IMG/VR virus record: IMGVR_UViG_3300044728_000232
Span: 1 to 43,510 of that record
Direction: 5' to 3' (one strand)
Length of the DNA stretch: 43,510 nt
Source of the DNA: a virus
Lineage: Duplodnaviria; Caudoviricetes
This document shows positions 1-43,510 of the stretch, piece after piece (the stretch's first letter is position 1; each line of letters opens with the position of its first letter). A model generated the notes under the pieces. The model did not search any database. It was not told where the DNA came from and worked only from the letters and a program-made list of their open reading frames with translations. Both the position numbers and the translations under genes were made by a program.

Positions 1-127
1 AGTCGCCGTCGCAACCCCAGCCGATTCCTCGTCCTCAGACTGAATATTCCTGGCCGTCAGCGTAATCTTCACATAAACCGGCTTCCAGACCCCGGCGACG
101 TTCAGCCAAATCTTCTGGACAGGACGC
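1..127. repeat. 127-bp terminal direct repeat, copy 1 (circular assembly overlap)
   Basis: Identical to 43384-43510; falls inside a gene that reads through the junction. Confidence 0.95.
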
Positions 128-201
128 CACCCACCCCCGACCCGAACATTCGCCCCGATCATCGACCGGAACGAGCCAGCATGACGAATAAAACTAGACA
201 T
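1..201 (-). CDS. 5' part of junction-spanning tail-fibre-associated protein (~186 aa; continues at 43383-43024)
   Basis: ATG at 201 overlaps the tail fibre stop; reads MSSFIRHAGSFRSMIGANVRVGGGWRPVQKIWLNVAGVWKPVYVKITL, in frame with ORF 43024..43455. Confidence 0.8.
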   Translation of the reverse strand, partial: MSSFIRHAGSFRSMIGANVRVGGGWRPVQKIWLNVAGVWKPVYVKITLTARNIQSEDEESAGVATAT

Positions 202-1186
202 ACTGATAATGTATATCGCCGTCAGCCCCGCCGCTCGGCCCGCCGGTAGAAACGGTCCGCGTTCCATACCCGTTGGAATTCAGACCAGAAACCCAACTCG
301 CCGAAACTGCGGAGGCCGCTGCAACATTCGTCAGGCCCGCTCCGTTCCCGGAGAAAGAACCCCCGACAAACGTCGCCGCGGTAATCCCCCCGGTCAAGCC
401 AATCCCCCCGGCGTTGAGATTCCCGACCCCGGTAATGGCATTCCCGTTAAAATTCGTCGTGCCGTCGGCCTGGAGCCGGATTCTCCCAGCCCCGCCCGAG
501 ACAAGGAAAAGGTCATGGAACGTCGCCGTGCCGAGATGAAAGACTCCCGACGACCAACTAGCATAGGCCGCCCGCCCTGTGGCGTCATTGAGCGCCAGCA
601 GCGCGCCCCCGTCCTGGGCCGTTAGCCGCAGCGGAGCCGTCCCGTCCCCCGGAGCTTCAATCGCAAACTGCCCCGACGCGGCCAGCCTCGCACTCCACCC
701 CGCCCCGGAGTTTATCGAGAATAAGATCGACCTCCCGCCTGTCCTGATCGCCATATCCCCGGGGCCAGTGCCTTGAACAAGGTCATTCACCGCCCCAGCC
801 TGCCCGACAAATGCGGGATTTGCTGGGACCGCGTTAAGCATCATATAGGTCTGCGTTCCGGGAGCGGAATTCAGCGTTAGAAGGCCATTGATGTTCGTAT
901 TCCCAAACGTCGCCGCACCCCCATCGATTGTCCCGAAACTCACGTTCTGGCCGAGGGTGATATATTCCCCAGCCGCAGTCGCTGGCCCGGCGCCAACGTG
1001 CTTCCGCCCGCCCATCGGGAGATTCGCCGTTGGCACATTCTCCCCGTTTTTCGCGAGACAGGAGGAAATCCCCGCCGCGATATCCTGCGTGGCGCCGTTA
1101 TATCTCAAGGCGTCAATCAGCGTACCGTTCACTTCCGGCGTGTAAGCCGGGGGCAGGGAATAAACACCAGAACCAGACCATCCCAT
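194..1186 (-). CDS. Tail fibre protein
   Basis: Gly-rich beta-repeat sequence; C-terminal VSTGGPSGGADGDIHYQY typical of phage fibres; located at the end of the morphogenesis module. Confidence 0.7.
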   Translation of the reverse strand: MGWSGSGVYSLPPAYTPEVNGTLIDALRYNGATQDIAAGISSCLAKNGENVPTANLPMGGRKHVGAGPATAAGEYITLGQNVSFGTIDGGAATFGNTNINGLLTLNSAPGTQTYMMLNAVPANPAFVGQAGAVNDLVQGTGPGDMAIRTGGRSILFSINSGAGWSARLAASGQFAIEAPGDGTAPLRLTAQDGGALLALNDATGRAAYASWSSGVFHLGTATFHDLFLVSGGAGRIRLQADGTTNFNGNAITGVGNLNAGGIGLTGGITAATFVGGSFSGNGAGLTNVAAASAVSASWVSGLNSNGYGTRTVSTGGPSGGADGDIHYQYV

Positions 1187-1197
1187 TTTATCTACTC

Positions 1198-2976
1198 CTA
1201 ATCAGAAGTCAGCATCGGGGCTAGTCCGCCCATCATTGTCAATCCCTGCCGAATCGTCGGGTCGAACATCGCGATTTCTTTCAACGCCTTGACGTTGTTC
1301 GGGTCCTTCAAAATCTCGGCCATTTCCTCGTAATTCTTCTTCCGGGCGGCCTGATTGAACGCATTTTTAATCGACGCAAAAGGCTGCGCGACATAAGCCC
1401 CTACGGATTGAATCTGGTCATTCCCTCTAAACCCACCCCCAACCGGGGATTGGAGAAGGTCCGCCGCCCTAGCCGGGGCGAAAACCGCATTCGGCTGTTT
1501 CCCGGCGGAGGCTAGAACCTGCGCGAGTCTTTGCTGGTCGAGGGAGCCCTCTTGCCCGTAGAGCGTCTGAGAGGGATTCTGACTCCCCTTCGGCAGCTTC
1601 TGGCGAATAACAGCCGCCGCAACCTCATCCAGAGGCGCTCCTCCCGCCCCCAGCATCTGCATGGTTTTCGCAATCTCCTCGGGAGACTGGTCTTGGGTGA
1701 TTTTCGCCAACCGACTCCCCGGCGTGGGCATGTCAATCCGGGGATTCTTATCCCGAATCGCCCCAACCGCAGATTCCCGCATCGGCCCATATTGCGAGGC
1801 GGTATAGTCCTTATAAAAGCCCATCCCCTGTCTATAATGCGGGGAGACTTCCCCGAGCATCGTCGAAAGGTCGTCTAGGGGCTTCTGCATATCCGCCGAA
1901 GTCCATTTCTTCGCCGCGGACGCATCCGGCGTCGCCCCAACATCCCGCAGGCGTTTCATCTGCCCAGAGATATCCTGGACATTGGTAATAAACCTCTTAT
2001 CCGCCCCGATCAGGGTTTTCGCAATCTCCACATATGCCTCTCGCTCGGCGGGGACTTGCGTATTCTTCGCCCTTTCAAGAAGCTCCCGATACATCGCGGC
2101 AGTATCTTGATTCTTAATCTTCGCGCCTTCCATATGCGCCCCGGTGCCCTGGGACCGGAATTTGCGCATCCCCTCTTCAACCGCGTTCGCTGCATCCGCA
2201 GTTTTATTCGCTGTCGCCCCGACCGAAACCTCTGGCCCAGCCCTCCGAATAACGGCTTCGGTGAGGGCATTCAGGTCGTCTTTTCTCCCGGAGAGTTTCT
2301 GCGCGAGAGCCTCTCCGCCCTCGGCCCCGGCAACCTCGGCAGAAAGTGCCTTCAGGGGAACATCCCCGGGCAGCGTATCCGCCAGGCCCGCAGATTTCGC
2401 CCTCGTCTGTTGGAATAGCTGAGCATTCTTCCCCGCCTGATCGAAGGTCTGCTTCGTCGTCCCTTCCATCGCCTGCCGGATTTTCTCCTCAGCCAGCGTC
2501 AAGCCCTTCGGCCCGAACATCCAGGGGACAGCCATCCCCGTCCCGACCTCCGCCACCAGCCCGGGAATAGCCCCAAACTTCTCCTTAACATAATCTCCCG
2601 CAACCCGTCCCGCGCCGCCCGCAGCCATTCCCCAGGGGCCGAACATCGCTCCGCCCCCTGCACCCGCAGTAAAACTCTGCCCAGCCCCCGGCTTTAATCC
2701 CCGCTCTTCCCCAAACTTCTTCCAGAAGTCCATCCCCTCATCGAGCATATTCGGCTCGTGGAGCTTCTTCTCATTCTCGCTCTCCGGGGCTCCCGTCATC
2801 TTCGAAACTCCCCGCGCAATCTGGACTGGGAGATTCAAAAGACCCGTCGCCCCCTGGCCGAAGCCCGAAGCCGCCGTCCTTCCCACGCGCTCGAGAATCC
2901 CCGGGGTGTTGGGATCAACAGATTCCTTCAACTCCGCCAAACGACGGAGGGAATCCAGTCGTTCGTCATCTGTCAC
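1198..2976 (-). CDS. Putative internal virion / DNA ejection protein
   Basis: 592 aa, Ala/Gly-rich helical protein with hydrophobic Gly-rich segments; lies after the tail genes. Confidence 0.6.
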   Translation of the reverse strand: MTDDERLDSLRRLAELKESVDPNTPGILERVGRTAASGFGQGATGLLNLPVQIARGVSKMTGAPESENEKKLHEPNMLDEGMDFWKKFGEERGLKPGAGQSFTAGAGGGAMFGPWGMAAGGAGRVAGDYVKEKFGAIPGLVAEVGTGMAVPWMFGPKGLTLAEEKIRQAMEGTTKQTFDQAGKNAQLFQQTRAKSAGLADTLPGDVPLKALSAEVAGAEGGEALAQKLSGRKDDLNALTEAVIRRAGPEVSVGATANKTADAANAVEEGMRKFRSQGTGAHMEGAKIKNQDTAAMYRELLERAKNTQVPAEREAYVEIAKTLIGADKRFITNVQDISGQMKRLRDVGATPDASAAKKWTSADMQKPLDDLSTMLGEVSPHYRQGMGFYKDYTASQYGPMRESAVGAIRDKNPRIDMPTPGSRLAKITQDQSPEEIAKTMQMLGAGGAPLDEVAAAVIRQKLPKGSQNPSQTLYGQEGSLDQQRLAQVLASAGKQPNAVFAPARAADLLQSPVGGGFRGNDQIQSVGAYVAQPFASIKNAFNQAARKKNYEEMAEILKDPNNVKALKEIAMFDPTIRQGLTMMGGLAPMLTSD

Positions 2977-4289
2977 GGCTTCATCCCCCCAGACGTAAAG
3001 AGAAGCTCTTCCAGACGTTTAATCTCCGCGGCCTTCTCCTCTTTCGACATACTCCCGATCGGTTTCCCGGGCGCCGCAGGCTTCGTCGGCGCCACCGGCG
3101 GGACAAGAGCAGGTTGGGGAGTATTCGGCACCTGAACCGCGCCGAGGTTATATTTCGTCATGTCCTTAGTGGTCAGAGCTTCATGCAGGCTCTGCCTAGA
3201 GGATTCATATTCCGCCTGCCTCCGCCCAGCAACGCCCAGGAGAATCTTCGACAGCGTAGAACGGGCCTCGGGACTCTGTTGCAGGCTCGGGAGGGTTTGG
3301 GCAATCGCCGCCGCCTCTTCCTTCGTCACGCCCTTATTCCCGCCATACTGCCCGACAAGTTGCTGGACAGCTTCTTTCGCCAGGGAATCGAAGGCTTGAG
3401 AATTCGCCAGAGTCGCATTATCGATCTTCATCCCCGCCTGTTTTGCGAGGCCCTCAAGCCAAACCACCGGCGCCGCAGCCGGACCGGAGATAACCCCCGC
3501 CTCATCCAGCCCGCCGAGTTGTTTAAGCGTATGCGAAAGCTCTTGAGCCGACCTCGCAGATTTCCCCAGAGCCTGGTTATCCTCCACCGCCGCCTCTGCC
3601 CATTTATCAAACCCCTTATCCTGCCCGGGGAGAGTGGTTGTAATCTTTGTCTCTTTTGGGGCGAAGGTCAGATTCTGCGACCTATCCGCATCCTCGGTCA
3701 GAGCATACGCATTCCCAGACGCATCTTTTCCAAGCACCGGCGCAGCCCGTGGATCGAGAGTCAATCCACCCTGTTTCGGGAACTTGTTATTCGACAGCAT
3801 ATCAATAGCAGCCAGAGGATTTTTCGTTGTCTCCAGCGCTTTCGCTCCGGCGAGAATCCTCTTCTGCTGGGCGGCTGCCATAGCATTCGCCGCCGCCTGA
3901 ACCTGGGGATAGCGCGTCTGTCCCATACCATGAGAGGCCCGCTCATCCTCGGGCAGCGCATTCATGGCGTCCATCGCCCCCTGCTGCTCTTTCTGGTATC
4001 CAGTAAGAACCTCTTCCGCCTCCCGGCCAGCATTCTCCGATCCCCGCTGCCCGAGATAGCCCTGAAGCACATTCGCCACCATCGAAAAGGGGCTGGTTTT
4101 CGCCGCGATGCGGCCCTGAGACTGGGGCGGCCTGTTAATGTTCTGCATTGCCCCCGTCTGGAAACTCCTCGCCATCTGCTGCCGGGCGAGAATGTCTTGA
4201 ATCTGCTTCTGCACGTCGGACGGAAGCGCCTGGGGATTCTTCCCCCCTTGGTTCTTGAAAACCTCCATGAAATCTTCAAAGCCGTCCAT
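2973..4289 (-). CDS. Putative internal virion / DNA ejection protein
   Basis: 438 aa, Ala/Gln-rich; 4-bp overlap with the downstream gene. Confidence 0.6.
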   Translation of the reverse strand: MDGFEDFMEVFKNQGGKNPQALPSDVQKQIQDILARQQMARSFQTGAMQNINRPPQSQGRIAAKTSPFSMVANVLQGYLGQRGSENAGREAEEVLTGYQKEQQGAMDAMNALPEDERASHGMGQTRYPQVQAAANAMAAAQQKRILAGAKALETTKNPLAAIDMLSNNKFPKQGGLTLDPRAAPVLGKDASGNAYALTEDADRSQNLTFAPKETKITTTLPGQDKGFDKWAEAAVEDNQALGKSARSAQELSHTLKQLGGLDEAGVISGPAAAPVVWLEGLAKQAGMKIDNATLANSQAFDSLAKEAVQQLVGQYGGNKGVTKEEAAAIAQTLPSLQQSPEARSTLSKILLGVAGRRQAEYESSRQSLHEALTTKDMTKYNLGAVQVPNTPQPALVPPVAPTKPAAPGKPIGSMSKEEKAAEIKRLEELLFTSGGMKP

Positions 4290-4899
4290 TTTGCAACCTT
4301 TCGACTTCGAGCGCGATTAGGGGATAATGTTTCTTCAGAAAGGGCTGGCGCCAGGAATTCTCCTCCACCAACCCCGTGCATCTCATGCAATCCATCGACA
4401 TGCTCGCCTCAGAAACTTGGAGAAACTCGCTCCCCTTAATAAAGGTCGAGACTTCATCCTCCGTCCAGGATTGGAGGGGGAAAATGTAGGTTATCCCCTC
4501 AACCACCGCCCCAGACCGGATCGGAGATTTTATCCTATCAACGTCCTTCTGCCCCCGGATGATCTTCTCCGCCCCAATCTCCCGGCAGAAATCCCTCAGC
4601 GGCAGCATCTTCGAGAGGAAGCAGCAACTCGTCCAATGCTGTTCCCTCGGGGAGATGACGGAATCAACAGGAATCCCCTTCCTCCGGACCTCCCAAACTC
4701 GCCCCGGCACCGCGACGAAATGAGGGGCGATAGTCTTAACCCGCTCCATCTGCTCGTATGTTTCTGGGAACGAATCCCCCGCATCCAACCAGGCGACGGT
4801 GATTTCGTCGAGATAGTCCCGAAACATATGCAAACAAGCGACGGAATCCTTCCCCCCAGAGAACTGGAGAACAGTTTTCGGGAGGGAGGCAGAAACCAT
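4276..4899 (-). CDS. PAPS/APS reductase-family (PP-loop) protein
   Basis: QFSGGKDS PP-loop, DAGDSFPETY, CC..SK..PL, IRGQK, PLQSWT, CxxC; lacks the C-terminal ECGLH of CysH. Confidence 0.85.
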   Translation of the reverse strand: MVSASLPKTVLQFSGGKDSVACLHMFRDYLDEITVAWLDAGDSFPETYEQMERVKTIAPHFVAVPGRVWEVRRKGIPVDSVISPREQHWTSCCFLSKMLPLRDFCREIGAEKIIRGQKDVDRIKSPIRSGAVVEGITYIFPLQSWTEDEVSTFIKGSEFLQVSEASMSMDCMRCTGLVEENSWRQPFLKKHYPLIALEVERLQNGRL

Positions 4900-6101
4900 C
4901 AGAAAAACATCGCCGCAGCCAGCGCGAGAGAGGCCGCCGTCGATTTATTCGAGTTCGACGACGCAGTTTTCGCGTTGTAGATATCTGTCTCGCCTTGAAA
5001 CAGATCATTATACGCCTTTGAGATATCCGGCGCGTCAATGCCCGGAACACCCGCCTCCGGATTCCCGCCCGGCATCGTTACCTCCGTCCCGCCCCGGAGC
5101 GCCTTGAGAATATCCAGCGGAAGCGTTTTCTGCGTAACCGCGTTCTTCATCATCTGCTGGAGAGTATCGTTCCGGCTCTCCTGCCCTCTTAGGCGCTGGT
5201 CGAAATCCTGCTCATCCCCGGCCAGGAGATTCGAGATAACGTCGTTCAGGCTCTTGTTTTTATTCTGGAAGGCTTGATTCCCCGCGTTCGTCCCGGCGAC
5301 GATAGACCTATCCCGGAGGTCCCCATACGCCTTGGTTTTCGAATCCGAGATTCTCCGCATCTCCGCATTATAAGCGTCGGTCCCCGGCTGGAAACCTTGA
5401 TCTAGCAAATTCCCCCGGGCGATTCTATCCTCTTGCTCATACTCTGGCCGGAGGAATCTATCCCCCTGCGAGTACATCGCGTCGATCATTTTCTCGTTGA
5501 TCTGGTTCGGGTCGAGAGAATAAATCTCGTCGTTGTAGCCCTTAACAACCCCGCTCAAATCAGGAATACCCGAAATCCTCTCCGTGTCCAGATCGAACTG
5601 GGAGAAATCAATCGGGTTGTTGATCGTATCCGCGACATTCTTCGTCGCGCCTTCAAGGAGAGAGGATTGATCCACCGCGGATTTCGTGTTCGCGTTGAAT
5701 ATCGCCTGCATTTCGGGCGAAAGTTCTTTCGTGTTCGTCCACGTATCTCCGCGCTCGAAATCCTCCCGCTTCGGCGCGACCAGGGGATTCGCGCTGCCAT
5801 CGGACCAATGGCCCTCCCCGTACTGGGGGATATCCCCGTTATCCCCGCCATACCCTGTTACAGAGGGGGGAACCCAGGTCTGCGCCCCGCCACCAGCGGC
5901 AGCGTAATCCGCCATCGCCTTGTCAAATCCGGCTTGGTCAAAATTCGGGGTTCTAGACCAAGAATTCGTCCCGTAAGGATCGACCGAGTTCGTCCGGCTC
6001 CCCTGAAGGGAGTAGTCGAACATATCCTTGCTGGCCTTCGTCTGAAGGGGGATTATTTTCGCCGGGTCCGGTTGTTCCGGAGTGCTGCCGCCGCCGCCCA
6101 T
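4899..6101 (-). CDS. Putative pilot / DNA ejection protein
   Basis: GGAGG RBS; N-terminal MGGGGSTP; hydrophobic C-terminus; follows the GNAT gene as in podoviral ejection modules. Confidence 0.6.
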   Translation of the reverse strand: MGGGGSTPEQPDPAKIIPLQTKASKDMFDYSLQGSRTNSVDPYGTNSWSRTPNFDQAGFDKAMADYAAAGGGAQTWVPPSVTGYGGDNGDIPQYGEGHWSDGSANPLVAPKREDFERGDTWTNTKELSPEMQAIFNANTKSAVDQSSLLEGATKNVADTINNPIDFSQFDLDTERISGIPDLSGVVKGYNDEIYSLDPNQINEKMIDAMYSQGDRFLRPEYEQEDRIARGNLLDQGFQPGTDAYNAEMRRISDSKTKAYGDLRDRSIVAGTNAGNQAFQNKNKSLNDVISNLLAGDEQDFDQRLRGQESRNDTLQQMMKNAVTQKTLPLDILKALRGGTEVTMPGGNPEAGVPGIDAPDISKAYNDLFQGETDIYNAKTASSNSNKSTAASLALAAAMFF

Positions 6102-6507
6102 ATATCGACCTCCAAATGTGACAATCTTCGGGAAGAAGAGAATATATTAAAATATCCCCACCCGGTTCAGCATCGCGGAGTGTCGCTTCGCGTTTAGAAC
6201 CTAGGCGCGTGGCTAGATTCTGGGAACGAATGTTACGCGAGGATATTAGAAACGTCAGTCTCTTGAGGGCAAGTTGATGGAAAACGTACCATAAACCCGC
6301 CCGGAGAAGGCTTCTCGGAAATCTCCCATGGGGAAGCGCAACCGTGACCCACCCATTAACCTCATTCACATCATAACAGGTTGCGGCTGCCAGGATTTTC
6401 CCATCCTCGACATAGGCCATTGCGACCATTTTCCCCGGATGCCCATAACCCCCGCCGTGGGCGCCAACCCACTTGCTTATCTCTTCGGGGTTATCCCAGA
6501 TGAGCAT
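5953..6507 (-). CDS. GNAT-family acetyltransferase-like protein
   Basis: RimJ/L-like features (NIRSQNLATRLG, EATLR, DILIYSLL); usual position between tail tube and ejection genes; 149-nt overlap with the next gene. Confidence 0.7.
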   Translation of the reverse strand: MLIWDNPEEISKWVGAHGGGYGHPGKMVAMAYVEDGKILAAATCYDVNEVNGWVTVALPHGRFPRSLLRAGLWYVFHQLALKRLTFLISSRNIRSQNLATRLGSKREATLRDAEPGGDILIYSLLPEDCHIWRSIYGRRRQHSGTTGPGENNPPSDEGQQGYVRLLPSGEPDELGRSLRDEFLV

Positions 6508-6514
6508 TTTCGCC

Positions 6515-8062
6515 TCAGAACGAACCCCCGTCCGTCGCCAGGAAGTCCGCGCCCAGGTATTTCACCCTGGACTGGTTCGACGCAACTTGGAGGTAGAAGG
6601 CTTTCCACGTTGAATAATCATCGCTCACAGACCTCCACTCCCGGGTGATTTCATCCGCCCCTTGCCAGATGGAGGTTCCCCAAATCCCAGTCCCCCACAG
6701 GGCGGCATTTCCGCTGATTGAACCCGGAATCGTATTCGGGTCCCGGACCTCCCGGAAGTCCCGGGAAACCCCCATCGTATAAGAGAAAGTCCCATTCGCC
6801 TGGAACATCGGCCTGATTTCTTGGATCTTCTTCGCTCGAGAAAATCCCAGCTTCGAATACGCCTGGAGCATAGTCCCAACGATGTTCTTCGAGTCGTCGT
6901 TATTGCCAGTCACCTGGCAAACTCCAGTGTCGGTCCCGTAATAGATCAAGGCCCCTAGGCGGGCAAAGCAGCGGGCAGGCCACCCAGTATAGATACTCCA
7001 AGAACCTGTCTGCGCGTGCATGACATACTGATACCGGACCGGAGCCCCCGGGACATTAACCAGCACCAGAGGAATGTCGGGGAGAGAGGTAATCTCCCAG
7101 CCTTCATTCGTGAAATAGGCCAAACCAGCGGTAGCGAAGGTCTGGGCGATTTTCCTGGAAACGGATTGTGTCCGGTCGAGAGATGCAACCAGAAGCGCTT
7201 TCGACAGCGGGAATAGGCCGTTCTCCCCAAGATACAGAAGATCACCCCCGTACTTAAAGAGCGGCTTCGGACCCAGCGGGCGACCGATGTAGAAAACCCC
7301 CTTGAAGGCCCAGGTCGAGATATTCCCCGGGTCCGTCCCGGTAAAGACGGCGATTTCCCCCTGGCTGGTGACAGCGACGAGATGGTCGTCTGAGCCTGTC
7401 CCCCCGTCGATTGTCCAGGTCCCCAGCGCAACCAGATAACCCCCACGCCTAAACAACGAGCCGATATTCCACGGCTCGGTATTCAGCGGCGCTCCTTGAA
7501 TCTTGTTTGTATCCAGATAGTCAATAACCAGCGTGTTCTTCCGGATGAGGTAGTATTTCTGCCGGTAGGTTTCGATGTAGGAATACATCGACGTCGGGAT
7601 CGTGCCGAAGGTCGGAATCTGGCTCCAAGTCGCGCCGTTGTATTGGACAGCGGAGTCCACCCCATTAACCAGGGTCAAGAAGTTCGCTGCCCCCGTCGAG
7701 AGGATCGAGCCGATAGTTTTCCCGTCCGTCAGAGCAACCGCCGCCGCAGGCCACGCCCCCGGAGATGTGACGTCGAAAACTCCAGCGTCAGTCGTCGCCC
7801 AGAGAGTATCCACGCCCGAAAGAGAAGAGTAGACATGGAGCCTATCCACAGGCTGCGTGGAGCCGGTTTTATGCAGCGCATACCCCGGACGAAGCTCCAG
7901 CCTATCAGGATAGGGGACGAAATTCTCCAAAACCACCGCATCCGTCGGCGGCATCTCCATGACCGAAACCAGCGCGTTCAGGCCCCCAACCGGGGCGGGA
8001 AGCTGCTGGGACCGATTCCGGTGCGCCGAAGCCTGACTCGAAAGAGCGGGGTGGAGAAACAT
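6515..8062 (-). CDS. Tail hub / nozzle protein (P22 gp10 or T7 gp12-like)
   Basis: PAPVGGLN N-terminal motif, beta-propeller-like composition, position after the adaptor. Confidence 0.65.
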   Translation of the reverse strand: MFLHPALSSQASAHRNRSQQLPAPVGGLNALVSVMEMPPTDAVVLENFVPYPDRLELRPGYALHKTGSTQPVDRLHVYSSLSGVDTLWATTDAGVFDVTSPGAWPAAAVALTDGKTIGSILSTGAANFLTLVNGVDSAVQYNGATWSQIPTFGTIPTSMYSYIETYRQKYYLIRKNTLVIDYLDTNKIQGAPLNTEPWNIGSLFRRGGYLVALGTWTIDGGTGSDDHLVAVTSQGEIAVFTGTDPGNISTWAFKGVFYIGRPLGPKPLFKYGGDLLYLGENGLFPLSKALLVASLDRTQSVSRKIAQTFATAGLAYFTNEGWEITSLPDIPLVLVNVPGAPVRYQYVMHAQTGSWSIYTGWPARCFARLGALIYYGTDTGVCQVTGNNDDSKNIVGTMLQAYSKLGFSRAKKIQEIRPMFQANGTFSYTMGVSRDFREVRDPNTIPGSISGNAALWGTGIWGTSIWQGADEITREWRSVSDDYSTWKAFYLQVASNQSRVKYLGADFLATDGGSF

Positions 8063-8063
8063 C

Positions 8064-8771
8064 TCAGACCATCCAAGAGCCAGAGGGGACGATAATCCCG
8101 GGCTTAGCCGACGGCTGGCAGTGGTCGAGGGCCAGAACCGGGAGAGAGCCGTTATTCAACTCCTTCGCCAGAAGGTCCCGATATTCGTTGAAGTCAGACT
8201 CCCAGGGTTCTCCTTTTGCGCGCTTCCAACGATAATCCAGGCTCCTATGCACCAGGATATCGGGCAGAAGGAAGATATCCGAATCGGCGGAAATGACCTC
8301 TTTCGGGACTTTCGTCGTCCCGTCCATCACGCCCCAGGCGGATTGGTAGATGACATACATCGCCTCGGATTGAACCGGGACGGGAAGCAACCTCAGATGA
8401 TTCCCCGTAATCTTGAAAAACTGCTCGGGGCCGGTCATGTCGATGGCCTTTACCGCCGCCCACTGAACGTCAGTGAGGGGACCCTCGACCGGCTCGTCCA
8501 AGGTCAGATTCCACATCGTCCCCGGGGAGAGTTCCTGATAATCCGGCCCGAAGATGGTCGTCAACAGCCCCTGATCCTCCGCGAGAACCGTATTCCAGTT
8601 CTTCTGCACCTTCTGTTGCTGCCAGGAGTATTTCGACAGCTCCCTCACAACCTCGGTGAGAAGGTAGCGAATCTGAATAATCCCCGTATCGGTTGACCCA
8701 ACAACTGCGGTTGGGACCGGAAGGGTCTTTTTCCCGCAGAATTCTTGAACCAACGCGATAACGGAGGTCAT
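8064..8771 (-). CDS. Head-tail adaptor / tail tubular protein A-like
   Basis: Synteny; motifs LLPVP and YRWKRAKG. Confidence 0.6.
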   Translation of the reverse strand: MTSVIALVQEFCGKKTLPVPTAVVGSTDTGIIQIRYLLTEVVRELSKYSWQQQKVQKNWNTVLAEDQGLLTTIFGPDYQELSPGTMWNLTLDEPVEGPLTDVQWAAVKAIDMTGPEQFFKITGNHLRLLPVPVQSEAMYVIYQSAWGVMDGTTKVPKEVISADSDIFLLPDILVHRSLDYRWKRAKGEPWESDFNEYRDLLAKELNNGSLPVLALDHCQPSAKPGIIVPSGSWMV

Positions 8772-8780
8772 TTTTTCCCC

Positions 8781-9359
8781 TTATTTCAGAACCGCGGCGA
8801 TTTTCTGGGCTTGTTGGGCGGCTTCGAGGTCCTGATTCCGAGCTTTCAGCGCGGCCATCTCGACCTCCATCGCGTTCATTCTCTCGATGATTTTCCCCGG
8901 CCCAGCGGCCTGCTCTAGCCAGGTTTTGGCCTTCTGCTTATACATCATCGCGCCGGTTCCGATGGTGTTTATCTGGTTATCGGGGGCGTTCGCAAGGTCC
9001 TCAACGGTCAGGAAGCCCGCAGCGATAATATCCTTCGCCGCCTGGGGACTGAGGACGGGCCAAGTCTTGATCGCCGTCCCTTCCGGGGGAATCTCCTCCC
9101 CAGCCTTCCACGCGAGATAGGCCGCCTCATAAGCCTCATACCATCTTTGGGGAAGCCGCCCCTTTCGGACGTATTCCTTTTGTTCCCGCAGCCAAACTTC
9201 GGCCTCTTTCACGACATTATCCCGCGTCCCGGGCTGGTTAACAGTGACGAAGGCCAAATCCTTCGTGCAATAATGCCCCTTCGCAATTGTCTCGTTTCGG
9301 TCCTCGACCGGCTGATACGAGAATTGGAGGTAAGGGGGCCTATCTTCGGCTGCAATCAT
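8781..9359 (-). CDS. Hypothetical morphogenesis-module protein
   Basis: 192-aa ORF with GGAGA RBS; HhH-like GFLTVEDLA..IGTG segment; C-terminal coiled coil. Confidence 0.65.
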   Translation of the reverse strand: MIAAEDRPPYLQFSYQPVEDRNETIAKGHYCTKDLAFVTVNQPGTRDNVVKEAEVWLREQKEYVRKGRLPQRWYEAYEAAYLAWKAGEEIPPEGTAIKTWPVLSPQAAKDIIAAGFLTVEDLANAPDNQINTIGTGAMMYKQKAKTWLEQAAGPGKIIERMNAMEVEMAALKARNQDLEAAQQAQKIAAVLK

Positions 9360-9476
9360 TTCGTTTCTCCTGGAAAACCAAAAAGGGCGGGAAGGTGGAC
9401 CTTCTTCTGCCCGGGATTGGGGAAGGGAGAACGGTCTCCCCCTCTCCCCTCCCCGCCAAAACCCCGAATCAGGGGT

Positions 9477-9977
9477 TTAAAGGGTGCGGCCAATCGTCGG
9501 CCAGGTAATTGTGGCGTTCGCCACCCCTGCCGTGCCGCCCCGGGTCGCATCGAGCGTGATGCCGTTGATGACTTCCGACGAAGCCGTCGCATCATCATCC
9601 AGCGCGCCTGCGGTTCCCGTCGAGTTCAAAAGCGTCCCCTTAACCGCAGACGCCAGAACCCAGACCGGGACTCCCGAGCCGAAGATGCAAACCCAGCCGA
9701 CGCCAAGCGCGGGAATCGCGGCCATTGCCACGCCAACCCGTGCCCCCGCGCTCGCACCCGGCGCGGAATTGGTCGTATCGAGCATATCCCCGACGGCGGA
9801 AGTCGGAATGGCGACGGCATACCCTGCGGCAGTCGCACCCCCCGCATCCATCCGAACGAGTTGATATGCCCGGCCCAGATGATCCATTCCAACGGCGCCC
9901 AGCGGGAACCCGACCATGCCGTCGAGAAATTCCTGCGAGGTCCAGACCTTGGAAGGATTGATACCAGCGATGAACAT
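9477..9977 (-). CDS. Capsid decoration / cement protein
   Basis: Small Gly/Ala/Thr-rich protein directly downstream of the MCP; AAGGA RBS. Confidence 0.6.
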   Translation of the reverse strand: MFIAGINPSKVWTSQEFLDGMVGFPLGAVGMDHLGRAYQLVRMDAGGATAAGYAVAIPTSAVGDMLDTTNSAPGASAGARVGVAMAAIPALGVGWVCIFGSGVPVWVLASAVKGTLLNSTGTAGALDDDATASSEVINGITLDATRGGTAGVANATITWPTIGRTL

Positions 9978-10010
9978 GAGATGTTTCCTTTCGATGTTTT
10001 GGGTTGAAGA

Positions 10011-10985
10011 TTAGGCCTTGACAACCGCTTGCAGCGAGCGATTCGCGCAGACCATATTCCCCATCCAGAGAATCGGCACGACCACGCCGTCTTGGTTGTA
10101 CGGCTTCGCCTCTTCCAGCACCGTCAGATTGGCGTCCGAGTGGACAACAAGCTGGAGATGGTTGGTGTTCAGCATATACATGTGCGCGGCAGGCATCCCC
10201 GAATCGCCGTCGAAAAAGACGGGAATGGAGTGGAACTGCAACGCCATGAACCCCGCATCGGCAGAATCCGCGTCCGCATACCGCTTCAGGGTCGTCAGCT
10301 GGTTTTCCAGGTTGATGTAATAGTCGTTCGAGGAAACGACCATATCGGGACGGTCCGCATTCCGCGTGACTTCGATCAAAGCACCCAGCAGCAGCTTTTC
10401 CATCGCCCCCGGATCGGTGACGACGATTGCCGGGCCGCCCTGAACCGGCGCAGCGGCGCTTTGGACCACGTTCTTCCACCAGACATGGGTTCCGCTCGAA
10501 ATCCCGCCGACCGTGTTCGTGGGAACGTCGGCGACGAGTTTTTGCAGGCCGTCAATCTGGTTCGTCGCCGCCCCGTCGGAGTACATATCCGACGAGAAGT
10601 TATTGGCGAACGTGTGAATCGCGTTCTGGATGCGGCTCTTCGCCAGATTCGCGATCCGCTGGGGACCGGCGTTCTGACGGAGTTCCAGGCCCGAAGAAAC
10701 GACGTTCAGCGCGATCTGCCTCCAGTTGTACTCCGCCGCCGTGAACACGTCGCTCTGCGACACGTTCAGGACTTCCAGGCCGGAATACCGCTGGTACGTC
10801 GAGTTCTCGGCGTATTCCAGGGGCGTGACGATGGAGTAACCACCGGATTCTGTCCGCGTCCGCCCGCCCTTCTTCATCTTCCGATAAAGCGCGTTGTGCT
10901 TCGAGACGTTATCCGTGATTTCCTTCGGATGATTGCGAAAGGTCGTCGTGACGATTTCGCTGAAAACTGCATTGGGAGAAGGCAT
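10011..10985 (-). CDS. Major capsid protein
   Basis: 324 aa, strong codon bias, follows the scaffold; HK97-fold-like motifs (SDMYSDG...IDGL, YMLNT). Confidence 0.85.
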   Translation of the reverse strand: MPSPNAVFSEIVTTTFRNHPKEITDNVSKHNALYRKMKKGGRTRTESGGYSIVTPLEYAENSTYQRYSGLEVLNVSQSDVFTAAEYNWRQIALNVVSSGLELRQNAGPQRIANLAKSRIQNAIHTFANNFSSDMYSDGAATNQIDGLQKLVADVPTNTVGGISSGTHVWWKNVVQSAAAPVQGGPAIVVTDPGAMEKLLLGALIEVTRNADRPDMVVSSNDYYINLENQLTTLKRYADADSADAGFMALQFHSIPVFFDGDSGMPAAHMYMLNTNHLQLVVHSDANLTVLEEAKPYNQDGVVVPILWMGNMVCANRSLQAVVKA

Positions 10986-10997
10986 TTTGATTCGTCC

Positions 10998-11942
10998 TTA
11001 ATGAGAAGGATAGTGTTTCGACACGACAGAATCTATCGTATCGTCGATTGAGGCTTTGCGGCGAGATGAAGGGGTGCCTTCTCCCGACCCATTAAGATTC
11101 GTCGGCTTCGGAACTTTCGGAGCAGCGGCTGCGGATTGTTGATCCTTAATCAGCTTCGCTCTTACTACGGGATTGGCCCAGCAGGCCAGGTCATAGGCAG
11201 CGGCGAGATTCTCAGCCGCGCCATTCTTCAGGAAGCGAACAATGTCGTCGCCCACTTCCTCGAAATATTTGTTCTTCGGATCCTTGGCGAAGAGTTCGAT
11301 ATTCTTCGCGTGCTCTTGGACCGAAAGATCGTATTGCGCCTGTTTGAAGGCTTGGAGGCTTTGTTTCACCCCCACAACCTCATTCGCAAGTTGGGTGAAT
11401 TCGGGCGGGAGCTTATTAACCACGGCTTGAGCCTCAGCCGGGGAAAGCTCGACCCCATATCCCTTCAGGAAATTCTGGGCCATCGTCTTTTTCTGCTCGG
11501 GCGGAGCTTGGACGAGGGCTAGATGATTTTTCGCAAGTTGTTGCAGAAGCGTGACGGGATTAACGTCCGGGTATTGCGCCAGGAGGTTCTGGAACGGCTT
11601 GATTGTCTCGTTCCAGTTCTTATGCCCGTCGGAATAGCTCGAAAGGCCCTTCACCATATCGGCTTCTCTCGCCGTCAGGTATTCCCGGGTCTCCTTATCC
11701 AGCTTTTTCCAGAGCGGCTCTTTCTCCGCCTTCCAGGCTTTGGGAAGGGGAATCTCGGGCTCGGGTGGGGGCGGTGAAGGTGCCTCGTCTGACGAAGGTG
11801 CGGGGGAGGCCGCGGCGGGATCGTCAGACGAAGGCGTATCCTCCCCGCCCCCAAAAAGGTCGGAAGAGATGCTTGCAAGGGCCTCCGCTATTTCAGGGGA
11901 GGAGGCGCCAGATTCTGCGGCGGGATTGTTTTCTTCATCCAT
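10998..11942 (-). CDS. Scaffolding protein
   Basis: Acidic Pro-rich N-terminus, PKAWK motif, helical body, upstream of the MCP. Confidence 0.7.
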   Translation of the reverse strand: MDEENNPAAESGASSPEIAEALASISSDLFGGGEDTPSSDDPAAASPAPSSDEAPSPPPPEPEIPLPKAWKAEKEPLWKKLDKETREYLTAREADMVKGLSSYSDGHKNWNETIKPFQNLLAQYPDVNPVTLLQQLAKNHLALVQAPPEQKKTMAQNFLKGYGVELSPAEAQAVVNKLPPEFTQLANEVVGVKQSLQAFKQAQYDLSVQEHAKNIELFAKDPKNKYFEEVGDDIVRFLKNGAAENLAAAYDLACWANPVVRAKLIKDQQSAAAAPKVPKPTNLNGSGEGTPSSRRKASIDDTIDSVVSKHYPSH

Positions 11943-11945
11943 GAT

Positions 11946-12311
11946 CTAGTTCTCCAACTTTCCCGCGACAACGAGGTCACGAACGGTTTTATCGACAGCA
12001 TCAGCGAGAGGCTTGAACGCCTCTTCTTTCCTATATTCTCTGGTCCGGGCAATGTCTTTCTCCATCCCCTTTTCCCAGGCGATGGCCCCGCTCCGGCGAA
12101 GATCCTCGATCCTCTCTCTTTTCCCCGAAACCCAATGTCCCCCGTTTGGGGACTGATACGGAGCCAAATCAGGCGCAATCATCGGAACCGAGATAACCCG
12201 CTCAAAAGTCGTCCCGCAGGCGCAGGAGGGGAGATTATCCCTCCCCTCGATCTTCCTGAACATCGAGTCTTTCACCCCACAACGGGGGCAGAGAAGCGCG
12301 TAAATCGGCAT
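11946..12311 (-). CDS. FmdB-like zinc-ribbon protein
   Basis: MPIYxxxCPRCG...CACG...RVIS; start placed at ATG 12311. Confidence 0.7.
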   Translation of the reverse strand: MPIYALLCPRCGVKDSMFRKIEGRDNLPSCACGTTFERVISVPMIAPDLAPYQSPNGGHWVSGKRERIEDLRRSGAIAWEKGMEKDIARTREYRKEEAFKPLADAVDKTVRDLVVAGKLEN

Positions 12312-12348
12312 AGAAGAGAGGATAAGGGGGGAACTGGAAAACCTCAAA

Positions 12349-13560
12349 TCAGCCCGGGGAGTTAGAGAGCAGCCGCAGGATTGTCGCTACGTCCTCATCG
12401 TCGTTGATGACGGGCGGTTCTTCGACCTCCAAAACTGGCTCGGGCTTAGCGACAACCTTTGCCTCTTCAACCTTTGGAACGGCCTTGACCGGCTTCGCCG
12501 CAGGCTTATTCGCCTCTTTATACTTGCGGCGGAATTCGTCCGCCTCTTTCTGCGTGTAGAATTCGTGGTCCTTCCCATCCGGCGTGCGGACGACGAAGAG
12601 AACCCGTTTCTTGTGCGGGGTTGGGCGGGGCCTGAACCCTCCTCCACCCTGGCCTGGAGGCCCTCCGGGGAATACTGGATGCCCGCCCGAATAAAATAGA
12701 ATCGTATCCGGCCCTTGGTGGGTGTAGAAACCAGACTCCGGCCCGAGGCGGAGTTGGCGAAGGGCAAGGCCAAACTCGAATGTTGCAGCTTGCCCCGCAA
12801 GGCCATAAAAGCCCTGTTCGCAAGCCAGGGTATAATTGTGGACAATCTCAAGGTCCATCCCCGAGATGAAATAAGCCCCTGAATCCGCAGGCATCGTGCG
12901 GCTCGTGCCGGTAATCCCAGACCCAGCGTCCTTGCCGTTGAAGAAGTACGCCCCAGCCTCCGCGATAAGGCTGCGGACCGCCCGGAATGTGACGGGGAAT
13001 CCCTGAACACCATAAACCCCGCTGGCCGGGTCAGCCTCGAAGTCAGAGAAGGAATCGCTGACGGAGTAAGTGTAGATGCCTGTGTCGGCAGGAAGGTGAA
13101 ACTCCCCTCCGCCGCGTAGCAGCATCCCGATGTGGGGGAGCGGCCCAGGGTATTCCACACCCGGCTGATTCGGCGGGGTGAGGATAGCAACCTGCCCTTG
13201 AGTCGCGTAGAGGCCCCTTTCCGCAGTCAGATTGTAGACGCGGAGAAGCGGCCCGGTATCGGAACCGAAGTGGTTGTATAACCCGGACTCAGCGGGGAGA
13301 CGAGTATTCCCCTTGCCCAAACCCCCAAGCAGGCCCAACGAGGGAAGCGGCCCCGGAGAGTCATTGAAAACCCCGAAGCCAAGCCCGCCGAGCATCCCGA
13401 GATGCGGCAACGGCGCCGGGGAAGCCACAATGACTACTGCCCCGGCGTTTGTGTTATACCCGCTTACGCTGTAAAGCCCCGCGTTTGCCGGGAGCCGGTG
13501 CGCCACTGCGGGAAGCACCAGCCCCAAATGGGGCAGCGGTGCCGCCGCTTGGGAGGCCAT
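12349..13560 (-). CDS. Repeat-rich putative virion protein
   Basis: Four PLP[HS][LI]G[LM][LV] repeats and ~8 repeats resembling LxAxxGxYxxxG. Confidence 0.65.
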   Translation of the reverse strand: MASQAAAPLPHLGLVLPAVAHRLPANAGLYSVSGYNTNAGAVVIVASPAPLPHLGMLGGLGFGVFNDSPGPLPSLGLLGGLGKGNTRLPAESGLYNHFGSDTGPLLRVYNLTAERGLYATQGQVAILTPPNQPGVEYPGPLPHIGMLLRGGGEFHLPADTGIYTYSVSDSFSDFEADPASGVYGVQGFPVTFRAVRSLIAEAGAYFFNGKDAGSGITGTSRTMPADSGAYFISGMDLEIVHNYTLACEQGFYGLAGQAATFEFGLALRQLRLGPESGFYTHQGPDTILFYSGGHPVFPGGPPGQGGGGFRPRPTPHKKRVLFVVRTPDGKDHEFYTQKEADEFRRKYKEANKPAAKPVKAVPKVEEAKVVAKPEPVLEVEEPPVINDDEDVATILRLLSNSPG

Positions 13561-13566
13561 AACGGC

Positions 13567-14088
13567 TTACTTGTAAAACAGGTTGACGATAACGTCACCA
13601 GTGCCCGGCGCACCGACGTCGTTGTCCGCAGGCCCCGTCGTTACGGCGACCGAGATTGCCGTGCCGAAGTTGATCCCCTGGGGAATGGAGAACACACCAG
13701 AAACGCCGCCGGCAGTCGCCGCAGGCAGAGCGATGGTCAAAACCGGGGTGGAAGTCCCGACCGTGACCGAGGCCGCCGTCCCGTTGTAAAACTTCAGATA
13801 GCGGATCGAGGTTGAGAGATTCGAGAACCACATCCCGTAGATTGTGCCCCCGACGGCCTTAACCTCTTGCTCCGCCTCATCCAGATCGAGTCGGCGGAAA
13901 ATCGAGCAGCCCCCTTCCGCCACCGCGACCGAGCGAGTCGGCATCGGCAGGACGGAGGAAACATCCCCCTCATGGGAATCAGGCGCGCCCAGGGACAGCT
14001 TAACCCGCGGGAATTGAATCCCGGCGATTTCGTCCGAGGCGAAGGTCTGGCCGCCAGAGCCAGGGTTTGCAGCAAAATTGTCAGGCAT
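13567..14088 (-). CDS. Putative structural protein
   Basis: 173-aa beta-rich ORF with AAGGA RBS; RYLKFYN...G..F..AI motif. Confidence 0.65.
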   Translation of the reverse strand: MPDNFAANPGSGGQTFASDEIAGIQFPRVKLSLGAPDSHEGDVSSVLPMPTRSVAVAEGGCSIFRRLDLDEAEQEVKAVGGTIYGMWFSNLSTSIRYLKFYNGTAASVTVGTSTPVLTIALPAATAGGVSGVFSIPQGINFGTAISVAVTTGPADNDVGAPGTGDVIVNLFYK

Positions 14089-14102
14089 GATAATTTCCTT
14101 TG

Positions 14103-14813
14103 TTAACCGATGCCAAGCATCAAAAGACGACCACGATTTGTGGTTTCAGGGGTGAAACCGGCGATTCCCCCGCCAGTAGCAATTGCGATTTCGGCGATAT
14201 CCAAGTCTTGACTGCCGCCGGGGAAGAATGGACCCACCCAGCCAGGAGCGGTAATCGGGGCCACGTTGTCGGTGAATTCCACGGTCCAGCTAGACGGCTC
14301 TCCGTCGGGGAAAAGGGTTCCCGTGTCCTCCCAGATTTTGGCCTGAAGCAGCGGATTCGTGAATCCAGAGACACGGAAACGAAGCCATGTCCAGGCGCTG
14401 CTAGCGATGGCGGGGGAAAGCGTCGGGGAGTTATTCAGGGTCGCAACCACGCCACCAGAATATCGGATGAGGCGCAGAACATCACCGTAGCGCGCAGTTG
14501 CGTAGCCGGTTTCCGAGGTCGCCGAGCCCGAGCCCCGGATAACCGCACCGAGCGTAACCGCCTGAAGCATCGGCCCGCTAATCCGCATCCGCATTAGAAT
14601 CTCGGCCTGATCGCGCGCAGAATCCCCGTTGACGCTGTCCATCGAGACGAAATAACGGGCGGCGCTGCCTTCGGTAAGCGTCCGCTGGAAATAACGGCTC
14701 GGGGCAGAACCCTCAACCGCCCAGCGAGTGGTTGCGACCCAGCGGCTGGTAAAGCCCGTGGGGACTACCGTACCGATAGTACTGTCGTCGAAGTCGTGGG
14801 TATAGTTTGGCAT
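14103..14813 (-). CDS. Putative lectin/concanavalin-like virion protein
   Basis: Beta-rich, WLRFRV...AKIW...EP..W pattern; start set at ATG 14813. Confidence 0.5.
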   Translation of the reverse strand: MPNYTHDFDDSTIGTVVPTGFTSRWVATTRWAVEGSAPSRYFQRTLTEGSAARYFVSMDSVNGDSARDQAEILMRMRISGPMLQAVTLGAVIRGSGSATSETGYATARYGDVLRLIRYSGGVVATLNNSPTLSPAIASSAWTWLRFRVSGFTNPLLQAKIWEDTGTLFPDGEPSSWTVEFTDNVAPITAPGWVGPFFPGGSQDLDIAEIAIATGGGIAGFTPETTNRGRLLMLGIG

Positions 14814-14821
14814 GTGGATTC

Positions 14822-17800
14822 TCAGTTCGTGAACGAAATCGGGGTCCAAGTCGCCGCGACAAGGGTAACGGTTTTCGGGGAAACCCCAGTCGCATCAAAC
14901 ACATCGCTGCCGTAGGGAACAGCCGTAACCGTGCAGGCCAGGTTGTTATACATCTCGCACGACCACAGGTTGGCGGTGTTGACGATATTCCTCCAGCGGA
15001 AGCCTTTGTTGATACTCCCGACAAGATCAACCGCGGGGTTTTGGTCGTTACTGCAATTCGTGAGGTGGAGAACGCCCTTCCCAATCTCGAACATCGGGGT
15101 AGTGTAGGAGGCCAATTCCGACAGCATGATATCGCCGGAAGAGTGATTCCCGTTATTCCAGGCGAAGGCGAAAGGCCTTCCAGACGCCCGCATCGCAGCG
15201 ACGGCGTCGATATGATCCTGAAAGACCATATACCCGTCTTGCCTTCCCACGCACCAGATGATGAACGGGATTTTAACCGCTGGGTCGAGAACGTAGTCGA
15301 TGGCGTTTTTGTATTTGTACAGATTCCCGTTGAAGCCATCGACGGGAGGAGCATTCGCGGGGAGATATTCATCCGCCACGCCTGTCGCCCGGTTGCTGAT
15401 CCCGACGGTCGTTCCCGACGAGCCGAACCGCCACCGAGGCCGAGACGCGAAAATCGCAGCGAAGTGCTCGGGGTGTTTTATCGCCCATTCCAAACAGCAC
15501 CAAGCCCCCATAGAGCCGCCATGCACCGTCCGCTTGGTCAGGCTGATATATGGATATTGCGTCTGGATAAACGCCATCATCGAAGTCAGACGGCGATGGA
15601 GGTAGTTATACGCCGTGCCGCCATTCTTCGACCAGCCCATCCACCCGCCGGCAGGGCCTGTGCCAGTAACTCCGTCCGGCATCATCGCCCCAGCGAGGGG
15701 ATCGACCCGGACATAGGTACTAGACGCCCAATCCCGGGCGATAAACCGCCACGGCTCCCCGTTCACGTCACTGTGGTAATCCCCGCAGGTCGCCACCCAA
15801 TGCTCGCCAGTTGTCGCACCAGCGATAATCGCGTCATCCCCTCCCGAGCCGTGGAGAATGACCTGAAGCTCCATATTCGGGGTTTCGGCATCTGGCCTCG
15901 ACGCTCCCGTGCTGAGGAGAGTAACCGCATCAAAGGGCTGGACAGGGGGAGCCACGACAGGCTTCGTATGCCCCCAGACCTCGAAATAGTAATCCATATC
16001 CTCATTCTCCCCCCAGGGGAGTTTGAAGCTATGGTTCCCCATCCCAGCGATGTTCAGGACGAGCTGATAACCCTGGTCGGCGAAATACTGCTCGCCCCGG
16101 TTGTACTTTGGCTCGTCATAGGGAAGATCGGTAGGCAGGGATTTGCTGAGCCGGGTAATGCCGTCGCCGGCAGCCGCGCAGAACAAGCGGCCATTCCCCA
16201 CTCCCGCAGCGGCAGAGTAACCCATCGTGATCCACTTGCCGCCGGGACCCCTGGGGAGATTCCCGTCAGTCTCAATAACCCAGTTTGTGCCATCCGGCAG
16301 CTTCGCCTCAGGGTAGCCGTGGTGGTTAATACTCCAGCTGTTGACGAACACGGTTCCACGCGGACCGAAGGTTCCGTCAGAAACCGTGAACTTGCAGAAG
16401 CGGGAGTTGTTATCGACGTAGAAGAAGCAGACGACTTCGATCACGCCCGAGGCGAGATTAACCCGCCGGACCTGACGATTCGAGACGCTGCCGTAATAGA
16501 GCCAGCCGTCTTGGTGAAACAGGCCCTCCGGCGTCATCGTGTCGTGCATACGCCGATCGGCGAGATTCTGCGCCTGCCCGGCAGTATCAGTCCCGTGGGG
16601 AGTCGTTGTGACGTGAAAGCGGCTTGTCGAGTCGATCCAGGCATAACTGCCACCAGCGGAGATTAGCGCCTCATCCCGCGTCAGAACATCGCGGATTTTG
16701 ACTCCGGTAGTCGCGTTGTATTCGACGATCCGGTTCGCCTCCCGCTCGGAGATGTAGAGGGAGTTCGGGGCCACCCAAACAACATCCCAGGGGTCGACAA
16801 GGCCGACGATAAACTCCGTGACGCGAGGCTCCGCGTTGAAGTCGTCCTTCTTGAAGGTAAGAAGGCAGATGCGGTCATTCCGCGTATCGGAGACAAAGGC
16901 GCGGGGATCAGTCAGGTGCGGCTGCTCCATCTCGCCGTTGACGGAGTTGAATTGCGGCGGTGCGGTCGGGTCGAGGGCGAGGGAATTCAGGTCGAAGGCC
17001 AGGCCCCACATTTCCCGGAAGCCGTGCCGCGCCACGGGAATCGCAGACCAGTCCCCCACCAGCTCCATTGTTATCTGGTCAGCGAGGAGGGAGCCAGTCT
17101 CCGCCTCTTCGTGGTAGCCGCCGACTGGATTATGGCGATAACCCGCCCGAGTCGTGATCTTCCCGGTTTGGTCGATCCGGATAACGCGCCACGGGTCGGT
17201 GCAATAAGCTCCGCCGTGTCTGTCCACCTGGATATGGGTTAGCATCCCAGAAGTCCCCCGGCCTCTCGGCCCGTCAAGCAGGGGAATCCGCGGGAACTTC
17301 ATTATCAACGTGTCGAAATGGTAGAACTGGATGTTGAATGTATTCCAGATGCCATCTTTGTTGATATTCGGCCTCTTCGGCACACCAGCCGCGCCCGTAT
17401 CCGACAAATCGCTCTCGTCCGCGTCGTGCGACGAGCGCTTCATCGAGTAGTTTTCCCGGAAGAGCTGGGAATAGTGGATGGGCGTGTCAAACACCGGGCA
17501 CTCCCGGGGCTCGATGGGAATCTCGACCGGGTTAAAGCTCGTCGGGACCCAGGCCCACCGATGCGGCTGGTGGTTTTTTGAGATTTCGTAGCTGCCGAAG
17601 CAGACGGGCATGAGAAGAGGGACGTGATTATCGGCGGGACGATGGACGTAGATGAAGAACTTCGGCGTAGGCCCATCCAGCGCGCCAACATCGCTCAGAA
17701 TATCCAGTTCGTGCCAGCCCGTGGCGATTTGCCCGGTTGGGAGGAGGAAAGTGCCGGTGACGGTAACATTCGGCGTTACTGTCGCCGTGCACATCGACAC

Positions 17801-18211
17801 GCCATCTACGAGAAGCTGATAATTCGTCCCCTTCAGCGCGGGCGTCCCTCCCCCAGTGCTAAAATTCGTGCAATGAAACTGGAGGGACTTGGTCGAGGTC
17901 GGGGAAGTCGGCTTGGACAGGAGAAACGTCTGGTGGCGTTCATATCGGCTCGACTGGTGCCACGCATTTAGGTGCAGGATGCGGGTAAAACTCATCTGCT
18001 GCGTGAAAATCTCCGGCATGTCGCTCACCGTCTGAGCGGGGCCGCGCAGGGTAGCCGCTTGCCCGGTGAGGGAATACACCCCGCCAACCGCAGTTATCCG
18101 GCGAACCTTATGCGCAAGGTCCGTCGTGATACTCCCGACATGGGAATAGAGGCCCGTATCCCCGCTTACGCGGTAACTGCGGGCGTGTCCAATCCGGAGA
18201 CGACGCGGCAT
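14822..18211 (-). CDS. Large multidomain protein: beta-propeller plus C-terminal alpha/beta-hydrolase
   Basis: NHL-like repeats (FVSDTRNDRI, LYISEREANRI); ILHGSGG, GGSMG nucleophile elbow, GRQDG, NNGNH. Confidence 0.7.
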   Translation of the reverse strand: MPRRLRIGHARSYRVSGDTGLYSHVGSITTDLAHKVRRITAVGGVYSLTGQAATLRGPAQTVSDMPEIFTQQMSFTRILHLNAWHQSSRYERHQTFLLSKPTSPTSTKSLQFHCTNFSTGGGTPALKGTNYQLLVDGVSMCTATVTPNVTVTGTFLLPTGQIATGWHELDILSDVGALDGPTPKFFIYVHRPADNHVPLLMPVCFGSYEISKNHQPHRWAWVPTSFNPVEIPIEPRECPVFDTPIHYSQLFRENYSMKRSSHDADESDLSDTGAAGVPKRPNINKDGIWNTFNIQFYHFDTLIMKFPRIPLLDGPRGRGTSGMLTHIQVDRHGGAYCTDPWRVIRIDQTGKITTRAGYRHNPVGGYHEEAETGSLLADQITMELVGDWSAIPVARHGFREMWGLAFDLNSLALDPTAPPQFNSVNGEMEQPHLTDPRAFVSDTRNDRICLLTFKKDDFNAEPRVTEFIVGLVDPWDVVWVAPNSLYISEREANRIVEYNATTGVKIRDVLTRDEALISAGGSYAWIDSTSRFHVTTTPHGTDTAGQAQNLADRRMHDTMTPEGLFHQDGWLYYGSVSNRQVRRVNLASGVIEVVCFFYVDNNSRFCKFTVSDGTFGPRGTVFVNSWSINHHGYPEAKLPDGTNWVIETDGNLPRGPGGKWITMGYSAAAGVGNGRLFCAAAGDGITRLSKSLPTDLPYDEPKYNRGEQYFADQGYQLVLNIAGMGNHSFKLPWGENEDMDYYFEVWGHTKPVVAPPVQPFDAVTLLSTGASRPDAETPNMELQVILHGSGGDDAIIAGATTGEHWVATCGDYHSDVNGEPWRFIARDWASSTYVRVDPLAGAMMPDGVTGTGPAGGWMGWSKNGGTAYNYLHRRLTSMMAFIQTQYPYISLTKRTVHGGSMGAWCCLEWAIKHPEHFAAIFASRPRWRFGSSGTTVGISNRATGVADEYLPANAPPVDGFNGNLYKYKNAIDYVLDPAVKIPFIIWCVGRQDGYMVFQDHIDAVAAMRASGRPFAFAWNNGNHSSGDIMLSELASYTTPMFEIGKGVLHLTNCSNDQNPAVDLVGSINKGFRWRNIVNTANLWSCEMYNNLACTVTAVPYGSDVFDATGVSPKTVTLVAATWTPISFTN

Positions 18212-18212
18212 T

Positions 18213-18770
18213 TCAGGTCGCTTGGAAAATGCCGTTTGTCGGGTCGAAGTCGACGGTGAAAGTCTCCCCCGGATTCAGGGTGATGGACGAAGTGCTGTAT
18301 TCCCACCACGCGACCAGCGGATCGGCGGGGGCGGTAACCGTGTCGTCGTACAAAACAGCCCAGCGGAAAGGCCCGATCGTCCCGCCCGACGCGGTGAAGG
18401 TAACATCGGTGCCAACGGCTTTGAACGTGCCGCCCGACCGGCTCACGGTAATAGTGGTAACAGAGCCGCCCGCCGCATAACCATTCCCCGCCGTGATTTC
18501 GGTCAGTTCGGCTTTGAGGGCATTCGTCGCCTGCGGCGCGACGTTCGTCAGCATTACCTTGAAGATATCGACGTCCCAGTCGATTTTCGAGATGAATTGA
18601 TTCTCGATGAAGGCGTTGAACTTGTTGTACGTTGCGGGCAGAACCAGCCCCAGGCCGACGAGGGTCCGGAAGATTTTCGCGTCGAGTTGATTTGCCCAGC
18701 GCTGGGTGTGGGGAAGCCGCGGGAATTGAGTCTTGGCGTTGACCTTACGGCCATTGTGGGAGAGAATCAT
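18213..18770 (-). CDS. Putative structural protein
   Basis: FKVML...EI..GNGY.AGG...FTASGGTIGPFRWAVLYDDT...GETFTVDF pattern seen in phage virion proteins. Confidence 0.65.
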   Translation of the reverse strand: MILSHNGRKVNAKTQFPRLPHTQRWANQLDAKIFRTLVGLGLVLPATYNKFNAFIENQFISKIDWDVDIFKVMLTNVAPQATNALKAELTEITAGNGYAAGGSVTTITVSRSGGTFKAVGTDVTFTASGGTIGPFRWAVLYDDTVTAPADPLVAWWEYSTSSITLNPGETFTVDFDPTNGIFQAT

Positions 18771-18793
18771 GATGGAGGTTTCCTTAAAGAGGG

Positions 18794-21127
18794 TTACTGG
18801 AGACTGATAATATTCCCGTCAGGACCCCTGTTGACGGTGAATTGCTTGCTTCCCTTCCGGACGGAAGCGATTTTCCCATCCGAACCCCTCTGGAACTGGG
18901 GCGGGGAACTGAGGTCTTGGATGACGGACGACAGGGACTGGATAACTTTCTCGAGTTTTTGGTCGGTGTCGTTTTGCCCGCCGGAGGAAGCGGTAGAGGC
19001 TTTATCGTTTCGGTCCCGTTCCTGCTGGGCGCGGGAACGAACATGCTGCATCCCGGACAGTTCTTTGGTCTGAAGCTGGGCGGATTTTGTAGCAACGTCC
19101 GCATCGAAGGTCGCCTTTTTCGCAGAATCCTGGGCGGCCTGAACAGCCTGGGCGGCCTGCTGCTCGGCTTTGAAGATTTTGATTTCAGCCGCGAACTCTT
19201 TCTGCTGGACTTGGATATCGCGCTTGATATCTTCGAGTTTCTGAACCTCGGCTTTGATCTTGTCCTCGGCCTGGACGAGTTCTTTTTCCTTCTTCTCCTG
19301 CTCGGGAGTCGGCCCTGTCGCCTGCGGCGGAGGAGGCTCGATGGCTTTTATCGAATCGACGATTTGCAGGCCGAATTTGAACCGCTGGCAAACCGCAATG
19401 ACGATTTCCTTCGACGCGTTTATCCCGGACGGGCCAAGCTGGGCGAGGGGCTGGAGCCCTTGCAGAAGCTGCCCCATCGCCGTCATGAATTCCGAGACCT
19501 CGGCTTTATCCGTGGCGGTATCCAAGTCGATGGTTGAATCGGATTGAACATTAACGAAAAAGGCGCGATTCGCGTCGTTTTTGAGCTGGGAGATTAGTTC
19601 TTCCAGCGACGGACTCTGGGCGATTTTGACCAGTTCGGGATTCGGCGGAGGCGGCGGAGGAGCAGGAGGCATCCCGGGCATTCCCGGCGGGGGCATCTGC
19701 GCCGCCATTAACTGCGCCTTCATGGCGTCATATTGAAGCTGCTGAACCGCCGCGTCTTTCTCCGCTGCCAGAGGAACCTGGGAGTTGGTGATGAGTTTCC
19801 ACTGCTGGGCTGGGACAAGAGCAGCCGCCGCATCAATGGCGAGGCGATATAAGTCTCTGACATAGGAAGCCGTGGACTTCTGCATATCCCGCAGACGGAT
19901 CGAGCCCCATTTGTTTTTTAGATTCTGCGCTGTCGCAGTTTCAGAGGCGACAGACGACCCCCGGATAATGTCTGAAAGCCCCGTGATTTCGTAGATGACC
20001 TGTTTTATCTGGACTCGGGCCTGATAAAGCTGGGTTGCAACCGCGACCAAGGCTTCGAGGGGGAGCAGCCAAATCTGTTTGTCGAATCCCCCCGCCTGGG
20101 TCATCAGCCCGGCTTCTTTACCGGGGACGAGCTTATTCTCCATGTCGTCATCGGACAGGAGTTTGGCGAGGTCATCGCCCAGAAGGGAGTTATAAGCACC
20201 CCGGACCTTGATCGCCGAGAGGACCTTATTCAGCCGTGCCGTAACGCGGTTTAATTCTTCGGCCTGGTTCCGGTAATATTGGTAGAGAGGAGTGGGCAAC
20301 AGCCTTCCCGGCTTGTGCGTCATTTGCAGAAGGCCCGGGGTCGGAAAGAATCCATGAAGTTGCATGGGGTCGGCTTCGGATTTTACCAGAACCCCCTTCC
20401 AATCCTCGCAGAGATAATGGACAGTTTTCGTCCCCCGCTCCCAGCATTCGTAGACGAGAGTTTTCTCGAGGGTTTTACTCTGCCCTTCGGGTTCTTCTGT
20501 TGGGTCGTCCGCGGTTAGATTCTGGCGCTCTTCCGCGGGAATCCCGAGTTGGGTGAAGAACTCTTCGCGGGTTAGTTCTTGCCGGAACGCAATCCAGGGG
20601 AGTTTCCCCCACTTATTCCCCGCCGGCCAGATCAGGCCTTTGTAGGTGCCAGATTCGGTGCAGATGGGGATGTTTTTCTCGGGATAATGCCGAATCCGGA
20701 CGAATCCCAGACCGGAGACAAGGGCCGAGAGGACGGATTCATCTAGGGAATTATCGAAGCTTTCCTCCCCCGGATTTGCGGGGTCCGAGAAAACAACGAG
20801 GAAATTCTCCGCCAGTTGCGTCAGCGGGGAGGAGGGCTGTTCGAGGAAACGGGTCCGAACGTCGGGCTTCGGCGTTGCGGAATACAGAGAGGGCTTGAGA
20901 ACCTCGGTGTTGGAATACAGGATGTTGTAGGGATTCGCGGGATCTTCTTTTTCCGAGTTGTAGAGGTTGGTCGCCGTTTCGGCGTGTTTCCACCAGCCCT
21001 TCTCGAAAAAAGCCTCCCGGGTCTTGATCGCCTCAAAGAGTTTCTTCGCCTCCTCGTTTTCCAGGGGAGCGGAGTCCTCGTCCTCGGGATCGACGGCGGC
21101 AGCGGGAATATCTTCGGATGCGATCAT
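18794..21127 (-). CDS. Portal protein
   Basis: 777 aa immediately after TerL; NILYSN, GLSDIIRG...ETATAQ motifs; coiled-coil C-terminus. Confidence 0.85.
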   Translation of the reverse strand: MIASEDIPAAAVDPEDEDSAPLENEEAKKLFEAIKTREAFFEKGWWKHAETATNLYNSEKEDPANPYNILYSNTEVLKPSLYSATPKPDVRTRFLEQPSSPLTQLAENFLVVFSDPANPGEESFDNSLDESVLSALVSGLGFVRIRHYPEKNIPICTESGTYKGLIWPAGNKWGKLPWIAFRQELTREEFFTQLGIPAEERQNLTADDPTEEPEGQSKTLEKTLVYECWERGTKTVHYLCEDWKGVLVKSEADPMQLHGFFPTPGLLQMTHKPGRLLPTPLYQYYRNQAEELNRVTARLNKVLSAIKVRGAYNSLLGDDLAKLLSDDDMENKLVPGKEAGLMTQAGGFDKQIWLLPLEALVAVATQLYQARVQIKQVIYEITGLSDIIRGSSVASETATAQNLKNKWGSIRLRDMQKSTASYVRDLYRLAIDAAAALVPAQQWKLITNSQVPLAAEKDAAVQQLQYDAMKAQLMAAQMPPPGMPGMPPAPPPPPPNPELVKIAQSPSLEELISQLKNDANRAFFVNVQSDSTIDLDTATDKAEVSEFMTAMGQLLQGLQPLAQLGPSGINASKEIVIAVCQRFKFGLQIVDSIKAIEPPPPQATGPTPEQEKKEKELVQAEDKIKAEVQKLEDIKRDIQVQQKEFAAEIKIFKAEQQAAQAVQAAQDSAKKATFDADVATKSAQLQTKELSGMQHVRSRAQQERDRNDKASTASSGGQNDTDQKLEKVIQSLSSVIQDLSSPPQFQRGSDGKIASVRKGSKQFTVNRGPDGNIISLQ

Positions 21128-22590
21128 AGGGGGTTGGCTTCCCGTCTAGTACGCTGCGCCTGAGCGGCGATTAGCTCGTTGATTGTAGGGGCGGCCCGGG
21201 CGTTTGTAAAGTCGAGGGGGGAAGTGGCTTTTTTGGCGTCCCGGATAGCGGGCCGAGACATTACTGCGTAGCGGGTTTCGTCCGCGGCATGATCCTCCGC
21301 GTCGGTATCGAGGTCCTCGGGATTCTTTTCGTCATGTTGAAGGTAAGGAAGCGTCCGGATCGTGTGCTCGCAGGATTCGTGGAAGTACAGGAGGGGAATA
21401 ACGGCCCCCAAGCGCCTCCGAATTTGTTCCCAGCCAGCTTCCCGGGAGTTATCAGCGCGGAAGAAGCTGCAACCCTCGACCAGAAACTGCTCGATGATGC
21501 TCGGACCCCCTTGAAAGGAAAAAGTCGAGGGATCAGCCACGCCGTAGTTGATGAGTTTCCCCATCCGCTTTTCCCGGTTGAGGATGCCTTGCGCGATGAG
21601 ATTATTCGTCATTTTCAGGCCGACATTGGGCTTTCCGCTGGTTCCATACCATTCAGAGAATTTTATCAGCGCCCCCCGGGGAATCGTCTCGTTGTTCAGA
21701 ATCATCCCTCCGTCACAAACCGCGTACCAGCCAACGGAGAAAGGAGAGGCGGAGCCCCAGTCCATTGCCCGGAACTTCGTCCAATGGTCAGGAATATCAA
21801 GAACTCCTCGGATGACATGACGTTTCTCGTCGAACTCGGAGAAAAAGGTTCCGTCAACGCCGTCCCAGTTTCCTTCGAGCCAGGCTTTGACGAGGGTTTC
21901 GGAGCCGGTTTCCCGGAGCCGCATGATGTATGTTGGGTCATTGATGAGGAGGAGGGGATTATCTTTGAGCCGACTCGGGATAAAAACGCGGTCGAGCGTA
22001 ACCTCTTTTAGGGTTCCGTCGGGAAGCTCGATTTCCTCGGTTGCGGTGATGACTTTATAGCCAGAAGGGCAGGGGGTGACATATCTGTCCTTTACCCAAT
22101 GGTGGCCCGGCCCGCCGGGGTTCCCAGTCAGGCGCATTCCACACGCAACGCCCTGCGCGGACCGGAGAGTCCCCTTTAGCTTCATTATCGGGTCGGGGAA
22201 GGGGAAGTTTGTCGCCTCTTCGATGTAGACCCGGGTGTATTCATGGCCTTGATATTCCTCGGCGTCAACATCCCTCTCTAGATAGGCGAATTTCAAAACG
22301 GAGCCGTTTGGCATGAGAAGTTCTTTCTTCTGCTCATGCCATTTGCATCCGAGTTTTGCGCCATAGCGGCGGAATCTCTTGATGACGTCTACAAGCTGGG
22401 TTAGTTTCCGCCGGATGAAGAGGCCGGAGGCATGTTCTCCATAAAGAGAAGAATGGGAAAACCAGTCCCCGATAGAACCCTCGGTTTTACCCCCTCCGCG
22501 AGCCCCGCCGAAGAAAACCTCGAAAACCGGGCAGGTTATGAGGTCGGTCTGCGGCCCGGGTTGAGGGGACCAGATTACTTCGGGATTCAT
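21124..22590 (-). CDS. terL: Terminase large subunit
   Basis: PQPGPQ, Walker A GGARGGGKT, Walker B VYIEEA, TGNPGG, nuclease MDWG and DHAADETRY. Confidence 0.95.
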   Translation of the reverse strand: MNPEVIWSPQPGPQTDLITCPVFEVFFGGARGGGKTEGSIGDWFSHSSLYGEHASGLFIRRKLTQLVDVIKRFRRYGAKLGCKWHEQKKELLMPNGSVLKFAYLERDVDAEEYQGHEYTRVYIEEATNFPFPDPIMKLKGTLRSAQGVACGMRLTGNPGGPGHHWVKDRYVTPCPSGYKVITATEEIELPDGTLKEVTLDRVFIPSRLKDNPLLLINDPTYIMRLRETGSETLVKAWLEGNWDGVDGTFFSEFDEKRHVIRGVLDIPDHWTKFRAMDWGSASPFSVGWYAVCDGGMILNNETIPRGALIKFSEWYGTSGKPNVGLKMTNNLIAQGILNREKRMGKLINYGVADPSTFSFQGGPSIIEQFLVEGCSFFRADNSREAGWEQIRRRLGAVIPLLYFHESCEHTIRTLPYLQHDEKNPEDLDTDAEDHAADETRYAVMSRPAIRDAKKATSPLDFTNARAAPTINELIAAQAQRTRREANPL

Positions 22591-22751
22591 GGAACCAGAT
22601 TAGCGTCCGGATTGGGCGTTCCGCCCCGGAGGGGTTGATTATTCGCCTGCGCCAGCAGTTTCTGGATCAGGTCATTCACGTCCCGCCAGGGGGCGAGTTG
22701 GAGGACGGCGAGAATCCGGTCCAGTTCTTTCGCGTCGAGGATGAAGTCCAT
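22587..22751 (-). CDS. Small hypothetical protein (54 aa)
   Basis: MDFILDAKELDRILAVLQLAPWRDVNDLIQKLLAQANN...; fills the gap; its stop overlaps the TerL start (ATGA). Confidence 0.7.
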   Translation of the reverse strand: MDFILDAKELDRILAVLQLAPWRDVNDLIQKLLAQANNQPLRGGTPNPDANLVP

Positions 22752-22752
22752 G

Positions 22753-23253
22753 TCAGAGAATGTCCTCTAGAAGGAATTTCGCGTTGAGGAAGTTGCGGTT
22801 GGTCCAATCCTTGCCGTAGGCGGGCCAGGAGGGGAGAGATTGGTGGAAAAGCTGGCGGGACTGGATGAAATTCAGGGTGATGAGGGGGCCAGCGTATTTT
22901 AGGGCGGTGAATGTTTCCGGGGTGAGGTCCCCGGTCAGAGGGAGCCCGATGGATTGCTGGAAAAGCCGGATAGCCAGGGGCGGGCCGGAGGAAACAGCGC
23001 ACTCGAAAAGGGGAAAAGCGATGAAATAGGGAATCTCATCGGCGCGGAGGGGCAGCCAGTATTCCTTTTCGTAGATTTCCCGCGCTTTTGCCTCCGGCAA
23101 AAAACAAACCTCCCCTTCGTATCCATGTTTCCGGATAATCTGACCGGAGAGGCCAAACGCTGCTTCGCGCCCAAGGTGCGCGGGGTGGTTAATATACGCA
23201 CGGGAATTCGCGAAGAGGCGATCTACCGCCTTTTGGAAATTGGGTCCCATCAC
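22753..23253 (-). CDS. GH108 lysozyme-like protein with degenerate catalytic motif
   Basis: Matches the GH108 + PG_binding_3 pattern (Y.NHP, A.EIY...YW, LF..AV.SG, W..YG..W..R), but EGGY is replaced by SRAY. Confidence 0.75.
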   Translation of the reverse strand: MMGPNFQKAVDRLFANSRAYINHPAHLGREAAFGLSGQIIRKHGYEGEVCFLPEAKAREIYEKEYWLPLRADEIPYFIAFPLFECAVSSGPPLAIRLFQQSIGLPLTGDLTPETFTALKYAGPLITLNFIQSRQLFHQSLPSWPAYGKDWTNRNFLNAKFLLEDIL

Positions 23254-23723
23254 TCCCCCGGATTCGTATGGGAAATATCAATGACCTCGCCCCGGGAGGA
23301 GTTTTCCAGCCAGGCCCTCGGGTCCTTCGCGGGCGGCGGGAGATGAACGACGTAGAGATTATTCTGCGTCTGCGGGAGAGCTTTTATCTGATTCCGGTCC
23401 CCGACCCCCAGTTTCGCCGCGGAGATAAGATCAGAGTTGGTGAAGGGCTGCTGAGTGTCGAGCCGCTCTAGGAGTTTATCCAGGGAGCGTTTCGCCAACG
23501 CCTCTAGCCTCATCTCCACCGAGGCCCGGAGTTTTGGGTCGACGAGTTCCCCCTTCCGCTCCTCAAGCCTTTCCTTAAAACTGTCTGAGTTAACAATAAT
23601 ACTCATCCAGCTCTGCGAAAAGCCGAATCGAGCCGAAAGCTCCCCCTGGGATATGCTCGGGAACGCAATAATCTCGTCAATAATCGCGTCATGCGTATAT
23701 CGAACCTTCGCAATCTCGGGCAT
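23250..23723 (-). CDS. Terminase small subunit (putative)
   Basis: N-terminal HTH (ISQGELSARFGFSQSWMS), helical core; first gene of the packaging operon. Confidence 0.6.
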   Translation of the reverse strand: MPEIAKVRYTHDAIIDEIIAFPSISQGELSARFGFSQSWMSIIVNSDSFKERLEERKGELVDPKLRASVEMRLEALAKRSLDKLLERLDTQQPFTNSDLISAAKLGVGDRNQIKALPQTQNNLYVVHLPPPAKDPRAWLENSSRGEVIDISHTNPGE

Positions 23724-23928
23724 GAGGGCTCCCCTTAGAAAACAGCCCCAGTCTCCTATCCCCGATCCGCAAAATCAAGCCCCAGGGGGCATTTTGAAAA
23801 CAAATTCACTGTGGATGGTCGTTTTCAAGTTTACATTGTGCCTCGATGGACAGCCAGGCTAAACTCCCCCTCCCGCTTTCGCAATCCGGGATATCCCCCC
23901 GGGGGGGTCGGCGCTGGCGGATCGGGGA

Positions 23929-24388
23929 AAATCCACAGGTTATCCACAGGGTTATACACAGCTTCCCCACAGTTTTATCCACAGAGGGAGGGAACAAGGG
24001 AGAATGGGGAATATCCCTAGGGAAAACAGGGGGATTCGGGGATGCGTTGCCCCATGTTGCCCGGGTTCCCCGTCGCGGCGGATTCGGGCAGGATGCGTGC
24101 CAGAGGGAGGGCGTTGTTACGTTTGGTTACAATATTTTTTTTTTTATCAGAAACCCCCTCCCAATAGCCTGCGCCAATCAGGCGCAACCGCTGCCGCGAC
24201 CCGACGGGAAACGCGGGAACGATGGGGAAAGTTGGCCCGCGCCCACTTCACCCTCGATTTTATCCACACGTTATCCCGGGATTCTATGGGGCAGAACGAT
24301 AATCGGGGAAAATAGAACGAAACAGTGGATAACATGGGGATAAGCCCTGTGGATAATAGCGAGGGCTGGTGTGGATAAGTTATCCACA
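23929..24388. promoter_or_regulatory. DnaA-box cluster / oriC-like region
   Basis: Perfect TTATNCACA at 23940, 23952, 23975, 24260, 24380 (+) and 24348, 24370 (-); near matches at 23929, 23963, 24324, 24335; AT tract ~24127-24148. Confidence 0.85.
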
Positions 24389-24594
24389 AACTGCGCAGGA
24401 TCGTCGATCGGGGATGCGCCGGGGGCTAGGTAGCCAAAAAGGGGAAAATCGCTCTACGGGCATTCTGGTGCGTTTTAGAGGCATGGAGTTTTATCCAGTT
24501 TTGCTAGGTGTTTTCCCTTGAATTCCCATTCCTGGCACGGGGATTGCTACGCGGGCGCTGGCGTGCGTGTTGTGATTCTGCGACAGGGAAAAGC

Positions 24595-24623
24595 TTGCAC
24601 GGGATTTTCCCCGGGTGTAGAAT
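24595..24623 (+). promoter_or_regulatory. Sigma70-like early promoter
   Basis: TTGCAC-17 bp-TAGAAT upstream of the first plus-strand gene. Confidence 0.65.
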
Positions 24624-24653
24624 CGCTCTGCGATGACAAACAAGGGGCACGGA

Positions 24654-24776
24654 ATGAACGAAGAAACGCAGGCGCGGATTGACGCGCTGGCACGGGCGCT
24701 GGAAAGCTTGCGCGCTGCCGGGGAATGGGAACTTGCCGCGAAAGTGGCGAAGCGTTTGTATGCACTCACTCACTAA
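24654..24776 (+). CDS. Small hypothetical protein (40 aa)
   Basis: MNEETQARIDALARALESLRAAGEWELAAKVAKRLYALTH; AAGGGG RBS. Confidence 0.6.
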   Translation: MNEETQARIDALARALESLRAAGEWELAAKVAKRLYALTH

Positions 24777-24792
24777 ATAGGAGAATCAGAAA

Positions 24793-26268
24793 ATGGCAAT
24801 TACCCTCAACGTATGGCAACCCGCACCGAACAAGCCTGTTCGCCTTTATCTGAACGGGCTAGACAATCAGCGGCGGGAAAACAAGGCATGGCTCGCCGAG
24901 TTTCAAGGCACGGCGCACCCCTATTTTGAGGGATGCACGGACACGCAGGTGCAACAGGCTGCCGAGTGGTTTAACGCTCAAAACAAAGATTGGCCCGTAA
25001 TGCTCGCACTTGCTCAGAAAACCCCCGCGCTGATTCCCGCGCCTGTCGTGGATCGCACGCCCGCAATACGCGCCGCGCTGATGGCATCATCGATTGTGCA
25101 CGTTGCGCCTGCGGCAAGAATGGCGGGGTTGAGTTTCCGCAATGGGTTGAGCAAGGTCGAGATAATCGACCGACTGTGCAGCGACCCTGAGATGGCAGCC
25201 CGCGCACTGGAAAACATCACGCGCCTGCGCGCAGGCAATATCGCCCCTCCCGCACCAGTCAAGGCCGATTGGATCGACGATGATGACATTCCCGCGCCAA
25301 CGCAGGCGCCGACAGTCAAGCCCTCGCAAGCAATCGACCTAAGCGCCTACGCGCTGAAAACCGAAGTAAGCGCCGAAGTTATCAAGCTTGCCCGCTCAGT
25401 CCGCGAAGCACGGGAAAATGCAGACGCGGGGATTGCTGCCCTCGATGCGCGAATCAGCGCCGACCTTGACGCGCTGAAGCAGAATCGCCCCCTTGAATTG
25501 ATTTTCCCCGAATTGCCCGCGCCTATCAAAGTTCCCGCGCTGCATCATCCCCAATTCGCGGATTTGGTGTTAACGCTTCAATGCAAGCTTCACGCGATGC
25601 TAGTCGGCCCCGCTGGATCAAGCAAAACCTTTTCCAGCGAACAGGCCGCAGAGGCACTCAGCCTGCGGTTTTACATGCAAGGCGCTATCTCCTACGCGCA
25701 TGAATTGCTAGGCTATGTCGACGCGCATTCACGCTACGTTAGAACGCAATTCCGCGAAGCATTCGAGCACGGCGGATTGATTCTTTTGGACGAATTCGAC
25801 GCTAGCGCCGCAGAGGCCGCACTAGTTCTAAATGCCGCACTCGCTAACGGCGCCTGCGCATTCCCCGATGGTCTTATTCGCAAGCACGCGGATTTTCGTT
25901 GCATCGTTGGCGCTAATACTGACGGTAGCGGCGCCACGATGCAGTATGCAGGCCGCGCCCGACTTGATGGGGCTTTCCTTGACCGCTTCGTAAACTTCGA
26001 TTGGCAAATTGACCCCCGTATCGAGGATCATCTGAGCAAGGGGAATTCCCGCATCGTTGCCGCTGTCCGTGCGGTTCGTGAATTCGCGCACAAGCGGGGG
26101 ATTTTGGACGTGGTTGCAACCCCCCGCGCAATCGCCTTTGGTGCCACACTCGCGGCGCGGGGAATGGCCCCCTCCCTAGTTCTAGAGCGGACCATGAAAC
26201 GCGGCGCCCTAGTCGAATGCTGGCGTGATGTTCTGCGCCTTGATGCTGTCGTGCAATTCCTTGCCTGA
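24793..26268 (+). CDS. MoxR/CbbQ-type AAA+ ATPase
   Basis: Walker A GPAGSSKT, Walker B LLDEFD, ANT.G.G, LDGAFLDRF, TPR; AGGAG RBS. Confidence 0.85.
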   Translation: MAITLNVWQPAPNKPVRLYLNGLDNQRRENKAWLAEFQGTAHPYFEGCTDTQVQQAAEWFNAQNKDWPVMLALAQKTPALIPAPVVDRTPAIRAALMASSIVHVAPAARMAGLSFRNGLSKVEIIDRLCSDPEMAARALENITRLRAGNIAPPAPVKADWIDDDDIPAPTQAPTVKPSQAIDLSAYALKTEVSAEVIKLARSVREARENADAGIAALDARISADLDALKQNRPLELIFPELPAPIKVPALHHPQFADLVLTLQCKLHAMLVGPAGSSKTFSSEQAAEALSLRFYMQGAISYAHELLGYVDAHSRYVRTQFREAFEHGGLILLDEFDASAAEAALVLNAALANGACAFPDGLIRKHADFRCIVGANTDGSGATMQYAGRARLDGAFLDRFVNFDWQIDPRIEDHLSKGNSRIVAAVRAVREFAHKRGILDVVATPRAIAFGATLAARGMAPSLVLERTMKRGALVECWRDVLRLDAVVQFLA

Positions 26269-26282
26269 TTGGAGTATCTAGA

Positions 26283-27125
26283 ATGGCCCTCTTTTCCCCC
26301 TCGCTAATGCAAGATATCCCCTCTGAAACCCTGAACATGTCGATTGGGCATCTTAGGGAATCGGCGGGTTCTGATATGCCGTTTTTCCACTGGCAAGGCA
26401 CGCACTCTGCGTTCATGGAGTTTTACCGTCAGTGCCTGAAGGACGATACAAACGCGGGGGCAAGCCTGCGCCGAAATACAAAGGAATTAGAGGGGCAGCG
26501 CTCATGGTCGGGTTTGAGCGAACCCGCCCCCGCTTTCATCGAATCAGGAATCAGCATCGATGCTGCCCGCGAATTCCAGACCACCACTGCAAAACTCCAC
26601 GCAGACCGATTCGCACCGGGCGCGGTTCGCCCCGCTGTTGCTGGCGGTGCGTGGATTATCCCCCTTACCCTAACAGGCGCCCCAATGCCTGCGCGAATCC
26701 GTGAGCGTACAAAACTCCCCCCGCTGAATATCAATCTTGGAATCACGGCAATGGCGCGGACCAACTGGAAGGACGTTACAAAATCCCTTGCCTCAGTCGC
26801 TCACGCCGCGTGGCAATACTTGCAGGCCGGTGGCGCCCTCACTCTGACCGCTAATTATTGCTGGGCTTTCCACTCCCCAATGAACGGGAATCGCGGCCTA
26901 GTCGTTTCGATCAAGGCGCCTCTTACTTCACAGGCCGCATTCGCGTCAGCCTGTAGCCTGCAAACGGCACGGGCGCTAACCCTCTCACTAGCGCAAAGCC
27001 TGAGCGGGGTTCCTAACGGGCATGATTCGATTCCCCTCGCGTACTGGAAAAAACCCGGCTTGCATATGGTCAACGGGCTAGCAGGCGAAGATGCGGGGAT
27101 TCTCTCAGCCCTCAAGATCGCGTAA
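26283..27125 (+). CDS. Putative partner of the MoxR ATPase (degenerate vWA-like)
   Basis: Directly downstream, GGAG RBS; VAGG...P..L.G.P..M pattern; no intact DxSxS MIDAS. Confidence 0.55.
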   Translation: MALFSPSLMQDIPSETLNMSIGHLRESAGSDMPFFHWQGTHSAFMEFYRQCLKDDTNAGASLRRNTKELEGQRSWSGLSEPAPAFIESGISIDAAREFQTTTAKLHADRFAPGAVRPAVAGGAWIIPLTLTGAPMPARIRERTKLPPLNINLGITAMARTNWKDVTKSLASVAHAAWQYLQAGGALTLTANYCWAFHSPMNGNRGLVVSIKAPLTSQAAFASACSLQTARALTLSLAQSLSGVPNGHDSIPLAYWKKPGLHMVNGLAGEDAGILSALKIA

Positions 27126-27380
27126 CGCGGACAGGCGCAGCGAGGGGCCTAGCGCCTCGCTAGCGCCTCGATAGACCCCCCTCGCGCGCGCGTGTATGTA
27201 TATAGCAGTCCAAGCGCGCCTAGGCCCTTTAAACGCATTGTGAGTAACCACTAACATCTATGTCAGCACGCACTAACTTCCTGGCCGACAATCCCCGCTC
27301 GGCTTTCCTGGCCCATCTAGCCCTAGTCGAATCCGCCGCCCGCATTCCCGCCCCCTCAGACTGGTGCACGCCTAGCCCCC

Positions 27381-27414
27381 GGACAGCGAACAGCGGACAG
27401 CGGACAGCGGACGC
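27381..27414 (+). repeat. Tandem heptamer G[GA]ACAGC x4 plus partial
   Basis: ggacagc gaacagc ggacagc ggacagc ggacgc. Confidence 0.85.
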
Positions 27415-27484
27415 GGGGCAGACCCTCGGCCACTGGCTTAAAAGCCTCTTCTCTTACCCCCTCTAACCCTCTAGAATCCCCGCC

Positions 27485-27697
27485 ATGAAACCGTACAACC
27501 CCACTCGCTACGCTACCCCCTGGTCTATCCACAACGGCCCCACCGCCGCCGATACGATCCTCACAGTCTACGACCGCGCCGCCTGCTACTATCCCGACCG
27601 GGAAACCGCCGAGCGCGCCCTGGATCGTCTGGTTAAGGATTACCCGCATATCCGCCCCTGGTACAAAATTGTCCGCGTAACCTTCCGAAAAGGCTAA
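27485..27697 (+). CDS. Hypothetical protein (70 aa)
   Basis: ATG 7 nt after TAGAAT; coding-like composition. Confidence 0.6.
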   Translation: MKPYNPTRYATPWSIHNGPTAADTILTVYDRAACYYPDRETAERALDRLVKDYPHIRPWYKIVRVTFRKG

Positions 27698-27704
27698 AAA
27701 CCCC

Positions 27705-27732
27705 TTGACAGGCGCGTTTCAGGCTCTAGAAT
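27705..27732 (+). promoter_or_regulatory. Sigma70 promoter
   Basis: TTGACA-16 bp-TAGAAT. Confidence 0.75.
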
Positions 27733-27739
27733 CCCCAAC

Positions 27740-27955
27740 ATGATGACCGCAACCCGCTTCACCCCTCAGAGCTTGATGGACGTTTACACCGTCGGGCGCC
27801 TGCGCGTGTTGATCGAGCAGGCAACGGGTGAAGTCGTTTCCATTCAAGATGCCGTCAGCGGTTGCGCTGCCTCGCTGATGTACTGCAAGGCCGAAATCGC
27901 CAACGCTCAGACCGCCGCGCATCTCGCCTGGGCCTCGACGGCAGACCATTCCTAG
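27740..27955 (+). CDS. Hypothetical protein (71 aa)
   Basis: ORF begins 7 nt after the -10 box. Confidence 0.55.
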   Translation: MMTATRFTPQSLMDVYTVGRLRVLIEQATGEVVSIQDAVSGCAASLMYCKAEIANAQTAAHLAWASTADHS

Positions 27956-28008
27956 TCCGAAGCCGGGGCGGCTTTTCCCCGGCATTTTCCCCCTTTGGAG
28001 AACACCAA

Positions 28009-28614
28009 ATGTCCGCAGTCCTCGAAAATACCGAAACCCCCGTAGTCGACGCTCCGGTTGCTCCCGCCCCGGTTCCGACCCCGGAAAAGGCAACGTCCCG
28101 CCAAATGACCTTTTCGGTCCTGGAATCGGGCGAAGTCCGCGCCGACTTCGGCGAAGGCATCGAGCCCATCGTTTTCATGCCCGCGAATCTCCCCGAATCC
28201 CTTTTTCCCCAAGCACTCGCAAAAGGTTTCATCACCCGCCTGCAAGGCTATACCTCGCGCCTCTCGGGCGAAGGACGCACGCCGGAAACCCTCCGCGCTG
28301 CCGTCGCCACGGGCCTAGAGGATTTGAAGGCGGGTAAATGGGCTGCCGAGCGCATCGCCGGAGAATCCGAAATCTCCATCGAAGGCGAAGCGGCGTATCG
28401 CTATCGCGTTGGACGGGCGAAGGACAAGGGCGAAGTCTACTCCGGCACCCTGGCCGATGCTGCCCGGGATTACGCCGCGCTGACCGACGACCAGAAGAAG
28501 AAACTGAAAGCGGTTCCCCGCTTCGCTGCGGCCTACGCTGCCGTCAAGGCCGAGCGCCAAACGGCCCGCGCCGAGATGCTCGCCAAGAAAGCCGGGGAAG
28601 AAATCGACTTTTAA
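28009..28614 (+). CDS. Hypothetical protein (201 aa) ending GEEIDF
   Basis: GGAG RBS before ATG 28009; strong codon bias. Confidence 0.8.
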   Translation: MSAVLENTETPVVDAPVAPAPVPTPEKATSRQMTFSVLESGEVRADFGEGIEPIVFMPANLPESLFPQALAKGFITRLQGYTSRLSGEGRTPETLRAAVATGLEDLKAGKWAAERIAGESEISIEGEAAYRYRVGRAKDKGEVYSGTLADAARDYAALTDDQKKKLKAVPRFAAAYAAVKAERQTARAEMLAKKAGEEIDF

Positions 28615-28721
28615 CCTCACGGGGGATAACTTCCCCCCTCCCTTTCCCCCTTTCAAGCCCTGCATGGTAACGTGTGGGGCTTTCGCTTTTGAAAGTGCGC
28701 GCTTTTAGGAGTTTCCCTATC

Positions 28722-29204
28722 ATGTCACCTTACAAAGCTTGGATTATCCCCATCGAAGGCTCGACCCCTCCGACCGGGCCAGTCGATCCGGGATATTCCC
28801 CACCCTGGGCACAAGTCCCGGGAGCGGGAACCCCGCAACCTCCCCGCCCGTGGGAACCGGCATTCCCCACGAATCCCATCCAACTCCCCCCGTGGGCCGG
28901 TGGTTTCCAACCCCGCCCAACGCATCCCATCGTTCTCCCGCCCGAAGCTGGCCCGCCAGTAACCCCGGAACACCCCATTGTCCTCCCGCCCGGTATTCCC
29001 CCCTCTGGCGGCGGCTCAGCGGGGATTGTGGTCCCCCTGCCTCCGGGAACCGAAGCGCCGCCCGCCCCCGAAGGCGTGCCAGCGGGTTCCGCCCCTGCCG
29101 TGGTCTGGTTTGGCCCGGGGACAATCCCCACCGTCGCATGGATTCCCCCATACGGCACAACCGGCCCGGTTCCAGTCCCCCCGCCGACGCCAGCCCCGGT
29201 CTAA
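28722..29204 (+). CDS. Proline-rich repeat protein
   Basis: AGGAG RBS; repeats PTNPIQLPP, PTHPIVLPP, PEHPIVLPP. Confidence 0.7.
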   Translation: MSPYKAWIIPIEGSTPPTGPVDPGYSPPWAQVPGAGTPQPPRPWEPAFPTNPIQLPPWAGGFQPRPTHPIVLPPEAGPPVTPEHPIVLPPGIPPSGGGSAGIVVPLPPGTEAPPAPEGVPAGSAPAVVWFGPGTIPTVAWIPPYGTTGPVPVPPPTPAPV

Positions 29205-29237
29205 TCCGGGGATAATCCCCCTCTAGGAGAAAATCCA

Positions 29238-30704
29238 ATGCATTCATCCCCTCATGGTTGCGATGCCCTAGGCGAATTCGCTCTCGGGCGTCTTATCGTC
29301 ACGGTCCGGGAAAACACAGCCCCGGTCCAAGTCGAAGAACTCGCCCGTTCCCATTCCGCCCGGGTTGAATCCCTCGGGGAAACGCATTGGCTCTTTCACT
29401 TCCCAGAGGGGGCGGATATCGAGGGGAAAATCCCCCTCCTCCTCATAATCCCCTTCGTCCGATTCGCCGAACTAGATCGAGTCGTGCGGATTCCCGAATG
29501 GGAGGGGAAAGAGGAAGAGGGGGATAATCCCGCTCCCCTCCTCGTCACAAATGACCCTCTCATCCCCAAACAGTGGCACCTAAACGCCTGCAACGTAAAA
29601 CCCTGCTGGGACGTAACCACCGGGGAAGGTATCTACGTCGGGATTATCGATACCGGCATCTCCTACACCCACCCCGATCTTATCGTAGACCAAGAAAAAT
29701 CTTGGAACTACTACGCCGGGACCGCTGATGCCCGGGATGATAACGGACACGGAACCTGCGTCGGCGGCGTCGTCGCAATGGTCCTAAACAACGCGAAAGG
29801 CGGGGCGGGAATTTCCCCCTCCGCAATCCTCGTCGCGTTTAAGGTCGCCGATTCTACGGGTCTGGGATACTGGTCTAAAATCGTCGCCTCCATCAACGCG
29901 GCGATGGGGAAAGGCGTCCGCGTCCTAAACGCCTCTTTCGGGGACCTCCTCAACGCCGGTTCCATCCTCTCCGCCGCTGCCGCGTATAAGGCGAAGGGCG
30001 GGATTCTCTGTATCGCAGGCGGGAATACCGGAAACGACCCCGGCTACACGCCGTCCGATTCCGTCATTACTGTCGTCGGTACAAATCAGTCGAATGTCCG
30101 GTGGTCTAGTTCTTCTTACGGACCCTGGGCTAATATCGCGGCTCCCGCAGTCTCTATCTGCTCCTCCCTCATGTCGGGCGGGTATACCTATTCCGCCTCG
30201 GGAACTTCCTTCGCATCCCCAATCGTCGCAGGCGCAGTTGCGCTAATCATGACCGCCTCGAAACTCCTGACGAGTAAGCAAATCGAGGAAGTTCTCTACG
30301 CCACCGCGACTCCCATCTCCTCGGCGGGAATGGGGAGCGGGAAACTCAACGCCTGGAAGGCCGTAACTCACGCCCAAGAATTCAACCCGAATCCCCCTAT
30401 CGAACCTCCCATCGAGCCCCCGGTCGAACCCCCTCCCATCGACATTACCGCCCCGACCGTAACCATCTCCGCGCCGGATACCATCTCGGGGAACGTCACC
30501 GTTTCTATGGCCTCCTCCGAATCCGCCGCCCTGGAAATCCTCATCAACGGGAAAATCCGCGCAACCGGAACCGGGCGGGCCTTGAAATTCCAATGGAACA
30601 CCCGGAAAGAGGCGAAGGGGAATCACCTAATCCTCGCCCGGGCCACTGACTCAGCCTCTCCCCCAAACATTGGGCAGGCCGAGAAAACCGTAGTTAAATC
30701 CTAA
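29238..30704 (+). CDS. S8 subtilisin-like serine protease with C-terminal Ig-like domain
   Basis: Catalytic triad IIDTG / NGHGT / SGTSFASP; N-terminal prodomain; PPIE linker; D.TAPTVTI...ARATD..N.G. Confidence 0.92.
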   Translation: MHSSPHGCDALGEFALGRLIVTVRENTAPVQVEELARSHSARVESLGETHWLFHFPEGADIEGKIPLLLIIPFVRFAELDRVVRIPEWEGKEEEGDNPAPLLVTNDPLIPKQWHLNACNVKPCWDVTTGEGIYVGIIDTGISYTHPDLIVDQEKSWNYYAGTADARDDNGHGTCVGGVVAMVLNNAKGGAGISPSAILVAFKVADSTGLGYWSKIVASINAAMGKGVRVLNASFGDLLNAGSILSAAAAYKAKGGILCIAGGNTGNDPGYTPSDSVITVVGTNQSNVRWSSSSYGPWANIAAPAVSICSSLMSGGYTYSASGTSFASPIVAGAVALIMTASKLLTSKQIEEVLYATATPISSAGMGSGKLNAWKAVTHAQEFNPNPPIEPPIEPPVEPPPIDITAPTVTISAPDTISGNVTVSMASSESAALEILINGKIRATGTGRALKFQWNTRKEAKGNHLILARATDSASPPNIGQAEKTVVKS

Positions 30705-30717
30705 AGGGGAATATCCC

Positions 30718-30912
30718 ATGATCGAACTCCTCCTGACTCTTCTCATTCTTGTTTTGATTTTTGGCCTCATCTGGTGGGTCTTTACCTCCCTCATTCCGCT
30801 GCCCGATCCATTCTCCAAAATCGCGCAAGTCATCATCGCCCTGATTTTCATCCTCCTCCTCGTCGGGATTCTGTTCGGGGGAATTCCCACGCCGTTCCGC
30901 CTCCCCAGATAG
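30718..30912 (+). CDS. Small two-TM membrane protein
   Basis: Two hydrophobic helices separated by IPLPDPF; resembles the Thivi_2564 family. Confidence 0.75.
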   Translation: MIELLLTLLILVLIFGLIWWVFTSLIPLPDPFSKIAQVIIALIFILLLVGILFGGIPTPFRLPR

Positions 30913-30934
30913 CGGACAGCAGACGGGGATGCAG

Positions 30935-30961
30935 GGGGCGGGGATAATCCCGCCCTTTTTT
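30935..30961 (+). terminator. Rho-independent terminator
   Basis: GGGCGGG-loop-CCCGCCC followed by T6. Confidence 0.8.
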
Positions 30962-31055
30962 ACGCCTGGAAAGGCTTACAAAGAGTTACACATTAGTCGG
31001 GGAACCTAGGGTTAACCCCGATCCCAACGGGCAACCCACCCCCTACAATCTCCCT

Positions 31056-31376
31056 ATGCCCACCCCATCCAAACCATCTCGCTACCCGCCCGAATTCCTC
31101 GTAGCCTATGAGCTTGTCGAATCCACGCGGGAACCCCTCTTTATCGCCTCTGGCGACCCTAAGAGCCTGCAACGCAAACTATGGGGCTTTGCCCGCGCCC
31201 TGCGCGCCGAAGGTCAGGCGCCCCTCGCCGACGTTATCACCGTCAAAGAATCCCCCTCCGGCGTAACCCTCGAACACCGCTCAACCACCCGGGAAGGTCT
31301 GGAAGTCGCCGCAGCCCTCGCCCAACTCCCGGGAGGGGATGACGCGGAAGATTTTTTTGAAAGACTCGGGAAATGA
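31056..31376 (+). CDS. Hypothetical protein (106 aa)
   Basis: ATG 6 nt after TACAAT; overlaps the next start. Confidence 0.7.
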   Translation: MPTPSKPSRYPPEFLVAYELVESTREPLFIASGDPKSLQRKLWGFARALRAEGQAPLADVITVKESPSGVTLEHRSTTREGLEVAAALAQLPGGDDAEDFFERLGK

Positions 31377-31504
31377 TCGCTCTTATCGCAATTTTCGGTT
31401 CCATCGGCCTCCTCGCTCTCGGCGTGGATTTGTGGCAAGCGGGAAATTACTTCTTCGCCATCCTCTGCGGCCTGCCCGCCCTTTACGTTTTCTCGGGAAA
31501 CTAA
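31373..31504 (+). CDS. Small membrane protein (43 aa)
   Basis: MIALIAIFGSIGLLALGVDLWQAGNYFFAILCGLPALYVFSGN; ATGA coupling. Confidence 0.6.
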   Translation: MIALIAIFGSIGLLALGVDLWQAGNYFFAILCGLPALYVFSGN

Positions 31505-31505
31505 A

Positions 31506-31835
31506 ATGTCCCTCCTCGACGAACTGGCCGAAGATTTCCACGCCCTTCTTCTCGAAAAGGGGAATCTACCCGGCTCTCCCCTCCGCAAGAGCAGCCTCTG
31601 GACCGGGGAAAACAATTGGCGCATCACGGGCCAAACAGCCAAAGTCCTTCAAACCGCCTGCAATTGCGGGGAAGTCTCTTCAACCCTCCTCGGCATCTTT
31701 ACAGAAGAAACCAACGGGACAGGCGCCCGACGCCTCACCCGTTCCCTGAATCCCTCCCTCGGGGGGAAAATCGAGATTGAGAAAACTCAATCCCTCCACT
31801 GCGCCCACTGTCTGTCAGCCCTCAACTTTGAATAA
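31506..31835 (+). CDS. Hypothetical Zn-binding protein
   Basis: CNCG and CAHC motifs. Confidence 0.65.
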   Translation: MSLLDELAEDFHALLLEKGNLPGSPLRKSSLWTGENNWRITGQTAKVLQTACNCGEVSSTLLGIFTEETNGTGARRLTRSLNPSLGGKIEIEKTQSLHCAHCLSALNFE

Positions 31836-31848
31836 AGGAACCTGCGAA

Positions 31849-32163
31849 ATGTCCTTTCATAACTCCCGCGTCAACGCGGCCCTGGAAACCGCCCAAAAGA
31901 TCGGCCCGGAAGAATTCGCCAACACTCGCCGCGCCTCCCTCTGGACCGCCGTTCTCGTCATGGCGAAAATGCCCCTCCCCGGCAACCGCCTCATCGCCGA
32001 GATGGAGCGGAAGAAAACTCTCGACCTCCTCATGGCCCTGGCCTCGGAGGAACTCTCCTCCGAATTCATCTCGAAGCATATGACCCCGATGATGAAAATG
32101 TTCAACGGGGATATCGCGGACATGCACGCCGAAGTCGTCAGCGACTTCCAGCGGAAGGGCTGA
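31849..32163 (+). CDS. Hypothetical protein
   Basis: AAGGA RBS, ATG at 31849. Confidence 0.7.
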   Translation: MSFHNSRVNAALETAQKIGPEEFANTRRASLWTAVLVMAKMPLPGNRLIAEMERKKTLDLLMALASEELSSEFISKHMTPMMKMFNGDIADMHAEVVSDFQRKG

Positions 32164-32164
32164 A

Positions 32165-32380
32165 ATGGAAAACCATCCCCTCTCCGACGTTCCGTTTTCT
32201 AAAGAGGAAATCGCTGCCCTCCGTGAGAGCGCCGGAAAGGGGAAAATCCCCACCCTCCTCGACGTTCGGAGATACGTCCTCTCCACCCGAATCTCCTATA
32301 TGGCTATCGAAGCCAAGGTAAAACCCAAGGACCGCACGAAAAAACCAACCGTCGATGAAAACCAAATCGACTTCTTCTAG
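32165..32380 (+). CDS. Small protein ending DENQIDFF
   Basis: 71-aa ORF tightly packed in the operon. Confidence 0.7.
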   Translation: MENHPLSDVPFSKEEIAALRESAGKGKIPTLLDVRRYVLSTRISYMAIEAKVKPKDRTKKPTVDENQIDFF

Positions 32381-32391
32381 AAAGCGATAAC

Positions 32392-32736
32392 ATGAAAATC
32401 TTCCCCGAATCCCCTGCCGGAGTCACCCCTGTCGAAATGGGGGCCGAAGATGCCGCCCTCATGCTCGGGAATGATGGCTCGGTGCAACTCCTCCTGCCGA
32501 CGAACTGCCGGGATAAACTCGTCACGGACGAAACCGAAGAGTTCCGCGCCACCTTCGACGCCTTTCTCTGCGCGGCTTTTCTCTGCGATCATCCCCTCGC
32601 CGACTTCTGCCGGAAGATGCTGACTCCCCTCGCCAATCGCGCATTGGAGAAGCGCCATCTCCTCGAAACCATGCCGCTTTCCCCCTCCTCGGAGATGCCA
32701 AATGAAATTGAAGCACTTGAACCTAAATTTCATTGA
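32392..32736 (+). CDS. Hypothetical protein
   Basis: 114-aa ORF in the operon. Confidence 0.6.
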   Translation: MKIFPESPAGVTPVEMGAEDAALMLGNDGSVQLLLPTNCRDKLVTDETEEFRATFDAFLCAAFLCDHPLADFCRKMLTPLANRALEKRHLLETMPLSPSSEMPNEIEALEPKFH

Positions 32737-33112
32737 CCCCCTGACGCGGCTGGGGAATAAATCCCCCGGTCCCGCAGAGCGGACAGCGGACGGGGACGGT
32801 GCAACCGCAGCCCGGGGACCGGACAGCATTCTGACCGAAACCTACCTCGCTGCGACAGAGCAGAAGGTTTTCCCCGAATGCGTTAAGGTTTATGGCGGCG
32901 CTCGGTGCGTGGGAAAGGTCAGCCGCTCCCCCTGGACATGGACCCCTCACATCCCCGGGGATAACTGCAACATCGCCCCCGGCGTGGAAATCCTCGCCGA
33001 ACTCCGTGACGGGACATGGGCCACGGATTTTGCCGAGAATCTTTTCTGGGGAATAGTCCGGGAATGCCCCGCCGTTGAGATTGTCCGCTGGCGCCCCCTC
33101 TACCCGGTATGA
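32702..33112 (+). CDS. Hypothetical protein (true start uncertain)
   Basis: C-terminal half W..H.G..C...V....RDG...W....IV.WR resembles small phage domains; stop coupled to the next ATG. Confidence 0.5.
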   Translation: MKLKHLNLNFIDPLTRLGNKSPGPAERTADGDGATAARGPDSILTETYLAATEQKVFPECVKVYGGARCVGKVSRSPWTWTPHIPGDNCNIAPGVEILAELRDGTWATDFAENLFWGIVRECPAVEIVRWRPLYPV

Positions 33113-33288
33113 AACCCCTCCCCCCACTCACCCCGGCGCAGGAAGAAGCCATGCGCCTCCAATCGAGAATCCGTTCAAGGGAAAACATCCCCCTGGACGA
33201 ACTCAAAGCCTTCATCATCCTGGCGAATAAGAACCTCGAAAAGCAGCGCCGGGAAGTTGATAAGCCCACCGATGTAGATTTCTTCTAG
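33109..33288 (+). CDS. Small protein (59 aa) ending KPTDVDFF
   Basis: Translated by hand: MKPLPPLTPAQEEAMRLQSRIRSRENIPLDELKAFIILANKNLEKQRREVDKPTDVDFF; below the ORF-track cutoff. Confidence 0.7.
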   Translation: MKPLPPLTPAQEEAMRLQSRIRSRENIPLDELKAFIILANKNLEKQRREVDKPTDVDFF

Positions 33289-33299
33289 GAGAATCCCCC

Positions 33300-33575
33300 T
33301 TGAACACCCGCAAGAAAACGGCTAAAAAGCCTTCCCTTTCCCTCCGCCCCTTCACAACCTCCTACGCACTCTGGAGCGGGCACTGCAAAACCCGGGAGGG
33401 GGCAATTCAGGCCGCCACAAAACACGTTCTGAAAGACGGCTATACAACCTGCTCCATCGACAACCGGGATACCGGCGCGCATGTCGCCTCGGTCCGTGTC
33501 GATAATAACCGGCTAGGCTACTCCGTCAAGTTCGCAAAGCCCCTCCTCCCCGGGATTCTTCGGAGGGTGAAATGA
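33300..33575 (+). CDS. Hypothetical protein
   Basis: AGGAG RBS, TTG start. Confidence 0.65.
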   Translation: MNTRKKTAKKPSLSLRPFTTSYALWSGHCKTREGAIQAATKHVLKDGYTTCSIDNRDTGAHVASVRVDNNRLGYSVKFAKPLLPGILRRVK

Positions 33576-33826
33576 AAGAAATTGAAATCCCCTTCTACCC
33601 CGCCCACAAAGGCTCGAAGCCCGTCAACCTTGGCGAAGCCCTGCGGGACCAAAACTTCTGTGTTTCCCTCCTCGGGATTCTCCTCCTCCGGTCAGGGGAA
33701 AAGTTCTTCTCCTTTTCCCAATCCGACTTCGACTCGATCACGGGAATTTCTGTCCTTGAAGGACAGGATATGCAAACCGGGGAATTCCTCATTGGCCTCG
33801 CTTATCCAGCGGAGAAAAACGGATGA
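33572..33826 (+). CDS. Hypothetical protein
   Basis: GGAGG RBS; ATGA coupling on both sides. Confidence 0.65.
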   Translation: MKEIEIPFYPAHKGSKPVNLGEALRDQNFCVSLLGILLLRSGEKFFSFSQSDFDSITGISVLEGQDMQTGEFLIGLAYPAEKNG

Positions 33827-34152
33827 TCGCCTATAACTTCGCAGACGCCGAAGCCGAAACGTATATCCGCTTCGAGATTCCCCTCTACGACGGAATCCCC
33901 GAGTTCCAGTTCGCCTACATCGACTTCACCCTCATCACGCCTTTCCCCGAAGGATATTCCCTCGACATGTCGGCCCGCCTCGTCGAGTTCTTTTCCCCCT
34001 CCCTCGAATTCTCCATGACCGGGACTTCTTGGTTCCTCACCCTCCCCGGCATCCACCTGTTCGGGGATTCCCTCCGTCAAATCCCCGAGCCGGGAACCAT
34101 CGGCCTCATCCTCGCCGGTCTTTTCACCCTCTTATCCCTTCGCCGCACATGA
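33823..34152 (+). CDS. PEP-CTERM sorting-domain protein
   Basis: C-terminus IPEPGTIGLILAGLFTLLSLRRT = PEP motif + TM helix + basic residues. Confidence 0.85.
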   Translation: MIAYNFADAEAETYIRFEIPLYDGIPEFQFAYIDFTLITPFPEGYSLDMSARLVEFFSPSLEFSMTGTSWFLTLPGIHLFGDSLRQIPEPGTIGLILAGLFTLLSLRRT

Positions 34153-34280
34153 AAGCCTTCCTAACCTTCTGGCGCTCCATGACCGACCTTGAACGGGCCG
34201 TCCTCTGGCTCGTCCTCGTCCTGGGAACCGCCTCCCTCTTCTTCTTCATCTTCCTCCTCTCCCTCATTTTCCAACTATGA
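34149..34280 (+). CDS. Small single-TM protein (43 aa)
   Basis: MKAFLTFWRSMTDLERAVLWLVLVLGTASLFFFIFLLSLIFQL; coupled on both sides. Confidence 0.6.
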   Translation: MKAFLTFWRSMTDLERAVLWLVLVLGTASLFFFIFLLSLIFQL

Positions 34281-35203
34281 ACCAAATCCGCCCCCCATTC
34301 CCGCTCGTATGGGATAACACCATGCGGACCTCGTTTATCTCTTGCCCCCGCCGCTTCGCCTGGGAATACATGCGGCACTTCAAGCATAAAGGTCTAAACG
34401 TCAACCTCCACGCAGGCGCGGCTTGGGCGCATGGCCTGGAAGTCGCCCGTATGGCCTACTACCGGGACCATTTCGACTCCTCCAACGCCCAAGCAATGGG
34501 CCTCGCAGCCCTCATGGAAGCTTATGGCGACTATGATCCCGGCCCCTCCTCGCCAAAAACTCTCTCCCGCCTCATGGAAGCTTTCGCCTACTACTGGAAA
34601 GCTTTCCCCTTCGACACTGATCCCGTCCAGCCCTACATCGGCCCCTCGGGAAACCCGATGGTCGAATTCAGTTTCGCTCTACCCCTCGACGATTCCCTCC
34701 TCCACCCAGAAACCGGGGAACCCCTAATCTACGCCGGTCGGGCGGATATGGTAGCGACCTACGCCGGGGCGGTTTCTGTCTATGACGATAAAACCACCAA
34801 ATCCATCGGAGCCTCATGGGCCGACCAGTGGGACCGCCGGAGCCAATTCACCGGCTACGTCTGGGCGGGGCGGGCCTATAACATCCCCATCCGGCAAGTC
34901 GTCGTCCGGGGAATCGGCCTCCTGAAAACAACAACCACCCACGCCCAAACCATCACCCCTCGCACCGACCATCACATCGCCGAATGGCACTTTCAAGCCG
35001 TGCGGGATATCAAACGCGCCATCGAATGCTGGAAAGAGGGATATTGGGACGTTAATCTCTCGGACGCATGTTCCTCCTATGGCTCCTGCATGTTCAAACA
35101 GCCGTGCATGTCCTCCGATCCCGAGCCTTGGCTCGTCGGCGGGAATTACGCCGTCAGGCAATGGAACCCGGTGACGCGGATCGAAGAGGAGAAAATCGCA
35201 TGA
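34277..35203 (+). CDS. PD-(D/E)XK exonuclease (RecB/Cas4-like)
   Basis: CPRRF, G.AWH-like, E..F, GRAD, DDKTT, Q..GY, C-terminal C....C....C Fe-S cysteines. Confidence 0.85.
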   Translation: MNQIRPPFPLVWDNTMRTSFISCPRRFAWEYMRHFKHKGLNVNLHAGAAWAHGLEVARMAYYRDHFDSSNAQAMGLAALMEAYGDYDPGPSSPKTLSRLMEAFAYYWKAFPFDTDPVQPYIGPSGNPMVEFSFALPLDDSLLHPETGEPLIYAGRADMVATYAGAVSVYDDKTTKSIGASWADQWDRRSQFTGYVWAGRAYNIPIRQVVVRGIGLLKTTTTHAQTITPRTDHHIAEWHFQAVRDIKRAIECWKEGYWDVNLSDACSSYGSCMFKQPCMSSDPEPWLVGGNYAVRQWNPVTRIEEEKIA

Positions 35204-35451
35204 TCGGCTATTCCATCGCGGGGATATTCATCCTCCTCTCCGCCGTAATCGCGCTCTATCAAGCCGATTATACCCTCTTCGCCTGGATCATAACCACCGG
35301 CCTCACCCTCGGTTTAGCCGCCTCTAAAGAGTGGAGGCTGAATCAAATCACCCTCGCCCATAAAGCCTTTCTGAAAGAACTCCATGAAATCTCTTCTTCG
35401 CTGCCTCAGAATCCCGACGCCCCTCGCTCTGGCCCAACGCCATCTCGCTGA
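35200..35451 (+). CDS. Small membrane protein
   Basis: Two hydrophobic N-terminal segments; ATGA coupling with GAGGAG RBS. Confidence 0.6.
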   Translation: MIGYSIAGIFILLSAVIALYQADYTLFAWIITTGLTLGLAASKEWRLNQITLAHKAFLKELHEISSSLPQNPDAPRSGPTPSR

Positions 35452-35572
35452 AACTCAGCGTGACCTCCTCGCCGCCGAAACCCATCTCGAAGATTGGGCC
35501 GCTCAGGTGGCTAAGCTCCGAAGCAGAATACTTCGCCTGGAAAACAGGGTTGAGCGGGGAAACAATGGCTGA
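35384..35572 (+). CDS. Small coiled-coil hypothetical protein
   Basis: TPL..A...L......LL.A.......A.V......I.RL pattern. Confidence 0.6.
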   Translation: MKSLLRCLRIPTPLALAQRHLAETQRDLLAAETHLEDWAAQVAKLRSRILRLENRVERGNNG

Positions 35573-35879
35573 CTACCTCCCCCCTCATGTGAGGCTGGAG
35601 AAACCTCCTCCTTGGAATGAACGGAGAGTCCTCTTCTTCGTCGGCGGGGGTCGGGATGGGGAATCTCTCTTCATCGACTCTTCCCAAGGGGATACCATCC
35701 GAGTCCCCATATTCGAGCCCATCCGTCCCCGGGGATTCCGGACCGACGAATATAAAATCGAGAAGGTCTATGACAACCATAAAGTCTACTGGATCGCCTT
35801 CCACTCCTCGATTCCCCGCTCGGACTACGGCAACATGATCCACGCAGCGATCAAATATATCCTCTCCCAAAATGGATAA
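35565..35879 (+). CDS. Hypothetical protein
   Basis: Start MADYLPP at 35565; FVGG.RDG motif. Confidence 0.6.
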   Translation: MADYLPPHVRLEKPPPWNERRVLFFVGGGRDGESLFIDSSQGDTIRVPIFEPIRPRGFRTDEYKIEKVYDNHKVYWIAFHSSIPRSDYGNMIHAAIKYILSQNG

Positions 35880-36010
35880 AACATGCCATCTCCATCTCGG
35901 CGGGAGCTTTTCCTCCAAAACCGCCTTGCTCTGGCTTCGACCCTTTTGTATGAGTGCTCGCAGGTTTTATCTGGCAAGACCAGATCATCCCTCCCAACCC
36001 TGATTCTAGA

Positions 36011-36358
36011 ATGCGAACTTTTTTTCTCGGAGACGAAATCCTTACTCGTTGTGGAACTTCGGGAGGATCAGAAACGCGCGGGGGAATCTCATATTTCTGC
36101 CCCCACTGCGGGAGAGTCTGGGGAAAAGTCAGCCTCTCCTGGGTTCAGTGGATGGCAGCGAATATCCCCTGTTCAACCTGCCCCAAATACGACGGAATCC
36201 GATCCGCCCCCGGTTCCTTCCTTAAACCCCTCACCTGGTGGGATATTCCCGCCAACCAATCCCTCGCCCGACAGCTTGATATCGCGGATTCGACACTCCT
36301 ACGATATGAGGCTGAAAGGCATATCGCCTGGCTCTTAAAGGACCTTGAAAATGCCTAA
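36011..36358 (+). CDS. Zn-finger hypothetical protein
   Basis: YFCPHCGRVW...CSTC; overlaps alternative ORF 35883..36338. Confidence 0.55.
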   Translation: MRTFFLGDEILTRCGTSGGSETRGGISYFCPHCGRVWGKVSLSWVQWMAANIPCSTCPKYDGIRSAPGSFLKPLTWWDIPANQSLARQLDIADSTLLRYEAERHIAWLLKDLENA

Positions 36359-36650
36359 AGAAATCCCCTCCGAAACGCTCTACCGCTTTACCGATAACAC
36401 CTACGGCGGTTTTCTGAAAGAGCTTCATTATCTCGAAGATCGCCTGATCCTCTCCCCGAATCTGACGTATGAGTTTTGGAACTTCATCAAGACCATGCGT
36501 GACCCGGGAAAATTCATCTGGGTCGAACTCACGCGGGAGGAAACCACCCTCTTCTACCTCTTCTGTTGGGAAGCCTACAAAGACCATCTCGCGGACGGAG
36601 AAGCCATCATCTCCGATTCCCCCTCTGACTCTGACTCCCTGGCGCACTGA
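36351..36650 (+). CDS. Hypothetical protein
   Basis: AAGGA RBS; packed in the operon. Confidence 0.6.
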   Translation: MPKEIPSETLYRFTDNTYGGFLKELHYLEDRLILSPNLTYEFWNFIKTMRDPGKFIWVELTREETTLFYLFCWEAYKDHLADGEAIISDSPSDSDSLAH

Positions 36651-36651
36651 A

Positions 36652-37557
36652 ATGACCCTCAATCCTCCCCAACCCCTGACTCCGCTCTCGGCTTTTAACT
36701 CCTATCCCGGCTTTAACGTCCTCCTCATGGGCGTAAGCGGGACGGGGAAAACCTTCTCCCTCAAAACCCTCGTCGACACGGGCCTGGAAACCTTCTGTTT
36801 GTTTCTTGAGCCGGGCCTCGAAACCCTGATCGGGGCCTATTCCGATAATAACCTCCCTTTGCCCGAAAACCTCCATTTCCATTACCTCAAACCCAAAACC
36901 CAGGGCTTCGACCAACTCAAAAAGACCGCGGACGATATCGGGAAATTCGACCTCACCGGCCTGACCCGAATGAAAGACATGAACCGCTCCCGGGCAAATC
37001 AAATGCTCGACCTTTACACCCAGCTAAATGACTTTGAAGATCAAAAAACCGGAAAGAAATACGGCCCCGTTGATGCTTTTGATAACCGCTGCGTCGTGGC
37101 GATTGATTCCCTTTCCGCCCTCAATCGCATTGCGATGGATATGGTTGTCGGAACAAAACCAGTGAGGGACCAATCCGATTGGGGAATCGCGCAGAATCAG
37201 ATCATGGCGGTTTTGCACAAGCTGACCTCGGGCTGTGTTTGCCATTTCGTTCTTATCGCCCACGTTGACCGGGAGATAGACCAAATCCTGGGCGGGGTAA
37301 AGCTCATGGTCGCCTCTCTCGGGAAGGCAATCACCAGTCAGATTCCCCAACCCTTCTCCGATGTTATCCTCTCCTCCCGGGAGAATGCGAATTTCCATTG
37401 GGACACGGCGAACTCCCTGGCCGACGTTAAAACTCGGAACCTCCCCATCTCCTCGAAACTCCCGCCGAGCTTTGAACCCATCTGGAGAAAATGGGACGAG
37501 CGCCGTGCCCTCGCCACGGACCAAAACAAACCGCTTGACAAACCCGAGAATCCGTGA
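36652..37557 (+). CDS. AAA_24 / Sak4-like P-loop ATPase
   Basis: GVSGTGKT, VAIDSLS, DWG, VLIAH; sits between the exonuclease and the SSB-like gene. Confidence 0.8.
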   Translation: MTLNPPQPLTPLSAFNSYPGFNVLLMGVSGTGKTFSLKTLVDTGLETFCLFLEPGLETLIGAYSDNNLPLPENLHFHYLKPKTQGFDQLKKTADDIGKFDLTGLTRMKDMNRSRANQMLDLYTQLNDFEDQKTGKKYGPVDAFDNRCVVAIDSLSALNRIAMDMVVGTKPVRDQSDWGIAQNQIMAVLHKLTSGCVCHFVLIAHVDREIDQILGGVKLMVASLGKAITSQIPQPFSDVILSSRENANFHWDTANSLADVKTRNLPISSKLPPSFEPIWRKWDERRALATDQNKPLDKPENP

Positions 37558-37760
37558 TGAAATTCACCCCCACCCAAGTCCATTGCGCGCAGGAAATGAT
37601 CTACGCCATCGAGAATCCCGATAACATCGGCCCGGGCGATTTCGGGGGCCGGATGAAAGCCCTCGCTGAATCCCTCGGCGGAATTCGGAATCTCGAATCC
37701 ATGCACCCGGAAGGCGTTCCCATTTATCTCCTCGCCCTAATCGTCACCGCCGGGAAATAA
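37554..37760 (+). CDS. Hypothetical protein
   Basis: 68-aa coupled ORF. Confidence 0.55.
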   Translation: MMKFTPTQVHCAQEMIYAIENPDNIGPGDFGGRMKALAESLGGIRNLESMHPEGVPIYLLALIVTAGK

Positions 37761-37833
37761 TCACCTGATGGACCGCTGCCGTGGGGACGGCGAATCCATC
37801 TTTTCATCATCCCCTAACTGGACCTTTTCAAAC

Positions 37834-38301
37834 ATGGCAAGACTTTTCGACCCCGTAGCCTTTCTGAACGAAACCGCACCGGAGAACGCAACCCGCCGGG
37901 AACCCCGCCCGGCGGGCGAGTGCATCGGGCAAATCATCGCCCTCGATTTCAAGTCCGGGGAAATCAAGAAGGGCGACCGCATCGGCCAGCCCTGGCAGCG
38001 TATCGATGCGAAAATCGAAGTCATCGACCCGAACTACCTCTCCCAACGCACCTACCAAGGCCCGCCGAAGGAGATTTTCACCTACGGCATGATGTACGAC
38101 GCGGACGAAACGGGACGCCCCGCCGTCGGCCCGAACGTCAATGTGAACCTGGGAAGGTTCCGCGATGCCTGTGATGCGAATGGCAAGCCCTATGCGGCCT
38201 GCATCGGCAAGATGATCCGCCTGAACGTCATCCACAAGCCGCACCCCGAGCACCCCGAAGTCGTTCTGGATGAAGTCAGCGGCGTGACCCGGGCAAGCTG
38301 A
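37834..38301 (+). CDS. Putative ssDNA-binding protein (DUF669-like OB fold)
   Basis: P.P.GE....I, N..LGRFRDAC, IGK....V.H; adjacent to the AAA_24 gene; strong codon bias. Confidence 0.55.
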   Translation: MARLFDPVAFLNETAPENATRREPRPAGECIGQIIALDFKSGEIKKGDRIGQPWQRIDAKIEVIDPNYLSQRTYQGPPKEIFTYGMMYDADETGRPAVGPNVNVNLGRFRDACDANGKPYAACIGKMIRLNVIHKPHPEHPEVVLDEVSGVTRAS

Positions 38302-38333
38302 ATCTTTAAAAGATAACCCTTCGCAGGGGCCTT

Positions 38334-38372
38334 GGGGAGAAGATTGGGTTTCCCTCTTCTCCCCTTTTTTCT
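38334..38372 (+). terminator. Rho-independent terminator
   Basis: GGGGAGAAGA...TCTTCTCCCC followed by a T-run. Confidence 0.75.
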
Positions 38373-38386
38373 TTCTAGGAGATTCT

Positions 38387-38599
38387 ATGGAACCCCCCAT
38401 TCCGCCCATCGTCACATTCCCCCCTTGTCGGGCCTGCGTTCATTATCGCTCCAGGGAGAATATGCAGCTCTGCGTCGTTCAGCCGAAGTGGCCTGAAACC
38501 ATCGCCGCCGCCGTCCGTTGGAGAGGCCCCAACTTCCTCTGTTTTCAGGAAAGAGATAAAACAAAATGCAACCCGTCGGACCAGTCCCCGCCCGTATAG
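38387..38599 (+). CDS. Small Cys-rich hypothetical protein
   Basis: AGGAG RBS; CRACVHY...C. Confidence 0.55.
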   Translation: MEPPIPPIVTFPPCRACVHYRSRENMQLCVVQPKWPETIAAAVRWRGPNFLCFQERDKTKCNPSDQSPPV

Positions 38600-41004
38600 C
38601 CATCATCGGGGAAGCCCCAGGCGCGGAAGAGGAGAGGCGGGGAGAACCCTTCGTCGGGGCCTCTGGCTCTTTGCTAAACAACCTCCTCCAGAAAGCCGGG
38701 ATAAGTCGCGCCTCCTGTTTTATCACGAATGTCTGTAACGACCGACCTCCGGCAAACGATATCGGGGAATGGCTCTCAGACAACAAAAGACCGCCGGAAC
38801 CGAATTGGGAACATCTCTACGGGAAATGGGCGCATCCGAATATCATCGAGGGGCGGAAGAAGCTCTTGCGGGAGTTAGAGGAGGTAAAACCCGACCTCAT
38901 TATTGTCCTAGGCTCCACCCCCCTCTGGGCCTTGACGGGAAACAGCGGAATCTTGAAATGGCGTGGGAGTAGGCTGAGCTTCTACGGGGAAAACTTCAAA
39001 GCCACAGTCCTCCCCTCGATCCATCCCGCCGCCGCCCTGCGGGAAATGTCCCTCGCCCCCGTCCTCCTGATGGACTTCAAAAGAGCCCTAGCTCTCCTCG
39101 AAGGCCGCCAAACTCCCCGAATCTATGACTTTAAGATTAACCCGTCTTTTTCTGAAACCGTCGAATTCCTCACCGGCCTCCTCGCCCGCGCAGACGCCCT
39201 CCTGGGCGGAGACTCAACCCTCCTTCTATCCGGCGACCTTGAAACCCGCCTCGGCCATATCGCCTGCTTCGGCATCGCCTGGAGCAAGACGCAAGCCTTC
39301 TGCATCCCCTATTTAGAGCTGAATAAAATCAACCCCTTCTACTGGCCCGTGGAAGAAGAGGCGATGATAAACCATCTCCTTATTCAACTCTTCACCCACG
39401 AGAAAATCGTTTGGGTCGGCCAGAATTTCCTCTACGACTGCCAGTATTTCCATAGATTCATCGGCGTCGTCCCGAATACTGTCTGGGATACGATGATCGG
39501 CCATCATTCAATCTACTCCAACATGAGAAAGGGCCTCGACTTTCTCTCCTCAATGTACGCCCATGACCACGTTTACTGGAAAGATGAAATCAAAGAGTGG
39601 GACCCAGCCGTCGGGGAAAAACAGTTCTGGACCTACAACTGCAAAGACGCCTGTATTACCTACGAAGTTTTCGAGGGGATTCAGATCGAGCAATGCAACG
39701 AGGCGGTTTCGGAACATTTTCTATTTCAACAAAGCCTCTTTCACCCCGTCTTGAGAATGATGAACCGGGGGATAAAGATGGACACGGGCCAACGCTATGC
39801 GTTGAGAAAAGAACTCGAAGCGGCTTCGCTAGAAAGACAGATCAACCTCGAATACATGGTGGGCCATGAGATAAATCCCCGTTCCTCGAAGAAGCTGATA
39901 GAGCTTTTCTACCATGACCTCCGTATCCCCGGGATAAGGTCAATGACGACGGATAATCTAACCGTCGGCAGCCCCGCTCTGGCAGAAATCTCCAATCGCC
40001 ACCCCGTCCTAAACCCCCTATGCCAAACCATCGCCGAGTTAAGGTCTATCAGCGTTTTCTTAAATACCTTCATCGCCGCCGAGTTAGACTCCGACGGCAG
40101 AATGCGCTGCTCCTTTTCAATAGCCGGCCCGACTACTTTTCGATTTTCCTCTTCCGAGAACGCTTTCGGTTCGGGAATGAACCTCCAAAACATCCCCATC
40201 GCAGAAAAGATAAAAATAAAAGGCCACAACAATCTCTCGTTGCCAAATATTCGGAAGCTATTCGTCCCCGACGCGGGTTATACCTTCTTCGATATGGACC
40301 TAGACCGAGCCGACTTACAAGTCGTGGTTTGGGAGGCAGACGACTCTGAGTTAAAACTCGTCCTCCGTTCCGGCTTAGATATGCACCTTGTCAACGCCTG
40401 CACGATTTTTGATATTAAAGGAATCCCCTATGACGAACTATCTGAAACTCACCATAACTATCGAGAGCATCGAGGGCGGATCGGAGAACCCTCTCGTAAC
40501 AAGGCAAAAATGGGAGTTCACGCCACAAATTACGGCGTCGGAGATTACAAACTGGCCGCAGCCCTGGGGATTACTGTCCGCGAAGCTGCACTTTTTCGAT
40601 CACGATGGTTCGGTGCGCATCCTGGAATACGGCGGTGGCACCTACGGGTCGAAACGTCTGCCACGACCGACGGTTTTATCACAAATCCATTCGGAGCGAA
40701 ATTTCACATCTTGGGAAGGTTCGACCTCCCGGAGTGCCTTGCCTGGGGACCCCAATCCACCGTCGCCGGGGTTATCAACCGCGCCCTCGTTAACATCGAC
40801 AGAGCCGAGCAAAGAGGAGAAACCTCCGTCCAACTCCTCCTCCAAGTCCACGATTCCCTCGCCGGGCAATTCTTAACGGTTGAGAGGGACAAAGAAGAAG
40901 CGAACCTTCGCCGATTAGCCCAAATCACCATCCCCTATCCCGAACCCCTGATTATCCCCGTAGGGATTAACTGCTCAACCCAATCCTGGGGACATTGTAA
41001 ATGA
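38566..41004 (+). CDS. Family A DNA polymerase with N-terminal uracil-DNA-glycosylase-like domain and 3'-5' exonuclease
   Basis: UDG family 4 motifs GEAPG..E...G.PFVG.SG and HPA; exonuclease DLET / N..YD / YN..D; polymerase RFSS..NLQNIP, R..AK...YG, VHDS. Confidence 0.92.
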   Translation: MQPVGPVPARIAIIGEAPGAEEERRGEPFVGASGSLLNNLLQKAGISRASCFITNVCNDRPPANDIGEWLSDNKRPPEPNWEHLYGKWAHPNIIEGRKKLLRELEEVKPDLIIVLGSTPLWALTGNSGILKWRGSRLSFYGENFKATVLPSIHPAAALREMSLAPVLLMDFKRALALLEGRQTPRIYDFKINPSFSETVEFLTGLLARADALLGGDSTLLLSGDLETRLGHIACFGIAWSKTQAFCIPYLELNKINPFYWPVEEEAMINHLLIQLFTHEKIVWVGQNFLYDCQYFHRFIGVVPNTVWDTMIGHHSIYSNMRKGLDFLSSMYAHDHVYWKDEIKEWDPAVGEKQFWTYNCKDACITYEVFEGIQIEQCNEAVSEHFLFQQSLFHPVLRMMNRGIKMDTGQRYALRKELEAASLERQINLEYMVGHEINPRSSKKLIELFYHDLRIPGIRSMTTDNLTVGSPALAEISNRHPVLNPLCQTIAELRSISVFLNTFIAAELDSDGRMRCSFSIAGPTTFRFSSSENAFGSGMNLQNIPIAEKIKIKGHNNLSLPNIRKLFVPDAGYTFFDMDLDRADLQVVVWEADDSELKLVLRSGLDMHLVNACTIFDIKGIPYDELSETHHNYREHRGRIGEPSRNKAKMGVHATNYGVGDYKLAAALGITVREAALFRSRWFGAHPGIRRWHLRVETSATTDGFITNPFGAKFHILGRFDLPECLAWGPQSTVAGVINRALVNIDRAEQRGETSVQLLLQVHDSLAGQFLTVERDKEEANLRRLAQITIPYPEPLIIPVGINCSTQSWGHCK

Positions 41005-41396
41005 CTGATAAAATCGACCCGGTCTACCTGATTCGCAACCCCGGCGATAAGGACACATGGCAGGAAGTGACGAAGGCTCGCTTTGATCGCTTCGCGCAAG
41101 AGCCGGGGTTTGGTTCGCGGGTTTTGTACGCCCCTCCCCCGTTCGACTACGCGAAATATCTCGCTGAGGTCGACAGCCTGGTGGACGGGATTCGCGAGCC
41201 TCTTGCTGCCGCTCCCCCGCAGGCCGATGAGCGGGAAGCTCGCGAAGCTTTCGAGCGCCTTCACCTAGTTTTAGAATCGAGCGCCAAGCGATACGCCGAT
41301 GGCGACCACCTTTACATCGACCCTCGGGTCGAGCGTGAGTGGGGATTCTGGAAGATGGCCTGGAACGCAGCTATCGCAGCCAAGGGGGAAAAGTGA
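41001..41396 (+). CDS. Hypothetical protein
   Basis: Coupled ORF; REAFE...Y....V...W..W pattern of small phage proteins. Confidence 0.65.
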   Translation: MTDKIDPVYLIRNPGDKDTWQEVTKARFDRFAQEPGFGSRVLYAPPPFDYAKYLAEVDSLVDGIREPLAAAPPQADEREAREAFERLHLVLESSAKRYADGDHLYIDPRVEREWGFWKMAWNAAIAAKGEK

Positions 41397-42631
41397 CCGA
41401 TTCCGCAATCCCCATCCGTCCACCCTCGCCCCAAAACGATAAAAGAGAACTCCATGACTGGCTCACAGAATTCGTCTCCAACACAAAATGGGGAGAAGCC
41501 CCAGACTATTTCTATTTCTGGGTTGGAGTCGGGACAATTGCGTCTGCGCTCCGTAGACAGGTATGGCTCAACATGGGAACATTCCACTGGTTCCCTAATC
41601 TCTATATACTCCTTGTGGCTCCACCGGGGGTTATTCAAAAGTCATCCACTGCCGATTTGGGGCTCCTCCATCTCCTTAAGAAAATTGAGGGGATTAACTT
41701 TGGCCCGTCAACTGTCACCTGGCAGGCCCTGTACGACGCTTTTGCGGAAGTGGGAGAGGCTGTTGATATCTCGCCTGAACTCCAAATCACGCAATCGGCT
41801 CTTGTTATCAATTCTTCGGAATTCGGTATTACCCTCAACCCCAAAGACACCGAGATGGTTGACCAACTCGTACATATTTGGGACGGGCGAGAAATGGCGA
41901 AAAGGACTCGAAAGGACGGATTACTCGTCATCCCCACCCCCTGTTTGAACATGATCGCCTGCACGACCCCCGCGTGGATAGCGGAAAACATGCCCCGCTA
42001 TCTAATCGGAGGAGGACTTACGTCCAGAATGCTCTTCGTCTACGGGGAAGAGAAGGCCCGGTATATCGCCTACCCGTGGAAACACATGCCGGTAGATTAC
42101 GAAGAGTTTCAGGCGAAGCTAGTCCGGGACTTAAAGCGGATTTCGATGATGAAAGGGGAATTCCGCCTAACGCCCGAAGCCGTCCAATGGGGAGAGGATT
42201 GGTATGAGCGATTCCACAAGGTCGAAAAGCTCCAACTCGATCCCACCCTGATCGGGGGATATATCGCGAGAAAACAAACTCTCGTTCATAAGGTCGCGAT
42301 GATAATGTCGGCCTCGCAAGGGGATAGCATGGAAATCTCTCTCCTCCACCTTCAGCGCGCCGTCGGGGCCATCACCGAGCTAGAGAAAAACATGCCCCTC
42401 GTCTACTCCAAAATCGGAATGACTAAAGAGTCAAACGCGGGCGAGCAGATTATCGCCTATCTGAACCGCTATGGGGGAAAAGTGGCCTGGGCCGCCCTAT
42501 TCCAATACATGCACCGCACCTTTCCCAAGGTGGAGGAGGTAGAGGATATTCTCCGGGGCCTGATCGAAGCCGGGTATGTCAACATCGACAGAGCGGAACG
42601 AACCGTTATTCTACTGAAAAGACCGGAATGA
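41393..42631 (+). CDS. DUF3987-like P-loop protein (putative replicative ATPase/helicase)
   Basis: GTG start; PNLYILLVAPPG..KSS, SSEFG, WDG, GG..SR; C-terminal winged helix. Confidence 0.7.
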   Translation: MTDSAIPIRPPSPQNDKRELHDWLTEFVSNTKWGEAPDYFYFWVGVGTIASALRRQVWLNMGTFHWFPNLYILLVAPPGVIQKSSTADLGLLHLLKKIEGINFGPSTVTWQALYDAFAEVGEAVDISPELQITQSALVINSSEFGITLNPKDTEMVDQLVHIWDGREMAKRTRKDGLLVIPTPCLNMIACTTPAWIAENMPRYLIGGGLTSRMLFVYGEEKARYIAYPWKHMPVDYEEFQAKLVRDLKRISMMKGEFRLTPEAVQWGEDWYERFHKVEKLQLDPTLIGGYIARKQTLVHKVAMIMSASQGDSMEISLLHLQRAVGAITELEKNMPLVYSKIGMTKESNAGEQIIAYLNRYGGKVAWAALFQYMHRTFPKVEEVEDILRGLIEAGYVNIDRAERTVILLKRPE

Positions 42632-42882
42632 AAAATCGGCCCTTCTTCCGCATTTTCCCGAAAGTCGCCTCCGAGGGATATTGCTGTATGTTTGGCTACC
42701 TGAGCCTCTGTCGCGCCCGAGGAGAAACCAAACAACAGATGGCGAACTGGCTCGGGATTAACTTCTGGACAGTAAAATACAACTATCGCTGTCTAAAGCA
42801 GGGTCGGCATACCTGTCAGAAACTCGAAGGCTGTTTAAAACCCATCATCGACGATCTTCAGCCTCCGGATGGGGCTGAGTAG
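42628..42882 (+). CDS. Small HTH/Cys protein (putative regulator)
   Basis: KQQMANWLGINFWTVKY HTH-like segment. Confidence 0.5.
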   Translation: MKNRPFFRIFPKVASEGYCCMFGYLSLCRARGETKQQMANWLGINFWTVKYNYRCLKQGRHTCQKLEGCLKPIIDDLQPPDGAE

Positions 42883-43027
42883 GACTCTTCCTCCGCCCGA
42901 TATCATCTGTCTCGATATCCACGCTGGGGTAGGTATTCACCCGAACGCGAGTATCCGCGGTGGAACCCTCCCCCAGCGCGATAGCGCAGCCAGACAAGAG
43001 GAGGAGAATAGAGAGGCGGAGAATCAC
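42845..43027 (-). CDS. Small lipoprotein (60 aa)
   Basis: GTG start coupled to the upstream stop; MILRLSILLLLSG-C lipobox. Confidence 0.6.
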   Translation of the reverse strand: MILRLSILLLLSGCAIALGEGSTADTRVRVNTYPSVDIETDDIGRRKSPTQPHPEAEDRR

Positions 43028-43510
43028 CTCGTCGCCATCGCGTGAAGGGTCATAACCGCCGAGGCCAAATCTGGCCCGCCCCCCGCCGGTCGAATGGTAA
43101 ACGTCCCCGTGCAGCTTTTCTCCGTGAAGCCAGCCGTTCCCCGGGAAACAGTAACCGTCCAGAACAACCCAGCGGAGGCATTCAGCCAGGAAAAATCCGG
43201 GCCGGAGGATGAACTCATTGTCCCCACCGAAGGCGCAAACATCACATCGAAATTCCCGCCTGGCCCGCCCCCGGGAATCCACTCGTCCGCCGAATCCACA
43301 ATGACATTCGAGGCTCCGCCGGGATTCATATTCCCCAGCCTCTCCGTCCTTAGAACTCCGGTAGAGAGAAACCTAACCGTCGAAGTCGCCGTCGCAACCC
43401 CAGCCGATTCCTCGTCCTCAGACTGAATATTCCTGGCCGTCAGCGTAATCTTCACATAAACCGGCTTCCAGACCCCGGCGACGTTCAGCCAAATCTTCTG
43501 GACAGGACGC
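43024..43510 (-). CDS. 3' part of junction-spanning tail-fibre-associated protein
   Basis: Open frame continuous with ATG at 201 through the terminal repeat. Confidence 0.8.
   Translation of the reverse strand, partial: RPVQKIWLNVAGVWKPVYVKITLTARNIQSEDEESAGVATATSTVRFLSTGVLRTERLGNMNPGGASNVIVDSADEWIPGGGPGGNFDVMFAPSVGTMSSSSGPDFSWLNASAGLFWTVTVSRGTAGFTEKSCTGTFTIRPAGGGPDLASAVMTLHAMATR
43384..43510. repeat. 127-bp terminal direct repeat, copy 2
   Basis: Identical to 1-127. Confidence 0.95.

Follow-up and report, generated by a model that had tools for sequence, protein, structure and literature searches.

The window analysed here, a DNA stretch of 43,510 bp, is a complete phage genome of 43.4 kb that was assembled circularly with an end overlap of 127 bp. 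The late arm, on the minus strand, comprises a terS-like ORF and the genes for endolysin, terL, portal, capsid and tail proteins, and the early arm, on the plus strand, encodes a MoxR/CobS-like AAA protein, a PD-(D/E)XK nuclease, a Sak4-like protein, a uracil-DNA glycosylase (UDG)-PolA fusion and a DUF3987 protein. The two arms diverge from a gap of 930 bp (23724-24653) which, as had been claimed for it, is the largest non-coding gap of the genome (the next one has 143 bp). The product of the first late gene has no family match, and its identity as terS is deduced from the position of the gene. The closest named records are remote (terL, 58% to MW202489). The phage was found in two runs of one soil sample, which is probably the source sample, so they do not represent independent isolations; no RNA data set was listed as containing it. 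Contigs from both runs span the entire gap with zero differences, and one of them circularises at 43,413 bp; no sign of the chimeric join that had been named as a possible objection is seen, with the limit that the two runs share a sample. The coordinates of the main features are collected in Table 1.

Table 1. Features of the window, with positions counted from its first nucleotide
Feature	Position	Strand	Remarks
terS-like gene, first of the late arm, likely small terminase subunit	23250..23723	-	assignment by location, with endolysin and terL downstream
Clade-wide G/C element (GGCTAAACCCC-like word plus C-run/G-run palindrome)	23857..23909		135-185 bp upstream of terS
Left DnaA-box array	23929..23983	+	five co-oriented sites spaced 11/12/11/12 bp, three perfect
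AT-richest 40-mer of the genome (32/40)	24114..24153		composition scan; T11 run at 24135-24145, adjoining GTTACA words
Single perfect DnaA box	24260..24268	+	in one arm of an 18-bp inverted repeat; other arm 24348-24365
Right DnaA-box array	24324..24388	mixed	24324, 24335, 24348 and 24370 minus; 24380 plus
Conserved non-box part of the cassette	24427..24499	+	GGTAG word, ~35-bp block, terminal two-mismatch DnaA-like word at 24491
Perfect sigma-54 -24/-12 site	24533..24548	+	12/12, exact spacing; faces the early arm
Possible sigma-70 promoter	24595..24623	+	8/12, by eye, below scan threshold; precedes first early ORF at 24654
UDG-PolA fusion	38566..41004	+	Pfam UDG, DNA_pol_A_exo1, DNA_pol_A
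DUF3987 protein, predicted phage replicative helicase	41453..42631	+	Pfam E 7.7e-16; MCM-like fold
84-aa protein	42628..42882	+	directly after the helicase in 10/10 near-complete relatives

A scan of the window for sigma-70 promoters and terminators gave chance-level output only, and the possible promoter of Table 1 was not part of that output. Two Rfam matches within the gap were discarded for lying far below the gathering score. With respect to gene content, the CobS/MoxR-like AAA ATPase and its partner (24793-27125) are the first large early genes, as they are in 10/10 near-complete relatives. The early arm also carries a subtilase (S8) gene (29238-30704), absent from the 12 compared genomes, and encodes a short PEP-CTERM-tailed protein (33823-34152), and a gene of the PAPS-reductase family (4276-4899) sits within the late arm.

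Seven perfect copies of the DnaA box TTATNCACA are found in the whole 43,510 bp (23940+, 23952+, 23975+, 24260+, 24348-, 24370- and 24380+). The count of the 9-mer over the genome, which had been proposed as a check, thus places all seven in a single gap, as originally described, and none outside it; shuffled sequences contain a mean of 0.28 copies and 0/100 reach seven. No other 9-mer of the genome is as strongly clustered locally: the box has 6 copies within 500 bp, against 3 for the runner-up. The at least four near matches of the original prediction are likewise present, two of them with one mismatch (24324- and 24335-) and two with two mismatches (23929+ and 23963+), and both the tandem spacing of 11-12 bp and the inverted pair at 24370/24380, with its gap of 1 bp, are as reported. 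The left array begins 20 bp from the G/C element and is rarely retained as an array in relatives. Within the right array, a triplet of strong, weak (TTATCCCCA) and strong boxes reappears in relatives, and the inverted pair is not conserved. The idea of an ABC-priming hairpin with a box in its stem was dropped, as the inverted partner is not conserved. As to the AT tract said to lie between the two arrays, its presence stands, and it is the AT peak of the genome; its T11 run, however, is separated from the left array by 151 bp and from the nearest box to the right by 114 bp. A run of at least eight A is found in 13/15 close relatives, including 8/8 of those that lack boxes.

Relatives were gathered via terL and terS, two of the searches being represented by the best 80 of 108 and the best 80 of 85 matches. 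With terS (23250..23723) as anchor, 189 loci were collected and reduced to 127 non-redundant ones, that is, the window and 126 relatives. The relatives contain 51 strict boxes in 137 kb of the syntenic gap upstream of terS, versus 16 in 748 kb of flanks, and two or more boxes occur in 12/69 relatives with at least 1.2 kb covered and in 0/356 flank windows. The exact form TTATCCACA accounts for 40/58 strict gap boxes, the window included. This enrichment, mostly of the exact form, bears out the assignment of the boxes as DnaA-consensus sites. In a distant subclade (L070, L141, L144 and L149), one reversed and two tandem perfect boxes are found ~1.4-1.56 kb upstream of terS, and small ORFs occupy the intervening stretch.

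Conservation among the relatives, which had been suggested as a further check, gave a patchy picture. The close clade was defined by a terS at least 50% identical and at least 1.2 kb covered, and left out two partial hits (L100, with one box, and L169, with none). Two or more boxes are present in 7/15 of its members, and 8/15 have at most one. G010 brings the box-positives to eight, its boxes being located at the opposite end of the contig. A terS tree was built from 16 rows, with the mistranslated row of L062 and the truncated row of L142 left out. On this tree the box trait requires four changes, two of which are forced by well-supported branches, and it is no more clustered than in shuffles (about 60/500). 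Taken together, the enrichment of boxes in the gap over the flanks, the eight close relatives without an array and the changes on the tree support the view that the boxes are under selection and yet optional.

When the window was aligned with five relatives, the right array was found to be followed by a GGTAG word, a conserved block of ~35 bp and a sigma-54-type site. Judging from this alignment, the early-side boxes belong to a cassette of ~220 bp which ends in a perfect sigma-54 site. For scoring, we used the -24/-12 consensus of sigma-54. It agrees with E. coli ChIP sites in the text available of PMC4591121. The site at 24533..24548 is the sole one in the genome that scores 11 or more. Box and sigma-54 site are 155-170 bp apart in the window, L034, L054, L062 and L139, and 204 bp apart in L137. 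In L049, a close sister of L034 and a single contig of 3.2 kb, a block of ~220 bp covering the array and the -24 element of the sigma-54 site is missing, and the flanks align with those of L034. The cassette, without a clear sigma-54 site, is also present in G011, in a gap between early genes and holin/terL; this phage has no detectable protein in common with the window, and encodes a primase, a DnaB-like helicase and PolA.

Several pattern scans were run for parts of the locus. A 19-mer cassette pattern returned 7 stretches, namely 2 relatives that were already known, one new box-bearing phage in 2 copies, and 3 others, the latter rejected as copies of one chance match in a box-free coding region. 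A two-box pattern returned 14 stretches, 10 of which were inspected, and the cassette tail was seen in L283 only. The strong-weak-strong triplet was found at 8 loci in viruses and 21 in bacteria, spread over many taxa; being thus not clade-specific, it allows no host assignment. A search of plasmids yielded short box matches only. Very dense DnaA-box arrays were also noted in non-coding gaps of four unrelated viral contigs (L241, L244, L245 and L239), with about ten or more sites each in the first three and, in L239, an array that adjoins terminase and portal genes.

Sites for sigma-54 are a property of the gap in the close clade as a whole: with a score of 11-12 of 12, 44 sites fall in 40 kb of gap and 3 in 221 kb of flank, and 38/44 gap sites are oriented toward the early arm. 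At least one site scoring 11 or more is present in 11/15 close relatives and none in 4/15. Three tandem sites at 18 bp were noted in L039 (~196-232 bp upstream of terS) and in L059, and five near-perfect sites each in L134 and L161. Sites 18 bp apart are too close together to be separate promoters. The multiple sites of these four gaps resemble binding arrays more than promoters.

Other words resembling sites of host regulators are found in the same place. TGACA-N5-TGTCA words occur in the gap of 6/8 box-less and 2/7 box-bearing close relatives. Counted over 24 kb of gap and 166 kb of flank of relatives, there are 9 of these words in the gap versus 1 in the flank, 7 versus 2 IHF-like sites and 2 versus 0 Fur-like words. 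In L017, L033, L039, L042, L130, L134 and L040, palindromes similar to TGACA-N5-TGTCA precede a sigma-54-like site that is followed closely by the first early ORF, and several of these gaps add an IHF-like site, which is the classical enhancer layout. An earlier reading of the TGACA repeats as Pho boxes was dropped in favour of the palindrome. Palindromes resembling Fur boxes were seen in the gaps of L128 and L134, and inspection by eye showed similar words for L130 and L001 as well. In the gap of the window, neither an upstream activator site nor a strict IHF site was seen. Going by its sequence, the gap appears to be a place where sites for host proteins accumulate in changing combinations.

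Early and packaging genes that face away from one gap are the layout of phages with their genome ends there. We infer that the gap is the cut site of a linear genome, so that its DNA would enter the cell first. Out of 16 gaps, 10-13 contain the 8-mers of the G/C element, where chance would give 0.4-3.5, and the element is a candidate packaging or end signal; a pattern scan for it returned only three contigs, all of them already known. Among the 18 close-clade contigs that end within 1 kb upstream of terS, 10 have their end 540-670 bp away from this gene, next to the A run. The range was chosen after looking at the data, and homopolymer runs may break assemblies. For the window, the end position is deduced from contigs, and the array may lie in a terminal repeat.

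The replication genes were compared in the near-complete relatives (n = 10), of which four have arrays, five have none and one has an incomplete gap. The PD-(D/E)XK nuclease, Sak4, PolA, the DUF3987 protein and the small protein downstream of it are present in 10/10. As this gene set is common to all of them, the box-less members replicate with the same visible kit. The structural model of the DUF3987 protein has a pLDDT of 88.6, and every Foldseek match listed is an MCM subunit (best E 1.7e-10, TM 0.41-0.50); a sequence search with the DUF3987 profile against solved structures gave 0 hits, and the protein is placed by fold search only. DUF3987 has been classed as an MCM-related SF6 helicase (PMC4889955) and another DUF3987 protein unwinds DNA (PMC11724360), as far as the text available of both sources goes. 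The protein is predicted to be an MCM-like replicative helicase. No primase or initiator was recognised among the ORFs of the window or among 128 further early ORFs of relatives. The remark that no phage initiator, primase or DnaB was recognised thus stands for the first two, but it is misleading in that it missed the predicted helicase at 41453-42631. The 84-aa protein, for which weak helix-turn-helix leads only were obtained (atlas scores 0.85 or lower), is a candidate DNA-binding or origin protein of the phage. As judged from gene content, the clade would replicate with an MCM-like helicase and no recognisable primase. In G001, G003 and G009, the polA match is split in two, and in G003 and G009 HNH endonuclease ORFs lie in the break, which suggests introns.

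Clusters of DnaA boxes near phage genome ends have precedents, so that to present the locus as a candidate for an undescribed system goes too far. T5-like phages have eight boxes in the left terminal repeat that were argued not to serve replication; the boxes of the T5 iss region are nearly invariant in 25 phages and were tied to two-step injection (bioRxiv 10.1101/866236, in the text available). They are still called poorly understood in the accessible text of PMC13250531. Like T5 iss, as far as described there, the window combines, in one large non-coding stretch, consensus boxes with variants such as TTATCCCCA, clustered and set in close pairs, and it has a polymerase of its own. Unlike those of T5, the boxes of the window clade are optional and linked to sigma-54, and the genome end is deduced. 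No match to A1/A2 (T5-type) PHROGs was found among the 58 window ORFs, many of which have no family.

When named phages were searched with the gap, short box arrays were found in T7-like and Arthrobacter phages (17 records). In A7, all 8 strict boxes lie in the 177-bp terminal repeats (4 per copy); in phiEap-1, 10/12 lie in repeats of 195 bp (5 per copy), and in ZK1, 12/15 in repeats of 292 bp (6 per copy). These three phages are annotated with their own primase, DNA polymerase and RNA polymerase. BA14 has zero strict boxes genome-wide, and T7 zero in the first 1,000 bp examined. In the 50,000 of 50,530 bp of Tiff81 that were examined there are three boxes, none of them more than 92 bp from the right end. 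The arrays seen in terminal repeats of cultured T7/SP6-like phages and, for two Arthrobacter phages, at the right end (ends of L268, L274 and L275; L270 and L271) are patchy within Berlinvirus. Like the window, the terminal repeats of the Autographiviridae phages A7, P483, nasanit, phiEap-1 and ZK1 and the right ends of Arthrobacter phages Tiff81 and Seahorse have co-oriented perfect boxes spaced 11-22 bp, in a patchy distribution; their records show the genome ends, whereas that of the window is deduced.

A further parallel is given by alphaproteobacterial phages, in which CtrA sites lie in terminal repeats or gaps, a case of "lytic deferment" with binding and regulation shown experimentally (PMC9437464). 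Like those phages, as the available text presents them, the window concentrates sites of a host cell-cycle regulator in a terminal or gap region, and coupling to the state of the host is proposed. Unlike theirs, tested by experiment, the regulator here would be DnaA, as predicted from the sequence. The same study, in the text available, found no DnaA-site asymmetry in its phages, and the available text of one other phage paper offers an Ori-Finder prediction only (PMC11512268). Our literature search, which covered main texts and few subscription papers, returned nothing on this clade, on DnaA boxes in T7-like terminal repeats or on phage sigma-54 arrays. What is new is this lineage, its sigma-54-linked mobile cassette and the natural plus/minus pairs.

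As the boxes had been read as either a mini-oriC or a DnaA sponge, we compared the gap with origins and with non-origin clusters. Several high-affinity boxes, partly in tandem, are present in the window. Scored for DnaA-trios in the strand orientation presumed to be the right one, the window contains one weak trio run (1/4 trios consensus) after the weak boxes 24324/24335, trio-like runs occurring by chance at 11-15% of positions; 2/12 box-bearing relatives have such runs, none with a consensus trio, and reading the opposite strand gives none in the window and some in 2/7 relatives. At least three trios within 16 bp of a box, the rule taken from PMC8287927, are not found in the window. Nor does an unwinding element adjoin the boxes, the AT peak being removed by the distances given above and kept in the 8/8 box-less relatives, or an invariant element exist, as 8/15 close relatives have at most one box and the block is absent from L049. 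The gap thus resembles oriC, as described in the accessible text of that source, in its high-affinity boxes, tandem phasing and AT-rich patch, but differs in that conserved trios are absent, the patch is >110 bp off, no dnaA or dnaN adjoins and the boxes are dispensable in the clade. With boxes missing from eight close relatives, replication genes in common, no trios and a predicted helicase of its own, the phage lends no support to the mini-oriC.

A DnaA-assisted phage origin is a rival reading, which we consider doubtful. The gap would be the origin of the clade, with the A-tract, the helicase and perhaps the 84-aa protein, and DnaA would help opening or load the MCM-like helicase in some members, as at some plasmid origins. 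Loading of MCM-type helicases normally requires an AAA+ initiator, and neither initiator nor primase was found; the arrays also flank the AT-richest spot, their 11-12-bp spacing is phased and the A-tract is widely kept. On the other hand, eight close relatives have the same replication genes and no array, trios are not conserved, the A-tract lies well away from the boxes, codon skew fails to separate box-bearing from box-less genomes, and the cassette and similar arrays are found in phages with complete replisomes. The sponge, retained as a rival, would consist in amplified genomes titrating DnaA, or shifting its ATP/ADP state as datA or DARS do, and halting host initiation; we think it unlikely. 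It fits the predominance of the highest-affinity form and an optional element that acts as a fitness booster, and plasmids with DnaA boxes delay initiation and datA titrates DnaA (PMC5835720, text available). Yet E. coli has 307 consensus DnaA boxes (same source), to which one entering genome adds little, so that, as we reason, many late copies would be needed, and the fixed distance to sigma-54 and the location at the genome end are left unexplained. In the text available of the respective sources, datA needs an IHF site between its essential boxes (PMC5835720), and DARS boxes I and II are opposed and 5 bp apart, with a third box (PMC6868365). The window shares with datA and DARS1/2 a non-origin cluster with one oppositely oriented pair; unlike them, it has no strict match to the IHF consensus between the boxes or elsewhere in the gap, and its pair is 1 bp apart and not conserved.

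It is distinctly unlikely, in our opinion, that a phage protein (the terminase or the 84-aa protein) recognises the repeats and that they only resemble DnaA boxes, or that they are neutral. The G/C element that they adjoin near terS is conserved, degenerate TTATCCCC words turn up often in these gaps and T7 carries its own short repeats at the ends, but unrelated phages with unrelated proteins converge on the identical 9-mer, and relatives with the same terS and small protein have no boxes. Furthermore, changes beside perfect boxes affect mostly position 7 (6/15, TTATCCCCA, listed for T5 too in the text available) and next most often the degenerate position 5 (4/15). An assembly chimera with a host oriC, or its recent capture, is very improbable and already largely refuted: although the triplet is also found at the 21 bacterial loci, some of them beside dnaA/dnaN-like ORFs, contigs of both runs from the one sample cross the gap unchanged, 12 further contigs have arrays in the syntenic gap, and no dnaA or dnaN sequence lies nearby.

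The reading that we prefer, and to which we give an even chance, is that of an optional docking site for host DnaA at the presumed genome end and early control region, not a replication origin. Host DnaA would assemble on the phased boxes near the entering genome end, and the sigma-54 polymerase would occupy its own site about 160 bp from the boxes. The complex of both would gate the first early promoter and so tie early expression to the growth state of the host, and it may also coat the entering end. The array would be a fitness add-on and not an essential element, and other members of the clade would fill the same slot with other host-regulator-like sites. In favour of such a docking site are the patchiness of the boxes, the replication gene set common to relatives with and without them, the absence of the block from L049, the cassette in the unrelated G011, the box arrays in phages with complete replisomes (A7, phiEap-1 and ZK1) and at the right end of Tiff81, the concentration of sigma-54 sites in the gap with their prevailing orientation toward the early arm, the similar box-to-site distances, and the TGACA words of 6/8 box-less relatives. 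Against it, we know of no case in which DnaA is an activator of the sigma-54 polymerase, the gap of the window has no strict IHF site, and four close relatives lack a sigma-54 site scoring 11 or more. The TGACA words of two box-bearing relatives also mean that the exchange in the slot is not clean. The AT peak and a coding-strand skew that is C-rich outward on both sides of the gap would fit an origin, the skew being confounded by codon preference and not used as proof.

On a more speculative level, which we hold to be possible and on the unlikely side, many unrelated phages would coat the end that enters first with abundant host DNA-binding proteins (DnaA oligomers, promoter-locked sigma-54 polymerase, IHF) by means of exchangeable non-coding cassettes. 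If true, this would be a general cis-acting device for entry or end protection in which no phage protein is needed, and the DnaA-sigma-54 cassette would be one of its mobile units. What DnaA boxes do in the terminal regions of phages has been a question ever since T5 iss was sequenced, the essential iss being hard to mutate. Optional boxes with plus/minus sister pairs make this role directly testable, and cultured E. coli phages show an equal contrast, nasanit and P483 having arrays and BA14 none. The finding also reveals an uncultured phage clade with a sigma-54-rich end region.
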